DNA from: Oligoflexus sp.
GTDB lineage: Bacteria; Bdellovibrionota_B; Oligoflexia; Oligoflexales; Oligoflexaceae
Length of the DNA stretch: 64,000 nt
Reading direction: 5' to 3'
NCBI GenBank assembly: GCA_041736305.1
Contig: JBGSTX010000334.1
Coordinates: 8,754 to 72,753 of the forward strand
A program made the position numbers and the translations under genes. Under the pieces are notes generated by a model, which made no database searches, had not been told where the DNA came from, and saw only the letters and a list, made by a program, of their open reading frames with translations. Positions 1-64,000 of the stretch are shown piece after piece. Position 1 is the stretch's first letter, and each line of letters begins with the position of its first letter.

Positions 1-33
1 CTGGAATGCGCACTCTACGGCAGAATGCCCTAA

Positions 34-61
34 TCAAAATGCTTCGAGGCGAAACCGATCC
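34..61 (+). promoter_or_regulatory. putative sigma28/FliA-like promoter upstream of pilT
   Basis: (T)CAAA-N15-ACCGATCC versus consensus TAAA-N15-GCCGATAA; 85 nt upstream of the pilT ATG. Confidence 0.4.
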
Positions 62-146
62 TTTGGAAGTTGTCAGCGTAACGTCGTCGGATGAAACAAG
101 CCATCTCGCAGGCCAATCAGCAGCTTAACGGTTTTGAGGAGCTTCC

Positions 147-1238
147 ATGGATTATTCAATGCCCCAGCTTTTTCGGGCGCTGGTTCAGCAGAAAGCCAGT
201 GACCTTCACATTACTGTCGGTTCGCCGCCTCGTCTGCGGATCGACGGACAGATTGTACCGCTCAATTTACCTCCCCTCAACTCTCAGCAATCAATGGAGC
301 TGTGTTACAGCGTGCTGACCGAAGCTCAGAAGAAACACTTCGAGATTAGGAAGGAGGTCGATCTCTCGTTTTCGATCCCTAACATCGCCCGCTTCCGCGC
401 AAATATTTACTATCAACAGGGCGCTATCTCAGGCTCCTTCCGGGTCATTGCTCATCAAATTGTTGGATTGGATAACCTTGGAACTCCCCCCATCGTCAAA
501 AAACTATGTGAGCTGTCTCGAGGATTGGTCCTCGTTACAGGACCCACTGGTTCAGGCAAATCGAGTACGCTGGCGGCCATGCTCGACCATATCAATGAAA
601 ATCGTCATGATCACATCGTAACTATCGAAGACCCGATTGAATACGTTCATAGCCATAAAAACTGCATCATTAACCAGCGTGAACTAGGAGAGGATACGCA
701 GTCTTTCTCTGCCGCCTTGAAATCGGTTCTGCGCCAGGATCCTGATGTGATTCTAATTGGTGAGATGCGGGATCCCGAAACAATTGCAGCAGCTCTCACA
801 ATCGCTGAAACAGGCCATCTCGTATTCGGCACTCTGCACACTAACGGTGCTATCTCGAGTATCAACCGCATGATCGATTCCTTTCCTCCTCATCAGCAGT
901 CCCAGGTTCGAACCCAGCTAACGATGTCTCTAGAAGCCGTACTGTCACAGATCCTCATACCCCGCACCAACGGTGGGCGGGTTATGGCTATGGAAATTAT
1001 GATGATGACTCCTGCAATCCGCGCTCTGGTGTCTGAAGGAAAGATCCAACAGATCTATTCGAGCATGCAGACCGGACAAGCAGGCAGTGGTATGCAGACA
1101 TTGAATCAAAGCCTCCTCCATCTTTACCAGCGCAATATAATCGCCAAGGAAGTCGCGTTTCAGAAAAGCTCTAACCCTGATGAACTTACAGAAATGATGC
1201 AGAGTCCAGCGTTGAATCGCTCGGCTCGAGCTCGCTAA
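147..1238 (+). CDS. pilT: type IV pilus retraction ATPase PilT
   Basis: ASDLH N-terminal motif, Walker A GPTGSGKS, TIEDPIE, LRQDPDVILIGEMRD, GHLVFGTLH, GMQTL; GAGGAG RBS. Confidence 0.95.
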   Translation: MDYSMPQLFRALVQQKASDLHITVGSPPRLRIDGQIVPLNLPPLNSQQSMELCYSVLTEAQKKHFEIRKEVDLSFSIPNIARFRANIYYQQGAISGSFRVIAHQIVGLDNLGTPPIVKKLCELSRGLVLVTGPTGSGKSSTLAAMLDHINENRHDHIVTIEDPIEYVHSHKNCIINQRELGEDTQSFSAALKSVLRQDPDVILIGEMRDPETIAAALTIAETGHLVFGTLHTNGAISSINRMIDSFPPHQQSQVRTQLTMSLEAVLSQILIPRTNGGRVMAMEIMMMTPAIRALVSEGKIQQIYSSMQTGQAGSGMQTLNQSLLHLYQRNIIAKEVAFQKSSNPDELTEMMQSPALNRSARAR

Positions 1239-1250
1239 GGGTGTTAACCG

Positions 1251-2510
1251 ATGCCTAAATACGCGTATCGCGCAAAAAACCGCCGCGGCGAAGTCAAAGC
1301 CGGAGAACTCAATGCTGCGACTAAACTCGCGGCTCAGACAATCCTTTCCAATAAGGGACTCAGACCCCTAAAAATCACCGCCATGGCGGGCGATGATTCC
1401 TCTCAGGCTCGCGGCCTCACCCGTTACATATACCGCGATAAAAATGGTGCCATTCAAATACGGCTAGGCCAGCAGCTGCCAACGACCCGCGAACTGGGCC
1501 TCTTCAGCAAGCAATTTTCTTTGATGATTGAAAATGGCATTCCGATGCTTCAGGCCCTCAATATGCTGCGTGAGCAGCAACGCAAGGTCGACTTTGCGGA
1601 GATAATCGGCAAGGTTGTGAGCGCTATCGAACAAGGCTCAAGCCTAACGGATGCTCTCGAGCCCTACCCTAACGTTTTCGACTCCCTTTATGTCGCCATG
1701 GCTAGAGCCGGCGAAGCCTCTGGACGCCTCGATGTTATTCTTCGGCAACTCGTAAGCTATATTGAAAAATCGGCCAAGCTAAAATCTCAGGTAAAGTCGG
1801 CGATGGCCTACCCTATGATTATTGTATTCGTGGCGATAGCCGTGGTCACTCTCCTGCTCTCTTTTGTAGTGCCGAGCTTTGCCAAGCAATTTGCCGAGAG
1901 TGGGCAAGAGATACCCATGCTGACTCAAATAGTCATTTCAGCATCAAACGCTTTAGTAAACAACTGGATGGAGATAGTCGGGGCAACAGTGGCTGGCTTT
2001 TTTGGCATTAAATATTGGCTTGGAACGGCGAATGGAAAAGCCATATTTGATAAGTATATTCTTCGCGCGCCCATCATTGGTGACGTAATGACTAAAATAG
2101 CCGTTAGTCGCTTTTGCTCTACAATGTCGACGATGCTGAGCTCTGGCGTTGCTATTATGGAGGCTCTCGCGATCTGCGCAAAGTCTTCCGGGAATGCCTC
2201 CATAGAAGCTTTTGTGCTCAACGTTAAGGATTCGATATCCAAGGGCTCAACTTTTTCTGAGCCTCTCTCCCAGGGCAACTTTTTCCCGAAAATGGTGGTT
2301 TCAATGGTTGCGGTTGGGGAGACCACTGGTACTCTCGATGACACTCTCAAAAAGGTCACCGAAATCTACGATGAAGAAGTTGACACCTCTATTGCTACGA
2401 TGATGTCGATGATCGAACCCCTCATGATCGTTGTTATTGGGGGTATCGTCGGATTCATCGTTATCGCAATGTACCTACCTATCTTTGAAATGGCTGGAAC
2501 GGCAGGCTAG
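1251..2510 (+). CDS. pilC: type IV pilus inner-membrane platform protein PilC (T2SS F family)
   Basis: GEASGRLD, AMAYP, GETTGTLD, IEPLMIVVIGGIVGFIVIAMYLPIF; directly follows pilT. Confidence 0.93.
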   Translation: MPKYAYRAKNRRGEVKAGELNAATKLAAQTILSNKGLRPLKITAMAGDDSSQARGLTRYIYRDKNGAIQIRLGQQLPTTRELGLFSKQFSLMIENGIPMLQALNMLREQQRKVDFAEIIGKVVSAIEQGSSLTDALEPYPNVFDSLYVAMARAGEASGRLDVILRQLVSYIEKSAKLKSQVKSAMAYPMIIVFVAIAVVTLLLSFVVPSFAKQFAESGQEIPMLTQIVISASNALVNNWMEIVGATVAGFFGIKYWLGTANGKAIFDKYILRAPIIGDVMTKIAVSRFCSTMSTMLSSGVAIMEALAICAKSSGNASIEAFVLNVKDSISKGSTFSEPLSQGNFFPKMVVSMVAVGETTGTLDDTLKKVTEIYDEEVDTSIATMMSMIEPLMIVVIGGIVGFIVIAMYLPIFEMAGTAG

Positions 2511-2513
2511 CCG

Positions 2514-2753
2514 CTAGGAGCGAGCGACAAAAGCCACTGGCTGCTTCCAAGTATATTGGCATTCGCGGCAAACGTAGTAATAAATATCCTCTTCAAAGCG
2601 GGAAACTTCGGCTCCTACCTGCTTACACCGTGGACATGCTTGGGTCCGGTGGTTGTACGAACAGATTGAGTTGCGACAGCGGACTTCCCCACCTTCACCA
2701 GCGCGGGTAGGTCCCTGGCAAACAGGGCAGCGATCGCGTCCACGACGTTCCAT
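2514..2753 (-). CDS. small Cys-rich double zinc-ribbon protein
   Basis: CPVC, CRNSIC, CPRC, CREC in 79 aa; strong AGGAGAGG RBS; 18 nt downstream of kdsA. Confidence 0.7.
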   Translation of the reverse strand: MERRGRDRCPVCQGPTRAGEGGEVRCRNSICSYNHRTQACPRCKQVGAEVSRFEEDIYYYVCRECQYTWKQPVAFVARS

Positions 2754-2771
2754 TTCGTTTCCTCTCCTGCT

Positions 2772-3638
2772 TCAGCCGTAAATTTGGTCTTCTTTCGCGA
2801 GACGACGAACGCTCTTCCATAAAGGAATAATCTGCCGCAGCAGATGGCTCGCTTGCTGAACTGAAAGTTGAGTAGCCGCGTCACTTTTCGCTTGATCTGG
2901 ATTAGGATGAACTTCAAGGAAAAAACCGTCGAGGTAACCGCTAGCAGTTGCCGCCCTTGCCAGGACTGGAGCGAAGTTTCGCAAACCTCCTGATATTTCC
3001 CCTGTCGTACCTCCTGCCGCAGGCAACTGGAGGCTGTGAGTTATATCGAAGATTACCGGCGCGCCCTCGTCAGACATGATTTTTAGGCCGCGCATATCGA
3101 CGACGAGGTTTCCATAACCGAAACTAGTACCCCGCTCGGTCAGAGCATAGTTAAGGGCAAGACCTTTTTCCTCAGCGGCCTGCCGAACCTTGGAAATGAT
3201 GTGCCGACAGTTTTCTGGAGCCAGAAACTGGCCTTTTTTAATGTTTACCGCTCGCCCTGTTTGTACAGCAGCAACCAGAAGATCAGTTTGGCGGCAGAGA
3301 AAGGCTGGAATTTGGAGGACATCGATGACCGAGGCTACTTCCACGACTTGGCTCGTTTCATGAACATCTGTTAGCACAGCCAATCCAGCAAAACTTTTCT
3401 TGAGCTTTTCGAACCATTGGAGAGCCTGTGGCAAGCCTGGACCGCGATAACTATGAATCGAGGTCCGATTAGCTTTGTCGAAGCTAGCTTTAAAAACGAG
3501 CTCAAAATTCAGCTCCTGCGCCAAAGCATGCAGGGGCGCGATCACAGACTGCATGAGCTCCAACGATTCGGCCATGCATGGACCAGCTATAACAATGGGC
3601 CGCTCAGGATCTTGCTTAAAATAAAGGCTCATAGGCAT
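2772..3638 (-). CDS. kdsA: 3-deoxy-8-phosphooctulonate (KDO8P) synthase
   Basis: IAGPC, FKASFDKANRTS, QIPAFLCRQTDLL, KKGQFL, ERGTSFGYGNLVVD, EVHPNP. Confidence 0.95.
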   Translation of the reverse strand: MPMSLYFKQDPERPIVIAGPCMAESLELMQSVIAPLHALAQELNFELVFKASFDKANRTSIHSYRGPGLPQALQWFEKLKKSFAGLAVLTDVHETSQVVEVASVIDVLQIPAFLCRQTDLLVAAVQTGRAVNIKKGQFLAPENCRHIISKVRQAAEEKGLALNYALTERGTSFGYGNLVVDMRGLKIMSDEGAPVIFDITHSLQLPAAGGTTGEISGGLRNFAPVLARAATASGYLDGFFLEVHPNPDQAKSDAATQLSVQQASHLLRQIIPLWKSVRRLAKEDQIYG

Positions 3639-3795
3639 CGCTCTCGAATGGAAGTCTTGGGCTTTTTTCTCGCTCGTGTTAGCCTAGACAATGGCGCGAA
3701 CCAAGTCTAGAGGTCGCTCGCTTTTTGGCTTTAGAGGAAGAAAGTATTGACTAAACCCATGGACTGATTTATCTACGAATTTCCCTTTGGGAAGT

Positions 3796-3871
3796 GGCTC
3801 TTTAGCTCAGTCGGTAGAGCAGTGGACTGAAAATCCACGTGTCCCCAGTTCGATTCTGGGAGGAGCCACCA
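3796..3871 (+). tRNA. tRNA-Phe (GAA)
   Basis: GGCTCTT/AGGAGCC acceptor stem, D arm TAGCTCAGTCGGTAGAGC, anticodon arm GTGGA-CTGAAAA-TCCAC, TTCGA T loop, encoded CCA; 76 nt. Confidence 0.97.
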
Positions 3872-3893
3872 GTCTGTTTCCTACGGTGGTGAT

Positions 3894-4262
3894 ATGGAAA
3901 CGTTCCTTACAGTTGTGCACATCCTGACGGCTATCTTTATGATCGTCGTAATTATCGTCCAGGGCGGAAATTCTGGCGGTGTTGGTGCTGCATTTGGTGG
4001 AGGGAATTCAGCTGGCCTCTTCGGTGCTACGGGCGCAACTTCTCTCCTTGGAAAGTTGACCTATGGTATGGCCGCAGTTTTCATGGTAACCAGCATCTGG
4101 CTTTCGGTTGAAAAAGGAAATTCAGGTCGTACGGGATTGTCAGATCGCCTCAAGCAGGCCGGCAGTTCAGAATCGCAGCCTGCAAAACCCGAAACACCGG
4201 CCACGACGGATCCTCAAAAGGCTCCTGAAGGAACTTCGGCTCCCCAGCAACCACAGCCGTAA
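3894..4262 (+). CDS. secG: preprotein translocase subunit SecG
   Basis: Two TM helices around a Gly-rich GVGAAFGGG...LFG loop, KLT motif, low-complexity tail; followed by tRNA-Leu(GAG) as in the conserved secG-leuU arrangement. Confidence 0.92.
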   Translation: METFLTVVHILTAIFMIVVIIVQGGNSGGVGAAFGGGNSAGLFGATGATSLLGKLTYGMAAVFMVTSIWLSVEKGNSGRTGLSDRLKQAGSSESQPAKPETPATTDPQKAPEGTSAPQQPQP

Positions 4263-4268
4263 TTGCAC

Positions 4269-4350
4269 GCTCAGGTGGTGGAATTGGTAGACACGCATGT
4301 TTGAGGGGCATGTGTCGCAAGACGTGCGGGTTCAAGTCCCGCCCTGAGCA
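4269..4350 (+). tRNA. tRNA-Leu (GAG)
   Basis: GCTCAGG/CCTGAGC acceptor stem, GGTGGAATTGGTAGACAC D arm, CATGT-TTGAGGG-GCATG anticodon arm, long variable arm, GGGTTCAAGTCCC T arm; CCA not encoded. Confidence 0.95.
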
Positions 4351-4503
4351 CTCTTTCTCTTTTCTTCCCTCTCTTTCCTTGACCCTTCTTTTGCTGCGCC
4401 CCACAAAAAATTTCTTCTTCTTACTTCCTCACCTATGGCAAGTTGCTTACTTACTCAATACGCCTGTATATTATAAGCAAATTTCACTGATGGAGAAATT
4501 CCA

Positions 4504-4998
4504 ATGGTAAAGCGCGGTATCGCCTTCGGATGGAGCGTCCTTTGCTTGGTTGCCTTGCAGCCAAGCGCTTTTGCGAAAGCTGGATATGGAATGGCAGGCT
4601 GCGGACTGGGTTCAGTGTTAGTAGGAAGTCAAGGAGGGCAGATTTTTGCGGGCACCACAAATTCCACTAGTGCCAACCAAGGTTTTGGGATTACTTCAGG
4701 AACTTCAAACTGTCAAAACAGCTCACAAATGGAGGCTATGGCCAAGCAGCATGAATTCCTATCTGCCAATCTAGTGAATTTTCAAAAAGAGGTGGCTCAG
4801 GGTCAAGGAGCGACCATCACGGCTCTAGTGGAGCTATTTGGCTGCACTACAAGCGTCCAAGGGCACGCAAATGAGGTTCTCGTTCAAAACTATGACGCAA
4901 TATTTCGCTCACCAGGCGTCGCGGGCATCCTTAGCAGTGTTAGAGAAAAGTTGGAGCAGGATGAAGCTTTGGCCACACAGTGCCAAAACCTAGGTTAA
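4504..4998 (+). CDS. DUF3015 family secreted protein
   Basis: Signal peptide, YGMAGCGLGS, FGITSGTSNC, EVAQGQG...LFGC motifs. Confidence 0.8.
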   Translation: MVKRGIAFGWSVLCLVALQPSAFAKAGYGMAGCGLGSVLVGSQGGQIFAGTTNSTSANQGFGITSGTSNCQNSSQMEAMAKQHEFLSANLVNFQKEVAQGQGATITALVELFGCTTSVQGHANEVLVQNYDAIFRSPGVAGILSSVREKLEQDEALATQCQNLG

Positions 4999-5031
4999 TC
5001 CACTCATTCCCAACTTAATAAGAGGTTAGAG

Positions 5032-5700
5032 ATGCTTTTGAGATATGTTTGTTTAAGTGTCGTGCTACTTGCTAGTCAGGGTTTTGCAGCAGCTCCTCCC
5101 GCTAAGAAAGCCCCTGCCGCTGCGAAGGGAGCTAAAGCTCCCGCTGCCAAATCCGGGGCTAAGGCCGGAAACAAAACTCCAGCTACAGCTCCCAAAACCC
5201 CAGCTGCTGCGCCCGCTACACCGATGGAAGCAGCCGCAGCAGGACCAACTCTAGCGGCCGGAGAACCCCATCTAGGATCCTACGGGATGGCAGGCTGTGG
5301 ACTCGGCTCGATTGTGATCAAGAATCCGAGCAAGGGTCCACAAATCGGCGCATTCTTCCTGAATGCCATTGGATTTCAAACTTCTGCGCTCACTAGTGGG
5401 ACTAGTAACTGTGTAGAATCTCGGACTGAGACCGCTGCACAAGAACAGTCTGTTTATGTAATCGCTAACCTTTCTTCACTTAGTCGTGAAGCAGCGCAGG
5501 GTGGCGGAGAACATCTTGATGGTCTGGCTGAAGTTTTTGGTTGCCATGGTGCCAGTGACCGCCAACGTTTAGCTCAACTCAGTCAAGAAAAATTCGACTT
5601 AATCTTTTCTGCCCCTGAAGCCGACGGTGTCTTGGATAATTACTTAAGTGCCATTCAGATGGATCCCCTTCTTGCCAGCGAATGCACTAAAGTCATCTGA
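5032..5700 (+). CDS. DUF3015 family secreted protein with Ala/Pro/Lys-rich N-terminal linker
   Basis: Signal peptide, low-complexity linker, then YGMAGCGLGS, TSGTSNC, EAAQGGGEHL...FGC; paralog of the upstream gene. Confidence 0.8.
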   Translation: MLLRYVCLSVVLLASQGFAAAPPAKKAPAAAKGAKAPAAKSGAKAGNKTPATAPKTPAAAPATPMEAAAAGPTLAAGEPHLGSYGMAGCGLGSIVIKNPSKGPQIGAFFLNAIGFQTSALTSGTSNCVESRTETAAQEQSVYVIANLSSLSREAAQGGGEHLDGLAEVFGCHGASDRQRLAQLSQEKFDLIFSAPEADGVLDNYLSAIQMDPLLASECTKVI

Positions 5701-5748
5701 ATTTCAATCAGAACTTATTGATTGCCGTCCTTGGACGGCAACTTACCG

Positions 5749-7662
5749 CTACGGAACTAGAGCCGCCTCTAAAGCAGGAGGAGGGGGAGGAGGCGGCTTG
5801 CGTATAAGACAGCTATCCATTCTGAAAGGATCTGCAAACATGCAGCTCGGAGTGATGAGCATGTCGCCAAGCAGCGGGTTGATGACCAGTATCTGCGCCT
5901 TGCTGACTCTAAAAGCTTCGCCTAGAAGTAAGTTGAACTCCTCCCTCTTCATGAAGCCTCCTGGCTGCTGGAGACTCGGCCACCGACTGCGAAAAGGCTC
6001 CAAAGTCAAAAGAGTATTCACCTGCGGGTCGGTTAAACCAAGTTCTTCACGGACATCGTTTCGCGTCAACGCGCGATTATAATATCTATAGGCCTGATTC
6101 ACCGGATCGGCTTTGGTCGTATCGAGACCCAGTTCCTTAGCTGCTTTGAGATACATGGCATTATCCTTAGCCATTGCATCCTTAAAGGTATTTTCTTCAG
6201 GGTATAGGTTGAAGATCTTACTGATCTCTGGATTAGACAAACCAACCGCATTGGCTTTGAAGAAAGACCTGATCTCATCTTTCTTCGGTATTAAACCCTG
6301 ATTGTGACAGCTCATACAGGAAAGTCCGTTAACGATTGCTGTCAGAAACTGAGCCGGAGCATCGTTTTGTTTAACGATGCTGGTGGGCCCCTTATCCAAA
6401 GCCACTCCCGCCGCATTCGACAGGTAGAATCCGAACATGCCATTCGGTAGTTGAAAAATGATTTCGCCACCATCTTGCTCAAAAGCCAAGGAATCGAACC
6501 CCACGCCAACGGGTCCTAACGGCAAGCCAAATATATTACTCACACCCTCATTTGAAACAAAGTCATAGCTTGTCCAATAGCTCAGTCCATTGTTCTGGGC
6601 ATGCCTTTCTATGATCCGATTCTGGGTGGACACATTAGAATTCTTGAATCCAGATCGGATAGCTTTGTTCTCGACGAGGTCGCGTAAATTGTCGATACCA
6701 AGCTTAGAGTCTAGCTCGGCCTGATTCGCCCCTAACTCCATAAGCCGAGTATAGGCCTGAGGGAGCATTGCGGTCGCAATGAACCAATCGCCTCGTACAA
6801 AAAAATTCTCAGTTCCGAGTTCGGTTTGTAGAAAATTTTGGTTATCTGCGGCGCGGCGAGCACCTTGCTCTTCTCCAACGGTTACAAACTTTTGGCTGAA
6901 AGGATAGAAATCTGACAGCAGCGAATCGAAGAGTGCAGTAGGAAGAGCGAGCTCATCCAAACGCAGACGATAGACTAATTTTTGGCTATCGATCGCTTCC
7001 GGCTTCACAAGCAAGGGGGAGCGGGAGATACTATTAAGTACTTTCAGCATGGCATCGCGCTGGATTTTAAGACTCGCCAAATCTGCACCTAGATTGCTGG
7101 CAACATGGAAGCTGAGATAGCGAGTATTTTTTCGAAATCCCGCTGCGACTTTTTGCTCAACATCATTACGGATGAGACCTAGGACTTCGCTTTCGGAAAG
7201 GGGCTTATTTTTGGCGATACTTAGCCCTGAAATCCACTTCCGCATGACCTCGACTTCTTCATCTTTGATGGGACCTTTGGGTGGCATGTTGCCTCCTTGA
7301 GCCAGCCTTGTGAAAAGTAGAGAGTTCGCTGGGTCCCCAGGTACGATATAACGAGAACCTTTGATCATTTCCTCGATATTTTCGATCGTACCAAAATTTC
7401 CTTGAGCATTATTTGCGTTGTGGCAGGAGGAGCAATCTTTATCTAAGATCGCAAGGGCCTGGGAGCGCAGATCGCTCTTAAGCTCGCCTTCATCACCTTT
7501 GATCACGCCTTGCTTCGCGTCGCTTTCTTCAATGGGCAAGCTCTTCGCATCGGCCTCTGAAGAAAGGCCTTTTTGCAGTTCGAAAGGCTTTGGATCTTTC
7601 GCCTCGCGGCAGCCAACAAGGGCACTGCCTGCGAGCAAAGCTAGCCATAAAAATTTGAACAT
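5749..7662 (-). CDS. lipoprotein with two c-type heme-binding motifs (N-terminal planctomycete-type cytochrome c domain)
   Basis: Lipobox LVGC; CSSCH followed by IVPGDPANSLL...MPP...W; second motif CMSCH; C-terminal polyproline. Confidence 0.75.
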   Translation of the reverse strand: MFKFLWLALLAGSALVGCREAKDPKPFELQKGLSSEADAKSLPIEESDAKQGVIKGDEGELKSDLRSQALAILDKDCSSCHNANNAQGNFGTIENIEEMIKGSRYIVPGDPANSLLFTRLAQGGNMPPKGPIKDEEVEVMRKWISGLSIAKNKPLSESEVLGLIRNDVEQKVAAGFRKNTRYLSFHVASNLGADLASLKIQRDAMLKVLNSISRSPLLVKPEAIDSQKLVYRLRLDELALPTALFDSLLSDFYPFSQKFVTVGEEQGARRAADNQNFLQTELGTENFFVRGDWFIATAMLPQAYTRLMELGANQAELDSKLGIDNLRDLVENKAIRSGFKNSNVSTQNRIIERHAQNNGLSYWTSYDFVSNEGVSNIFGLPLGPVGVGFDSLAFEQDGGEIIFQLPNGMFGFYLSNAAGVALDKGPTSIVKQNDAPAQFLTAIVNGLSCMSCHNQGLIPKKDEIRSFFKANAVGLSNPEISKIFNLYPEENTFKDAMAKDNAMYLKAAKELGLDTTKADPVNQAYRYYNRALTRNDVREELGLTDPQVNTLLTLEPFRSRWPSLQQPGGFMKREEFNLLLGEAFRVSKAQILVINPLLGDMLITPSCMFADPFRMDSCLIRKPPPPPPPALEAALVP

Positions 7663-7741
7663 TTTCGTCTCCCTCTATTCAGGATAAAGCGTCTAACATC
7701 TTTGCTCGCTGGTCAGGCGAGCCGCAAAATTGCTTAATCAG

Positions 7742-7768
7742 GGATCGGAGAATGCCAAAGGGAAATTA
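7742..7768 (-). promoter_or_regulatory. putative sigma28/FliA-like promoter for the cytochrome c lipoprotein
   Basis: Minus strand TAAT-N15-TCCGATCC, about 80 nt upstream of the ATG at 7662. Confidence 0.45.
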
Positions 7769-7939
7769 GGGTAAGCTTGAATATTTTTTATTTCATTAAT
7801 ACTTACGAGATATTACATTTATTTTGCACATCGGTTTTGCACTTCGAAAAGAAACCCGTTAAAAACAGCGAAAGCCCGCGTTGAGATTCTATTTTCTAAG
7901 TATTCGCTTTCCTTGCAGAATCATAAGAAGAGGGTCGAT

Positions 7940-9880
7940 TTGATCAGTCGGTTTGTTTTTTTGCTACTTTTGCAGACTACTTTAGCCTATTCGAGTATTA
8001 ACCCTCGAAATCTAATAGAAAAAGCTCGTCAGGAAAAATGGGGGGAGGAGCTCGAGTGGAAGCGAATACTCTTCTACACGCAACACACTTTTGGCGATCC
8101 TGAAGGCATTATTGATGACGCAGCATTCTATCTGGATCCCGAAGGGAAAACCAATCCCGAAGCGGAACTTTTCGCAACTTTGGAAGCCTTCTTTGATCAA
8201 GATTCAAATGCAGCCCCTGATGAGCATGCACTTTGCCGCTATCCGGCTCGAAAAGACTGGCTCGCAAGGAAAATCCAAGAAATAAATTTTGATTGGCCTC
8301 AGCCCTCATGTCCTCGCTTTGAGCGATGGTGGAAGGAGCGTCGCTATGATGGAATCTCTTTGGTCTTCTCATCTTTTTTCCCTAATAGCCCGCCCTCGCT
8401 TTTTGGTCATACGTTCTTGCGTCTTCATCGACCTCTTGACGACTTGCACCGCTCAGATCTTCTTGATGACATTGTGAGCTTTGCTGCGCACACCGGACCT
8501 GACCCAAATCCATTGGCCTATGTATGGAAAGGGGCTTTTGGAGGATATCCTGGGCGATTCAGCCTGCTTCCTTACTATATTAAGATTCAAGAATACAATA
8601 ATCTTGAAAGCCGTGATCTCTGGGAATATCAACTTCAAGTAAACTCCGAGCAAATCCGTCGACTCGTTCTCAGCCTCTGGGAATACGGACCTCATTATTC
8701 AGACTATTTTTACTTTGATGAGAACTGTTCCTATGTCCTACTCCTTCTCCTTGAAGCAGCCGACCCGCGTTGGGACTTCCGTTCTCACATGAAGATGTGG
8801 ACAACTCCGTCGCAAAGCCTAAAAGCCGTGACTCTTCAGGATTCAATGGTAAAAAGTGTCCGCTTTCGTCCGTCGGCACTTTCACGTTATGAAGAACGAT
8901 TCGACCAACTCAATCCCCGAGAATCCAAGGCACTGAAGGCACTTTTAGATAAGCAGAAAGAAGGGCTTCAGGAACTGTCTCTAGATCTCGATTCTGATGG
9001 ACAGAAAAAAGTCCTCGACGCAGCCCTCGAGTGGATCGATCTCAAAAATAAAATCAATGACACACCAGCCCCTCGTGGATTGGCCAGCCTGCGAAACGAC
9101 GTTCTACAAGTCAGAAAAAATCTGCCCCCGAGCTCTCCTTTAAGCAGTCTCGCTCCCCCTTTCCGCGATCCAAAACTTGCGCTGCCCGAGAGTTGGCTCA
9201 TGCTCGGAGGCGGACAAGGCCAGGACGACCCCCTCGTCAAACTAAGCTGGCAGCCAGTACTTCAAGATAGACTGAGTGATGATGCAGGCTATGCTGAAGG
9301 CATGGAAATTCAAATTATGCCAATGGCTTTTACATATAGGCCTCAGCAAAAGTCACTTAATCTCGAAAGCCTCAGCGTCTTTCGTTTGAGTTCAATGCAG
9401 GCAAGCAATCGCCTTCTCGAGCCGCGGTCTTGGTCACTTCGGCTTAGTTACGAGCGCAACAGTATCTGCCGCTCGCCAAAGAAAAGCTGTACCGACGTCT
9501 TTTTAGGTGGCGGAGTTGGCCATGTTGTAGACCTGAGCCCGAGTCCACGCTTTCATGCCTATCTTGGAGTCCTGTTCAGCGGACGCTTGGGTTCCCTTGC
9601 CACCCAAGGTCGCAGCGCCTACAGCCTACTCGGCCCCGAGCTCGTCCTTAGTGCTGAGTGGCGAAGAATAGTTCGATTCTACCTTAATACACAATTTGCT
9701 CGCCGCTGGTTGGATAAAGCAAACCAGGATCTTCTGCTTAGCGAAAGCGGGTTGGCCTTCGTCGTTTCTGATCATTTCAACATAAGGTTTCTCTATGCAG
9801 CTTCCCAGGAAATGAAGCCCCTATCTCAATCGGCCCTACGTCAAGCGGAATGGACGGTTGGAAGCCTCTATTTTTTCTGA
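7940..9880 (+). CDS. DUF4105 / Lnb N-terminal-domain protein with probable C-terminal beta-barrel
   Basis: GKTNPEAEL, CRYPAR, SLFGHTFLR, EYNNLESRDLWEY, YFYFDENCSY; ends in aromatic YFF. Start set at TTG 7940 behind GAGGG (ORF open from 7913). Confidence 0.8.
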   Translation: MISRFVFLLLLQTTLAYSSINPRNLIEKARQEKWGEELEWKRILFYTQHTFGDPEGIIDDAAFYLDPEGKTNPEAELFATLEAFFDQDSNAAPDEHALCRYPARKDWLARKIQEINFDWPQPSCPRFERWWKERRYDGISLVFSSFFPNSPPSLFGHTFLRLHRPLDDLHRSDLLDDIVSFAAHTGPDPNPLAYVWKGAFGGYPGRFSLLPYYIKIQEYNNLESRDLWEYQLQVNSEQIRRLVLSLWEYGPHYSDYFYFDENCSYVLLLLLEAADPRWDFRSHMKMWTTPSQSLKAVTLQDSMVKSVRFRPSALSRYEERFDQLNPRESKALKALLDKQKEGLQELSLDLDSDGQKKVLDAALEWIDLKNKINDTPAPRGLASLRNDVLQVRKNLPPSSPLSSLAPPFRDPKLALPESWLMLGGGQGQDDPLVKLSWQPVLQDRLSDDAGYAEGMEIQIMPMAFTYRPQQKSLNLESLSVFRLSSMQASNRLLEPRSWSLRLSYERNSICRSPKKSCTDVFLGGGVGHVVDLSPSPRFHAYLGVLFSGRLGSLATQGRSAYSLLGPELVLSAEWRRIVRFYLNTQFARRWLDKANQDLLLSESGLAFVVSDHFNIRFLYAASQEMKPLSQSALRQAEWTVGSLYFF

Positions 9881-9950
9881 GTAAGCCGAAATAAAGGTCA
9901 CGAATCATTCAGATTAAGTAATCATTATTACTGAATTATTATCTTTTGCT

Positions 9951-9977
9951 TTAAGATTTTCCAAATTATTCCGATAA
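9951..9977 (+). promoter_or_regulatory. putative sigma28/FliA-like promoter
   Basis: TTAA-N15-TCCGATAA, 50 nt upstream of ATG 10028. Confidence 0.55.
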
Positions 9978-10027
9978 GGAAAAAAATAACTCTAGAGTAA
10001 AGTTGGATCACTTCGAGGGGACAGCTA

Positions 10028-10966
10028 ATGTCGGGACTGAGAAAAAAACTTGCTTTGACCCGAATCTTCGTAGCTTCGCTGGCTCTTTCGCAGACGGCTT
10101 GCAGCTTAGAGATCCTCGAAGGCATTTTCGGCGTTGAGGATAAAAATTCGGCAGTTGCTATTGGTATCCCTGCCGTAGCCTTCGATTCGCCTGATGTGCC
10201 CGAACTCTCTGAGGTCGGCGATCTCACTCTTTTTCAATTGGCTCAACGCACTTTGCAGATGACGAAGATGATGGTTCGGAACGACGAGTTCACTATTGAT
10301 GAGTACAGATATTACAGCGTTCAGACTGCATTCGAAGACCTCGTGCACGAGCTTCGAGAGGACATCAATCAATATTGGACCATAAATCAACATCTTGAAG
10401 ACCTCGAAGTGAGTCCAATGGAATTTCTCCTGCCTTTGACCGCGGATGAATCGGAAACCGCTTGGGCAGTATCCGAGGAGTTACTTGATCTTAGGATCAA
10501 TCAGATCGGCAACATCGCCAAGAAAGAAAATGATCTTGAGGAATCAAAAGTATTTCCCCCTAAGGTCACTGTTGCAAATACGGACGATGAAGGAGCATCG
10601 TGTGAGACTCCTGGCAAAGACAAAGGACTCTGGAAGTTTAGAGTTCCGGCGGAAGATGAAGCTAGTAAGTGTGTCAGTCATGTACATCATCTTTGGGGAT
10701 CAGTTAAGCGAAGCTCAGATTCTTTCATCCGCGACAACGCCTGTCTAGACTTTGCTTATGGGATCCGCATTTTTGAGCAGCAGCGAAGGCTTATCGCAAA
10801 CGAGCTGGATAGCTTGAAAAATGATGCAGATAATAGGGCCAGTTCAGAAAGAGGTAAGCAACTGAGGGCTGAGCAGGCCGCTGCAACCTACGGTTTTATC
10901 CAAAATGCAAAGATGTACACAAGTCTCCTATGTGTAGGCAACGGCAGCAAGCCTGGGGAATACTAA
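10028..10966 (+). CDS. hypothetical lipoprotein
   Basis: Basic N-terminus, hydrophobic stretch and QTAC lipobox-like motif; GAGGGG RBS; no recognised domain. Confidence 0.65.
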   Translation: MSGLRKKLALTRIFVASLALSQTACSLEILEGIFGVEDKNSAVAIGIPAVAFDSPDVPELSEVGDLTLFQLAQRTLQMTKMMVRNDEFTIDEYRYYSVQTAFEDLVHELREDINQYWTINQHLEDLEVSPMEFLLPLTADESETAWAVSEELLDLRINQIGNIAKKENDLEESKVFPPKVTVANTDDEGASCETPGKDKGLWKFRVPAEDEASKCVSHVHHLWGSVKRSSDSFIRDNACLDFAYGIRIFEQQRRLIANELDSLKNDADNRASSERGKQLRAEQAAATYGFIQNAKMYTSLLCVGNGSKPGEY

Positions 10967-10973
10967 GCGTTGC

Positions 10974-12179
10974 TCAATAAGCTTCCATAACATAGAGATA
11001 GAAGGCTGGGCCATCCTTTGGATCACCAACGCCAACATCAAGCCTCAAATTAATCTTTTGCTTGGGAGTAATCTGAAAGCGTAATCCTGCGCCATAAGAA
11101 GGCTTCAATTCATCGCTGCGGAGCGAATCCCAATCAGAAGCTACGGAGCCTACTCCCGAAAATAGGGCGAATGCCCATCTGTCAACGATCTGCCGTCGCA
11201 ATTCGCTTTGAAGGACAATCATTTTATTATCGCGAAACTGGCCCTTGAAATAGCCGCGAAGTAGATCATTGCCACCCAATTGAGCCATCTGATAGAAGGG
11301 AGTGCCGGCATTAGAGCCTAGGACTACGAGATTACTCGCAAGAATAGTACCGGGGGCGAGTAGACGGTAATCTCGCGCGTCAAGCTTCACCCCATCAAAG
11401 GGGTATTTGCTTCCAAGAAGCTTGGCATACTTGCGATATGCAAGCGTGATCTTATTGCCCCTAGACGGATAGAAATTATCGTTGGCTGTTTCCCAATAGA
11501 GAAAGGTCTCGATTCCATTTTGCTGACCTCCGTCCTGTCCTGGTATCTCATTATTGGCGAACTTTCCGCCGCCTTCAAACTTCACATTACGATCGGTTCG
11601 CGTGTGAGCTAAAAGTCCAAGGCTGAGATTTTCAATAATCTTGACTTCACCCCCAAAATCAAGCAGGTATCTTCGTTCTTCATAAAGCTCTTCATCGGTT
11701 TTGCTCACTTGATTGCCGATCCCATAAAACTTTTGAGGAAACTTCGTGATTTCGCCGTAACTTATAAGCGAAAAACGCCCGTCATCAAAAGTTTGCTTGG
11801 TGCCTAAAACCCAGAGAAGCTGCTTTTTTTCAGAATACATAAGTCCTGAAATGATCGGCGATGGCTTAGTTAAACTCGTATCTTGGGTATAAATAAAAAC
11901 TGCTCCGAGTCCCAAGCCACTTTCCGGAGTCCGAAATATTGCCGGGAGGCCCGCGAACTCGGAAAGGTCGGCGGCGTTCCGCTTATTGGCATCTGACACC
12001 TCCTGAGCGATCAGAGGCATAAATGAAATCAGCAGGTTTAGCCCGATAATCAAGCAGATATTTTTGAGATTATTTAGCGGATTCCCCAAAGCTGCTCCAA
12101 ACGGTAACCTAGTTTTCATAAATCTTTTGTTCGTCAAAAAAACTGGGAACTTGAGATAGAAGCTATTTTTAGGCTTCAT
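10974..12179 (-). CDS. BamA/TamA (Omp85) family outer-membrane barrel protein lacking POTRA domains
   Basis: PESGLGLG, DNFYPSRG, LGGNDLLRGYFKGQFRD, YGAGLRF, NLRLDVG, C-terminal EAY; true start probably downstream of 12179. Confidence 0.8.
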   Translation of the reverse strand: MKPKNSFYLKFPVFLTNKRFMKTRLPFGAALGNPLNNLKNICLIIGLNLLISFMPLIAQEVSDANKRNAADLSEFAGLPAIFRTPESGLGLGAVFIYTQDTSLTKPSPIISGLMYSEKKQLLWVLGTKQTFDDGRFSLISYGEITKFPQKFYGIGNQVSKTDEELYEERRYLLDFGGEVKIIENLSLGLLAHTRTDRNVKFEGGGKFANNEIPGQDGGQQNGIETFLYWETANDNFYPSRGNKITLAYRKYAKLLGSKYPFDGVKLDARDYRLLAPGTILASNLVVLGSNAGTPFYQMAQLGGNDLLRGYFKGQFRDNKMIVLQSELRRQIVDRWAFALFSGVGSVASDWDSLRSDELKPSYGAGLRFQITPKQKINLRLDVGVGDPKDGPAFYLYVMEAY

Positions 12180-12249
12180 GCTATAATTCTGCTAAAGTTT
12201 ACACTGAAAATGAAAATTGCATTGAAGCTTCCTGGTGGGGTGCTAGCGC

Positions 12250-13626
12250 GTGATGGCTACTCAAGAACCTGTTTATATTATTATCGATCCATACAGCATC
12301 TATGGATACGAGCTCATGCAATGGGCATTTCTTGATTTTGGACTAAGGGCGGTAGTCCTTATAGAAGATATTCATAGCACTATTCATAAGAAAATCTATA
12401 GCCCACCAGTTCCTGCTACGTGGATTGCTGAAAGCTTCGTTTGCAGCCGCGCAGAGGTCGCCGCTCTAGCCAATAAGCTAGCTCATCTCTATCAAATCAA
12501 AGGGATTATTCCCTGGTCGGAGACCACCCTCGAACTTGCCATCGATTTGATGCAGCATCTGAATTGTCAGTGGATCGATCCGCATGTGCTGAGCCGCTTT
12601 CGTAATAAATACTCTCTCAAAAACTATTTACGAAGCGAGCATCCTCAGATATCCATGAATCTGTCTTGGCCAGTCACGGAACTCAATGAGGTGCTCAAGC
12701 TTAAAAGCCTCTGGCCTAAACGCTTCGTTATCAAGCCTCTCGATGGAATGAGCAATAAAAAAATCGGATTTTTTTACGAGCAAACTCAGCCCACCGACAT
12801 CGAGGAATACTTTAAGCAAGCGGGCAAAGGTCGCTATGTCCTGGAAGAATTCATCAATGGGCAGGAATATGCGGTTAATGGCCAGACCGATGAGAAGGGT
12901 GTGCCCCAGGTCTATTCGATCCTTAAATATCATCATCGGGACGTAAATGGTCGTCCCAACGTCTATTCTCGAAGTCAGCACCTGAGTAGCCATGATCCTG
13001 TTTTTGATCAACTTGCTCGTTACGCATGCGAAGTAGTGCAAGCATTAGGATTGAGTCGCTGCCCTTTTCATGCCGAAATTCGCTTTGACCCAGCCAGGGG
13101 TCCATGCTTGGTCGAAATCGCTGCTCGTCCGGTTGGTAATGAGCTAGTCCAGCTCATGCGAGACGCACACGGCCGGGCCTTCGACCCTTTACGCATTGCC
13201 GCCCATTACTATCTGAGCACTAAGTCTCGAGTTCCGCCACCATTGAACTGGGACCTTTACGACAGAACCCAAGCCATCAACGTCGATGGAATTACGAGTA
13301 AAACTGGCCGTATAGCTGATCTTAAGGGTCTTGAAAGCGTAGAGAGATCGCCATTTTTCAAACGCTGGGTAGTCAAGCCTGAATTTGGCCAGATGTTGGA
13401 AGCCACTCAGGATCTATTATCTCAACCTTTTTCCTTTCAGATACTTGGTTCAGATTCAGGCCTTAAGCTTATGGATGAAGCCGACCTTCTCGAGGCGCGA
13501 GTTCAATTTCTAAGCTCTGAGGCTAGCCTCCCTAGACGGCTTTGGGCTTCTTTACTTGCATTCTATAAGCGTTTTACGATGCGGTGGCGGTTGAGGCGAT
13601 TCCAGAAAACTCTTCGTAAAGTTTAA
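12250..13626 (+). CDS. ATP-grasp domain protein (L-amino-acid ligase-like)
   Basis: FRNKY, FVIKP, VLEEFINGQEYAVN, PFHAEIR, LVEIAARP. Confidence 0.8.
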   Translation: MMATQEPVYIIIDPYSIYGYELMQWAFLDFGLRAVVLIEDIHSTIHKKIYSPPVPATWIAESFVCSRAEVAALANKLAHLYQIKGIIPWSETTLELAIDLMQHLNCQWIDPHVLSRFRNKYSLKNYLRSEHPQISMNLSWPVTELNEVLKLKSLWPKRFVIKPLDGMSNKKIGFFYEQTQPTDIEEYFKQAGKGRYVLEEFINGQEYAVNGQTDEKGVPQVYSILKYHHRDVNGRPNVYSRSQHLSSHDPVFDQLARYACEVVQALGLSRCPFHAEIRFDPARGPCLVEIAARPVGNELVQLMRDAHGRAFDPLRIAAHYYLSTKSRVPPPLNWDLYDRTQAINVDGITSKTGRIADLKGLESVERSPFFKRWVVKPEFGQMLEATQDLLSQPFSFQILGSDSGLKLMDEADLLEARVQFLSSEASLPRRLWASLLAFYKRFTMRWRLRRFQKTLRKV

Positions 13627-13627
13627 G

Positions 13628-14734
13628 CTATGACTTTACCCACTGTCCTATCTGAGTGGATGTTTCATGGAGTACGGGTTCATCGTCTTCTGTGAGCATT
13701 TGAAGAGCTTCAGGAAGTCTAAGATCGGAGGTAACAGTCATGGCGATAAGGGCATTCCGCCGAAGACCTGAGCGCTTTGCTCTGGTCAAAGGACTCCCGC
13801 CGAATAGCTGCTCGTACCTAGCTTGACTCATTGTTGCCACATCAAAGAAATCGATTTGATTGAGCTCCACCCGAACCGGCTCTTGACTGATAGCTATCGC
13901 TCTGTTGTAAGGACAGGCCAGTTGGCAAAGGTCACAACCGAAAAAATAGGTTTTAAGCCATGGCCAGAATTCAAAAGGTATAGTTCCCCTATGCTCGATT
14001 GTCCAATAGGCTAAGCATTTTCTTGCGTCAAGTCTATAAGCTTCATCGAGGGCTCCGGTTGGACAATAGATCTGACAACGCCGACAGCTACCGCACCCTC
14101 CTTGATCTGAACGCACCTGTGGATCAACGGTAGATGGCTCATCCGTTTCAGTGAGATCGCGCGTGAGAAGTATTTCGCCGAGCAGAATAAAGCTACCCGC
14201 TTCGGGATGGATGTAGCAGGTGTTCTTACCGATAAATCCAGCGCTAGTTCTTGCGGCAAGGGCCCGTTCAAGCATGGGCGCACTATCGATCGTTACGCGC
14301 CCCTCGAGATCGTTGGATTTCGTTTTAAGAAGCGTGAGAACCACTTCGGCTTTTTTGCGCATAGATCGATGATAGTCCTGAAGCCGAGCATACTGAGCTA
14401 TGGGGTAGGCTCCACGCCGAGCAGCCTGGAGTTGATCCCCTTGGAAGTAGGGAAGCGCAAAAATAATGGCTTGGCAAGCTCCTGGCAATAGGCCTCGGGG
14501 GTCAGCTCGAAGATGCTGGTGCTGTTCAAGAAAGCGCATGCTTGCATGCTGGCCTTCTTCAACCCATTGAAGGAAGCGTTGAAAGCGCGGCTCTGGGCCT
14601 AATTTTACAAGTCCTAAAAATTTAAGGCCGGCAGTTTCGCAAATCTCTTGGACTTCTTGCCTTTGCATTTCCGATGACCCCGTCAAGCTAGGAGAGGAAT
14701 TTGCCCTTTGCTCATACGCTTGAAATGGTCCCAA
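13628..14734 (-). CDS. queG: tRNA epoxyqueuosine reductase QueG
   Basis: YARLQDYH, DSAPMLER, GFIGKN, CGSCRRCQIYCPT, CLAYWTIE, FGCDLCQLACPYN, RRNA. Confidence 0.92.
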   Translation of the reverse strand: MGPFQAYEQRANSSPSLTGSSEMQRQEVQEICETAGLKFLGLVKLGPEPRFQRFLQWVEEGQHASMRFLEQHQHLRADPRGLLPGACQAIIFALPYFQGDQLQAARRGAYPIAQYARLQDYHRSMRKKAEVVLTLLKTKSNDLEGRVTIDSAPMLERALAARTSAGFIGKNTCYIHPEAGSFILLGEILLTRDLTETDEPSTVDPQVRSDQGGCGSCRRCQIYCPTGALDEAYRLDARKCLAYWTIEHRGTIPFEFWPWLKTYFFGCDLCQLACPYNRAIAISQEPVRVELNQIDFFDVATMSQARYEQLFGGSPLTRAKRSGLRRNALIAMTVTSDLRLPEALQMLTEDDEPVLHETSTQIGQWVKS

Positions 14735-14746
14735 AGTCGACTAGAA

Positions 14747-15634
14747 TTAAAGGCTTCTTGAAGCTAAAAGAAGCCGTAATTGCTGCTCGATACTAGAGAA
14801 AGAAGGAGCAGACTGTCCCCACCACAGTTCCTGCGCAAGTAAAGCCTGCCCAATCAGCATTGGAATGCCATCTTGACTAGGTATGCCGGTGCTTTTAGCA
14901 GCATGCCAAAGGGCAGAGGGTTTGCCGTAAACTAGATCAATGAATGCGCCTCGCAAAGCTTTCAACGCTGGGGCAAAAATTCTTAGATCATCACCTTGAA
15001 GAGGCGCGCTCGTCGATTGGATGAGAAGCGAAGAGGGAAAGGTTCTAAGGGAAGCCTCCAGAGCCCCAGGCTCGAAAGGCAGGTATTCGATGTCTGATCC
15101 CATGTCAGCAGAGGTGGTCGATCTTTTCAAGACGATGAGAGGTATCTTTGGCACTAAGATCCGAAACTTTTGAAGAAGAGCCTTAGCTGCACCACCATGT
15201 CCCAAGATAATGATAGCTTCGAAATCATTCAGCCCATGGCCAAGTTCTTTAAGACCTCTAATAAATCCCTGAGCGTCTGTCGAGCTGGCGAGAAACCCTT
15301 CGGGACCTCGATAGATTGTATTCACCGAAACTTCATCCGTAGGGAAGCGGCGGGCTGCATCTTCTTTGAAGGGAACAGTTACATTGAAGCCAAGCGCACC
15401 AGCTTTCCACATTGTTTGAAAGAAATCTGCTGAAGGAAATTCCCCTTGAATATCGAAGGGTACATAGAGGCAGTTGAGTCCTAAGGCGGCGATGGTTGAA
15501 TTATGAATTGTTGGGGAGAGCGTGTGTGCAATACCTCGCCCGAGGAGGCCGACCAGTTTGGTTTGGCCGTCAACTTGTGTGCGGCTTAACCCTTGATCGA
15601 CGGCAGTACTCTTCATGGGGAGTCCTCTGCTCAA
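14747..15634 (-). CDS. aroE: shikimate dehydrogenase
   Basis: HTLSPTIHN, GFNVTVPFKE, VNT, TDAQGF, GHGGAA, DLVY, DGIPMLIGQA. Confidence 0.88.
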   Translation of the reverse strand: MSRGLPMKSTAVDQGLSRTQVDGQTKLVGLLGRGIAHTLSPTIHNSTIAALGLNCLYVPFDIQGEFPSADFFQTMWKAGALGFNVTVPFKEDAARRFPTDEVSVNTIYRGPEGFLASSTDAQGFIRGLKELGHGLNDFEAIIILGHGGAAKALLQKFRILVPKIPLIVLKRSTTSADMGSDIEYLPFEPGALEASLRTFPSSLLIQSTSAPLQGDDLRIFAPALKALRGAFIDLVYGKPSALWHAAKSTGIPSQDGIPMLIGQALLAQELWWGQSAPSFSSIEQQLRLLLASRSL

Positions 15635-15637
15635 TTC

Positions 15638-16099
15638 CTAATGCTGCCGCCCTAGCTCATGGACAGCTACATTGTGATCCAGAAACTGCACGTTCACGAG
15701 AAGATTTTCAGGAGAGCCTCCCAAACTCTTCGTTTGCGTCACGCGCCCTAGAACCAAGTCGGTACGTTGGTCTGGATAAGGATGGAGCGAGCCAAGATTG
15801 AGGCGTACCTGGCTACCTTTACGCAGTCCACGGTCTGCAACGACGAGCGTCGCGCGATCTGAAGTCAGCGACCTCAAGTAGCCCTGGCGCACCCCTTCGG
15901 AATCGCGTTCGTGTAAATAAGAAATTTTGACAAGAAGTTGCTCGTCGCTGCTACTGAGGTCTTTGACCTGCCAATTCTTCCAGCGCCGCATGGCCCAGAG
16001 TCCTAGCGGCCATAAAAGGAGAAGGATAAGCAGCGCGAGGAGCCAAACAACCCCACTTAGCTCACCAGCGGGAACCGCATTCGGAACATTTTCAAACAT
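15638..16099 (-). CDS. membrane-anchored protein with possible degenerate PilZ-like barrel
   Basis: Single N-terminal TM; C-terminal pattern GYLRSLTSDRA...GSQVRL...GRV...VNVQF resembles PilZ without the RxxxR and DxSxxG motifs. Confidence 0.5.
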   Translation of the reverse strand: MFENVPNAVPAGELSGVVWLLALLILLLLWPLGLWAMRRWKNWQVKDLSSSDEQLLVKISYLHERDSEGVRQGYLRSLTSDRATLVVADRGLRKGSQVRLNLGSLHPYPDQRTDLVLGRVTQTKSLGGSPENLLVNVQFLDHNVAVHELGRQH

Positions 16100-16283
16100 C
16101 TTCAGTCCACAAATTCCTTAAAAAGCAACCCGCGTTCGACGACATGCTATACTTATCATAGGCCATTGCACCTGATTCCAGGTGATGTTACATATCTGGG
16201 CAGTTTTCTAGACCTTAATTTTGAATTATAGCCCACATAGCCAGTTTCAGCAAAGCTTCTAAAAGAGAGCAAAGGATATTTTT

Positions 16284-17285
16284 TTGAAAGTTTTAAAAAC
16301 TTCCTGCCATTCTCTGGGGCTGGGTGCAGAGTTTGAATCGAGCGTCGTTACAATTGGCAATTTTGATGGTTGCCACCAGGGGCATCAAGAACTGATCCGA
16401 CTCACTTGCAAAGAGGCAGCCAAGCGGCAGGTTCCATCTATAGTCCTCACTTTCGATCCCAATCCCAAAGAATACTTTCAAGCAGGCAAATCGCTAGGTC
16501 GACTTTTTCAAACAGAGCAGAAAATTCGTGCTTTGAATGAATTAGGTATTTCTGCTGTGGTGATTCAAAAATTCGATGCAGCTTTCAGCGAAATGTCAGC
16601 AGAAGTATTTTACAGAAAGCTCTTAGTGGACTTTTTGCAAGCCAGGGTTCTTATCGTCGGACACGATTTTCGCTTTGGTTCACAGCGCCTGGGTAACGTC
16701 GATCTGCTCCGTCAGCTGGCAATTAAAGATGAGGATAAAGTCGTAGTTCATGAAGTGGGTCAGCAGATAGATGAAAGAGGTGAAATTATCAGTAGCAGCC
16801 TCATTCGCCGCCTTCTCGATGAGCGGGCCATCGATCGAGCGAACGCTATGTTAGGTCGCCCCTATATGCTTGAAGGCCAGATCGTTGTCGGCCGCAAGTT
16901 GGGTCGCACGCTAGGCTTTCCGACTGCCAATCTCGACTTGGGCCAACAGCTCCTTCCAGGAATGGGAGTCTACGCTGGGTTTGCGAAAATTGGTGGTACA
17001 GCCAGTATATTTAAAAGTGATCCAGACTCTATTCCCTGCGTGCTTAACATTGGGCTCAGACCAACCGTAGAGGCTGGAACTTTAAAGCCCAGCGTTGAAG
17101 TCCATCTGCTCGAAGGCAGTTATGCACCTGAATCGCTTTATCGGCAGATTTTGAGTGTATCGATCACCGATTTTTTACGTTCAGAGCAAAAGCTCCCTTC
17201 ACTTGATGCCCTGCGGGCCCAGATCGCGCTGGATTGCGCGACCGCGCGCCGACTATTGCCGGCGTCGCGAGCAAAATGGTCTTAG
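16284..17285 (+). CDS. ribF: bifunctional riboflavin kinase / FAD synthetase
   Basis: TIGNFDGCHQGH, VGHDFRFG, ISSSLIR, GRTLGFPTANL, NIGLRPT, EVHL. Confidence 0.93.
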   Translation: MKVLKTSCHSLGLGAEFESSVVTIGNFDGCHQGHQELIRLTCKEAAKRQVPSIVLTFDPNPKEYFQAGKSLGRLFQTEQKIRALNELGISAVVIQKFDAAFSEMSAEVFYRKLLVDFLQARVLIVGHDFRFGSQRLGNVDLLRQLAIKDEDKVVVHEVGQQIDERGEIISSSLIRRLLDERAIDRANAMLGRPYMLEGQIVVGRKLGRTLGFPTANLDLGQQLLPGMGVYAGFAKIGGTASIFKSDPDSIPCVLNIGLRPTVEAGTLKPSVEVHLLEGSYAPESLYRQILSVSITDFLRSEQKLPSLDALRAQIALDCATARRLLPASRAKWS

Positions 17286-18631
17286 GGGATGTTATTAGCA
17301 GAAAGATTTGTTATCGCTACTTCACTGAGCTTTTTCTGAGGCCAGTCATCAACTTTAAAGTTCGCTCGAAAGACTTCCTTTTCTCCCCCACGTTGTGATT
17401 CGTACACCACACGAAACGTCGTCCCATCTCCGTAGGCTAAGGCTGCAGTGGAGATGGCCCCATCTACTTCCAGCTCCGGTGTTTCAGCATCGTAAATAGC
17501 GCAGAGATCTGTGCTGAGCTGAGTCCAGGGGGCATTAACTTCGCCAGGGGTACGAGCCACGAAAAGAGGAATGACCGCCATATCACTCATACGCAAGAGC
17601 TGAAAGAAGTTAACAGGCAGTTGTCTCGTTTTACAAAAATAATTGTCGTTACCTGTAACAAGAGCATATGCACCATCAGGAGTCATTGAAACGTTGGCAG
17701 TTGTTAAAGGCTGGTTAGCTGCAAAACTCGCTGCTTCAAAATTCGGAGCAGTCGCTGCTGCGAAAGGATCTAAATACCGATAGCTATCTAAAACACCTAC
17801 ATCCGGGACATAACCTTCTGGTCTCTCAGAATAGCTGCCTAGCTTGGGCTTTAATTTTGGCTTATTGAGCGTTTCTATATAAACAAGGCCAAGTTGGGAA
17901 GCCGCGGCAGGAGCAGTGCTATCCCCTTGCTGGCTTAGATTTGGGGAAGATTCCGCATCGGTCCAGGTGCTAGTTGATGGATCCAGCTTTCGAGTTCGCC
18001 AGAAATTTTGATTGCCTATTTCTGCCAAGGTGAAGAGCACAAAATCTCCCTGGCTGGTCGAGCTCAAAAGCGGTCGGGACTCTTTATCAAACTGACCGAT
18101 GACTGTAGTTGCCGCAGTCAGTATGTCAAACTTGAAGACCTTACTTGACCTTGTGTTCCCGCGTCTTTCCGTAAATCCAAGGTAGGGCTGAGCTTCGTCG
18201 CCGAGCATGAGCCCAATTATTTGCGACTGAGGGGCCAGCTCAATTTCACTAAAAAGCTGCCCGCTCCAGTTTAGAAGAATGAGTTTGTGGCTGCTTGGAC
18301 TTTGTCGCTCGACCAGAATCCATTTTCCATCACGACTTAAAGCAAGGCTCGATTCTTCCTCAGCCTCGCCTAAAGGGCGCATTGAAGATAGAAGGCGAAG
18401 TTTTGTGGGGCTGCCATCCTCGTACAAAAAGGCGCGATAGGCGCCCGCCTCTCGGCGTGACAGGAAGGCCGCATGCTGACCATCGGCACTGAGCATGGCA
18501 TCAAAATCTTGGAAATTACTGAGGTCCTCGCGGGTTTTCACCTTCTCACGGGGGTCTTGGACCGGATCACGATCACTATTTCCACCACAGCTGCTCAGTA
18601 GCACCAGTGCAATTCCTAAGTATAATCTCAT
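17282..18631 (-). CDS. hypothetical lipoprotein, possibly TolB-like beta-propeller
   Basis: MRLYLGIALVLLSSC lipobox at 18631; repeated SADG/SRDG/TPDG turns. Confidence 0.6.
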   Translation of the reverse strand: MRLYLGIALVLLSSCGGNSDRDPVQDPREKVKTREDLSNFQDFDAMLSADGQHAAFLSRREAGAYRAFLYEDGSPTKLRLLSSMRPLGEAEEESSLALSRDGKWILVERQSPSSHKLILLNWSGQLFSEIELAPQSQIIGLMLGDEAQPYLGFTERRGNTRSSKVFKFDILTAATTVIGQFDKESRPLLSSTSQGDFVLFTLAEIGNQNFWRTRKLDPSTSTWTDAESSPNLSQQGDSTAPAAASQLGLVYIETLNKPKLKPKLGSYSERPEGYVPDVGVLDSYRYLDPFAAATAPNFEAASFAANQPLTTANVSMTPDGAYALVTGNDNYFCKTRQLPVNFFQLLRMSDMAVIPLFVARTPGEVNAPWTQLSTDLCAIYDAETPELEVDGAISTAALAYGDGTTFRVVYESQRGGEKEVFRANFKVDDWPQKKLSEVAITNLSANNIP

Positions 18632-18790
18632 ATACCTACAGTTCCTTTTTCGAACTAGAGCCGCCGGAAGTTCGCAATTCCTATGGGCAAGCCCAGTTAA
18701 AAGGTCTATTCTCATTGAATAGACAGATTTTTTTCGAGCTCCAGGCTTTCTCCGAGCTCGAGCCTTTTTATAGCGGCACCGATTATAAAC

Positions 18791-21001
18791 ATGAACGCAG
18801 AGAAATTGCGAAAACTAAACCATGTTGGACAGGATGACCGCTATTTCAATCGCGAGTTGAGTCTATTGGCCTTTAGTGAGCGGGTTCTAGAAGAAAGTTT
18901 GCGCGATCGTACCCCTCTGCTCGAGCGTCTGAGATTCCTCGCAATTTGCTACTCAAATTTAGATGAATTCTTCATGGTGCGAATGGCGGAAAAAAAGCGC
19001 GCTTCCCGCGATGGAGTGAAAAGCAGCGAAGATAGTGCAGACAGGCTCTCGACACAAGAAGCGCTGGCAGCCATTCATAGCAAGTCTCGTTCACTGCTCG
19101 AGGCGATATACGCGGCCTACCATACGCAAATTCTCCCTCGGCTGCGGGAGCACAGCATTCAAATAGAGAACTTCTCCCAGTTAAATGAATCGCAGCGGGC
19201 TGGACTTTCGCAGTACTACCGGCAATCAGTTTTGCCAGTTCTTACTCCCTTAGCAGTTGATCCGGCTCATCCTTTTCCCTTTCTAGCCAATCGACGCCTC
19301 TACCTACTGGTTATTTTTCGCAGCGATAAACGCGACCTCGAAAATCCACCGATAGCCTTCGTTGAGGTTCCGAGCGTGCTGGCGAGAGTCATACCGGTTG
19401 CAGGTGCTGGTCACAGCTTTGTTTTACTCGAAGATCTGATCAAAGAGAACCTAGCCTCACTTTTCTTCGGTTTACCGATTTTGGCGGCATTTCCAATCAG
19501 GATCAGTCGAAATCTTGACATAAACTTGATGGAAAGTGAAGTCGTAGACCTTATGAGCTCAGTACAGACTGAGGTTAATGCCCGGGAACAGGCCGAGGTC
19601 GTCCGCCTAGAAATTGGGTCCACCTTACCTCCTCAGCTCGCAAGTTACCTGGAGCGTCGTTTTTTGCTAGGGGCCCCCGATATATATATTGCAAATGGGC
19701 CTCTGGCCATCGGCGACCTTTCTCAACAGCTCTACGATCTCCCGGGCGAGGGATGGCGTTTTGAGGCTTTTAATCCGCGTCTACCTTCTTGCATGAAAAG
19801 CGCCCGTTCGATTTTCAGTCTCATTCGTGAAGACGATCTTCTCTTGCATCATCCCTACGAAAGTTTTTATGCGGTAATTGAACTGCTCCATGCCGCTGCT
19901 TGGGATCCTCAAGTTCTAGCGATTAAGCAGACTCTCTATCGAACGTCAGGCGACTCGCCGATTATAGATGCGCTCATCCAAGCTGCTGAGCAGGGCAAGC
20001 AGGTCACAGCTGTGGTCGAGCTCAAAGCTCGCTTCGATGAAACGAATAATATTCTCTGGGCGCGACGCATGGAGAGGGCGGGCGTCCATGTAGTTTATGG
20101 GTTTATCGGCTTGAAAACTCACTGTAAGATGACCCTCATAGTGCGTCGGGAAGAGAAGCATCTGCAACGCTATGTCCACTTGTCCACAGGTAACTACAAC
20201 TCAGCTACCGCAAGAAGCTACGTAGATCTTGGCTACATCACAGCCAGGAGCGAAATCGCCGATGATACGAGTCTACTTTTCAATCTTCTCACTGGTTTTA
20301 ATATGAACAGTGGTGAAGAGAGCAGTCTTAAACCGCAGCTCTCGCCAATGCGAAAATTTTTGGTTGCTCCCCTGTTTTTACGCGAATCTTTGGTACAACT
20401 CATCGATCGTGAAATCGAAGCACATCAGCGAGGTGGCCAAGGACAGATCGTAGCGAAAATGAATTCCTTAGTTGATCCGGTTCTGATTGAAAAGCTCTAC
20501 GAAGCTTCCCAAGCAGGTGTCTCGATTCAGCTTATCATCCGAGGAATCTGCTGTTTAAGGCCTCAAATAGCCGGTATGAGTGAAAACATTGAGGTGATCT
20601 CCATAGTTGGACGTTTTCTCGAGCATTCTCGTATTTTTTACTTTCACAACGGCGGTATGGAGGATATTTACCTCGGTTCGGCAGACTGGATGCAGAGGAA
20701 TATGGACAAGCGCATTGAGGTAGTCTTTCCAGTCGAAGGTCAGCGCGCCAAAGAGCGCATACTTAACGAAATTCTTGTCAGTTACTGGCGTGATACTGAA
20801 AATTCTTGGCAACTTCAGGGTGATGGCACTTATCTTAAAAGAGAGGGGTCCGAGCCAGCCTGGGACTGCCAACAAAAGTTTATTGAAATTGCCCGTGAAC
20901 AGGGTATCAAATCCCTTCCATACGACAAGGCCATCCGGCATAATCTCAAGCGACACGGTCGGCCTATTGTGAAGAAAAGCAACAAGACCAAGCGTCCTTA
21001 A
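18791..21001 (+). CDS. ppk1: polyphosphate kinase 1
   Basis: FNRELS, NLDEFFMVR, DPAHPFP, HHPYESF, IKQTLYRT, ELKARFDE, LKTHCK, TGNYN, GRFLEHSR, GSADWM. Confidence 0.96.
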   Translation: MNAEKLRKLNHVGQDDRYFNRELSLLAFSERVLEESLRDRTPLLERLRFLAICYSNLDEFFMVRMAEKKRASRDGVKSSEDSADRLSTQEALAAIHSKSRSLLEAIYAAYHTQILPRLREHSIQIENFSQLNESQRAGLSQYYRQSVLPVLTPLAVDPAHPFPFLANRRLYLLVIFRSDKRDLENPPIAFVEVPSVLARVIPVAGAGHSFVLLEDLIKENLASLFFGLPILAAFPIRISRNLDINLMESEVVDLMSSVQTEVNAREQAEVVRLEIGSTLPPQLASYLERRFLLGAPDIYIANGPLAIGDLSQQLYDLPGEGWRFEAFNPRLPSCMKSARSIFSLIREDDLLLHHPYESFYAVIELLHAAAWDPQVLAIKQTLYRTSGDSPIIDALIQAAEQGKQVTAVVELKARFDETNNILWARRMERAGVHVVYGFIGLKTHCKMTLIVRREEKHLQRYVHLSTGNYNSATARSYVDLGYITARSEIADDTSLLFNLLTGFNMNSGEESSLKPQLSPMRKFLVAPLFLRESLVQLIDREIEAHQRGGQGQIVAKMNSLVDPVLIEKLYEASQAGVSIQLIIRGICCLRPQIAGMSENIEVISIVGRFLEHSRIFYFHNGGMEDIYLGSADWMQRNMDKRIEVVFPVEGQRAKERILNEILVSYWRDTENSWQLQGDGTYLKREGSEPAWDCQQKFIEIAREQGIKSLPYDKAIRHNLKRHGRPIVKKSNKTKRP

Positions 21002-21019
21002 CCGACAGGACATAAGTCC

Positions 21020-22606
21020 ATTAATCGCACCAGCTTCCAACCTAAGTCCCCCCTCGCTGTGATCGATCTCGGGTCGAACACTTTTCATCTCGCCATTACC
21101 TCGCTCGATGACGCAGGACAGATTCATGTCATCGATAGCCAAAAGGAAAGCCTAAGGTTGGCTGAGGTTTTGGAAGACGGTGAGATCCCCGAAAAGTTTT
21201 TCAAAAAAGCCGCTGATGCATTGGTTGCTATGAAAAGTATCGGTCAGAGTTACAACGCCGAATTTCGACTTATTGCCACTCAGGCCATCCGAGTAGCTCG
21301 CAATAGAATCTCTTTTATTGATCACGTTCAGAAGTCGACAGGCTTGAAACTCGAAATTATAGATGGCGTCGAAGAAGCCAGGCTTTCTTTCCTCGGAGTC
21401 TGCCAAGGCCTAAGCTTTGGGCCCGACACCCTTCTTTCTCTTGATATAGGTGGGGCTTCTACTGAAATCGCCGTAGGCCGCATGGGCGAATGCATCTATC
21501 TCTCGTCTTTAAAAATGGGCGCTCTTATCTTATCCAAACGCCATCTTTTTGATGGCATTGTTGGCCAGGAAAACTTAGATGAACTGCAGCAGTCCGTAGA
21601 GTCACGTCTGGCTCCTGTGCAGGAAGACCTTGCCTCGATTACGATTCAGCATGCGGCTGTGACTTCCGGTAGTGCTAAAGCCATAGCGCGCATGGTTCAC
21701 TGGGATCGACATAAGACCGAATTGGACGATGCTCATGGTTTCCGCTTTACGGCTCTTGAGCTCTTTGCCATTGAGAGTGAGCTCTATCAGCAGATCGATC
21801 CCCAAAAGATCGCGGCCCGCTGGAAGCTCGAAGCCCGCCGGGCCGATATCATCCTTGCTGGCTGTTCTATACTCGCGACTGTGACCCGCTTGCTAAATAT
21901 CGAGCAGTGGACAGTTTCGACTTCAGGTCTCCGCGAAGGCGTAGCCATAGACACCTATGCACGGCGTCGCCTCTTGCCAATAAGTCGTTGGCTCGACTTG
22001 AGGTGGCACAGCGTCCAAAGCTTTGCTCATAAGCTGAGGCTCGATCCTCAATTTGCCCTCCACACTAGCGAACTAGCTCTGCGAATTTACGACGAACTAC
22101 TGCTTTACAAAGAGTTTGCAGAATTGAGCTTGGATCCGGCCTACGATCGGGAACTGCTCAAGGCCTCAGCTTATCTCCTTGAGTCTGGCAAATTTATCAG
22201 CTTTAGCGCTTATCATCGACACTCTTACTATTTGATTACAGAATCTAATCTGCTTGGTTTTACGCAAGAGGAAAAGCATCTGATAGCGCTAGTCAATCGT
22301 TTTGCAAGAAAAAGCCCTGCCAGATCGAGCAAGTCGGAAGGCTTACCTTACTTAGAAAACAACATCGGACGAGTCAATTTACTCTCGTCTTGCCTCCGCA
22401 TCGCCCGCTGCCTACTAAGAACTCGTCAACTCAAAGTGAAGGGTTTTCAGATCTCTGCACAAGCGAACGAAACTTATCTTCTTGAAGTTACAGCAGCCCC
22501 AAAAGTCCGCATGGATGCTGAGCGCCTGGCCTTAAAGAAAGAAATGAAAAACCTCGAAAAGGCCTTCGATAGGTCTTTTCAATACTCGATTCAGAGTTCC
22601 AACTGA
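21020..22606 (+). CDS. ppx: Ppx/GppA exopolyphosphatase
   Basis: LAVIDLGSNTFHL, IIDGVEEARL, DIGGASTE, RRADII, GLREG, HD-like C-terminal region. Start uncertain: GTG 21059 lies inside the first motif, ATT 21020 proposed. Confidence 0.9.
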   Translation: MNRTSFQPKSPLAVIDLGSNTFHLAITSLDDAGQIHVIDSQKESLRLAEVLEDGEIPEKFFKKAADALVAMKSIGQSYNAEFRLIATQAIRVARNRISFIDHVQKSTGLKLEIIDGVEEARLSFLGVCQGLSFGPDTLLSLDIGGASTEIAVGRMGECIYLSSLKMGALILSKRHLFDGIVGQENLDELQQSVESRLAPVQEDLASITIQHAAVTSGSAKAIARMVHWDRHKTELDDAHGFRFTALELFAIESELYQQIDPQKIAARWKLEARRADIILAGCSILATVTRLLNIEQWTVSTSGLREGVAIDTYARRRLLPISRWLDLRWHSVQSFAHKLRLDPQFALHTSELALRIYDELLLYKEFAELSLDPAYDRELLKASAYLLESGKFISFSAYHRHSYYLITESNLLGFTQEEKHLIALVNRFARKSPARSSKSEGLPYLENNIGRVNLLSSCLRIARCLLRTRQLKVKGFQISAQANETYLLEVTAAPKVRMDAERLALKKEMKNLEKAFDRSFQYSIQSSN

Positions 22607-23637
22607 TGAACGATCGAAGCTCCCCTTATCAAAGCTATCGCCATTCAATGAGCACCGCGATCGACCCAGGCGCTATTACGCGCTGGCGTCTCTTCCTCAT
22701 CAAAGGTGACAGCGATTATCTGCTTGGAGCGACGCGGCGCATTCTTAAGGAAGTATATGAAAAGGCTGGCTGGAAATTAGAGCGGTCTGAAGGCTCAAGC
22801 TTCACTGCAGAGCGCTTCTACCAGGCCATTTCCGCTAGGTCTTTATTCGATCCAAAGACTATCACCCTTCTTAATGACGCTCAGAGCACGCAAGATCTTT
22901 TATCGTGCCTGCAGGCCATCAAAGATCCAAAAGACATCCAAAACCCCATGTTTATCCTGTGGCGTGGTAAAGATCCAAGTCCAAAGCTGCTAAAAGAAAT
23001 TGAACGCCTTGGAACTCTGCGCATTCCTTGCGACGAGCCAGCCCCTTGGGAATTTAAGGATTTTCTTGGTGACCTCAATCGTCGCTATAAACTTAGCTTG
23101 AGCACCGATGCTATCGACTTGGTTTTAGAGGCTGTCGGAAATGACCTATTCAAGCTCGACAATGAAATGAGACGTCTGGCGCTAAGCCTGGGCGAGAGCT
23201 CAGGACCTCGCAACGCTGCAGCTCTAAGACCACACCTTGGATTCCTTCGGGAAGATCATGTTTTTAAAATCGATCAGTGGCTCTGCGTGGGAGCGACGAG
23301 CAAGGCCCTCCTCCTTATGAAGGACTTAACAGACCGAGGAGAGAAACCTTTGGCACTGCTCGCAATCTTAGCCATGCACTGTCGCAAGGCCTTGCAGGTG
23401 CAGTCAGGTTTAAAGGCGGGCGCAAATGCTCAAGACCTAGCTCGTCAGATGCGTCTAGCTCCCCGGCTAGTGCAGACCTATATCCCTTATGTCCAGAAAC
23501 GTAGCATGGAACAATTTCAACGGGCTCTGCAACTCTGCCATGAAGCAGATCGTCGTCTGAAGAGTCGACGGGAGGGCGAAGAACTTTGGCTGAGTCAGAT
23601 TTTGTTCGAACTCAGGGCCCCATTAGCCGGTATTTGA
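22606..23637 (+). CDS. holA: DNA polymerase III subunit delta
   Basis: LFLIKGDSDYL, SLF, GNDLFKLDNEMRRL, VFKI, GEKPLALLAIL, ADRRLKS; TGATG coupling to ppx. Confidence 0.8.
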   Translation: MNDRSSPYQSYRHSMSTAIDPGAITRWRLFLIKGDSDYLLGATRRILKEVYEKAGWKLERSEGSSFTAERFYQAISARSLFDPKTITLLNDAQSTQDLLSCLQAIKDPKDIQNPMFILWRGKDPSPKLLKEIERLGTLRIPCDEPAPWEFKDFLGDLNRRYKLSLSTDAIDLVLEAVGNDLFKLDNEMRRLALSLGESSGPRNAAALRPHLGFLREDHVFKIDQWLCVGATSKALLLMKDLTDRGEKPLALLAILAMHCRKALQVQSGLKAGANAQDLARQMRLAPRLVQTYIPYVQKRSMEQFQRALQLCHEADRRLKSRREGEELWLSQILFELRAPLAGI

Positions 23638-23649
23638 GGAGCTGCACAC

Positions 23650-24465
23650 TCAGCTCTGCTCCAGTGGCGATGATTCTAGCGATTGCGTTGGAGCTAAATA
23701 GGCCGCCTTCGCAGGCGAAGCTGTTAGAATCTCAACACGCCCATCGCTTCTGATAGCAATCGTGTGCTCAAATTGGGCCGAGAGTGTGCCATCGATAGTT
23801 ACCGCCGTCCAACCGTCTTTTTTTACCTTCGTTCGCCAATCACCCTCGTTGATCATAGGCTCGATGGTAAAGACCATTCCCGGCTCTAAGCGCAGACCAC
23901 GACTGCGTTCACCGTAGTGGAATATCTGCGGATCTTCATGAAACTGCTTGCCGATACCGTGCCCAACAAAATCGCGGACCACAGAAAAACCATTGGCTTC
24001 TGCATGCTCCTGGATTGCGGCTCCGATATCCCCCACGCGGGCTCCGGGCTTGACCATAGCGATTCCTCGATCGAGGCACTCTTGGGTGACCTTGATGAGC
24101 CGCTTGGCTTTGTCGCTAATTTTTCCGACTGGAAAAGTACGCGACGCATCTCCATGGTAGCCAGCTATGATCGGGGTAACATCGATATTTATGATATCGC
24201 CTTCTTTGAGGCGGGTCTTTACAGATGGAATACCGTGGCACACCACATCGTTCACTGAGGTGCAGATCGCTTTGGGAAAACCCTTGTAGTTTAAAGGTGC
24301 TGAAATTCCACCTTCTTCCAGCGTCCAGCGATGAACTATATCATTGAGATCCTGAGTTGAAACCCCTGGCTTGATGTATTCACCAATACGATCGAGGAGG
24401 CTAGCGGCGAGGGTACCAGCTCTTTTCATAATGTCGATTTCAGCATCGCTCTTTAAGTAAATCAT
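23650..24465 (-). CDS. map: methionine aminopeptidase type I
   Basis: GFPKAICTSVNDVVCHGIP, GDIINIDVT, HGDASRT, GHGIG, FHEDP, FTIEPMIN, AQFEHT. Confidence 0.95.
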   Translation of the reverse strand: MIYLKSDAEIDIMKRAGTLAASLLDRIGEYIKPGVSTQDLNDIVHRWTLEEGGISAPLNYKGFPKAICTSVNDVVCHGIPSVKTRLKEGDIINIDVTPIIAGYHGDASRTFPVGKISDKAKRLIKVTQECLDRGIAMVKPGARVGDIGAAIQEHAEANGFSVVRDFVGHGIGKQFHEDPQIFHYGERSRGLRLEPGMVFTIEPMINEGDWRTKVKKDGWTAVTIDGTLSAQFEHTIAIRSDGRVEILTASPAKAAYLAPTQSLESSPLEQS

Positions 24466-24514
24466 TCGAGTCCCTTTTTTGCCTACAGCAGCGGCCCCCA
24501 ACCGCGGCGAGGCT

Positions 24515-26014
24515 TCAACGCTGCCGGGGAAGACCTGTAAGATCCGAAAACCAATCTGGATTCCGAAGACTAATCTCTTGCCGGGATGTTTTGCCTTTTC
24601 CGAGCTGGGCTTCCAAGCAGGTTCGGTGCTGCATCAAAATGGAGAAAGGCTCTAGCTTATACACCACATCATGGATCTTTTCCAAGAGCGTGAAATCTGG
24701 CTTTTGATGCGTCAAAGTAACTGAGTAGTGCTCCAGCGCCTTGTCGAGTTGCGGATCCTGATAGCGCCAAGGCCAGGGTGCATTTTTACTTGCCGAATGC
24801 AGGAAAAGGCTCGGATTGGAATCTGGCCAAGAGGAGACTATCGAAGTTAAGACCGCATCGACTGGATCTCGACTATTCTGTGTAAAAATTGTTTTTAAGC
24901 CTAAAGCTCGCAAACTATCATCTAAGACTTTGCGAAGCAAAGTTGAGCCTTCATAGTCATAAACAAGAATTTTCATTTCCATGAGCAGGCCGTCAGCTGT
25001 ACGACGATAACCATCGTCTTCGGACCTTTTGAAGCCGATGCTATTGAGAAGCTTGTCGGCCAGCAGGGGGTCGTATGCGGGCACCTTCAATCTAGAGTTG
25101 TAACCGGGATGGATCCGAAGGATAGGACCTGAGATAAGATTACCTAAGGAACCGGCTCCCGAGCGTAACAGAGCGCCCCGCGGTAAGAGATGGGTCATCG
25201 ACCTCCGAAAAACAGGATCCTTAGTCCAATGACCATTTGGATTCCAAGCCAAGAGGGTAATGAGCGGGGTGTCGAGGGGCTGCGCACAGACCAAAGCCTC
25301 GTCCAGCTGTCGCTTGTAGCTGCTCGGGTGAAGTTCTTCGCCAAATCGAAATGAAACGTATGGTGCTTCCGGTTTTTTTTGCCCGGGAGTAGCTGGTCCG
25401 TTCTGCCAAGCCAAACGTGGGGCTGCCTGCACGCTATCAATGAACACTGACTTAATCTCAGGATCTGGGTGCAGCGTTCCAGCACACTGAAACGGCAGCT
25501 GCCCAGTAGCGAGCTTTTTCTTTAATGGCATCTCATTGAGGATATAGGGACCAAAGCTAGGGGTGCTTGTCCATTGGACGATAAGTTGCCCTTTTACCTG
25601 GATAAAATCCATCGAAGGCAGCTCCCAACGACCCATTCCGATTTTTTGCACAGCTTCGGGAAGCTCGTCTTTTAGAAAGGTTTCCAATTCGGTCAATGTA
25701 ACTCTGCGCTCATCCCACCACTTAAGGTTCTCATTAGGTGTCAAGATCCACCTATCACCCTTAACTTCAAGTTTTTGAAGTAAGTATGGTTCAGACTTAA
25801 GCTGGAGAAGATTGAGACGGGTCAGGGCTGGACAAAGCAGATTTCCCAAGAGAGGATCACCGCTGAGCAAGGCCTCAGGTAAACGCGAAGTATCTAAAGG
25901 CCAGCCGGCTACAGTGATTGGCTGAGCTTTGCTTGGCAGAGCCTTGCCTGGGGTGGCTTGGAGGGCCAGTCCCACGAAAAGGACTTTGGTCTTTCCCATC
26001 GCGTTGGTTAACAT
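24515..26014 (-). CDS. ABC transporter family 5 (peptide/nickel-type) substrate-binding protein, divergent
   Basis: Signal-like N-terminus; KWWD, DPVFRRSM, YDPLLADKLL...GF...DGYR, YQDPQLDKALE; no permease nearby. Confidence 0.65.
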   Translation of the reverse strand: MLTNAMGKTKVLFVGLALQATPGKALPSKAQPITVAGWPLDTSRLPEALLSGDPLLGNLLCPALTRLNLLQLKSEPYLLQKLEVKGDRWILTPNENLKWWDERRVTLTELETFLKDELPEAVQKIGMGRWELPSMDFIQVKGQLIVQWTSTPSFGPYILNEMPLKKKLATGQLPFQCAGTLHPDPEIKSVFIDSVQAAPRLAWQNGPATPGQKKPEAPYVSFRFGEELHPSSYKRQLDEALVCAQPLDTPLITLLAWNPNGHWTKDPVFRRSMTHLLPRGALLRSGAGSLGNLISGPILRIHPGYNSRLKVPAYDPLLADKLLNSIGFKRSEDDGYRRTADGLLMEMKILVYDYEGSTLLRKVLDDSLRALGLKTIFTQNSRDPVDAVLTSIVSSWPDSNPSLFLHSASKNAPWPWRYQDPQLDKALEHYSVTLTHQKPDFTLLEKIHDVVYKLEPFSILMQHRTCLEAQLGKGKTSRQEISLRNPDWFSDLTGLPRQR

Positions 26015-26086
26015 GATCTGGCGCCTACACTCTTGTATGTCTTATTGGCATTACTAAAGAGAAATGGCTGCGATCCGGGAGTCCGC

Positions 26087-27265
26087 ATGCGCACTGAACA
26101 ACATTACGATATTGCCATAATTGGTGATGGGATCACAGGGCTTTCTGCCGCCTTTCACCTACAAAGGCTTGGTGCATCAGGTATTTGCGTCTTGAGCTCA
26201 GCTCGAGTGCCTCCGGTCAGTTCCACGGCGGCCGGACTGATCAGCGGGGGTTTTATCGACAACATCACGCGCCTAGCTCATCGTCATGGAGTCGAAGCGG
26301 CTGCTTCCATTTGGGATTGGACGGAAACAGCATTCGATCGTCTGCTTAGTTTTGCGGAAGAGCAAAACATCGCTACCCACCAGGGTGCTAGACTTCGCTG
26401 GCTCGTTAGTGCCGACGAAGAGCATGAAGCCGAACAAGCGGTTGGTATACGAGAGCAACTTGGCCTTGACGCCGAACTCATATCTGCCATTGAAGTCGCA
26501 CCGAGAGGTCTAGGTTCGGCTCTTGTACCTCACTCTTTGCAGTTGGATGGCACCCGAGCAGCATTTATCGATCCTAGCGAACTGCTCGCCTGCCTGCGTA
26601 AAAAGGCCGAAAATCTCATTCACTACCCAGAAGCTCTGCGGCTCGAAGCGAATGGTGATGGAGTTAGAATTGAAACGGAAGGGGGCAGCATTTTCGCGGA
26701 AGCTGCCATACTAGCGAATCACCTCAGTATTTCGAGGCTAGTGCCTGCTCTTAGTGAGGCCTTGGTGCCCTATGCTGATCAGTGGCACGAATGGTCTTTG
26801 AGCCGGCAAAATTCCGCTCATCTACCCTTGCCTCTTGGCTCAGTATTCAGTTGGCGTCATGGACACTATTGGGGTGGAGTTTTGCCTGAGCAGACGATTC
26901 GCCTCGGAGGGGCTCGTTTTCTCCGCCCGCTAGCTGGATTTGAAGCTACTGAGGCGCCGATTCGCAAAGATATCCAGCAGCATCTTAAAAAGGCATGGGA
27001 AGAGCTCTATCCCGAGTTCAAACTGGGTGAACTGAAACGATCAGCCGCCGGCCTTGATTGCTGGCCTTCCGATGAATTGCCTCTGGTTGGCCCCATGTTT
27101 GGAGAACCTCGACTCCTCTTGGCTACGGGCTTTATGGGCCAAGGCCTATCTATGGGATTTTATGCGGGATGCTGCCTTGCAGAACTCGTCCAAGGGCTAA
27201 GGCCCCCATTGCCGCGACTATTGTGGCCCGAAAGACTTCGAAATCTTCCTCTGGAAAGTTTATAA
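26087..27265 (+). CDS. FAD-dependent oxidoreductase (DAO/DadA/PuuB family)
   Basis: YDIAIIGDGITGLSAA dinucleotide-binding motif, DELPLVGP, LATGFMGQGL; GGGAG RBS. Confidence 0.85.
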   Translation: MRTEQHYDIAIIGDGITGLSAAFHLQRLGASGICVLSSARVPPVSSTAAGLISGGFIDNITRLAHRHGVEAAASIWDWTETAFDRLLSFAEEQNIATHQGARLRWLVSADEEHEAEQAVGIREQLGLDAELISAIEVAPRGLGSALVPHSLQLDGTRAAFIDPSELLACLRKKAENLIHYPEALRLEANGDGVRIETEGGSIFAEAAILANHLSISRLVPALSEALVPYADQWHEWSLSRQNSAHLPLPLGSVFSWRHGHYWGGVLPEQTIRLGGARFLRPLAGFEATEAPIRKDIQQHLKKAWEELYPEFKLGELKRSAAGLDCWPSDELPLVGPMFGEPRLLLATGFMGQGLSMGFYAGCCLAELVQGLRPPLPRLLWPERLRNLPLESL

Positions 27266-27270
27266 AAGCT

Positions 27271-27492
27271 ATGAGCACGACCCGAATCGTCCGCTGTCCT
27301 CAGTGTGGGAAATCGTCGCGTTACGATATCAATAATCCAGACAGACCATTCTGCAGTGCTCGCTGCAAGACGAGCGACATTGCAAGGTGGGCAGAGGAAT
27401 CCTACCGAATCCCGGTGCAGGAAGAGGATCCTAATGAAGATGATACGCTAGAGGCATTGCGGCGAGCTGAAGAAGACAAAGAAAGTTTCTGA
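27271..27492 (+). CDS. yacG: DNA gyrase inhibitor YacG
   Basis: CPQCGK...RPFCSARCK..DIARWAEESYRIP with acidic tail. Confidence 0.9.
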   Translation: MSTTRIVRCPQCGKSSRYDINNPDRPFCSARCKTSDIARWAEESYRIPVQEEDPNEDDTLEALRRAEEDKESF

Positions 27493-27786
27493 TCAGGGCT
27501 GACCGAGAACGTCTATATAAAGCTCGATTTCATCTGAATAGACTACCTTCGGGGCTCGCAGACGAATTTCGATTTCCGCGCACTTATCACGCAAGTCCTC
27601 GAGGATCATTTTTTTATATTCATTTCTTTCTTCATGGGGAAAGACTCCCTTGGAGAGCAACGTAGCCACTACAGCGTCAATTTCTTTAATCTGACGCTTC
27701 AGAACATCACGTCTGATAAGGCGGAGATCATTGATACTCGTTAGAGTTAGTTCATCAAGAGGACACTCGAAAACAACTTCAGCCAT
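27493..27786 (-). CDS. hypothetical protein (helical, charged)
   Basis: 97 aa ORF with GGAG RBS filling the gap between yacG and the nifU-like gene. Confidence 0.65.
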   Translation of the reverse strand: MAEVVFECPLDELTLTSINDLRLIRRDVLKRQIKEIDAVVATLLSKGVFPHEERNEYKKMILEDLRDKCAEIEIRLRAPKVVYSDEIELYIDVLGQP

Positions 27787-27870
27787 TTTAAAACTCCGGA
27801 GGAAAACCCTCTTGATGAGGGGTTCTTTCCAGAATGCAATGATTACGCCAAAATTACCGAATTGTCTGAA

Positions 27871-28092
27871 CTAGCCAAGTACGACATCGCGAATTTCAGG
27901 AATGCGTTCTTTTAAGATCGGAACTATGCCATTAAATAGAGTAATTTGTGACGAAGGGCAACCCGAGCAACCTCCGAAGAGTCGAAGCGTAACTATGCCA
28001 TCATCGACATCCAAAAGTTCGCAGCCACCAGCGTGAAGCTCAAGCTGAGGATTGATATCTTTTTCAATGATTTCTTTGATTTGATCTATCAT
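27871..28092 (-). CDS. NifU/Nfu-domain Fe-S carrier protein
   Basis: INPQLELHAGG...LFGGCSGCPSSQITL; AGGAG RBS. Confidence 0.88.
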   Translation of the reverse strand: MIDQIKEIIEKDINPQLELHAGGCELLDVDDGIVTLRLFGGCSGCPSSQITLFNGIVPILKERIPEIRDVVLG

Positions 28093-28156
28093 GAGTCTTC
28101 TCCTGGACAGGCCAACGGTGGTTGTCTGTCCCTTCTAAATCGGATTTTTTTCACGT

Positions 28157-29077
28157 TTAGCCAAGTACTTTTTGCAGACCAAGGATAGCTGCCTGACCCA
28201 TAGCCATTATAGCCTCTTGGCTATTGCCAGCGGTATGGGGCGTAAGAACCACATTCTCAAGTGAGAACAAAGCCTTATCCCGCAAAGGTTCGTTTTCAAA
28301 AACATCGAGACCCGCACCTGCAACATGCCCATTTCGCAGGTAAGATTTGAGTGCTTCTTGATCTATTACAGATCCTCGACTGGTGTTAAAAATATAGACA
28401 CCTGGGCGAGTTTTTTCGAAATTACTGAAATTTAACATATGATACGTTAGAGGGGTAAGAGGCACATGAAAGCTGAGAACCTCTGCCCAAGAAAGCAAAG
28501 CAGTAAAATCTAATCTTGTGATACCTCGCCCTAGAGCCCAAGTTTCCTGCGGAACTATATCACAGTAGGCAAGCGAGCAGTTGAAAGCCTTTAAAAGTTC
28601 GGCCAGATGCTTTCCAATATGGCCGAGACCAATAATGCCGACCTTACGCCCGCTGAGACTGCATCCGCCGTTTTTTCGCCATTCACCTTGAGCAAGATAG
28701 CGCGAACTAATTCCAATTCTTCGACAAACAGCAAGCATGAGGCCGAGCGTATGCTCGGCTACAGCCTCACGGTTTACACCTGCTTCCCAGGCAAGCTTAA
28801 TATTGCGCTTAGCACAGGCCTGGAGATCGACGTTATCAAGTCCAACCCCATATTTTGCGATAACCTTAGGCACAGAACTCAGGCGTGAAAGGACAGCTTC
28901 AGAGACTTCTTCCCGACCCACCAGCCAACCAGTAGCTCCTTCCAAAGCTGCTGCTAGCAATTCGGGAGTTTGAAGCGTTTCACCAGGAACGTAGCGTATT
29001 TGATCAGGCTTAAAACAAACTTCCAAGGCGCGGCATAAGGGCGAATGCTTGATGAAGCTGCTCGCCGTAACGATAAT
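28157..29077 (-). CDS. D-isomer-specific 2-hydroxyacid dehydrogenase (SerA-like, no ACT domain)
   Basis: KYGVGLDNVD, AVAEH, GIIGLGHIG, HVPLT, NTSRG, GLDVFENEP, TPHTAG. Start uncertain (TTG 29026 or ATT/CTG 29077-29080). Confidence 0.88.
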   Translation of the reverse strand: MIVTASSFIKHSPLCRALEVCFKPDQIRYVPGETLQTPELLAAALEGATGWLVGREEVSEAVLSRLSSVPKVIAKYGVGLDNVDLQACAKRNIKLAWEAGVNREAVAEHTLGLMLAVCRRIGISSRYLAQGEWRKNGGCSLSGRKVGIIGLGHIGKHLAELLKAFNCSLAYCDIVPQETWALGRGITRLDFTALLSWAEVLSFHVPLTPLTYHMLNFSNFEKTRPGVYIFNTSRGSVIDQEALKSYLRNGHVAGAGLDVFENEPLRDKALFSLENVVLTPHTAGNSQEAIMAMGQAAILGLQKVLG

Positions 29078-29997
29078 CAGAGGAGTACCATGAGGCGATC
29101 TATGGTTAGAGCTCCGAAGATCCCAAAAAGATAAAAACAGGAGTAATAAAAGAGCGGCATCGCTCTTTCGTTCTCTTCACTCCACATCAATCGAAAAGCT
29201 AACCAGACGAAATAAAGCGTCAAGACCAATGCCGTGATACCAAAGAGCCAACTCGCAGCTCCGTAGAGTGAGAGAGAGATTACAGTTGGAACCAGAGTCA
29301 AAGTGTAGACAAACATTTGACGCCTGGTTGTCGGCAGCCCTCTTACAGATGGCATCATCGGAATGTTGGCCAGCGCGTAGTCGTCTTTATATTTAATCGC
29401 AAGCGCCCAAAAGTGAGGCGGGGTCCAAAGAAAGATGATTCCAAATAGCACCCAGGCTGGCCACGCGAGTTCACCGCTTACAGCAGCCCAACCGATCAGT
29501 GGGCCTACCGCACCGGCTGCTCCCCCAATAACGATATTTTGCACAGTACGGCGCTTAAGTAAGATCGTATAAATAACTACATAGAAGATATTTGCTGCCA
29601 CTGAAAGCCAAGCTGCGAGGGGTGTGGTCCAGCGATAGAGCACGAAAAAAGAAAGCACAGCCATCACTGTAGCGAATGCTGCCGCCTTGTTTGGATGCAC
29701 CTTGCCAGTCGGGATGGGGCGGTTCCGTGTTCTTTTCATAGTCTGATCGACGTCGGAGTCGACGAGGTGATTAAAGATCGCAGAAGAACCAGACGCCAAG
29801 TAGGTCCCGACAAGGGAAGCCATCGCGACACTAAATGAGGGCAACTGGCCACTGGCCATAAACAGAGTAGGTACGACAGTAACCACGACCAGTAAGGAGA
29901 TGGTCGGTTTCATCATTTGATAATAAGCTTGCCAGTCGATCTGAACGGGACTGCCGAAGGAAAGGGCGACAGAACCGGCTTTTAACTTAGGATCCAT
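29077..29997 (-). CDS. cyoE: protoheme IX farnesyltransferase (heme o synthase)
   Basis: DVDQTMKRTRNRPIP, YTILLKRRT, NIVIGGAAGA, FLWTPPHFWALA, DDYALANIPM. Confidence 0.93.
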   Translation of the reverse strand: MDPKLKAGSVALSFGSPVQIDWQAYYQMMKPTISLLVVVTVVPTLFMASGQLPSFSVAMASLVGTYLASGSSAIFNHLVDSDVDQTMKRTRNRPIPTGKVHPNKAAAFATVMAVLSFFVLYRWTTPLAAWLSVAANIFYVVIYTILLKRRTVQNIVIGGAAGAVGPLIGWAAVSGELAWPAWVLFGIIFLWTPPHFWALAIKYKDDYALANIPMMPSVRGLPTTRRQMFVYTLTLVPTVISLSLYGAASWLFGITALVLTLYFVWLAFRLMWSEENERAMPLFYYSCFYLFGIFGALTIDRLMVLL

Positions 29998-30194
29998 TGC
30001 GCTGCAACCTCGATACGAAGCATCCGGAGGCGTCGACTTAAGTGGAAGAACCAATAAGGAGTAGCCACGTCAATCCAGATGGGAAAAAAGACGCAAAGAA
30101 AAAATAATATAGGGAAGAGAAACATCACAACCAAAAGCGTGAACCAGCCCCTGGCTTCGAGTGAACGATGCGATTCATGATCTGGACTTGTCAT
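29982..30194 (-). CDS. small single-TM membrane protein
   Basis: GAGG RBS, hydrophobic segment WFTLLVVMFLFPILFFLCVFFPIW; overlaps the cyoE start. Confidence 0.55.
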   Translation of the reverse strand: MTSPDHESHRSLEARGWFTLLVVMFLFPILFFLCVFFPIWIDVATPYWFFHLSRRLRMLRIEVAAQWILS

Positions 30195-30329
30195 GCCTTA
30201 CCTCATACCAACACTGAAAGAAATCGACCATGCGCCGATAGCCACCACTATCTATCACGGAGCGCTTGCGTACAAAAGAGCTTTTCGACGCTTACAAGTC
30301 CAGCTCTCTCAAAGGTCTGCACTTCGAAT

Positions 30330-32630
30330 TTAGAGAGACGCCTTTAGGATGCGGTAAACTTCCCAGTTGCGCCAGACATTTTTTGCATAAGAGCTGGTTT
30401 CTCCGAAGCTAAGACCCTCTATCCAAAGTATTGTTTCGGAAGCCGCTCGCCGCTGGATCCATGCATCGACGACATACTCACCGGCATTATAAGCGGCAAA
30501 AGCTTTTGGCCATTCTCCGCTGTACCGCCGTCCAAGCTCGGCTAAATAGGCCGTTCCTAGGCTAATATTCAGCTCCGGCCTTTTGAGATCTTCAATTGGC
30601 GCGTCGAGCTTGAGGCCGAGACGCAAGGCTTGCCGATTGGCAGTAGGAACGATGAGCTGCATGAGGCCCACGGCTTCTGCGGGTGAATACGCTTCGGCCT
30701 GAAAGCTACTTTCTTGTCGAGTTATGGCAAAAGGCAAGTCCGAGTCGATATAATTTAGACCAGCGATACGCACATAGCTGTTTCGATAAGGACGAGGGTA
30801 GTAGATAAGAAGCTGCTCTGGATAATCCTCCCAAAATCCCTTCCGCACATCAGCGATCTGAGTGGTCAGTCCAATGACCTGCTGATGTTGACCAGCCATG
30901 TGAAGGAGCCGACTCACATAAAGACTCCCATTTACGTCCCGTATCAGTTCATCTCGGGGATAGACGTACCTATAAAGCTCACTCGCAAGAGGTTTAATCC
31001 AAGTTTGAACGCGAGCGGCCTGCACCAGTTCTGCTCTCAGCAAGCGGCGACCTGCCTCCCGATCTTTCATAAACGCAAGGGCTTCAAACTCCTCGCGGCT
31101 CTTCAAGCGCTCTCTAGCCGAGCTCAGGTCAATATCATCTTGCCACTTGTACTGTGGACGCAGACGCGGAACACCAACCACGTGATAAAAATTGAGTTTG
31201 AAGTTTTTCCTAAGCACCTCAAAATATTCTTCAGCTTTTCGCGTGTCGCCAAGTTCCTGAAAAGATCGACCTATCCAGTAATTAAGCTTGGCTGAAAGCC
31301 CGCTTTCGGGGCCTGCCGAATCTAAGAGCTCGCTCCAAACCGAGATAGCCTGAGGACGGTCACCTAAAAGATATTTAAACCAGCCCTCCCCCCATTTTAG
31401 ACGATCTTTCCATTCGCCACCAATCTCGGGCAAGGCTTGTGCAACCTGTATCATAGCTAGGGCACTGGTATAGTTTTTTTGCTCAAAAGCGATGCGAGTG
31501 GCGAGAATGTGATAAGCGTCTGCCTTCTGTTCGTCTAGAGCTACCCGCTGGGCTTTGCTTAGATCGGGAATCGCACCATAAGCCCGATTAAGTGCATCTA
31601 TACTGTTTTGAACACCTATACGAGCATTTTCATAGTCGCCCAGAAGAGCTTGATTGCGACCAACCCAAAGACCCGACTCAGCCTGCCGCTTCACTAATTC
31701 AAAGCGACTCCAGCCGACACTTGCGGGGTTAAGATTAGTTTCCATCAAAATTTTGTGCTGCAATCTATAGGCTGCAGCTGCTTCCTCGCGACGACCGAGA
31801 GCTTTCTGAGCTTGTATCAATCGCTCCGCAGCATTGATTGCCAGTGCCTGGGATTTCTTCTCTTCTTCAAGTTGGGGTAAAGCTGACTGCAATGCATTTA
31901 CCGCGGCTTCATAATTTTTGAGACAGGAAGCCAAGAGACCATCCCAATAGGCACGGCGTGAGCTTGTTAACTGACGAACCCACTTTTGCCAAGAAGGTGG
32001 TAATTCTCGATTGCACGCGGTTTGCACAGCCTTTTCCCAAAATGGATCGTCTCGAATACTTGTAGGATCGGGAGGCCAGGCAATGTCTTGGGTCCTAGAC
32101 TTCTCTCTGGAACGGAGATCGTCTATACGATCGCTTAGTTTCTCTAGCTTGAGCAGCTTTTGCTTTTGCAGCCATGGACTTAGGTTCCCATCTTTAGTCT
32201 GCGCGAGAAGCAGCCGTGCAAGAACCTCAGAATTGGTTTGGCTCCCTAGCACTTTATCGCTGTTCTGAACCCAGTGACGAAAAGCTTCAGAGGCAAGGGC
32301 ACCAGCGTCCATTTGCATCACCGTTAGCCACTTTTGTGCGGCCGTCTCCCAGCGTTCCTGATTCTCCAGTTCCTGCGCCTGCAGAGCCAAGATAATATCT
32401 GCGCTAACGTCTTTCCAATCCTCGCGCTCAGCCACGAGGCGGCTGAGCCTTGCTTGCTGCTCGCCGGGCCCATCGGCTGGTTCCAGCTCAGTTGGCGCCT
32501 CTTCGATTGAAATAAGAGGTTGATAGCCAGCCTCCTGTGTAACACAGGCACTGGTAGCCATCAGTAAGGGAACAAGGAGTGAAATGACGGTCGAAAGCGT
32601 CGGCCGGAAGGGAGGCCTCTTTTGAGTCAT
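30330..32630 (-). CDS. slt: soluble lytic transglycosylase (Slt70-like, TPR scaffold), lipoprotein
   Basis: [45 protein letters not shown] lipobox. Confidence 0.88.
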
Positions 32631-33004
32631 CCGCGATTTCCTATCACTTGATTCTGAGCAAACTCTAGCTCAGCAACGGGTTTGCCCTCTATCAGGTGTT
32701 CTTGAATGATTCGCTCTAGTCCAATCTTGTCGATACTTCGATACCAAGTCCCTTCGGGATAAACCACAGCAATAGGACCGTCGCAGCAGACCCGAAGGCA
32801 TTTGGCTTTGGTCCGGAAGACTTTGCCCGACCCTCCGGGACTTACGACTCCGAGCTCTTTGAGCCGATGCTTGAGATGATCCCAGAGTTCTTCGCCTCGA
32901 CTTTCTTTACAGCACTCCGGTCCACCGCAGAAGATGATATGCCGCTCATAAGTAGCGAGGCGCAAGGCCTGCCCTTTCTTGTCACTTTCGAAGGTCTTTG
33001 TCAT
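32627..33004 (-). CDS. thioredoxin-like [2Fe-2S] ferredoxin
   Basis: HIIFC...CC, KCLRVC..GP...[15 protein letters not shown]. Confidence 0.88.
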
Positions 33005-34020
33005 AAGTGTCCTTCAACAACGGTTCCTGACCAGGAAAGCCCTCCCTCGAGGACTCTTCCTCCGACTTCTTCCATGGCACGGCGTACTCGAGACTGCACT
33101 GAAGGCTCAGCAAAAACGGCCATGACCCCACCACCGCCAGCTCCGCAAATTCGCGTGAACATAGCCCCCGCTCCGACGGCTGCTGCTGCAATACTCTTCG
33201 TTTCTGGCGTTTCAATGTCGGACCAAAGTTTAGTCCTCAACTTCCATTCTGCCGAAGAGAGGCGGAATACTTCTGACCATTCGTGGCGCTTAACGGCACC
33301 TGCAACAGACTCACTAAGCGCGCCGATTTCATTGAGAGTATTGATCGTGAAGGCGTCACCTTCAAAGGCTTTTTTGAAAATTGCCCAGTTGTTTGTCCCC
33401 GAAGCCCTTGAAACCCCGCTGTAGCAGAGCATAAGAAGCTCCTCGAGCTGCTTGCCTTCGGTAGCTCGCAAAGTCTCAATCGCTGTTTCACCGGGTGGAT
33501 AGCTTATAATATTGATGCCGCCGCGAAGGCCTCCCCAATAATCCTGGCAGCCGGTCGGAACTTTGATGACGGACGTTTCTAAATCCTGAACTCGTTGGAC
33601 CAGCTCAGCTTCCTTGAGTTGCAGTGGGATTCCCAGGTCGGCGCGAGCGCGAAGGAGAGCGCTTGCCATGGCAATACCTAGACAGGACGAACCACCAAGA
33701 CCGGCCCCTGCGGGCGACTTAGCAGCCACCTTGATACTGAGGGGGGGAAGCTCTTCATTCCAGAAATGATCGAGGAGCTTTTCAAGTAGGGGAAGCCGGT
33801 TTTGATGAAGCACCTCTGCCCAGGTACCGCTGAGAGATACTCCTTGATCGAGACTATGGAGCTCAAATTTTCGCTCACTCCGATCGACGGTCACTCGCGC
33901 ATGGAGGGTGACACCAAAATTTACTGTCTTTTTATGGGTGAGGATCTGAGTCATAGGGGCAATGTCAAGCGTTCCCCCAGCAAGATCGACGCGAGTAGGG
34001 CTAAGGGCCGTGACAGACAT
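33001..34020 (-). CDS. GHMP kinase (HddA-like sugar-phosphate kinase)
   Basis: [35 protein letters not shown]; strong AAGGAG RBS at ATG 34020. Confidence 0.85.
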
Positions 34021-34172
34021 GACTCTCTCCTTTCCTGACAAGTTGAGCAACAGACGCAAGTTTGGCAGCGATCCTTGGACCTTGAAAAGTTCCATGCTAA
34101 ACTAAAATGAATCGTTTTTCACGCGCCCACGATCGAAGTGCTTGAACACCATCCAAGAGGAACCCCCCTCTT

Positions 34173-34700
34173 ATGTCACGTCAATCTGACTTTTTGTCTC
34201 AACGTCGGCGCATCTGCTCTTGGGATCTGCAGCCGCAGCAATTAGATAGTTTCAAAGCATCGCTCGAGCAACAGCTACGGTTTTTACCACAAATGACATG
34301 GTACCGTCTAAAAGCCTTGGATGATCCCGAACTCTTTCCTTGCGACCTACTTGTAGTCTATAGTTGGCATCTCAGTGAAAACGAGATGCTGATGTGGCTT
34401 GATGGCTTCGAGAAGCGCCTTAAAAAGCAACGCGCTATCTGGATTCCCTCTTTAATCGTAACGCCACTGGCCCTCAGCAGTATTCCAGAAATCTTGGAGA
34501 GGACACTCCAATCGAACTGGTATTTTGACCTCATTCATCCGGAGCATCTTAGCAGCTTGCCGATTAGGGTGGCTAATCTCCTGAGGATTCACGACCATCT
34601 CCACGAACTTGAGCGGTATGAGTCAGAGATTACCCAACTGCAAACAGTCGTGGGTTCGATAGAAAAAGAACTCGAACGCTTAAAGAACGGAGCGACGTAA
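34173..34700 (+). CDS. hypothetical protein (possible degenerate receiver-like fold with C-terminal coiled coil)
   Basis: GAGG RBS; DLLVV...IPSLIVT...RVANLLR pattern followed by heptad helix. Confidence 0.55.
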   Translation: MSRQSDFLSQRRRICSWDLQPQQLDSFKASLEQQLRFLPQMTWYRLKALDDPELFPCDLLVVYSWHLSENEMLMWLDGFEKRLKKQRAIWIPSLIVTPLALSSIPEILERTLQSNWYFDLIHPEHLSSLPIRVANLLRIHDHLHELERYESEITQLQTVVGSIEKELERLKNGAT

Positions 34701-34705
34701 AAAAG

Positions 34706-35002
34706 GTGAGCTACATACCTGAGGCACAGCTGGAAGGCCCGAATCTGATCATGCACTACATTCTCGAGTGCCGAGGGAGAGGTCATTTCCTACCTTATGA
34801 TGAGCACCGGGTCATCAGCCGCTGGTTGGCTGCAGCGCAAGACGACGCCGACATACTCCTTCTAGTGCTTTCGGATGTGCTGCCAGATTTTTACCTGAAA
34901 GCCAGTGGGCGGTCTCAGCCGCCTTCTCTTCTTCGCGTCGATAAAAAGGTCAAGAAGATCCTAGAAGCTCGGTTCCAACGCGAGGCGAGTTCCTCCAATT
35001 GA
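34706..35002 (+). CDS. hypothetical protein
   Basis: 98 aa ORF packed in the same-strand gene run; no recognised domain. Confidence 0.55.
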   Translation: MSYIPEAQLEGPNLIMHYILECRGRGHFLPYDEHRVISRWLAAAQDDADILLLVLSDVLPDFYLKASGRSQPPSLLRVDKKVKKILEARFQREASSSN

Positions 35003-35028
35003 CTAATCAAAAGTAATGGGAGATCACG

Positions 35029-35361
35029 GTGAGCCCTCAGCTTTTCAACGTTAACGACGATACTCTTCGGACTTATATAAAAGAAAAAAAGCAACCGGTC
35101 CTCGTGGCTTTCTGGGCGCCCTGGTGTGGACCTTCAACTGTCATGGAACCTATCCTTCGCGAGCTAGCTATTGACTACGGTAAACGGCTCGTCGTAGCTC
35201 GTCTGAATGTCGATGAAAATGCGCATGCACCGGTAGAGTTTGGTATCAAGTCGATTCCGCAGATTCTTCTGCTCAATGAAGGCGAAGTTGTAGGCTCATT
35301 GACTGGGCCCCAGCCCAAGGCCAAACTCATGGAGCTACTGGACAAGAGCTTGCCTCTTTAA
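35029..35361 (+). CDS. thioredoxin-family protein with monothiol WCGPS site
   Basis: PVLVAFWAPWCGPS, LNVDEN, FGIKSIP; GGGAG RBS. Confidence 0.88.
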   Translation: MSPQLFNVNDDTLRTYIKEKKQPVLVAFWAPWCGPSTVMEPILRELAIDYGKRLVVARLNVDENAHAPVEFGIKSIPQILLLNEGEVVGSLTGPQPKAKLMELLDKSLPL

Positions 35362-35433
35362 TCGATCTCCGCGTGCTTTTTCTCCACTACCTGCCTATAC
35401 TCCGAAACTTCGCTCACTGCCGAAAAAGGAAGA

Positions 35434-36096
35434 GTGGCTATGGCGGATAAAGTATCGAAGGGGCGCCTCGAGGCTCAGTATAGGAGACAAAACCTTCGGA
35501 TCTTAGGAGTCGATGAGGTAGGCCGCGGTTGCCTGGCAGGTCCAGTTTATGCAGCTTGTGCGGCAATTGACTACCAAAAACTTGCCAAACTCGACAGCCG
35601 CACTAAAGGGCTAATTCGAGACTCTAAAACTTTGAGTCGACGTCAGCGCCAGAGTATTTTGCCTACGCTACACTCAATCTGCTCGGAACAGACGATAGGT
35701 ATCGCCAGCGTCGAAGAAATAGAGACCGATGGTATAGTCTCCGCAACTTTTCGCGCAATGCATAGAGCTTTCTCGGATCTGCAAGATAGCTACGATCTTC
35801 TTCTTATAGACGGCAAGCATACCAATCCTTTGATTGATATTCCGCAAGAGACGGTAATAGGCGGCGATGGACTCTGTTTTGCGATTGCTGCAGCTTCGAT
35901 TATAGCTAAAGAAGCTCGGGATAGCTTCATGCATGCCGCGGCGAAGACTTACCCAGACTATGGTTTTATCGACAACGTTGGCTATGGAACTAAAACCCAT
36001 TTAGAAGCCTTGCTAGTCCATGGGATCACGCCTCTTCATCGGCGCAACTTTGCGCCTATATCTGAAATAGCGCGCAACTCACCCGCTTTTTCATAA
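35434..36096 (+). CDS. rnhB: ribonuclease HII
   Basis: GVDEVGRGCLAGPV, DSK, LIDG, GD...IAAASIIAK, GYGT..H, HRRNF. Confidence 0.94.
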   Translation: MAMADKVSKGRLEAQYRRQNLRILGVDEVGRGCLAGPVYAACAAIDYQKLAKLDSRTKGLIRDSKTLSRRQRQSILPTLHSICSEQTIGIASVEEIETDGIVSATFRAMHRAFSDLQDSYDLLLIDGKHTNPLIDIPQETVIGGDGLCFAIAAASIIAKEARDSFMHAAAKTYPDYGFIDNVGYGTKTHLEALLVHGITPLHRRNFAPISEIARNSPAFS

Positions 36097-36141
36097 GATG
36101 TCTCTCGATTTCTCTGAGCTATTGGCCCAGCCTCTCCTTTT

Positions 36142-36534
36142 TTGGAGGATCGACCGGTGGCTAGAGAGCATTATTCGCTGGGACGAAGGGGCGAGAATTG
36201 GGTCGCCAACTTAGTCGAATCTCGAGGTTGGACAGTCCTAGCCCGCAATTGGCGCCGCCGCGGCGTAGAATTAGATATTGTGGCTTTACGTACCGGGGAC
36301 TTAATTATTCTAGAAGTGAAGACTCGCCGCGACTCGAGGGCGCTCGAAGATCCTCACCGAGTCCTCTCTTGGGGAAAACGTAAGGCGTTCATTCGAGGCG
36401 CTCATTTATACTTGAGTCATGAACAAGACCTTGCGGCTTTAAGCATTCGCCTCTATTTAGCGGTGCTACTGTTCGAAGGTGGGCGCTTTAAAGCTCGCTG
36501 GCATCCAATAGAGATCACCGACGATCTCGTGTAA
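36142..36534 (+). CDS. yraN: YraN family putative endonuclease
   Basis: LGRRGE, GWTVLARNWR, ELDIVA, EVKTR; follows rnhB. Confidence 0.88.
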   Translation: MEDRPVAREHYSLGRRGENWVANLVESRGWTVLARNWRRRGVELDIVALRTGDLIILEVKTRRDSRALEDPHRVLSWGKRKAFIRGAHLYLSHEQDLAALSIRLYLAVLLFEGGRFKARWHPIEITDDLV

Positions 36535-37114
36535 AAATTCGCCGGAATGTTAGATTGATCCGTGGCTCCACAGCTTTTTTTGTTTTTGCAATCGCATGCA
36601 CAAAATGTTCTTGAAGCTTTCCTCGCATAATCAGCAAACTTCCATCTTCCAATGCAATTTCAAAGCGTCGTTGGCTCACACTCTCCTTTTCTTTGATGAG
36701 AAAACGACGGGTTCCACCAAAACTAGCCGACGCGATGACTGGCTCACTTCCGAGCTCTTCTTCGTTATCTGCGTGATAGCCCTGGTAATGTCCGCCATCA
36801 GCATATCGATTAGCCAGAACTGCGTTAAAACGGCTTTGGGAATAGGCCTCGGCTTGCTTCCTTATGGAGATGAGATCTACCGTCCAAGGCAAAGGGGAGT
36901 TCTGTATTCCCGAGTACGAATAGGAAGCTTCGGGGTCCCCGTACCAGGCAGTAAGACGTGGAAGCTTGATGTCCCGCCCGTATATTTTTATTTTATCCTG
37001 TTTCCAGACCAGCGATCGGTCCAGCTCTTCAAACAGGGAAATTGGCCAGACCTTAGGCCAATATAGTATTTCACCGGTTGAATCAGAAAGAATAATTTCC
37101 GGCGCTCGATTCAA
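36515..37114 (-). CDS. AlkB-family 2OG-Fe(II) dioxygenase (ALKBH2/3-like)
   Basis: PRLTAWYGD, YSYSG, FNAVLANRY, HADNE, IASASFG, HAIAK, RINLTFR; TTG 37114 behind AAGGA avoids overlap with the vWA gene. Confidence 0.9.
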   Translation of the reverse strand: MNRAPEIILSDSTGEILYWPKVWPISLFEELDRSLVWKQDKIKIYGRDIKLPRLTAWYGDPEASYSYSGIQNSPLPWTVDLISIRKQAEAYSQSRFNAVLANRYADGGHYQGYHADNEEELGSEPVIASASFGGTRRFLIKEKESVSQRRFEIALEDGSLLIMRGKLQEHFVHAIAKTKKAVEPRINLTFRRIFTRDRR

Positions 37115-37145
37115 GTGCAGTCCTTTCAAAAAAGCCGCTGTCTCT

Positions 37146-38162
37146 TCAAAGGTTATATACGTACTTAGCTTGGAGGACCATTCCAGCTTTAAAACCGCTT
37201 GAGGGGAGCAGATAGACACGATTTTCCATCGCGTTAAAGTTCCAGGCATCAGGGCCTAGAGTCCTACCATCTATAGTGACAAGTATACGATCTGCACTCA
37301 GCGGCTTTTTCGATAAAAGGAGAGACGCACTGCGCTTCTTGATATCGTTAGAAAATCGTTGAAGTAAATCTGACCAATTATCCGAACAGATATCCAGCAC
37401 GGTGCCTCCTGTTCGCTTCGCCAAAGAAATATATTCTTCACCGACACGAGCGATTTCACAGCTGCCAGTGGACTCTGATGAATCGGGCACACCTATGATA
37501 CCGCTAACAGTGGCATTCCAAATGTTTTCAGGGTCAAAGTCTTCGGCAAGGTTACCAAAGTCATCATCGCGAGCAGAGTCATTTGAACCGTCATCGTCGC
37601 TAACTATTAACACTTCTAACTGGGCGTCGTCTCTAAATGAGAGTGGCTCGTCCATGGGCTCCCCGTAAACATCGAGGTAGCGGTCATCTAGCTCGCCTGA
37701 AAGAAGGGCAGACACGCGGCCGAGGGCATCGTGGCTGCCGACCGATTTCGCTACTAAAGCAGCCCGATCCACCTCGATCCCCGCGGGAAATTCAAAGACT
37801 ATCTTGGGGTCACTATTTTCATCTCTTTTACGTTTATCACGTCCTCCAGCTATTACATGTATCCTAGGATCTAGATCACTTTTTTGAAGACCTAGTAATA
37901 GAGTCTGAATATTGTTCTCTACTGCTTCTTTTTCTTCGTTCATACTCCCACTGGTATCAATAGCGACAACAAGGTCCAGCCCATTCAAGAGTTGGCTGCT
38001 ATCGGTATTGAGCGCGGATTGTCGGCTATCGAAATTTCCAATGGGGTTATAGTCGCTTAAGGAGCCTTTACTCCCTTGGCCACTAAGGTTTTTGAAGGTA
38101 TCGTTACAACCGTTCCCGAGGAGTGCCGCTGCCACGAACAGGCACAGTGAAGCCTTCTTCAT
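37146..38162 (-). CDS. vWA (MIDAS) domain lipoprotein
   Basis: MKKASLCLFVAAALLGNGC lipobox; DLVVAIDTSGSM, VLIVSDDD, TGG...DIC; C-terminal Ig-like strand pattern. Confidence 0.8.
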   Translation of the reverse strand: MKKASLCLFVAAALLGNGCNDTFKNLSGQGSKGSLSDYNPIGNFDSRQSALNTDSSQLLNGLDLVVAIDTSGSMNEEKEAVENNIQTLLLGLQKSDLDPRIHVIAGGRDKRKRDENSDPKIVFEFPAGIEVDRAALVAKSVGSHDALGRVSALLSGELDDRYLDVYGEPMDEPLSFRDDAQLEVLIVSDDDGSNDSARDDDFGNLAEDFDPENIWNATVSGIIGVPDSSESTGSCEIARVGEEYISLAKRTGGTVLDICSDNWSDLLQRFSNDIKKRSASLLLSKKPLSADRILVTIDGRTLGPDAWNFNAMENRVYLLPSSGFKAGMVLQAKYVYNL

Positions 38163-38199
38163 AGAAATCCCTCTATATTTCGGTCTTTTTCTTTGCTCC

Positions 38200-38226
38200 T
38201 TATCGGAAATATTTGGCAAAAGTTTA
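38200..38226 (-). promoter_or_regulatory. putative sigma28/FliA-like promoter for the vWA lipoprotein
   Basis: Minus strand TAAA-N15-TCCGATAA (one mismatch to consensus), 37 nt upstream of ATG 38162. Confidence 0.7.
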
Positions 38227-38493
38227 TCAAAACTAATAATTATTCCTAATTACCTCTACTTACAGAGTGGATAAAAATCTAGGATAGCAATTTAAGCTCT
38301 AGCTAAATCCTCCGTAGTCCGAGCTTTCACTGATACCTACCTATCCATAAGTCCTCATTACCAAAAAGTTCCATTTGCCAAATTATCCATTACTTATAGT
38401 TCTTTACATATAATTCCCTGCCAGGTGCTCCTCGTTTTTCTGCAGACTTATCCGATATAATTTTGTCGCTTTTACACGCTTTAAGGATGTTCC

Positions 38494-39993
38494 ATGAGCC
38501 ACAATTCTTCAGCCTTGAATCTCAACTTGAACTCGATCATCCGCTACCGCGAGCAGCGTATATTTATTGGCGACCATCAGCAGGCCTTAGCCTTATTCAG
38601 CTCGGAACATATTGATATTACCGAGGGTAAGATTATAAATGTCTCTCGCTTCGGTGCACGAATATCAATAGCTGAAGAAGCTGTATTTGTTAATCGCGGC
38701 GATCAGCTGAAAATAATCAGGCTCTATCTAGGCGACATAAGAATTTATGATGGCCCCGCGACGATTGTAAGCGAGATGCGGGCTTCCGATGGCTTTGTTG
38801 ACATCGGTCTCGCTCTCTTTGGCAACGGAGTCGATCTCGATCAAGTTAATGCCGTGCTTCAGATTGAGTCCACAATTGAGCCTCATCAGAACTTCCAAAG
38901 CATATCCGAGTTGAGCAAGCACATTGATCCCCGCTTCAAAATCCTGGTCGCTGACCTCAGCACACTATTTGCCGATCTGCGCGTAAAATTCAGGGAAGAA
39001 GAAAGACGTATTAGCGAGTCAGCGCTCTCTTCCTCCCATAAGCAGCGCCTCGAAGAACATGCAATCAGCGTTGCTGCTTCTTTATTCGGCAGCGACATAC
39101 AGTCGATATTCGATGATTTCACTAAGTTTGTCTATCAGATGGATTCTGACTCGATAGCACTTCATAAGAAGTACTTTCGTTCAAACTTTCACGCCTACAT
39201 ACTCGATGCGCCCTTTATCAATCGAGCTTTTAACAAGCCTCTCGGATATGCTGGTGATTTTGGTTTAATGGTCATGCTTTATGAGTACCAGGACATCGGC
39301 ACGACTCTTTTCGATAAATTTTTCCATCGTCTCGGCTGTACCGCTCCTTCTGCAGTTGCGAATAAAAACCGCGTCGTTTTCCTTTCAGACTTGATCTACC
39401 AGGAGTATGCGAAGCGTAGCGAAAAGGGTGATTTTTCGGTCGCTAGCATAGCTTGCGGACCAGCACGCGAAGTGCAGCTTTTCCTAAATCATCTTGCAGA
39501 AAATGGAGTCACACGACCGGTCAAGACTGTATGCCTTGACCGCGAACCTTACGCTCTCGACTATGCCCAGAGCCAGATTCGCAAGTCCATCAAGCCTGGT
39601 ACACCAGTTGAAACGGTCTTTCTAAAAGAAGATGCCGTACTCGGCATCATTAAAAAGAATCGATTCATCAGCGAGATCGCCGGCAGCACCATTATCAGCT
39701 GCGCTGGACTCTACGACTATCTTAGTGATCGGCTGGCGAGCAAAATGATTGAGGGCATGTATGCACTACTTGCGCCTGGAGGAACACTGCTCATCGGTAA
39801 CGTTTCAAATCAGATCCCAGATCGTTTTTCAATGGATTTTCTAATGGAGTGGAACCTCGTACTCCGTAGCTCAGAAGACATGATGCGCTTGGTGCCTGAC
39901 GCTATCTGTCAGGAGCGTGGTGCCTCCGTCGAAGTAGTTGCAGAGCCTCTTGGTCTCAACCTGTTCCTAAGGATAAAAAAGCCAAGTGAATAA
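38494..39993 (+). CDS. PhcB-like class I SAM methyltransferase with N-terminal PilZ-like domain
   Basis: RAFNKPLGYAGDF, ANKNRV, SIACGPAREV, CAGLYDYLSD, LAPGGTLLIGN, MEWNLVLRS; N-terminal IINVSRFGA; AAGGA RBS. Confidence 0.8.
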   Translation: MSHNSSALNLNLNSIIRYREQRIFIGDHQQALALFSSEHIDITEGKIINVSRFGARISIAEEAVFVNRGDQLKIIRLYLGDIRIYDGPATIVSEMRASDGFVDIGLALFGNGVDLDQVNAVLQIESTIEPHQNFQSISELSKHIDPRFKILVADLSTLFADLRVKFREEERRISESALSSSHKQRLEEHAISVAASLFGSDIQSIFDDFTKFVYQMDSDSIALHKKYFRSNFHAYILDAPFINRAFNKPLGYAGDFGLMVMLYEYQDIGTTLFDKFFHRLGCTAPSAVANKNRVVFLSDLIYQEYAKRSEKGDFSVASIACGPAREVQLFLNHLAENGVTRPVKTVCLDREPYALDYAQSQIRKSIKPGTPVETVFLKEDAVLGIIKKNRFISEIAGSTIISCAGLYDYLSDRLASKMIEGMYALLAPGGTLLIGNVSNQIPDRFSMDFLMEWNLVLRSSEDMMRLVPDAICQERGASVEVVAEPLGLNLFLRIKKPSE

Positions 39994-41434
39994 GGATATA
40001 AGTCAGCAATTTATCCAGTGCGAACAAGAACTGTTTATCAAACGCGGAAAGATTTCCGTTAGTGTAGCAGTAGTTCTTGTTCTTCTATTTTGGCTGGTAG
40101 ATTGGATTTATGCCCCGCACTTGGCTTGGTCTTTCCTAGCTTATCGCCTCGCCGTAATCCCAACAGTAATGATCTGTTTGTTTCTCTGGCGCCACAAAGC
40201 CTTCCGCGAACATCTCTATTTTATTCCAGGCTACATCGTTTGCGGCTATCTGGGTTTATACACGGCAGTTTTGATCTCCCTCAATGAGCAGGAAAATTCT
40301 CCTTACTACGCAGGGCTAAATCTTGTTACTTATGGTTCGCTTTTCTTTTTGCCTTGGCGGCGCTTTCATGCTGGGGTTTCAGTACTTCTCACCTATCTCC
40401 CTTATGTCGTTTCGATCACTTTAGTTTCGAAAGAAACTTTAGACTGGGCTCATTTAGCTCCCCATCTGGCTTTCTGCAGCAGTACGATTGGAATGGGCGC
40501 GATCGTGATGGAGTTGAGCCGTAAACTGCGTTTCCGGGAATTTGAAAGCCAGTATCTTCTCAATGTGGAGATCCTCACTAAAGATGCCGTGATTGCACAA
40601 AAATCTAAGGAAGCTGTACATCTTGAAAAGCTATCGCGGCAATTTTCACAGAGCGTGATCGATTCAGTTCGGATAGGATCCGTCTCAATTGACCATCCTC
40701 GCCGTGTGCTAGTCACCTGTCTATTTATCGACATCGAGAGTTCCACCGGCCGCTCAGTGCGCATTGACTATCAAGACTATGTCTCTGTTTTGAGCGATTT
40801 CTTTTCGGCTACCGCTAAAATCCTTTTAGATTTCAATTTGACCGTCAGCAGCTATCTTGGGGATGGGATGATGGCTTTTGCGAATGCCCCGGTCTACCAG
40901 CCGGATCATCAAGAAAGAACCTTGAAGGCCGCCTTGGAAATTCTCCGCATGCACGCTGCACGGCGTGATGCCTACATCAGAGAGTGGCGAAGTGATTTCA
41001 ATATCCGCATAGGCATCAATACTGGATTTGCATCAGTCGGATTTTTTCCTGCAGCTACAAAGAATTCCTACACCGCTGTTAGTCCACAGGTCACACTTGC
41101 CAGTCGACTCTGCTCTTATGCTGAACGAAACTCGGTGGCTATCACAAAGCCATTCCTCGTTCAAATAGGAGCATCTTTGAAAGATGCTCATGTAAAAAAT
41201 TTGCGCGTGGAACAAAATATAAAGGGATTCGAAGGCGAATCAATCGAAGTTTTGACTGTTCTGCCCATTTATAAAGATGTCGATCAGGAAGCCTGTCCTC
41301 GATGCCAAGGTCGCTATTCCATCGTCAATGAGCCCGGTGAAATCCAGGTTGTACGCTGTATGAGCTGCGGATTTACTGACGTCCGAGACGGCGCCATATC
41401 AATTAAACAGATTACCCTTCCTGAGGCTTCTTAA
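39986..41434 (+). CDS. multi-TM sensor fused to class III adenylate/guanylate cyclase domain with C-terminal zinc ribbon
   Basis: About 6 TM segments including SPYYAGLNLV; LFIDIESST, YLGDGMMA, IRIGINTG, YTA...LASRL, IKG; CPRC...CMSC; overlaps the upstream gene by 8 nt. Confidence 0.85.
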   Translation: MNKDISQQFIQCEQELFIKRGKISVSVAVVLVLLFWLVDWIYAPHLAWSFLAYRLAVIPTVMICLFLWRHKAFREHLYFIPGYIVCGYLGLYTAVLISLNEQENSPYYAGLNLVTYGSLFFLPWRRFHAGVSVLLTYLPYVVSITLVSKETLDWAHLAPHLAFCSSTIGMGAIVMELSRKLRFREFESQYLLNVEILTKDAVIAQKSKEAVHLEKLSRQFSQSVIDSVRIGSVSIDHPRRVLVTCLFIDIESSTGRSVRIDYQDYVSVLSDFFSATAKILLDFNLTVSSYLGDGMMAFANAPVYQPDHQERTLKAALEILRMHAARRDAYIREWRSDFNIRIGINTGFASVGFFPAATKNSYTAVSPQVTLASRLCSYAERNSVAITKPFLVQIGASLKDAHVKNLRVEQNIKGFEGESIEVLTVLPIYKDVDQEACPRCQGRYSIVNEPGEIQVVRCMSCGFTDVRDGAISIKQITLPEAS

Positions 41435-41449
41435 ATTCTACCCGAGCAA

Positions 41450-41478
41450 TAAAAAAAGCCTCATCGAATAATGAGGCT
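41450..41478 (-). terminator. intrinsic terminator of rplS, between convergent genes
   Basis: AGCCTCAT-6 nt loop-ATGAGGCT perfect stem followed by a T run on the minus strand. Confidence 0.85.
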
Positions 41479-41501
41479 AAGTCTAAATATCTAGCTCTTG
41501 A

Positions 41502-41882
41502 TTACTTAACAGTGGCCACGTGACGACTACGGATACGAGCAGCCTTACCAGCTAGGGAGCGTAGGTAATAAAGACGCGAGCGACGGACGATACCGGCTGC
41601 AATCAATTCCACCTTAGCTATATGTGGCGAGAGAAGAGGAAACACACGTTCAACACCAATGCTGTTGGCGCCGATCTTACGGACAGTAAACGATCCTTCG
41701 ACATGGCCTTTCTTGCGAGCAAGAACCACGCCTTCAAATTGCTGGATACGAAATTTACCGGCTTCTGCACCTTCTTGAAGCTTATAGTGCACTCTAACAG
41801 TGTCGCCAGGGCGAAACTTAGGGAAGGTGTTTTCTAGCGGGAATTTTTTCTTTTCAAAGTTACTGATGATTGCATTTTTCAT
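41502..41882 (-). CDS. rplS: 50S ribosomal protein L19
   Basis: FRPGDTVRVH, RIQQFEGVV, FTVRK, GVERVFP, VRRSRLYYLR...GKAARI. Confidence 0.97.
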   Translation of the reverse strand: MKNAIISNFEKKKFPLENTFPKFRPGDTVRVHYKLQEGAEAGKFRIQQFEGVVLARKKGHVEGSFTVRKIGANSIGVERVFPLLSPHIAKVELIAAGIVRRSRLYYLRSLAGKAARIRSRHVATVK

Positions 41883-42006
41883 CGGCTATTTACCTATGCA
41901 GATTGGCGGCCTTGAGCGCTACCATGACTCGTCTTTCCAGGACAGTGTTAACTACCTTAGAACGAACCCATGGTCAAGCGGCTCTTCACGACGCGTTCTT
42001 TCTCAA

Positions 42007-42453
42007 CTAAATTGCCAGTTCGAGGGCAGCGGCCTTCATGAGATCCTGCTTGGCATCTTCAAGCACATGAAAAAGCTCTTCGCGTTCGGCAGTTGTAATC
42101 CTCTGCCGCATCAGTGGCAGGATTCGATCCTCGATACTCTGCATGTGCGCCATAAATGATGATCGGAGAGCTTGGACGCGTGCATTATCAAGGCTATTGT
42201 TCGCATCGAGCAATGCCACCTGCTCGAGCATTTCCTGCAGTTCGTTCGAGATTCTGGCGAATAGGGCTTCGTTTTTAGGCGAAAGTTCGATCAGTTCGGG
42301 AAGGAGATAGCTCACCTCGAGGTTCAGGTAAGCTTTGAGGCGTCCGAGAATTCCAATCCTGAGCCCTTGGGTCTCCGAGCCCTCTGCCAAGAGCGTAAGC
42401 TCGGCTAGCCGTTCTTTAAGCTCGGTTTTCAGCAGCTGCAATACGTCCATCAT
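42007..42453 (-). CDS. degenerate hemerythrin-like helical protein
   Basis: DVLQLLK.E, LKAYLNLEVSYLLP, AHMQSIEDRILP...EREEL pattern with most His ligands missing; GGAGG RBS. Confidence 0.55.
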   Translation of the reverse strand: MMDVLQLLKTELKERLAELTLLAEGSETQGLRIGILGRLKAYLNLEVSYLLPELIELSPKNEALFARISNELQEMLEQVALLDANNSLDNARVQALRSSFMAHMQSIEDRILPLMRQRITTAEREELFHVLEDAKQDLMKAAALELAI

Positions 42454-42624
42454 AAAACCTCCAAAGAACAGCCCAGAACATTAAAACGATAGGCTTAGGG
42501 TCGCCGTACCGAAGATGTGTATAGAGCACAACATGATGAGATGATGAGGGGTGATATAGACGATGCGCATCGAGCATGCAAGCCCGAGAATTGACAGGAT
42601 TTCATTTTCCTGCAGAAGGTGCAT

Positions 42625-43518
42625 TTACAAAGGGCTTCGACTTCTTGGTGTATCACTCAGATAAGCGAGACCACGCCGCAACGCTATAATTAGCTTCGCT
42701 TGCCGTTCGGAAGATTCCCCTGGGAGATGGGCAGCAAGCTCTGCGCTCAAATCACTGTCACTCTTTTGGGCCAGTTCAGTCAAAGACCCACCTATCTTTC
42801 GTAGATCGCTTTGTTCAGCTGGACTTAAGGACGACCATATTTTTTGCGGATCCCAAAGTTCTCCTTTCCCTTCGAATGCATCGGCCATAAGGAAGAAGGC
42901 TAAGCTCCAACGCTCGTGATCGCTTAGGCTGACGCCGAAGGTAGGCATAATAGAATTAGGTATGCCAGTGATCAAAAGGTTGTAGTAGCTGAATGCAGTC
43001 CTCGTTTCGCTCCTGGCTAGCTCGAGAAGATTCGTAGGAGGAGGAACCATAGGAAAACGCTTATTTTGAGCTAGTTTGCCATCACCTAGCCCTTGGCTAC
43101 CATGACAAGACTCACAGTTTTCTCGGTAGACCTCCAACCCAAGCTGAACATTGGGTACTTCGGTCGGGACTGTGATGACTTTAAATGCCTCAACTATTAG
43201 GGATCTATATCGACGCGTCAGGCGTTCCAGCGGCACCCGATTCCCCTGGGCTATGTCAATTTCTTTGAATAAGCTTTGAAAGTCATTCTGCTTAGTTTTA
43301 GAGAGCTTTTCTGCAAGCGTTTCATAACCTTTTTGTATATCCAAGCGCTTTTCAGGCGAGATTCTGCCCTTTTGGCTTTCAGAAATCGCCCTGTCAACCA
43401 AGACCAGATGGTCACGCAAAGCTTTCGTATAATGGCGACGCATTTCTCGACTATCACGGGCCACAGCTGGTCTAATCATGCACAGAACGAGGAGTAAAAA
43501 GCTTAAAATCTTAAACAT
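42625..43518 (-). CDS. periplasmic c-type cytochrome resembling the N-terminal part of cytochrome c/FTR1 (PbrT-like) fusions
   Basis: Signal peptide; CESCHG..G.GDG, PPPTNL, YNL...G...IMP.F...LSDHERWSLAF. Confidence 0.75.
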   Translation of the reverse strand: MFKILSFLLLVLCMIRPAVARDSREMRRHYTKALRDHLVLVDRAISESQKGRISPEKRLDIQKGYETLAEKLSKTKQNDFQSLFKEIDIAQGNRVPLERLTRRYRSLIVEAFKVITVPTEVPNVQLGLEVYRENCESCHGSQGLGDGKLAQNKRFPMVPPPTNLLELARSETRTAFSYYNLLITGIPNSIMPTFGVSLSDHERWSLAFFLMADAFEGKGELWDPQKIWSSLSPAEQSDLRKIGGSLTELAQKSDSDLSAELAAHLPGESSERQAKLIIALRRGLAYLSDTPRSRSPL

Positions 43519-44260
43519 GTCGAACCCTTTCGGCCGCAGTTAGCGGCCGATGGTTGGTAAGGATTTCATCGAAGCCCGCCCGAAGAGCTGCGATAGTGTC
43601 GTCGTCAGTCTCAGGTAGATAAGCTAGGAGCCGCGCTCCTCGGCGATGATAACTTTCAACAATTGCGGGCGTAAAGAGATCATGGCCGAGGAATAATCTA
43701 GGCAGAGTATAGGTTCGGCCGGCCTGAATGGCCCCGAGCTTGGGAACCTTCAAAAGCACTGAAAGCCCTGCTCTCCAACAAGCATGTTTATCTGCTAGAG
43801 TTGGCATCCTTGGAAATAGCTGCTTCGCTAAGCGCCGAGCCCGCGAGGTCCAAAGCAGCAGACGCGCTTGTGAGTTAAGCCAGGAGTCTGCATTCTTGCG
43901 GTGGGCCCAGCGCTTGAGGATATGGAGCGTCTGCAAATCAGTCTCAGGCTTTATGTCAAAAATCCAGCTGTATCCAGCATAACGCTGCATGAATTCATCG
44001 AAAGTCAGTATCTGCTGCTGATCCCGCGTTTTAATTCGTCGTATATCTACCAAACGCATTTCATGAACAGCACGGTCGACACCACAACTTCGCTCCAGAC
44101 TTACATCATGCATGAGGACGATATGACCGTCCGCAGTTGCTCTTAAGTCGAGCTCTAGATGAATAAACCCTGCCTCTATAGCCAAATCAAAGGAGCGTAG
44201 AGTATTTTCAACACACTCTTGATGGGAGCCTCGATGACTGACCCAGATAACATCGTGCAT
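43511..44260 (-). CDS. glycerophosphodiester phosphodiesterase family protein
   Basis: SHRG, ENTLRSF, ELDLRATADG..VLMHD, DIK, DEILTN. Confidence 0.88.
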   Translation of the reverse strand: MHDVIWVSHRGSHQECVENTLRSFDLAIEAGFIHLELDLRATADGHIVLMHDVSLERSCGVDRAVHEMRLVDIRRIKTRDQQQILTFDEFMQRYAGYSWIFDIKPETDLQTLHILKRWAHRKNADSWLNSQARLLLWTSRARRLAKQLFPRMPTLADKHACWRAGLSVLLKVPKLGAIQAGRTYTLPRLFLGHDLFTPAIVESYHRRGARLLAYLPETDDDTIAALRAGFDEILTNHRPLTAAERVRHV

Positions 44261-44418
44261 ACCTACCCTCTTTCAAAGTCTCTTCCATATACCTGAGCAA
44301 TGGACCTTAGCTCAACGGAAACTCCTGGTCAGATTGAGGTCGTTCTTCTACAATCCGCTCGTGTTTCAAACAGCAAAGTGCTGAACTTACTGCTTATTAA
44401 GTCAGACGGGGCAGAGCT

Positions 44419-46572
44419 ATGAGCAAGCAATATAAAACCGGACTAAGCGACCGTGGAACCTGGGAGAAACTAGCCCAAAAAGATTGCGGTGCTGTTCCCC
44501 TTAGCTCCCTAGACCGAAAAACCCCTGAAGGAGTTCTGCTCAAAGCTCTCTATACGACGCGCGATCTCGAAGGACTTGATTTTCTCGATTCGCTGCCAGG
44601 ATTTCCACCTTATACCCGTGGACCAAGGGCAAGCATGTATACGGTGAAACCCTGGACCATTAGACAATACGCAGGCTTCTCAACCGCCGAGGAGTCGAAT
44701 CGCTTTTATCGCGAAAACCTCGCCGCAGGCCAGAAAGGTTTGAGCGTAGCTTTTGATTTGGCGACCCACCGTGGTTATGATTCAGATCACCCTAGAGTCG
44801 TAGGCGATGTCGGCAAAGCCGGAGTTGCCATCGACTCGGTCGAGGATATGAAAATACTCTTCGATCAAATTCCACTCGACACTATGAGTGTGTCGATGAC
44901 AATGAATGGAGCCGTGATTCCGATTCTTGCGGCATTCATCGTCGCTGGCGAAGAACAAGGGGTTCGCCTTGAGCAGCTGTCCGGAACTATTCAGAATGAT
45001 ATTCTCAAAGAATACATGGTTCGTAATACTTATATTTATCCCCCTATACCCTCGATGCGGATAGTCGGTGACATCATTGCTTATACCGCAGAAAAGATGC
45101 CACGCTTCAATAGTATCTCTATCAGTGGTTACCATATCCAAGAGGCTGGGGGCAACTCAGCTATCGAGTTAGCTTTCACCTTAGCCGATGGTATCGAGTA
45201 TGTGAGGGCAGCATTAAAACGGGGCCTCGCTGTCGATAGCTTTGCTCCTCGGCTTTCATTCTTTTTTGCGATAGGCATGAACTTCTACATGGAGATTGCC
45301 AAACTTCGTGCGGCAAGGACTCTCTGGTATAAACTCATGCAGGAATTTCAGCCCCAAGACCCTCGTTCATCTATACTGCGTACTCATTGCCAAACCTCGG
45401 GTTATACTTTGACCGAGCAGGACCCTTACAATAACATCATACGAACCACAATCGAAGCCATGGCCTCCGTCTTTGGCGGCACCCAGTCGCTCCATACCAA
45501 CTCTTTCGACGAGGCTGTCAGCCTACCGACCAATTTTTCAGCTCGCCTCGCTCGTAATACCCAACTCATTATTCAAGAAGAGACCGATATCTGCCATGTT
45601 GTTGATCCCTTCGGTGGCAGCTACTTTATGGAGTCCCTTACCAAAGACCTCATCGATCGAGCGGCGCAGATTATTAAAGATCTCGATGCCGCAGGCGGAA
45701 TGATCAGCGCCATCCAACAGGGTCTGCCGAAGCTTATGATCGAAGAAGCAGCAGCGACGAAACAGGCTAGGATCGATTCGAAGCAAGACGTTATCGTCGG
45801 AGTGAACAAGTACCGAACTGACGAAGTCAGTAGCTTTGATGTCCTTGATATCGATAATACAGCGGTTCGTGAATCTCAAATCGCCCGCCTCCTTCGAGTC
45901 AAGGCAGAGCGCAAAGCAGAAGCTGTAGCAAGAGACCTAAAGGCCTTGGAAGAAGGTGCCCGTGGTGGCAGCAATCTGCTTGAGCTCGCGGTGGCCTGTA
46001 TGCGTAGCCGGGCCACTGTTGGTGAAGTATCGGATGCACTGCGTCGCGTTTTTGGGGAGCACAAGGCGCCGATCCAATCGATAAGCAACATTTATGCAGC
46101 TGCAAGCCAAGACTCAAAAGACTTTAATGAAGCAAAGGCCGCTGTTGCAGCATTTTCCGAGCGCGAAGGTCGGCAGCCTCGCATTCTAGTAGCCAAACTA
46201 GGGCAGGATGGCCACGATCGCGGCGCCAAAGTTATAGCCACCGGTTTCGCCGATTTAGGCTACGACGTCGACATCGGAGCTCTTTTCCAAACTCCAGAAG
46301 AAGCAGTTAAGCAGGCTGTTGAGAACGACGTCCACGTTATTGGCATTTCGTCGCAAGCTGCCGCACACAAAACTCTTGTTCCCCAACTCCTGCAACTCCT
46401 CGAAAAAGAAGGGGCCAGCGACATAGCTGTCGTAGTAGGTGGGATAATACCTCAGAAGGACTACGACTTCCTCCTTAGAGCCGGAGCTTCAGCAATCTTC
46501 GGCCCGGGAACGCCCGTACCCAAAGCTGCCTTAGAAACTCTTCAATCTATCGAGAGGAAGCGGCGTCCATGA
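44419..46572 (+). CDS. scpA: methylmalonyl-CoA mutase (AdoCbl-dependent)
   Basis: [55 protein letters not shown]12-binding motif. Confidence 0.96.
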
Positions 46573-47564
46573 GCTCTGACTCTCGCGTTTCGTCGCTGGC
46601 TGAAGGTATCCTGAAAGGATCGCGTCGCAGTCTCGGGAAGGCACTGACCCTTATTGAAAGCCGTTTGCCAAATGATCGGGTTGCAGCTCTAGCTCTCCTA
46701 GAAACTATTTATCCTCGTCGCAAGACATCTCAGCGCATAGGAATCAGCGGCCCTCCCGGAGTCGGGAAAAGTACCTTTATCGAGGCACTGGGCCTGCATT
46801 TCCTCGAACAAGGCCGGCGCTTGGCCGTCCTCGCCATTGATCCTAGTTCGCCTCTTTCGTCTGGTAGCATTCTCGGCGACAAAACCCGCATGGAACTTCT
46901 GGCCAATCATGACTCTTGTTTTATTCGCCCATCCCCGGCAGGATTGTCGCTTGGAGGTGTCGCGCGCAGGACTCACGAAGCCATATTGGTATGCGAAGCG
47001 GCAGGCTATGATGCTATCATCGTGGAAACCGTAGGTGTCGGCCAGTCGGAGCATCTTATCGCGAAGATGGTAGATATCTTTATGCTTCTTGCCCTCCCGC
47101 ATGCGGGAGACCAGCTGCAGGGATTGAAAAGGGGTATCCTCGAGCTGGTAGATCTGGTCGTTATCAATAAAGCAGATGGTTTATTTTTGACGGCTGCGCG
47201 GCAAGCTGTGGTCGATCATAAAGCTGCTCTGCACTGGCAACGCCACAACTCAGAGCGCCTCGCCGCTGAAGTCCATCTCTGCAGCGCACTTGAGAAAACG
47301 GGGATTGAATCTATCTATCGTGCGCTTAATGAGCGCTCCCAAGCGACTTATGAGCAAGGTCTGTGGGAGGCGAGGCGAAAATCTCAGGATCAGCTCTGGT
47401 ACAAGAGTGAAATACACGAGCAGTTGATGGAACGGCTCGCGAGCAATCCAGGATTTAGGAAGCTCTTGCAGGAGATGCAGGCCCAGATTGATGCCAGCGA
47501 ACTACCTCCGCCCGTGGCTGCAGATCGAATCATGAATCAACTGATTAGAAAGATCACAATATGA
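46569..47564 (+). CDS. meaB: methylmalonyl-CoA mutase-associated GTPase MeaB
   Basis: [44 protein letters not shown] coupling. Confidence 0.93.
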
Positions 47565-47926
47565 ACGAGCAAATTTACTCTTTGAGTCCCGAGGCCCACA
47601 GGAAGGCACTCGAACTTCAAAACGACTTTCCTCGTTATCGCAACCTGCCCCTAAGGCTTTACGTCGAGGGAAAGGGTTGTGATGGCTTTACCTATGGCGT
47701 AAGCTTTGATGATTCTGCCCCTGACGACTTGCACTTCGTTCAAGACGGGCTCTCTTGCATCATCGACCCCCAAAGCCTGGAATTTTGCAAAGGTTCGCAA
47801 ATAGAATGGGTCGATGATGAGCGAGGCACGGGATTTCTGGTTGAAAACCCGAATCAAAGAAAATTCCGTGGGAAGTTCTACAAGCGCAAAGCCTGGCTTG
47901 AAAGGTTCGAAGGCGCTAAAGCTTAG
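47561..47926 (+). CDS. HesB/IscA-like protein lacking the C-terminal CxC motif
   Basis: LRLYVEGKGCDGFTYG.SFD, DD, IDPQSL, GF...NPN; basic tail replaces CGCGESF. Confidence 0.75.
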   Translation: MNEQIYSLSPEAHRKALELQNDFPRYRNLPLRLYVEGKGCDGFTYGVSFDDSAPDDLHFVQDGLSCIIDPQSLEFCKGSQIEWVDDERGTGFLVENPNQRKFRGKFYKRKAWLERFEGAKA

Positions 47927-48582
47927 ACCGGCCCCTGACTCAGCTGGTAGCCACCACCATAAACGCTTTTTATTTGGTATTGAGACGTTTCAAGGTAGCG
48001 CCTGAGCCTGGAAATATGACTGGCTATGCTGCGGCTGGAGACTTTTACATGCCGCCAGACTTCGGCAGTAAGATCTTCATGACTTAAACAACGATCGGGA
48101 TGCTTTAGAAAAACCCTGAGGATTTGCAGCTCTTTGGGAGCTAGACGAACCCAGACGCCGTCGGGTAGAATCCGCAGTCGCTGCCCTTCAACATCGAGAC
48201 AAATTTCACCTAATTGCAGATAAGTACTGGATCGAAGATCTGGATTTGAAAGAATCTGCTGGAGGAGGAATGGCAGCTCTCGCCAATCTTCTGGACGCAC
48301 GATCCAGACTCCTTCTATCGTCAGAAGTTCGTGGCCATCCCCAATATAAATCCGATTAACATCTTGCCACTGTAAGCTGAGTATCTGGTCGAGGTTGGAT
48401 ATTTCCTCGGGGAAATCTGCACAACGAACGACGATAGCATCGGGCCGCTTTCTGCTCATGGGACTTAGCCGGAAAAAATTGCGAAGCGAGGCAAAAGCTC
48501 TTACAGCAAAGTCGCCCTGCAGTAGATCGGGCAAATTTTCTTGAGCTGGCCTAGGGGTTTCCAAAACCCAGACTACTGCCAT
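47923..48582 (-). CDS. OmpR-type winged-helix regulator with degenerate receiver domain
   Basis: LAPKELQIL, VW, SRSIASHISRLR, IKSVYGGGY; N-terminus PDAIVVR lacks the canonical Asp. Confidence 0.8.
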   Translation of the reverse strand: MAVVWVLETPRPAQENLPDLLQGDFAVRAFASLRNFFRLSPMSRKRPDAIVVRCADFPEEISNLDQILSLQWQDVNRIYIGDGHELLTIEGVWIVRPEDWRELPFLLQQILSNPDLRSSTYLQLGEICLDVEGQRLRILPDGVWVRLAPKELQILRVFLKHPDRCLSHEDLTAEVWRHVKVSSRSIASHISRLRRYLETSQYQIKSVYGGGYQLSQGPV

Positions 48583-48592
48583 CGGCGCGTCC

Positions 48593-49795
48593 TCACAAAT
48601 CTATGCTGCAGAGGTTATAGCGACCTGACGAAGACCCAGGGCCTTTGGAAAGAAGATAAAACTCCTCGGAAGGCTCATGATAGAAAGCCTGGTAAAAAGA
48701 TGAGCCTTCTTTGAAGGTTCCAGCATATCCTTTAGGCTTAGCTTCCTTATCGACAACGGAATAAAGGGCTACGGTTAACTCATGATCGAGCCATTGTGGA
48801 AGGAGCAGATACTCACCCTTGGGACCTTGTGTGAGCAAAGGCTGAGCGACGTGCACCTTTGAAAGCGGCAAACTTATCTGGACCTCCCTGGTGAAGGGCT
48901 TAACCTTGCTCAAGCGTGCAATATCTATAGAAGCGTTTTCCCATAGAAGAGAATCACCCTTGATCATGGCTATTAAGGCATGATCGTAGGCTTCGCTATA
49001 TGACCAGCTTTCCACCCGACCTTTATCATCGAGTTCGAAGGGCCGCTCTTTTGAATTCGCTCGCCAACTAATTACGTGATGCCGGGGCTCACTTTTCACT
49101 TTGTCAGACGTACCCCGATCGAGCCAAAGAATTTGGCTAACACCCTGGCTATCGTTGAACATTCCAGCTTGCCCGATCACGTTGGGAGCCAACTCCGGCT
49201 TGATGCGAAGGCCTCCCTTTCCCCCTGTGTCTATTTCAATCTGCTGGTAGGGCTGATCATCCATGGCCTCGTCATTTTTTTCTTCACGGATGAGTGCTCG
49301 CAGCACCCCTTTTTCCAGGGTCCAAGGACCCAATTCCCAGCTACCTTTACTGTCGATCACATTTTGGAGGAGGACAGCGTTATTAGTCAGATCGCGGACC
49401 TGCAGGACTGCCTGATCCTTATCTTTAGTCTTGAGAACGAAGATGGGATTTTGTCCGGAGATACCAGCCCCTAAAAAAGTCGCGTCCTGACTGACGGGTA
49501 ACGGGACCAAGCGCTCTTCTTCGAGTTGGCCGAGGGAAGCGAAAGGCAGATGATAGAGACTTTTGACTCCGCGACGACTCGTGACCTCAAGTATAAGCGA
49601 CGGTCCAAGGCTCGGTATTACGTGAACGCGATCAATTCTTAGATCATCGGGTTTCAGAGGTAAGTCCTTGCAACTTAGGCTATCCGCCTCCTGGAGAGCA
49701 GACCACTCCGACTTGAGCTGTCCCCTACCCCAGTGCGAGCAGGCTGTTGTGGATGCAAGTACGACGAACACTGGCACAGCAAATCTCAGCTTCAT
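48593..49795 (-). CDS. hypothetical lipoprotein (beta-rich)
   Basis: MKLRFAVPVFVVLASTTAC lipobox at 49795; no recognised domain. Confidence 0.65.
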   Translation of the reverse strand: MKLRFAVPVFVVLASTTACSHWGRGQLKSEWSALQEADSLSCKDLPLKPDDLRIDRVHVIPSLGPSLILEVTSRRGVKSLYHLPFASLGQLEEERLVPLPVSQDATFLGAGISGQNPIFVLKTKDKDQAVLQVRDLTNNAVLLQNVIDSKGSWELGPWTLEKGVLRALIREEKNDEAMDDQPYQQIEIDTGGKGGLRIKPELAPNVIGQAGMFNDSQGVSQILWLDRGTSDKVKSEPRHHVISWRANSKERPFELDDKGRVESWSYSEAYDHALIAMIKGDSLLWENASIDIARLSKVKPFTREVQISLPLSKVHVAQPLLTQGPKGEYLLLPQWLDHELTVALYSVVDKEAKPKGYAGTFKEGSSFYQAFYHEPSEEFYLLSKGPGSSSGRYNLCSIDL

Positions 49796-49866
49796 AAGAG
49801 CCCTTACTCTCGACTCAAGAATGTCGCAAAAGTGACGATAGCTTATTACATGTGTGAGGTTATTGT

Positions 49867-50196
49867 ATGCGATCATGGAAGATCCTCCAAAGCCTTTTCT
49901 TTTCCAGTTGGGCTCTGGCTTTTACGGGCTGTCAGACGATTCTGCTCCCTGAGGCGGTGGTGCCAGTGGCACTGCCTTATATTAAAAATTCTGCCAACGA
50001 ATGTTATTATCTTGATGAATTCATGCCGGTTCCCGATGCGATGGTAACTGGCGAGGCGGGGGCGATGCGCCTGCGTTACTACACTTACAAGCTCGCCAAT
50101 TACAAGGATTGGGACAAGCGGGAGATTGTTCTCTCTTTTTATTCACGCAATGAAAAATGCTGGTCTCTTTTTGAAGAGTATTACATCGTTCGCTAA
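49867..50196 (+). CDS. small hypothetical lipoprotein
   Basis: GAGG RBS; AFTGC lipobox; two further Cys. Confidence 0.65.
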   Translation: MRSWKILQSLFFSSWALAFTGCQTILLPEAVVPVALPYIKNSANECYYLDEFMPVPDAMVTGEAGAMRLRYYTYKLANYKDWDKREIVLSFYSRNEKCWSLFEEYYIVR

Positions 50197-50284
50197 AGCC
50201 GCTGCTCATGTTCTTCGTGGTTTAAATCCTTCGTTATCTCGCCCATTTGAGATACAATAGAAAAGAACTAAAAAGGAGCGTCCG

Positions 50285-51418
50285 GTGAGATCTGCGAACG
50301 TCGTGCGCCTCGCGCTTGCACTTGGGTCTAGCTGCGTCCTACAAGCCTGTATCACTCTCGAGGCTCCGAAAGCAGTTATCGTTCCACCGCCTCCTGCCTC
50401 CCTAGCTCCGCAAAGCCAAGGTAATCATCAGCGGCAGGTCCCCGACCCTCAGGCAGCGGCAAAAGCAGCAGCTTCGGCCGCTGCTTTGGTTGAACAAGCT
50501 AATCAGTATGCTCGAGACGGTCTCTATCGTGAGGCTATTTCGGCTTTCAAAAAATATTTGGTAGATAATCCTAAAGATGCGGGTGCTCACCGAACTCTAG
50601 GCATTATTTATGTAAAAACTGGGGCTTACAAGCTATCTCTAACTCACTTTCTGGAAGCTCTGCCCAACTTCCCAGATAACTTCGAACTCAATTATTATGT
50701 AGCGGAAGCTTACCGTACGCAAAATCGCTATGCAGACGCCATCTACCATTACAAAAGGGCTCTGCAAACCGATCCCAAAAGTATGCCTGCCCTCAAGGCC
50801 CTGACTTGGAGCTACTACAGCATCCGCTATTACGCAGAGGCGCTTAAATCATCACGGCAGCTCAAAAAGCTTGAGCCAAATGATTTTCAAGTTTCTATTA
50901 TTCAAGCCCGCATTATGAATAAAATTGGCATGAATGATAAAGCTCTGACTATTCTCAATAAGGCCGAGGCCCTCTCTACTCCTGACGAAGTCGCCTACCT
51001 GTTTAGTGTCAAAGGCGATATCTACTTGGATCAAGGTGAAAGCGAAAAGGCCGAGCAAGCTTACCGTCGAGCACTTCAGGATCAGCCTTTGCTTCCTGGT
51101 GCTCTCACCGGCCTAGCTAAAAAAATGTTAAATGAGGATAGAGGTCGCGAACTGGCCATTACTTATCTCGAGCGGGCCGTTCGAGTTAGACCGAGTCATT
51201 ACGAAGCTTTTTATCTTTTAGGCCGCGCCTATGAGAAGACGGACTCTAAGAAGGCTAATGAGTACTATCGGCAATTCTACAAGGAAGCTTCCTATGACCC
51301 ACTTTTCCAGCGCGAAGTAGCTCAGCTTCGCAGTAGGTTTTCAGATGATGAAAAGAAAAAGGGTTTGGAAGCTGCTGCCCCCCCAACACGCGCTGAGGAT
51401 CTCGAAGATCAACTCTGA
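50285..51418 (+). CDS. tetratricopeptide-repeat lipoprotein
   Basis: LQAC lipobox, Pro/Ala linker, multiple TPRs (AHRTLGIIY, YYVAEAY...AIYHYKRAL, AFYLLGRAY); AAGGAG RBS. Confidence 0.85.
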   Translation: MRSANVVRLALALGSSCVLQACITLEAPKAVIVPPPPASLAPQSQGNHQRQVPDPQAAAKAAASAAALVEQANQYARDGLYREAISAFKKYLVDNPKDAGAHRTLGIIYVKTGAYKLSLTHFLEALPNFPDNFELNYYVAEAYRTQNRYADAIYHYKRALQTDPKSMPALKALTWSYYSIRYYAEALKSSRQLKKLEPNDFQVSIIQARIMNKIGMNDKALTILNKAEALSTPDEVAYLFSVKGDIYLDQGESEKAEQAYRRALQDQPLLPGALTGLAKKMLNEDRGRELAITYLERAVRVRPSHYEAFYLLGRAYEKTDSKKANEYYRQFYKEASYDPLFQREVAQLRSRFSDDEKKKGLEAAAPPTRAEDLEDQL

Positions 51419-51428
51419 GTAATCCCGC

Positions 51429-51896
51429 TTAGAGCAGCTTCATCTCCTCTTTTTGAAAGCTGAGAAGACTGCGCCGAGCATCAAAGAGATTCTTGTAGGA
51501 ATCGTAGCGGACCTTTAACCGATCGCATTCGCGCCTAGCCTCAAGAAGCTTTTCTAGAAATTCCAAGTATTCGACGTCGGTTTCGGTCAGGCGTTTGAGT
51601 TTAGCTTCACTCAAATTACCGTCATCAAGACGTAGCGATATGCGGGCACGGATCGTTGGCTTTAATAGGTCAAAATATTCAGCTTTTTTCTTAGCCTCGA
51701 CGTACGCTAGACCGACCTTATTGGCAATGTGAACAATCTCCTCGAGACCTAATTTATCCCAGGACTTACCTTCGGGGCTGTGTCCTGTTTTGTCACTGGC
51801 AGTCACACTTCTACTCTTTTCTAGGCCTCGCCCAGCGAAGCTTTTTTGATTAAAAACCCGCGTGTCGCTCCAGATTCGCCTACTTTGTCCGGACAC
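51429..51896 (-). CDS. hypothetical coiled-coil protein (possibly UvsY-like)
   Basis: Long amphipathic helices: SEAKLKRL.ETD.EY...LEARRECDRLKVRYDS...RSLLSFQKEEM. Confidence 0.6.
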   Translation of the reverse strand: MSGQSRRIWSDTRVFNQKSFAGRGLEKSRSVTASDKTGHSPEGKSWDKLGLEEIVHIANKVGLAYVEAKKKAEYFDLLKPTIRARISLRLDDGNLSEAKLKRLTETDVEYLEFLEKLLEARRECDRLKVRYDSYKNLFDARRSLLSFQKEEMKLL

Positions 51897-52013
51897 TTCA
51901 AGTCGAGACCTTAAGAACTTTCAAATTTTTTCCCTTGCTAGGAACCAACGAGCTGAAACTTCATCAAATTTAAGGAAATAATTCCCTTATTTTACTTTAT
52001 AAAATTTTCTGCT

Positions 52014-52040
52014 TCAGTTTTTTCTCATCCTTACCGATAG
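52014..52040 (+). promoter_or_regulatory. putative sigma28/FliA-like promoter
   Basis: TCAG-N15-ACCGATAG upstream of the ORF at 52068. Confidence 0.5.
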
Positions 52041-52067
52041 GGAAACAGGTCCTTCGAACCTGCCAAT

Positions 52068-52703
52068 ATGGCAATTTCGGCAGAGGTTATTGTTATGGGC
52101 GATGTCTCTCTCTTAAGTCCTCGAGACTTTTTTCGCGAACAGATCTGCACAGCAGCATCCGACCTTCGGATGGAGCTGGACGAGCACCTCGAATTTTACC
52201 TTGTTAACCTGCTCTGTGAATTTATAAATCCAGCACAGCTTCAGATCGATGAAAGTATGGATGTGCTCGATACACCCCTTGCGCTCATCCTTAAAAAAGC
52301 TCTTGAATCCACTCCGAGCACTCAAATTAAGGTCTATAAACGCCTAGGAGATACAAGCCTATACGTTGCGGGATATTTTCAAGATTTCTTTAATCGTCGC
52401 ACCTACGACGCAGACTATTATATCGCGATGGGAGTTGCCGCCTATGAGAGAACTTCCGTTCTGATGCGGAACCATCGAAACGATGTTCATTTCGCGAGTA
52501 TTTACGCGGAACTCTCCCAGGAATTCAGAAAGTTGGTAGCCATCATTGGCAACGTCTCTGAATCTATTAGCCCGGCTCGTCCTCGCGACCTGATTTCGAC
52601 CTTTACCCGTTGGCAGCAAACGCCTTCGGAGAAACTTCGCAAGGAACTTGAAGAGTTAGGCCTGAGTTTACCGCGCACTCTGGCGAAAGACACTCCTTCA
52701 TGA
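52068..52703 (+). CDS. conserved hypothetical protein (YLVNLL / RLGD.SL...G.F family)
   Basis: EFYLVNLL, KRLGDTSLYVAGYF, DYYIAMG..AY, YAELS..F; start may be ATG 52095 behind GAGG. Confidence 0.7.
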   Translation: MAISAEVIVMGDVSLLSPRDFFREQICTAASDLRMELDEHLEFYLVNLLCEFINPAQLQIDESMDVLDTPLALILKKALESTPSTQIKVYKRLGDTSLYVAGYFQDFFNRRTYDADYYIAMGVAAYERTSVLMRNHRNDVHFASIYAELSQEFRKLVAIIGNVSESISPARPRDLISTFTRWQQTPSEKLRKELEELGLSLPRTLAKDTPS

Positions 52704-53356
52704 GTGCTCTGAAGAGCATGATTATTCAGGTTGAAGAGGATCTCGCCCGCTCCTATGGGTTCCGTATCAATACTTCCGCCAGCGACTGCCTCCTACCACC
52801 AGAAGCAGCTAGCAGGCTCAAAGCAGGTGAGCGGGCAGCCGTGCTGGTCTACGAAGAAGCTGGTAGCGATGAGCTAGAACTCGGTGTCTATCTGCATCCA
52901 CAAATTATGGAAGAACTGCAGTCATCTGACTTGTTGCGCAACCTGAAACTTGAAAATCTCGATGTTTTCTGTGTTCTTATTGAGGAGATAAGTCATTTTC
53001 ATTTAGTTGCCAATCGAGCAATCAAAGGCCAAGGAGTAAGCCGCCTCGAACTCGAGTGGCAAGGAGAGGTGGATAAGGTCCTGCTCGCGGGAAGCTATCT
53101 CTTGGCTCAAACGGGTCAATCCTATTTACTTCAGCTAGCTCACCTTATCTTCGATCGATCTCAGTGTTACTCGGCTCAGGTAGCGCTTTACGATGAAGCT
53201 CTTTTTTATGCAGCTAGACATTGGTATCAGCTCATCGCCGATCTAAAGTCACATGACGCTAGAGAGCAATTGTGCTTGGCTCGAGATGCTTTTCGCGGCA
53301 CCTACCACCTCCATTGGTCAGACAAGCTTAGTGCTCTTCAAAGAAGGCGCAAATAA
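52700..53356 (+). CDS. conserved hypothetical protein with zincin-like EEISH...E motif
   Basis: LELGVY, LIEEISHF, VSRLELEWQGEVDK; ATGA coupling to the upstream gene. Confidence 0.7.
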   Translation: MSALKSMIIQVEEDLARSYGFRINTSASDCLLPPEAASRLKAGERAAVLVYEEAGSDELELGVYLHPQIMEELQSSDLLRNLKLENLDVFCVLIEEISHFHLVANRAIKGQGVSRLELEWQGEVDKVLLAGSYLLAQTGQSYLLQLAHLIFDRSQCYSAQVALYDEALFYAARHWYQLIADLKSHDAREQLCLARDAFRGTYHLHWSDKLSALQRRRK

Positions 53357-53359
53357 TGT

Positions 53360-53390
53360 AAAACCCTCCGATTTTTGCAAATCAGAGGGC
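53360..53390 (-). terminator. intrinsic terminator of gltA, between convergent genes
   Basis: Minus strand CCCTCTGATTT-GCAA-AAATCGGAGGG stem (one G-U pair) followed by TTTT. Confidence 0.75.
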
Positions 53391-53415
53391 TTAAACAGGA
53401 AAAAACTAAGCTACT

Positions 53416-54723
53416 TTAGGTACGGCTATTGACCGGCTTATAAGTGCGAGCCACAGGACCAGTATAGATCTGCCTTGGGCGACCAATCTTGGTGTCCTTA
53501 GATTCCGCCATCTCTTTCCACTGAGCCAACCAACCTGGAAGACGCCCTAGAGCGAACATCACGGTAAACATATTAGTCGGTATATTGAGGGCCTTATATA
53601 TGATCCCCGAATAGAAATCGACATTAGGGTAGAGCTTGCGTTCGACGAAATAGGGATCCTTAAGAGCTTCTTCCTCAAGACCTTTAGCTATGTCTAAGAG
53701 AGGGTCTTGAATTTTCAGCTTCTTCAGTACTGCGTCACACGACTGCTTAATAATCCTCGCCCGGGGATCGAAGTTCTTATAAACGCGGTGCCCAAAACCC
53801 ATCAGACGGAAATTGTCATTTTTATCTTTGGCCTTTTGGATAAACTTTTTATAACCCCCGCCATCGGCCTGAATCTCTTGTAACATTTCAATTACAGCTT
53901 GATTCGCACCACCGTGCAAAGGTCCCCAGAGAGCACTCACACCAGCGGCTATAGAGGCATAAAGATTCGCTTTTGACGAGCCAACCAATCGGACCGTCGA
54001 CGTCGAACAGTTTTGCTCATGGTCGGCATGCAAAATCAAAAGTACGTTGAGTGCTTGGGCGACTTCTGGATCCGGAACTTTTCCATGCATCATCTGCAAG
54101 AAATCAGAGCAGTAGTCATATTTTTGGGGCTGAGAGTCGACCAGCGCTTCCTTGCGACCTGCACGATAGGTATACGCCGCAAAGTTTTTAACCTGAGCCA
54201 TAAGCTGGGCCATGACCGTAGTTGCTTTGGCCTCACTGAGATCTTGGTCGAGATATTCAGGATAGTAAGCTGACATAGCTGCAAGGACGCTGGCCAGTAC
54301 ACCCATGGGATGGGCATCACGAGGAAAAGCCTGAATCATAGACTTCAATTCAGGTTTGCTGGTCGCATGCTCATTGATCTGTCGGTTGAAGTTTTTAATT
54401 TGCTCCGCAGTGGGCAGTTCACCGTAGATCAGCAGATAGGCAACTTCCATAAAGTTTGATTTTTCTGCAAGCTCTTCAATGGGGTACCCACGGTAGCGAA
54501 GAATGCCTCGTTCACCATCGAGAAAGGTGATGGATGAGGTGCACGCTGCCGTATTCATAAAGCCGTGGTCAAGCGTCACGAGGCCCGTGTCCTGGCGAAG
54601 CTTGTTGATATCGAGCGCCAGTTCGCCTTCGCTACCTTCCAAAACCGAAAGTTCGAGGGTCCGATTGTTGTAGATAAGGTCCGCAGAGTTCTTGGTCATG
54701 GGCACATGTCTCGCTACTGTCAT
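53416..54723 (-). CDS. gltA: citrate synthase
   Basis: GILRYRGY, HPMG, LHADHEQNCST, WGPLHGGAN, GFGHRVYKNFDPR, YPNVDFYSG, RPRQIY. Confidence 0.96.
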   Translation of the reverse strand: MTVARHVPMTKNSADLIYNNRTLELSVLEGSEGELALDINKLRQDTGLVTLDHGFMNTAACTSSITFLDGERGILRYRGYPIEELAEKSNFMEVAYLLIYGELPTAEQIKNFNRQINEHATSKPELKSMIQAFPRDAHPMGVLASVLAAMSAYYPEYLDQDLSEAKATTVMAQLMAQVKNFAAYTYRAGRKEALVDSQPQKYDYCSDFLQMMHGKVPDPEVAQALNVLLILHADHEQNCSTSTVRLVGSSKANLYASIAAGVSALWGPLHGGANQAVIEMLQEIQADGGGYKKFIQKAKDKNDNFRLMGFGHRVYKNFDPRARIIKQSCDAVLKKLKIQDPLLDIAKGLEEEALKDPYFVERKLYPNVDFYSGIIYKALNIPTNMFTVMFALGRLPGWLAQWKEMAESKDTKIGRPRQIYTGPVARTYKPVNSRT

Positions 54724-54770
54724 TGTATTCTCCCGTCACAAATCACAAAGGGCACACGGCCACATCAGAG

Positions 54771-54797
54771 ATATCGGAACGGGATGAATAAAATTAA
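54771..54797 (-). promoter_or_regulatory. putative sigma28/FliA-like promoter for gltA
   Basis: Minus strand TTAA-N15-TCCGATAT, 47 nt upstream of the ATG. Confidence 0.5.
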
Positions 54798-54844
54798 ATG
54801 AAATCGAATCCTAGTGAAAAGCCATCTTCAAAACAGGGTGTAAT

Positions 54845-55906
54845 TTATGGCAGCGATCCCTGTCTAAATTTCTCTAACCAGAGCGCACCATCCTTGAGGC
54901 CTCTGGACTGTAAATCGATTTGGAGTTTTACCAAACGCTGAGCGCCATCACTTCGTTCCAACAAGTCGCGGGCATCTTCTTCCGCGCGCGGATAGTCACG
55001 GGCCTCGAGCGCAATAGCCAAGCGCTCGGTGCGAGCTTCCATATCATCGGGCGCCAGTTCTAGAAGTCGGCTGAGATAGTAGTATTTTTCCTCAATCCTA
55101 TCTGCAGCCTGAATGGCGCTTTGTAGCCGGTATAGCACGTAGCGAGGTGAACTGCCAACCGCACTACCACCAATCAGAACGAATCCCAGTAGCCCAGCTA
55201 TCAACCAACCCTGTCGTGGCGCAGCGGGCATCAATCGATTTGCCTTCACGCGAAGCAGGACATAAGCGAAAGTGACACCAACCAGCAAGCCCCCGATGTG
55301 AGCTGCATTATCGATCTGCGGTATAATAAATCCAAATAAAATATTCGCAACAACCATTCCCGTATAGGCACCAGTACGTGGTTTGTATCCAGTCATTTGC
55401 TTGATGCGGGATTGAATCGTTCTCTCTACATAGAGGCCGCAGCCCAAGAGCCCAAACAAGGCTCCGGATGCACCAACACTGGTTACAAGAGAAGTCAGCG
55501 AACTCGCCATCGTTCCACCGAGGCCTGCTAAGAGATAGAGCAGAAGAAAACGGCCTGGCTTTAGCAGATATTCAAGTTGGTAGGCTAAGACGTAAAGGGC
55601 CCAGTTATTTAATGCGTAGTGGAGAAAGCCGCCGTGGATGAACATCGGGGTGACAAGGCGCCAGTATTCGCCTTTTGCCAGGAGAATGGGGTCTTTTGCT
55701 CCGAAAGCTAGGAGCACATTGAGATCGACGGACAAGAGACCTAGCTGATCAGATTGGAATGCCGTGATAATGTACACGATTGTATTGAGGAGAATAATTC
55801 GACCTGACCAGGTACAGACGAGAAAACTCCAACCCTTCGGCTGAGCCACAGGTGGGATAAGGGCTTGGGGAGTGGTTTTGTCGTCGTCTTGTGTCCTATA
55901 GTACAC
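54845..55906 (-). CDS. rhomboid family intramembrane serine protease with C-terminal TPR-like helices
   Basis: YWRLVTPMFIH, H..NN, SVGASGALFG, IDNAAHIGG. Confidence 0.92.
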   Translation of the reverse strand: MYYRTQDDDKTTPQALIPPVAQPKGWSFLVCTWSGRIILLNTIVYIITAFQSDQLGLLSVDLNVLLAFGAKDPILLAKGEYWRLVTPMFIHGGFLHYALNNWALYVLAYQLEYLLKPGRFLLLYLLAGLGGTMASSLTSLVTSVGASGALFGLLGCGLYVERTIQSRIKQMTGYKPRTGAYTGMVVANILFGFIIPQIDNAAHIGGLLVGVTFAYVLLRVKANRLMPAAPRQGWLIAGLLGFVLIGGSAVGSSPRYVLYRLQSAIQAADRIEEKYYYLSRLLELAPDDMEARTERLAIALEARDYPRAEEDARDLLERSDGAQRLVKLQIDLQSRGLKDGALWLEKFRQGSLP

Positions 55907-55920
55907 AGCATCCTGGGCGT

Positions 55921-56367
55921 TTATAGAATAAAAAAATCAGCCTGTGGGGCGTGCATATCGAGCCAACGGCTGCCCCGAAAATCTCGGGTTGGGTGCTGAC
56001 TAGAAAGGAGCCACACAGGAGTGGTGCCATATTCTGGATGAGAAAGGAACAAGAGAACCTGCGTGACCTCCACTTCGCCGCCTTGAGGAGCTTTGATCAC
56101 TTCTGCCGAAAGACGCACCACCTGTCCTTCTTGCATACTAATATGGATATGATCGCTCTGTAGCATGAGCTCGTCGAAGTGACCCGTCCGTCTTTCACTT
56201 TGAAAGCGGATCTTAAAATCAGCCTCCCCTACCTTCTTAATGCTCAGAATCTTGTACCGGCCGCCCACGCGTTCGAGTTGAGCCGTAGAATCAGCAGCAA
56301 ACGCAGCGAAACTGCTCAAGAGAAGCCAAAGTCCAATGAACCAACGCATAGGGTTTTCCTTTGTCAA
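55921..56367 (-). CDS. hypothetical secreted protein
   Basis: Signal peptide MRWFIGLWLLLSSFAAFA; in an operon-like run with hutH. Confidence 0.6.
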   Translation of the reverse strand: MTKENPMRWFIGLWLLLSSFAAFAADSTAQLERVGGRYKILSIKKVGEADFKIRFQSERRTGHFDELMLQSDHIHISMQEGQVVRLSAEVIKAPQGGEVEVTQVLLFLSHPEYGTTPVWLLSSQHPTRDFRGSRWLDMHAPQADFFIL

Positions 56368-57884
56368 ACAGATTCAGCTGGTAGAAACGCAAGCAGGGAA
56401 CCTGCCTCAATCCAGGCTGTCAGGGCTTTAATTTCTTCGTGAAGCGAGCGATCGCAATCCATTGACGGAGATATTTGGCGCACAGCATCGTAAATTCTTT
56501 TCAGACTAGGGTTTGGCTCAAGGGGAAGCAGGAGGTCGAGTCCTTGACACGCGCTCAAAAGCTCAATGGCGAGAACATGTGCAATGTTCTTCTGAATACG
56601 ACGCGCCTTAAGAGCCGCGATTGGGCCCATGCTCACATGGTCTTCCTTGTCGGCCGAGGTTGGTATGCTGTCGACTGATGCAGGATGCGCCAAGATTTTG
56701 TTCTCAGAAACCAAAGCTGCAGCCACGACATGGGGAATCATGTAACCGGAGTTGAGGCCGCTCTCTCGCGATAGGAACGCAGGGAGGCCGCTCATGTTTG
56801 GATTCGTCAGCTTTTCGATGCGACGCTCGGAAATGCTTCCTATCTCCGCCATGGCGATCCCAAGAAAGTCCATCACAAGTGCCAACGGCTGCCCGTGAAA
56901 ATTTCCGCCGCTGAGTATCGTGTCTGGGCCGAAGCACAAGGGATTATCAGTCACGCTGTTGAGTTCGATATTTATCTTTTCTTCAACAAAAGCAATTGTA
57001 TCATGGGTGGCACCATGCACCTGCGGAACACAGCGAAAACTGTAAGGATCCTGCACCCTCGAACAATCTACGTGACTTTCGACAATAGAATCTGGTTCGT
57101 TGAAAAGACTACGGATGCGTGCAGCGCTTTGAGCTTGTCCTACATGGGGACGCACGGCGTGAATACGGGCATCAAATGCGCTTAGAGTCCCGCGCAGGGC
57201 GTCGAGGCTAAGTGCCGCAATAATGTCTGCGGAGCTGGCGAGTATTTTCGCTTCTTCGACTGCGATGGCAGCCACCGAGCACATGAAGTGGGTGCCATTG
57301 ATAAGGGACAGCCCTTCTTTTGGCCCGAGCACGTGCGGCTTCAGCTGCGCTTTTTTATAAGCTTCTGCTGCTGACATCACTTCGCCTTTATATCGAACTT
57401 GACCTTCTCCCATCAGACCGAGAGCCAGGTGAGCAAGCGGCGCAAGATCACCAGACGCCCCAACACTGCCTTGTGCAGGGATTTGAGGAAGAATATCGTG
57501 CTCAATGCAGCGGATGATACTGGATAGGCAATCGAGAGATATACCTGAATGACCTATACTAAAGGTATGGGCTCGGAGAAAGAGCAGGCTCCTCACCAAG
57601 TTTGACTCAAGGTAGTCACCGACTCCGCAGGCATGCGAACGGACGAGATTTTCTTGAAGACGAGCCAATTTGTCGTCATCAATTCTCACGTCAGCAAGGT
57701 AGCCAAAACCCGTATTGATGCCGTAATACGTCCGCCCTGACAGCAGAGCTGCTTCAACCTGCTGCCGAAATTCTGTGACCCGCTGGCGACTGCGCGCCGA
57801 GAGTTCGAAATCCCAAAGTCCTCGCACAGCCTGTTGATAAAGTACGGCGGTACTTAGACGATCTTCTCCCAACTTGAACGGCAT
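56364..57884 (-). CDS. hutH: histidine ammonia-lyase
   Basis: YGINTGFG, LVRSHACG, SVGASGDLAPL (MIO), KEGLSLING, VQDPYSFRC, GGNFHGQP, EDHVSMG. Confidence 0.94.
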   Translation of the reverse strand: MPFKLGEDRLSTAVLYQQAVRGLWDFELSARSRQRVTEFRQQVEAALLSGRTYYGINTGFGYLADVRIDDDKLARLQENLVRSHACGVGDYLESNLVRSLLFLRAHTFSIGHSGISLDCLSSIIRCIEHDILPQIPAQGSVGASGDLAPLAHLALGLMGEGQVRYKGEVMSAAEAYKKAQLKPHVLGPKEGLSLINGTHFMCSVAAIAVEEAKILASSADIIAALSLDALRGTLSAFDARIHAVRPHVGQAQSAARIRSLFNEPDSIVESHVDCSRVQDPYSFRCVPQVHGATHDTIAFVEEKINIELNSVTDNPLCFGPDTILSGGNFHGQPLALVMDFLGIAMAEIGSISERRIEKLTNPNMSGLPAFLSRESGLNSGYMIPHVVAAALVSENKILAHPASVDSIPTSADKEDHVSMGPIAALKARRIQKNIAHVLAIELLSACQGLDLLLPLEPNPSLKRIYDAVRQISPSMDCDRSLHEEIKALTAWIEAGSLLAFLPAESV

Positions 57885-57888
57885 AGAA

Positions 57889-58548
57889 TTAACCCCTGAG
57901 AACCTGAAGAGCCTGCTCGCGACTGGCTGCTCCGTAGAAAAATGTTCCTGCGACTAGTAGGTTGGCCCCAGCTTCGACAACAAGGGGAGCCGTTTCAGCG
58001 TTGATACCGCCGTCGACTTCCAGCAGGACTTCTCGGCTTCGTCCTTCACGTTCGAGCATGGACTTTACTTGCCTTATTCGAGCGACACTGGCGGGTATAA
58101 AACTTTGGCCACCGAAGCCAGGATTGACTGACATTATATTTATCAGATCCACATACGGAAGAAGAGGCTCAAGCGCCGTGAGTGGCGTCCCGGGATTGAT
58201 CGCAACGCCAGCCTTGGCTCCATTTTCTTTGATCACGTGAATCAGCCGATGGCTATGAACTGCCGATTCTATTGGAAAGACGAGAATATCGGCTCCGGCA
58301 GCGACGTAATCCAGCGCAACCTGGTCGGGGTTGGAGACCATGATGTGCACGTCCAGCGGAATCTTCGAAATAGTCTTGATGGCTCGGATCAAAGGCAGAC
58401 CGTAGGAAAGATTGGGAACAAAATGCCCATCCATAACATCGACATGATGAAAATCGACACCGACTGCTTCTGCAGCCAGGAGCTCTTCTTCAAAGCGCAA
58501 AGGATTAGCAGCCAGAAGTGAAGGGGCCACCAAGACCTTAGGCTTCAT
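57889..58548 (-). CDS. rpe: ribulose-phosphate 3-epimerase
   Basis: APSLL, HVDVMDGHFVPN, DVHIM, MSVNPGFGGQ, EVDGGI. Confidence 0.96.
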   Translation of the reverse strand: MKPKVLVAPSLLAANPLRFEEELLAAEAVGVDFHHVDVMDGHFVPNLSYGLPLIRAIKTISKIPLDVHIMVSNPDQVALDYVAAGADILVFPIESAVHSHRLIHVIKENGAKAGVAINPGTPLTALEPLLPYVDLINIMSVNPGFGGQSFIPASVARIRQVKSMLEREGRSREVLLEVDGGINAETAPLVVEAGANLLVAGTFFYGAASREQALQVLRG

Positions 58549-59101
58549 TCTCGACTCCCTCAGTCAAGCGATGCCGCTTGAGGACCTTCTTTTTTACAAG
58601 CCCGGCTTTGAGGCGACTCATCCGTACCGTGAATACGATGCCATCGATATGGTCAATTTCATGCTGAAGGCAAACAGCGAAGAGACCGTTTGCGTGAACC
58701 TCGAAGGTTGTGCCTTCTTCATTTTGCGCGCGAATCCATACTTCAGAGGCCCTATCGACGAACTCATAGATTTCAGGAAAACTGAGACAGCCTTCCTGCC
58801 ACTTGATCTTGCCTTCCTTTTTGATGATGAGCGGATTAACAAAGGTCCAGCGCTTATCATGCCAGTCTTCCTTTGTTTCAGCTTCGGCAGGGTCCCTGCT
58901 TTCAGACCAAGGAATCAGTATAGTCAAGACGCGCTTAGCAACTCCGACCTGATTCGCAGCAAGGCCAATGCCTCCGGCCGCATCCATAGTATCGTGCATA
59001 TCCTGAACAAAAGACTTAAATTCTTCATTAAATTCAGTAACTTCTGTCGACTTTGTCTCCAGCACCTTTGCCGGCCACTCGACTACTTTCAAAATTGCCA
59101 T
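58538..59101 (-). CDS. def: peptide deformylase
   Basis: GIGLAANQ, EGCLS, QHEIDH. Confidence 0.96.
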   Translation of the reverse strand: MAILKVVEWPAKVLETKSTEVTEFNEEFKSFVQDMHDTMDAAGGIGLAANQVGVAKRVLTILIPWSESRDPAEAETKEDWHDKRWTFVNPLIIKKEGKIKWQEGCLSFPEIYEFVDRASEVWIRAQNEEGTTFEVHANGLFAVCLQHEIDHIDGIVFTVRMSRLKAGLVKKKVLKRHRLTEGVENEA

Positions 59102-59269
59102 CTTACTTCAAGCTCCTGCTGACCAGGGTGTCAAGGGAAGGGGGCCTTCCTCTAAAGGTTGCAAGCATACACATAGCAGCAAGGACGGATGGTGGTCCAG
59201 AGTCTTTAAGTCGTAGCTGGATTTACTAAAAAACTCTAAGCTCTGTAATTATTAACTATTTAAAAATCA

Positions 59270-59509
59270 TCAGAAGGTTTGTACGCCCTTATCCCCTTCC
59301 TTATCTGCCAATGCAGAGCGTACCATGACTTTTAGATCTTCCCAGGCACCGTTTGCCTGTTGATCCAGAAAGCTCACAAAGTTGTTTTCTACCAGAAGGC
59401 CGTGGGCATGATCAAAGAGGAGCTGACCACGCAGCGGAACAGAAAGAATAAAAACCCAGACAGCACCGATAGCTAAAGACTTCGCCAAGCTCTTTACAAA
59501 ATTTTTCAT
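59270..59509 (-). CDS. small hypothetical membrane protein
   Basis: GGGGG RBS-like run, N-terminal hydrophobic segment; fills the gap between lon and def. Confidence 0.55.
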   Translation of the reverse strand: MKNFVKSLAKSLAIGAVWVFILSVPLRGQLLFDHAHGLLVENNFVSFLDQQANGAWEDLKVMVRSALADKEGDKGVQTF

Positions 59510-59585
59510 CGATCCCCCAAAAAATGAAACGCCCCAGAGGGCGAGCCTCCAGAGCGACGGTTCTAGTATTGCACTATTCGGTATA

Positions 59586-62033
59586 CTAGCTAGCCAAACT
59601 CTTGTTGTCTCCCACTGTTGCTAATGGATCGAGTGGTACTTCGAGAATTTCAGTTTGGCCGAAGAGGACGTCGTAGACTTCATTATACTCCCTAACAAAA
59701 TGGACCTTCAAGGCACGGCGCATAGTCTGCGGTAGCTCTAGGTAGAGAGCGCGGTTTTTTTCTGGAATCACAACTTCGTCTATACCTTCGCGTAGGGCTG
59801 CTAAAAGCTTTTCTTTCAAACCGCCAATGGGTAGGACTTTGCCGTGGATAGTGATTTCCCCGGTCATCGCTACCCGCTTGGGAGCTTGTTTGAGAAGTGC
59901 TGAACAAATCGCGGTAGCCATAGCGATACCGGCTGAAGGCCCGTCTTTCGGAACGGCTCCGGCTGGGACATGGATATGCAGCTCGTTAAATTCGAAGCGA
60001 TCCGAACTAAGGTTGAAGTCATCCATCTTGGAGCGGACATAGCTCAGAGCAGCTTGCGCGGACTCCTTCATGACTTCACCCAGCTTACCGGTCAGGACGA
60101 GCTGATGCTTGCCAGTTGGGATCAAGGTACACTCAATGGCCATAACTTCGCCGCCATGCTGAGTATAGGCCAACCCCAAAGAGACTCCGATGTGAGGGTC
60201 CTTGTGGAAAAAGTTGTTGTCGAAACGCTCAGCACCCAGGTGCTTTTGAATGTGAGTGGGGGTAAGCTTGATGACACTGCGCTTGTTGTCAGGAGTTACC
60301 TCGTCCTGCTCGGCATACATGCGGGCAATTTTGCGACAGACCGAAGCGATTTTCTTCTCCAGGCTTCGCAGACCGCTTTCGCGGGTATAGCCGTTGATGA
60401 TCGCCGCTACGCAACTCTTGGTGAAAGACACTTCCTCGGCGTTGAGACCCGCCTCTTTCAGTTGCTTAGGGATCAAATACTGATTGGCAATAGCCAGCTT
60501 TTCCTCTTCCGAATAACCCGATACTTCAATAACTTCCAGGCGATCTCGAAGAGGAGCTGGTATGGTCTCAAGAGTATTGGCGTTGGCGATGAACATAACA
60601 TCAGAAAGATCAAAGGGTATCCCGAGGTAATGGTCGACGAAGTTCTTGTTCTGCTCCGGATCAAGAACTTCCAGCAGGGCCGACGATGGATCACCGCGAT
60701 GATCAGACGAAAGCTTATCAATTTCATCGAGCATGAGAACTGGATTTATAGCTCCGCAGTTTTTCATAGCTGTGATGATACGGCCCGGGAAAGCTCCAAC
60801 GTAGGTCTTACGATGACCGCGAATATCGGCTTCGTCGCGGACGCCACCGAGGGATATGCGAGCAAACTCGCGACCGAGCGATTTAGCGATCGATTTGCCT
60901 AGACTCGTTTTGCCGACGCCTGGAGGTCCTACGAAGCAAATAATTGGGCTCTTTGCCTGAGGGTTTAACTTTTTAACCGCTAAGTATTCGATGACCCTAT
61001 CTTTTACCTGATCGAGTCCAAAATGATCATGGTCGAGAATTGCCTTAGCTTTGTGAAGGTCAAGGCAGTCACTGGAACGCTTGTTCCAAGGTAGGGCGAG
61101 TATAGTTTCGATGTGAGTGCGCGTCAGGGCCGCTTCGCTCGTATCTTGATGCATTCTTTCCAGGCGCTTGATCTGGCGAGCAAGTTCCTCCTTGGCTTCT
61201 TTATTGAGCTCGAGAGTCTCAAGTTTCTGCCAGTACTGATCAATTTCATCTTTCCCATCCGAATCACCAAGCTCAGACTTGATCACTCGCATTTGCTCGC
61301 GCAGGTAGTGTTCGCGCTGCATACGACCGATTTCATCCTTGGCGTGCGATTGGATGCGCACCTGCATCTGGAAAACTTCGATCTCTCTTGAAAGGCAAGC
61401 ATAGACCTTCTTCAAACGATCCAGGGGCTGGTGAACAGCCAGGATGTTTTGAGCTTCTTGCACCTTAAGCCCAAGATTAGAGGCTACGAGGTCGGCGAGC
61501 CTGCCTGGTTCGTTGACGTCTTCGAGTATCATGAGGATGTCAGGAGACAAGACTTTACCTAACGTGACGACCTTCTCTAGGCTTTCACGTACCGAACGAA
61601 TTAAAGCTTCTATTTCGCTGGTATTGTTGGCTATTTTAACTTCCTGTATCGTCTGCACAACGACGTTTGGATAAGGCTCGCTCTGAACCAGTTCGCGAAC
61701 AATAGCCTTGTGAAGACCTTGTACCAAAACTTTCATTCGGCCATCAGGCAACTTGCGAGTACGCATGATAGAACAGACGGTCCCAATGTCATAAACATCG
61801 AAAGGCGGCTCGAGATGTGATTCGAGACCTTCGCCTTCATGTCCAACCACCTTAAAGGCGGAGAGGAATATTTTTCTCTGCTTGGCGAGCGCGCTTTCAA
61901 CCGCATTCACGCAGAGATCCTCGTTTATGAACACAGGAACAATCATGTTGGGAAAGACCACGATATCCTTGAGAGGCAGCAGTGGCATTTCACTGTTGAC
62001 AACTGCAAGCTTACCCTGATTGGATTCCGACAT
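59586..62033 (-). CDS. lon: ATP-dependent Lon protease
   Basis: PLLPLKDIVVFP, GPPGVGKTS, GHRKTYVG, LDEIDK, PKDGPSAG (Ser), PIGGLKEK (Lys). Confidence 0.96.
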   Translation of the reverse strand: MSESNQGKLAVVNSEMPLLPLKDIVVFPNMIVPVFINEDLCVNAVESALAKQRKIFLSAFKVVGHEGEGLESHLEPPFDVYDIGTVCSIMRTRKLPDGRMKVLVQGLHKAIVRELVQSEPYPNVVVQTIQEVKIANNTSEIEALIRSVRESLEKVVTLGKVLSPDILMILEDVNEPGRLADLVASNLGLKVQEAQNILAVHQPLDRLKKVYACLSREIEVFQMQVRIQSHAKDEIGRMQREHYLREQMRVIKSELGDSDGKDEIDQYWQKLETLELNKEAKEELARQIKRLERMHQDTSEAALTRTHIETILALPWNKRSSDCLDLHKAKAILDHDHFGLDQVKDRVIEYLAVKKLNPQAKSPIICFVGPPGVGKTSLGKSIAKSLGREFARISLGGVRDEADIRGHRKTYVGAFPGRIITAMKNCGAINPVLMLDEIDKLSSDHRGDPSSALLEVLDPEQNKNFVDHYLGIPFDLSDVMFIANANTLETIPAPLRDRLEVIEVSGYSEEEKLAIANQYLIPKQLKEAGLNAEEVSFTKSCVAAIINGYTRESGLRSLEKKIASVCRKIARMYAEQDEVTPDNKRSVIKLTPTHIQKHLGAERFDNNFFHKDPHIGVSLGLAYTQHGGEVMAIECTLIPTGKHQLVLTGKLGEVMKESAQAALSYVRSKMDDFNLSSDRFEFNELHIHVPAGAVPKDGPSAGIAMATAICSALLKQAPKRVAMTGEITIHGKVLPIGGLKEKLLAALREGIDEVVIPEKNRALYLELPQTMRRALKVHFVREYNEVYDVLFGQTEILEVPLDPLATVGDNKSLAS

Positions 62034-62084
62034 TCTTGACTCCCACTTATAAAAGGAATTCAGCTATTATTCATTCCAAGTCAT

Positions 62085-62111
62085 TTTTCGGCTTCCGCGT
62101 CGCAAACCTTA
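62085..62111 (-). promoter_or_regulatory. putative sigma28/FliA-like promoter for lon
   Basis: Minus strand TAAG-N15-GCCGAAAA, 51 nt upstream of the ATG. Confidence 0.55.
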
Positions 62112-62161
62112 GCAAGCGGCTCGATTATGCTTAGAACTTAGAGACCAGAGCTAAGATAAAT

Positions 62162-62614
62162 TCAGTCTTTTACATGAATGATGATGCAGAGATCACCGAT
62201 CTTCTCGTCGACTTGGTCGCCTAGCCCATGCACTACGATGACTTCCGGAAGAGCATCCGTGGGCTCTAGAACCAACTCGTGCGCTATCTTCTCTCTTTTA
62301 TCTATCTGCGTGTCGCCAGTGGTCTGTTTAATGCTGCGGGAAAGGCGAATCATCAATCTAATGGGAAGTTGAAGCTGAGCTCGGGAAATCGTGACAGGAT
62401 ATTGTAAGTCGAGCTTGCTGTGGTGCTGGCACCAGTGTTCGAATGAGATTTCTTCTACTCGAACTGAGGCACAAAAGGCCTTTAGGGTTTCGTCGTCATG
62501 GGTGCAGGAGGGGCCAGGAGGAGAATCGCCAGTGGGTTTCTTGGAAGATATCCCGGACCGACGATTCTTATCCACTTTAACCGATCTCTGCTTGACCAGA
62601 GGTCTTCGGAACAA
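62162..62614 (-). CDS. hypothetical protein resembling an isolated DnaJ C-terminal peptide-binding subdomain
   Basis: DLQYPVTIS...GLGD....IGDLCIIIHV; no J-domain HPD motif; start may be GTG 62575 just after the grpE stop. Confidence 0.5.
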   Translation of the reverse strand: MFRRPLVKQRSVKVDKNRRSGISSKKPTGDSPPGPSCTHDDETLKAFCASVRVEEISFEHWCQHHSKLDLQYPVTISRAQLQLPIRLMIRLSRSIKQTTGDTQIDKREKIAHELVLEPTDALPEVIVVHGLGDQVDEKIGDLCIIIHVKD

Positions 62615-63188
62615 AAACGCTTACCATTGACGGTCGCACCAAGCGTCCGTTAAGGGTATAACCCTTTTGGTATTGATCTTTGACCGTCTCGCCTTGCACT
62701 TCGTCACTCTCTACGCGCTGGATGGCTTGATGGAGGTTGGGGTCAAACTCCTTACCCTCTGCCTCGATAAGCTTCAGTCCATGATTTTCCAAGATTTGCA
62801 AAAACTGTCGGTGCACCATGCGCACGCCTTCGATTATGGGGTCGCTTACCCCCGAAGCTGTGACTTGGACGGCTTTTTCAAAACTGTCTAGCACGGGAAG
62901 CATGTCCTGCAGGAGTTTCTCTGAAGCATACTTGAGGAGATCAGCCCGCTCTCGCTCCTGGCGCTTGCGCATGTTCTCCATATCGGCTAGATTCCGCAGG
63001 TACCGGTCTTTGTAGTCCTGAACCTCTTCTTCCATTTCTCGGAGACGTTCTTCGAAATTCACCTGACCGTTGCTTTCAGATTTATCTGCTGCCATTTTCG
63101 CCTGGTTACCGCTTGCCTCAACAAAAGGCTGCGGTTCTTGATGATTGAAATTTTCTTTTTGTGTATCCACATTCATACGAGGGTTCAC
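62577..63188 (-). CDS. grpE: nucleotide exchange factor GrpE
   Basis: YLRNLADMENMRKR, LPVLDSFEKA, FDPNLHQA, QKGYTLNGRLVRPSMV. Confidence 0.95.
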   Translation of the reverse strand: MNPRMNVDTQKENFNHQEPQPFVEASGNQAKMAADKSESNGQVNFEERLREMEEEVQDYKDRYLRNLADMENMRKRQERERADLLKYASEKLLQDMLPVLDSFEKAVQVTASGVSDPIIEGVRMVHRQFLQILENHGLKLIEAEGKEFDPNLHQAIQRVESDEVQGETVKDQYQKGYTLNGRLVRPSMVSVFVPKTSGQAEIG

Positions 63189-63412
63189 TCGCTCCTTGCT
63201 TGCATTGATCCGGAGTAATTTTTACAACGCAAGCTTTTCAACTGCAAGACCTTGTGGCTCCTCGGGAAGCTTAAGAAAATCAATCTAACCCAATTTGTTT
63301 GGCGCATTAACTGTTATTCTGGCGCCCTATTTAAATGTTAAGGGGAATTAAGAGGGATGGAAAGTGGGCAAGCCTTGCCTGCCGCCCCTGGTCAGGTATC
63401 CAGGGTTGGTGA

Positions 63413-63441
63413 TTGACAGCTTGGAACTGCATGCGTTAAAT
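63413..63441 (+). promoter_or_regulatory. putative sigma70 promoter for fis
   Basis: TTGACA-N17-TTAAAT, 34 nt upstream of the ATG. Confidence 0.4.
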
Positions 63442-63475
63442 CTTTCTCACTTAAAAATGCAATGGTTCTCGATCT

Positions 63476-63904
63476 ATGACCGAGATCTTGCACATCCTTT
63501 CCGCCCATATTGGATCTGAGCTGCCGATGGATACGAACGTAGATCAATTGCCCTCGGAACCTATGTCAGGCTCGAATTTGGCGGCTGCTGCCCTTTCGGC
63601 TGAGACAGCTAAACGGCTATCTAATCTCGCAAGACGCGGTATACACATCGATGATGCCGACCTGATCACTCGCCTCGATCAGTACTCGATAGAGGATGTG
63701 GTCGAGCTGAAAATCTCACGCTTCTTTGATCAAATTGGTACATTTTATCCAGAAAATGTTTATGATTTGATTATGTCCAAAGTCGAAAAGCCACTGCTCG
63801 TGCAAATTTTGCGCAGGGTGGGTGGGAACCAGGTTCAGGCCGCAAAGATACTTGGCATTAATCGCAATACTCTGAGAAAAAAGATCAAACAATACGGCTT
63901 ATAA
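63476..63904 (+). CDS. fis: Fis family DNA-binding protein
   Basis: VYDLIMSKVEKPLL...GGNQVQAAKILGINRNTLRKKIKQYGL. Confidence 0.85.
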   Translation: MTEILHILSAHIGSELPMDTNVDQLPSEPMSGSNLAAAALSAETAKRLSNLARRGIHIDDADLITRLDQYSIEDVVELKISRFFDQIGTFYPENVYDLIMSKVEKPLLVQILRRVGGNQVQAAKILGINRNTLRKKIKQYGL

Positions 63905-64000
63905 ATATCGACTTAAGAAAGTCGATAAAGGCGTCACTCATTCATCAAGGTCGCTCACAGAACCTTCTTGGAAGAGATTCTGAAAAGAGACATACTGCGG

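Follow-up and report, generated by a model that had tools for sequence, protein, structure and literature searches.

A PhcB-type methyltransferase gene overlapping a predicted six-transmembrane cyclase gene in Oligoflexus: a candidate synthase-receptor pair

Organisation of the locus

The window (the whole 64,000 nt stretch of Oligoflexus sp. DNA analysed here) contains an operon of two genes on the plus strand, located between a divergent intergenic spacer and the convergent ribosomal protein gene rplS, with no response regulators adjoining. The features of the locus are:

38494..39993, plus strand: gene 1, PhcB-family class I SAM-dependent methyltransferase of 499 aa, candidate signal synthase
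39986..41434, plus strand: gene 2, protein of 482 aa with the order MASE8, helix, class III cyclase, zinc ribbon
39986..39993, plus strand: 8-nt overlap GTGAATAA, gene 2 start over gene 1 stop (ORF table and sequence)
38220..38493, no strand: AT-rich divergent intergenic region of 274 nt (35.4% G+C vs. 49% in the window)
38213..38240, plus strand: sigma-70-like promoter match, TTGGCA-16-AATAAT (10/12), ~250 nt 5' of gene 1, consensus match only
41457..41478, minus strand: hairpin whose T-run is on the minus strand, serving as terminator for the convergent rplS and possibly in both directions

Gene 1 starts with ATG and gene 2 with GTG in the ORF table, and the junction reads ...AAGCCAAGTGAATAA..., with the GTG of gene 2 at 39986 and the TAA stop of gene 1 at 39991-39993. 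The ORF coordinates and the junction sequence thus confirm the 8-nt overlap reported by the first-pass annotation, and the overlap suggests that the two genes are translationally coupled. The distance from the methyltransferase to the MASE8 match in related loci ranges from -9 to +55 nt. Upstream, the spacer is AT-rich and divergent, as had been described, with an ORF on the minus strand (37146..38219) as the divergent partner of gene 1; the sigma-70-like promoter match is weak, two sites being found vs. 5.3 expected in shuffled sequences. Downstream, a terminator hairpin had been assigned to the operon: the hairpin itself is real, yet its T-run lies on the minus strand, so it is the canonical terminator of rplS (41502..41882; Ribosomal_L19 match, E 6e-38), and it could serve the plus-strand operon only by working in both directions. 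The neighbours of the operon are rplS and one ORF without a Pfam match.

Domains of the two encoded proteins

Gene 1 is divided into three predicted domains:

38557..38817, plus strand: N-terminal six-stranded beta-barrel, PilZ-like, aa 22-108 (model), with R19-x-x-R22 and N49-x-S51-x-x-G54
38836..39201, plus strand: four-helix bundle, aa 115-236 (model)
39211..39990, plus strand: Rossmann methyltransferase domain, aa 240-499 (model, alignment, fold search)

A total of 449 homologues of gene 1 were found, many of which are given the PhcB orthology-group name by one source ('extracellular factor (EF) 3-hydroxypalmitic acid methyl ester biosynthesis protein'). For direct comparison we used the methyltransferase of Paraburkholderia graminis pPHS1_P as a stand-in for the experimentally studied PhcB of Ralstonia solanacearum; it aligns with gene 1 end to end (BLASTP E 8e-39, 23% identity, 464 columns) and belongs to a phcBSRQ-like operon with the order methyltransferase-kinase-regulator-regulator, the kinase of which shares 63% identity with a protein of Ralstonia insidiosa and has close homologues named PhcS. 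The homologue names and this alignment support the original assignment to the PhcB family, and by sequence gene 1 is homologous over its full length to PhcB-type methyltransferases; at only 23% identity to the Paraburkholderia protein, its product may differ. The motifs quoted in the first-pass annotation are all present in the translations (KPLGYAGD, ACGPA, CAGLYDYL and MEWNLVLR in gene 1, SPYYAGLNLV in gene 2), and their reading there as PhcB- and PhcS-type was correct when sequences were compared. Within the family of gene 1, little or no variation is seen in KPLGYAGD, ACGPA (SAM motif I), D349 and CAGLYDYL, and C321, G322, E326, D349, L406, D408 and Y409 are invariant across 44 sequences. 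Generic Pfam methyltransferase models score below their cut-offs, whilst the AlphaFold model (pLDDT 88.8) exhibits a Rossmann fold whose Foldseek neighbours are methyltransferases of polyketide and fatty-acid synthases (PKS/FAS) and small-molecule methyltransferases of natural-product pathways (E down to 9e-12).

The N-terminal barrel raises the question of which way information passes between the two proteins. Pfam PilZ matches 4 of 44 members of the gene 1 family, the Atlas neighbours of gene 1 carry PilZ, and the RxxR plus (D/N)xSxxG signature is kept in 54/55 close homologues and in all 36 readable methyltransferases adjoining MASE8-cyclases. The wiring could be reversed, an external cue acting through the MASE8 membrane domain of gene 2 on the cyclase, and the nucleotide then binding the barrel of the methyltransferase to control ester synthesis. 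We consider this very improbable: the same signature is kept in six methyltransferases paired with MASE8-kinases (L061-L064, L066, L069) and therefore does not track cyclase output, the ligand of PilZ domains, c-di-GMP, is not a product of class III cyclases, and the barrel has RxxR in place of the canonical RxxxR. The PilZ-type motif is absent from the PhcB-like protein of Paraburkholderia, unlike the window's methyltransferase.

Gene 2 contains four regions:

39986..40525, plus strand: six-transmembrane (TM) sensor domain, aa 1-180, homologous to the PhcS TM domain (Pfam MASE8)
40526..40681, plus strand: linker, aa 181-232, TM6 continued as one long cytoplasmic helix plus a short helix (model)
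40700..41266, plus strand: class III nucleotidyl cyclase catalytic domain, aa 239-427
41288..41389, plus strand: C-terminal four-Cys zinc ribbon, C437, C440, C458 and C461

The AlphaFold model, hydropathy and K+R charge counts agree on six TM helices with both termini inside, matching the roughly six helices first proposed. A S-P-Y-Y-A-G-L-N-L motif is predicted at the outer end of TM4; the positions of its general form, S-x-Y-Y-(A/V)-G-L-N-L, are kept in 34-43 of 44 cyclase-family members, and the same motif is present in PhcS-like proteins of Ralstonia insidiosa and Cupriavidus. Homology of the TM region to the PhcS sensor was a point on which the first-pass annotation had said its proposal could fail, and the comparisons bear it out. 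An hhalign comparison of the TM region of the cyclase family (43 sequences) with that of PhcS (118 sequences) gave a probability of 99.3% (E 1.3e-20, 179 columns), vs. 0.3% (E 0.2) in reversed controls; the TM region of gene 2 itself matches the PhcS type by BLASTP (E 3e-4), the cyclase-family TM model matches the PhcS-like kinase of Paraburkholderia (E 1e-17), the two TM models cross-match, and phmmer recovers the MASE8-kinase P0489 (E 3.7e-22), which is 37% identical over the TM domain. Judged by these alignments, the TM domain of gene 2 is homologous to the PhcS sensor domain, which carries Pfam MASE8 (PF20968) in 120/120 PhcS-family kinases among the matches listed. PF20968 has no match on the window protein at E <= 1 (gathering cut-off 26.2 bits), a precomputed faint MASE8 match is listed for it, and the relative P0135 matches the whole model at 12.3 bits (E 0.2), below the 26.2-bit cut-off. 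A genome search with MASE8 returned no match, yet its controls were likewise unmatched.

Behind the TM domain, Pfam finds no HisKA or HATPase_c kinase domain and reports Guanylate_cyc instead; lacking this transmitter, gene 2 is not a PhcS orthologue but rather a MASE8 protein with another output. TM6 runs on into the long helix, the presumed signal-transducing linker, which has conserved residues at K206, E209, L213, L216 and Q219-F-S-P222 and which we take to resemble a 'cyclase transducer element'. The catalytic domain matches PF00211 (residues 242-389, E 2e-13, 50.8 bits vs. a cut-off of 21.9) and 39 PDB sequences at E <= 0.1, the best being CyaB (3r5g, E 5.5e-15). Foldseek searches with the gene 2 model rank the full-length membrane cyclase Rv1625c/Cya first (7yzk_A, E 2.2e-13, 429 columns) and human AC5 second, and the TM-score (target-normalised) to soluble cyclase domains is 0.82-0.87. 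By sequence and predicted fold, the C-terminal domain belongs to the class III nucleotidyl cyclases, and the earlier claims of such a domain, and of its standing in place of the kinase output, hold.

The catalytic residues are a mixture of canonical and altered ones. D249, D293 and R374, which from alignment to CyaB and the general pattern of the family we take to be the metal-binding aspartates and the transition-state arginine, are each present in 44/44 members, and T363, a class IIIb-type Thr at the Asp site, in >= 90% of 43. The substrate Lys site is occupied by S289 (in the family of 44: K 22, T 13, N 6, S 3) and the transition-state Asn site by T370 (N 41, T 3), a residue that the window protein shares with its two closest relatives alone. 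These two replacements make the activity and product of the window's cyclase uncertain. Its cyclase could therefore be weak or dead within the same module and wiring, the output passing through protein-protein contacts made by the cyclase-like domain or the zinc ribbon; the Asn site also varies in several other family members (L032, L033, L038, L045, L053), and the ribbon is conserved in the family, its cysteines C437, C440, C458 and C461 being kept in 44, 36, 44 and 44 of 44 (the ribbon itself is supported by sub-threshold zinc-ribbon matches in Pfam and NCBIfam and by three strands in the model). We regard this as unlikely, as the metal-binding aspartates, the transition-state arginine and T363 are retained, the mycobacterial cyclases Rv1900c and Rv0386 are active despite lacking the canonical Lys, and the S289 and T370 substitutions are kept in relatives only 74% identical, which suggests constraint. 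Other members of the MASE8-cyclase family have canonical catalytic residues.

The non-canonical substrate-specifying residues also bear on a possible Pycsar-like role of the locus in phage defence, in which infection would prompt the cyclase to make a pyrimidine cyclic nucleotide. PADLOC PycC models do match the cyclase domain (best E 7.6e-12), but at 43 bits they score no better than the generic Pfam cyclase model (50.8 bits); no defence model matches gene 1, neither rplS nor the ORF without a Pfam match supplies an adjacent effector with a cNMP-binding domain, and the conserved partner is a PhcB-type methyltransferase, making this reading exceedingly improbable.

Recurrence of the gene pair in other genomes

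Homologues of each ORF number in the hundreds, and dozens of genomes repeat the gene order, a pattern far beyond chance. A neighbourhood survey had been named in advance as a way for the proposal to fail, and the synthase-sensor pairing is conserved: 7/10 relatives' loci found via gene 1 have a gene 2 homologue directly downstream, and a PhcB-like gene lies directly upstream on the same strand in 39/46 assessable MASE8-cyclase genes (mostly Bdellovibrionota; the adjacent synthase is missing for the other 7/46). The pairing extends to MASE8 loci without a cyclase (mostly kinases), where a PhcB-like gene is directly upstream in 28/30 assessable loci, from at least eight phyla by record titles. 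Synthase-MASE8 pairs are present in metagenome-assembled genomes labelled Verrucomicrobiota, Planctomycetota, Thermodesulfobacteriota, Nitrospirota, Acidobacteriota, Pseudomonadota (Gammaproteobacteria, Rickettsiales), Chloroflexota, Vulcanimicrobiota and Bdellovibrionota. Patristic distances in the methyltransferase and MASE8 trees are correlated (r 0.87 over 59 pairs, with a maximum of 0.13 in 500 shuffles), which at the level of the trees shows joint inheritance of the pair, not co-adaptation.

This distribution also bears on where the methyltransferase product acts. The product could be a metabolite of the cell's own membrane or lipid pathways, with the MASE8-cyclase reporting on fatty-acid or envelope metabolism in the same cell, a reading with which the almost wholly membrane-buried sensor with its short loops (model, hydropathy) and the PKS/FAS-associated fold neighbours of gene 1, which act on acyl intermediates, are both consistent. 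Against it, a dedicated synthase that stays beside its sensor in many phyla usually marks an autoinducer system, the only studied relatives make a secreted signal according to source extracts, and a same-genus genome (82% complete) in which the synthase is present and no MASE8-cyclase was found fits a signal shared between cells; we hold a purely intracellular role to be rather improbable. That genome and the 7/46 cyclase genes without an adjacent synthase do, however, weigh against a synthase-receptor module. The near-universal adjacency provides independent genomic support for MASE8 as the cognate receptor, a role still described as presumed for PhcS itself (extract of PMC13532016). The pairs across phyla suggest that lipid-ester signals with exchangeable outputs form a widespread and unexplored class; the studies of Phc-type signalling that we found are confined to Ralstonia and close relatives.

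The candidate circuit and related systems

Work on Ralstonia describes PhcB as the enzyme that synthesises 3-OH PAME/MAME and PhcS as the sensor (extracts of PMC7694676 and PMC13532016). PhcS is 'thought to perceive' the signal, and deletion of phcS alone leaves quorum sensing not abolished (extract of PMC13532016), so direct binding of a ligand to MASE8 would be by extension from this presumed role. We consider it moderately probable that gene 1 and gene 2 form a translationally coupled, Phc-type synthase-receptor module in which a nucleotide cyclase has taken the place of the histidine-kinase output. Like PhcB, which makes 3-hydroxy-fatty-acid methyl esters, gene 1 would make a lipophilic, presumably diffusible methyl ester, and the six-helix MASE8 domain of gene 2, a putative homodimer-type membrane cyclase with the same sensor domain as PhcS, would perceive this ester in the membrane. 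The continuous helix from TM6 to the catalytic domain would then switch synthesis of a cyclic nucleotide, whether up or down and whichever nucleotide it may be, and the six proteins with a PF00027 cNMP-binding domain encoded in the genome could read the product. A more elaborate version combines a natural, ligand-gated six-TM cyclase whose lipid ligand is made next door with a window-clade cyclase (Ser, Thr or Asn for the purine-binding Lys) that makes a nucleotide other than cAMP, and with a PilZ-type barrel of the synthase that binds a cyclic (di)nucleotide, giving post-translational feedback that ties signal synthesis to perception; as a whole we think this decidedly unlikely.

Our literature searches found no description of a PhcB-like synthase arranged with a MASE8-cyclase and no experiment on a member of the MASE8-cyclase family. 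The phcBSRQ system of Ralstonia (PhcB: methyl 3-hydroxymyristate/palmitate) has a homologous synthase family and a six-TM MASE8 sensor, with the synthase directly upstream of the sensor in both, but its output is HisKA/HATPase, whilst the window has a class III cyclase plus zinc ribbon and no adjoining response regulators, at an identity of 23-26%. Rv1625c/Cya of Mycobacterium tuberculosis and the mammalian membrane adenylyl cyclases exhibit the same order of six TM helices, helical domain and class III catalytic domain; gene 2 differs from them in its TM family (MASE8), its added C-terminal zinc ribbon and its residues, which are class IIIb-like (Thr at the Asp site) with the Lys and Asn replaced. 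Pseudomonas aeruginosa CyaB, a class IIIb adenylyl cyclase, gives the catalytic domain its best sequence match among solved structures and likewise has a membrane sensor domain, but its sensor is MASE2, for which Pfam gives no match on the window protein at E <= 1. We know of no synthase adjacent to CyaB.

The closest precedents of the arrangement are RpfF/RpfR and a synthetic CqsS-cyclase chimera. In RpfF/RpfR of Burkholderia cenocepacia (BDSF), as far as the source extracts go, a fatty-acid-type autoinducer synthase is likewise combined with a one-protein receptor that turns the signal directly into a change in a nucleotide second messenger, but the proteins are unrelated to the window pair and RpfR is a soluble receptor acting on c-di-GMP rather than a class III cyclase behind a six-TM MASE8 sensor. 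In the CqsS-Rv1625c chimera (Beltz, Bassler & Schultz, eLife 2016, PMC4821796, in extract), CqsS, a quorum-sensing receptor with six TM helices that responds to a lipophilic autoinducer, is likewise fused to a class III cyclase, and CAI-1 stimulated the chimera 4.8-fold; the same paper reports only remote, local similarity of natural cyclase anchors to CqsS. The chimera is man-made and its receptor is of another family, whereas the window's fusion is natural and a putative ligand synthase is encoded adjacent to it. An extract of the 2025 review PMC12414865 treats the chimera as proof of concept for cyclase membrane anchors as receptors and the role of the TM domain in membrane adenylyl cyclases as an open question, a 'blind spot', for which only synthetic proof-of-concept chimeras are cited there. 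The window's gene 2 would be a naturally occurring membrane cyclase that incorporates its own lipid-signal receptor, and as a natural cyclase with an autoinducer-sensor domain and an adjacent candidate ligand synthase it offers a directly testable model for the role of the cyclase TM domain.

The two-gene locus and its PhcB-family methyltransferase

Gene 1 and gene 2 lie on the plus strand of the window, facing the ribosomal protein gene rplS:

38494..39993 (+), gene 1 ORF, 499 aa, ATG start (ORF table)
39986..41434 (+), gene 2 ORF, 482 aa, GTG start (ORF table)
41457-41478, hairpin with its T-run on the minus strand, terminator of rplS
3' of gene 2 (-), rplS, convergent (Ribosomal_L19, E 6e-38)

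The first-pass annotation had described two genes overlapping by 8 nt, and the window sequence bears this out (GTGAATAA), as it does the motifs quoted there, all of which were found in the two translations. The AT-rich divergent spacer upstream is likewise present: the 274 nt 5' of gene 1 have 35.4% G+C, against 49% for the window, and beyond them lies a divergent minus-strand ORF without a Pfam match. The downstream terminator hairpin is real, but because its T-run is on the minus strand it is the terminator of rplS, and for the plus-strand pair it is bidirectional at best. The GTG start of gene 2 agrees with its homologues, which are of equal length and whose alignments begin at residues 1-10, and with the 8-nt overlap this points to a two-gene operon that is probably translationally coupled. 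That divergent ORF (37146..38219 (-), lipoprotein-like) and the 2OG-Fe(II) oxygenase ORF downstream of it (36515..37249 (-), PF13532, E 3.5e-30) share roughly 100 nt in the ORF table; the true start of one of them is probably further in.

Generic Pfam methyltransferase models match gene 1 only below their cut-offs, NCBIfam gave no meaningful match, and a sequence search of the PDB gave none. A word-indexed search (8000 scored candidates) returned 449 homologues at E ≤ 1e-3. In the best 120 of these, 57 reach E ≤ 1e-100, the window's own protein included; the other 56 are 37-81% identical to gene 1 and the remaining 63 are 26-33% identical. Many of the 120 are named 'extracellular factor (EF) 3-hydroxypalmitic acid methyl ester biosynthesis protein' by one source, which is the PhcB orthology group. 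The plasmid collection yielded no Ralstonia record and one full-length match (tblastn), on Paraburkholderia graminis pPHS1_P. Downstream of the methyltransferase on that plasmid come an 'ATP-binding protein' and then two response regulators, the same order as the phcBSRQ arrangement described in a passage of PMC7694676. Gene 1 aligns with this methyltransferase over 464 columns (23% identity, E 8e-39), and KPLGYAGD, (A/G)CGPA, CAGL(Y/F)DYL and EW are common to both. On this alignment and the naming of its homologues, the PhcB-family assignment of the first-pass annotation holds, the PhcB and PhcS references being stand-ins from Paraburkholderia, Cupriavidus and Ralstonia insidiosa rather than the studied R. 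solanacearum proteins.

An AlphaFold model of gene 1 (44-sequence alignment, pLDDT 88.8) divides the protein into three parts:

aa 22-108 (+), six-stranded barrel
aa 115-236 (+), four-helix bundle
aa 240-499 (+), Rossmann domain

The best Foldseek match was 3ocj, followed by methyltransferases of polyketide, fatty-acid and natural-product pathways; the named neighbours are AprA MT2, CurJ, LepI and the methyltransferase-like domain of human FAS. These neighbours would fit a small acyl compound as substrate rather than a protein. The SAM-binding residues are invariant across the gene 1 family.

A PhcS-type sensor domain joined to a class III cyclase domain

The class III cyclase domain previously read in gene 2 is recovered by Pfam as Guanylate_cyc at residues 242-389 (50.8 bits against a cut-off of 21.9), and the closest solved relative of the catalytic domain is Pseudomonas aeruginosa CyaB (3r5g, E 5.5e-15). 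Zinc-ribbon matches at residues 435-469 are sub-threshold in Pfam, and NCBIfam likewise gave only a sub-threshold zinc ribbon. The predicted structure (pLDDT 90.2) has the following order:

N-terminal (+), six TM helices
to residue 219 (+), TM6 as one continuous helix
222-230 (+), short helix
239-427 (+), cyclase fold
444-468 (+), three-stranded ribbon

Foldseek ranked the full-length membrane cyclase Rv1625c/Cya (7yzk) first, then human AC5. Charge counts place the N and C termini inside and, with the family alignment, set an invariant S-P-Y-Y-A-G-L-N-L motif where TM4 ends on the outer side; the zinc ribbon is also conserved across the family. The family is small: the homologue search gave 44 full-length members, the window's own protein included (E ≤ 1.7e-55), below which scores drop abruptly to cyclase-domain-only matches (E 1.8e-19), and phmmer found 107 proteins at E ≤ 1e-30 among 1.84 billion cluster representatives.

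The sensor domain was compared with P0241, the PhcS-like kinase of the P. graminis pPHS1_P operon. A search with P0241 gave 7047 homologues (E ≤ 1e-3), of which the best 120 all carry PF20968 (MASE8) and HATPase_c and 118 also carry HisKA; among the matches listed several are named PhcS and one, from Cupriavidus taiwanensis, 'repressor of PhcA', whilst a relative from R. insidiosa is 63% identical. Since the homologues listed all carry PF20968 and several are named PhcS, MASE8 is the PhcS sensor domain. The homology of the gene 2 TM region to it, suggested earlier from motifs, was confirmed by BLASTP (residues 19-142 with P0241 25-148, 26%, E 3e-4) and by hhalign of 43 cyclase-family against 118 PhcS-family TM domains (probability 99.3%, E 1.3e-20, 179 columns), with either alignment reversed giving a probability of 0.3% and E 0.2 as control. 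The cyclase-family TM model matches the Paraburkholderia PhcS-like kinase at E 1e-17, phmmer with gene 2 finds a MASE8-kinase (E 3.7e-22) whose TM domain is 37% identical, and MASE8-bearing clusters rank first in an atlas look-up of residues 1-215. The curated Pfam MASE8 model stays below cut-off on the gene 2 protein, and has no match in its own genome or in 14 control genomes, the blank controls making that genome scan uninformative. We class the TM domain as a divergent MASE8 by homology, not by Pfam threshold. One 794-aa match (P0425), considered as a synthase-receptor fusion (Rosetta stone), is a Ser/Thr protein kinase-MASE8-cyclase instead, with a Pkinase domain (E 9e-51) fused ahead of the MASE8-cyclase; the sensor is thereby joined to a third kind of signalling domain.

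Catalytic positions of gene 2: residue in the window protein; residues in the family
Metal-binding Asp 249: D; 44/44
Metal-binding Asp 293: D; 44/44
Transition-state Arg 374: R; 44/44
Thr 363, which we take to be the class IIIb equivalent of the substrate Asp: T; at least 90% of 43
Substrate Lys site, position 289: S; K 22, T 13, N 6, S 3
Catalytic Asn site, position 370: T; N 41, T 3

Thr stands at the Asn site in three proteins, namely the window protein and the two relatives closest to it. Among the loci, the large clade is canonical (DKFLGDG and VNLASR), and in the clade of the window protein the Lys site reads GT(Y/F), AN or SS. Five loci (L032, L033, L038, L045 and L053) have a canonical DKF at the Lys site but Pro, His or Ile at the Asn site, so the Asn has been lost repeatedly in the family and not only in the window protein. 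With the metal-binding Asp, the Arg and the Thr kept, and Lys and Asn mostly canonical in the large clade, the family taken together resembles functional class IIIb adenylyl cyclases; the copy in the window, by its residues the most divergent in the family, is a candidate cyclase. Loss of the canonical Lys is compatible with activity in other cyclases (Rv1900c, Rv0386). PADLOC PycC models match the gene 2 domain no better than a generic model, and gene 1 matches none. The genome encodes three other class III cyclases and six cNMP-binding-domain proteins above the Pfam cut-off, so any cNMP signal would have readers.

Pairing and shared descent of synthase and sensor

We surveyed gene 1 neighbourhoods in a set of 41 related genomes that contains the window's own; 10 genomes had a match, and the search gave ten non-self loci. 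A gene 2 homologue lies directly downstream in seven of the ten; of the others, one is cut at a contig end, one is a fragment, and the third, L002, has no adjacent cyclase. In L002 (same genus, genome G010, 1447-2976) a methyltransferase 54% identical to gene 1 stands alone, with only two short ORFs (72 and 70 aa) in the 650 nt downstream and then two minus-strand ORFs. A MASE8-cyclase was not found with the gene 2 query in this genome, which is 82% complete; L002 may mark a producer that lacks the receptor, or a gap in the assembly.

From the gene 2 side, a scan of 185,579 species genomes left 79 loci, picked by likeness to the gene 2 protein and so a sample, not a census, which were annotated with five HMMs built from our own alignments. 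They hold 49 MASE8-cyclase genes in 47 loci, of which 46 were assessable, three at contig starts being left out, and a PhcB-like gene is directly upstream on the same strand in 39 of the 46, at distances of -9 to +55 nt. MASE8 with another output occurs in 31 loci (26 with a PhcS-type kinase domain, five with neither domain), and the same arrangement holds in 28 of the 30 assessable, the exceptions being L080 and L084, with L087 cut. Among the cyclase exceptions, five (L019, L027, L039, L054, L060) have no methyltransferase within 1.7-5 kb upstream, L045 has a divergent one, and in L032 the gene is a second tandem cyclase. The pairing that the first-pass annotation proposed is thus kept elsewhere, whichever gene is taken as the starting point. 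Variants of the arrangement include two tandem synthase-MASE8-cyclase pairs (L037, 3435-9126), one synthase followed by two MASE8-cyclases (L032, 8-4133), and an extra MASE8-kinase gene beside the synthase-cyclase pair (L013, 6701-8008; L015, 6467-7663), where a single signal may drive both outputs.

Going by record titles, the cyclase type is hardly seen outside Bdellovibrionota, and the kinase type is spread over Verrucomicrobiota, Planctomycetota, Thermodesulfobacteriota, Nitrospirota, Acidobacteriota, Gammaproteobacteria, Rickettsiales, Chloroflexota and Vulcanimicrobiota. Counting across the phylum with the full-length profile (E ≤ 1e-30) gave 52 of 131 genomes, an overcount as cyclase-only matches pass; judged by query coverage, about 13 of the 131 have a full-length MASE8-cyclase.

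The main groups agree between quick maximum-likelihood trees built from 82 MASE8 domains and from 59 adjacent methyltransferases. In each tree the pair of the window falls with the PhcS-like kinase group, together with those of L013-L015 and L017 (support 86 for MASE8 and 100, starred, for the methyltransferase), and kinase-type sensors from Gammaproteobacteria are nested inside the larger cyclase clade. Over 59 pairs the patristic distances have a correlation of r 0.87, against a maximum of 0.13 in 500 shuffles. The matching trees and this correlation show joint inheritance of synthase and sensor and an exchange of outputs on closely related sensors, which is not in itself evidence of co-adaptation. 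The cyclase label needs four changes on the tree, of which starred branches force only one, many branches being weakly supported.

The N-terminal barrel of gene 1 also has a PilZ-like signature, R-x-x-R with (D/N)-x-S-x-x-G (window 38548-38658, aa 19-55); the canonical first PilZ motif is RxxxR, where gene 1 has RxxR. It is kept in 54 of 55 close gene 1 homologues and, among the methyltransferase N-termini of L013-L069, in all 36 readable ones adjoining MASE8-cyclases and in six adjoining kinase-type sensors (L061-L064, L066, L069), and is lost in the PhcS-like kinase group, the Paraburkholderia protein included. The pattern suggests that c-di-GMP or another ligand may gate signal synthesis, in one clade only. 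Feedback from the cyclase onto gene 1 through this barrel lost support, as those six partners of MASE8-kinases keep the same motif.

The proposed circuit and known systems

In the circuit we propose, the methyltransferase would use SAM to esterify a fatty-acid-type carboxylate, as PhcB and the fold neighbours suggest, and the lipophilic ester would partition into the membranes of the producer and its neighbours. There it would bind among the helices of MASE8, probably close to the conserved motif in the outer leaflet, and the TM6-linked helix and a conserved K-x-x-E-x3-L-x2-L-x2-Q-F-S-P element would relay the change to the dimeric catalytic domain, altering cNMP output. For PhcS itself, a section of PMC13532016 treats ester binding as presumed rather than demonstrated, with phcS deletion alone leaving quorum sensing intact, and a search of a second PhcS paper gave no statement about binding.

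The first-pass annotation was aware of no such circuit, and literature searches on PhcB, PhcS, adenylate cyclase and Bdellovibrio found no synthase-MASE8-cyclase wiring; the parts are known families, and their combination may be new. On MASE8 the searches found one preprint, which names the domain only, MASE7 was not found in the sensory-domain papers listed, nothing related turned up for the cyclase-transducer-element, and among the phcBSR papers listed none names a PhcB-like or PhcS-like protein or a homologue. Three precedents come closest. Ralstonia phc has the same synthase and sensor as the window's pair, but its output is a kinase, whilst RpfF/RpfR is described as taking a fatty-acid signal straight to c-di-GMP turnover. 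The CqsS-Rv1625c cyclase, a chimera stimulated 4.8-fold by CAI-1 according to an excerpt of PMC4821796, is engineered, whereas the window's fusion is natural. The authors of that paper report that natural cyclase anchors resemble quorum receptors only remotely; unlike this, the homology of the gene 2 TM domain to a quorum receptor is, by our alignments, unambiguous. The 6-TM data set of PMC4821796, whose cluster 3 comprises 42 untested class IIIb cyclases without HAMP, might include relatives.

Further MASE8 and cyclase genes occur in related genomes. In G041, a genome of the same class, MASE8-only matches at C5:6807-7433, C9:161931-162527 and C16:95151-95588 lie in open frames of 318, 1252 and 958 aa, and MASE8 may be joined to further outputs there. 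Cyclases are greatly expanded in the genus: five same-genus genomes (G002, G004, G006, G007 and G008) have 8-12 class III cyclase-domain matches each (E ≤ 1e-30), many of which fall inside open frames of 650-1450 aa, and G000 gave two in the same search.
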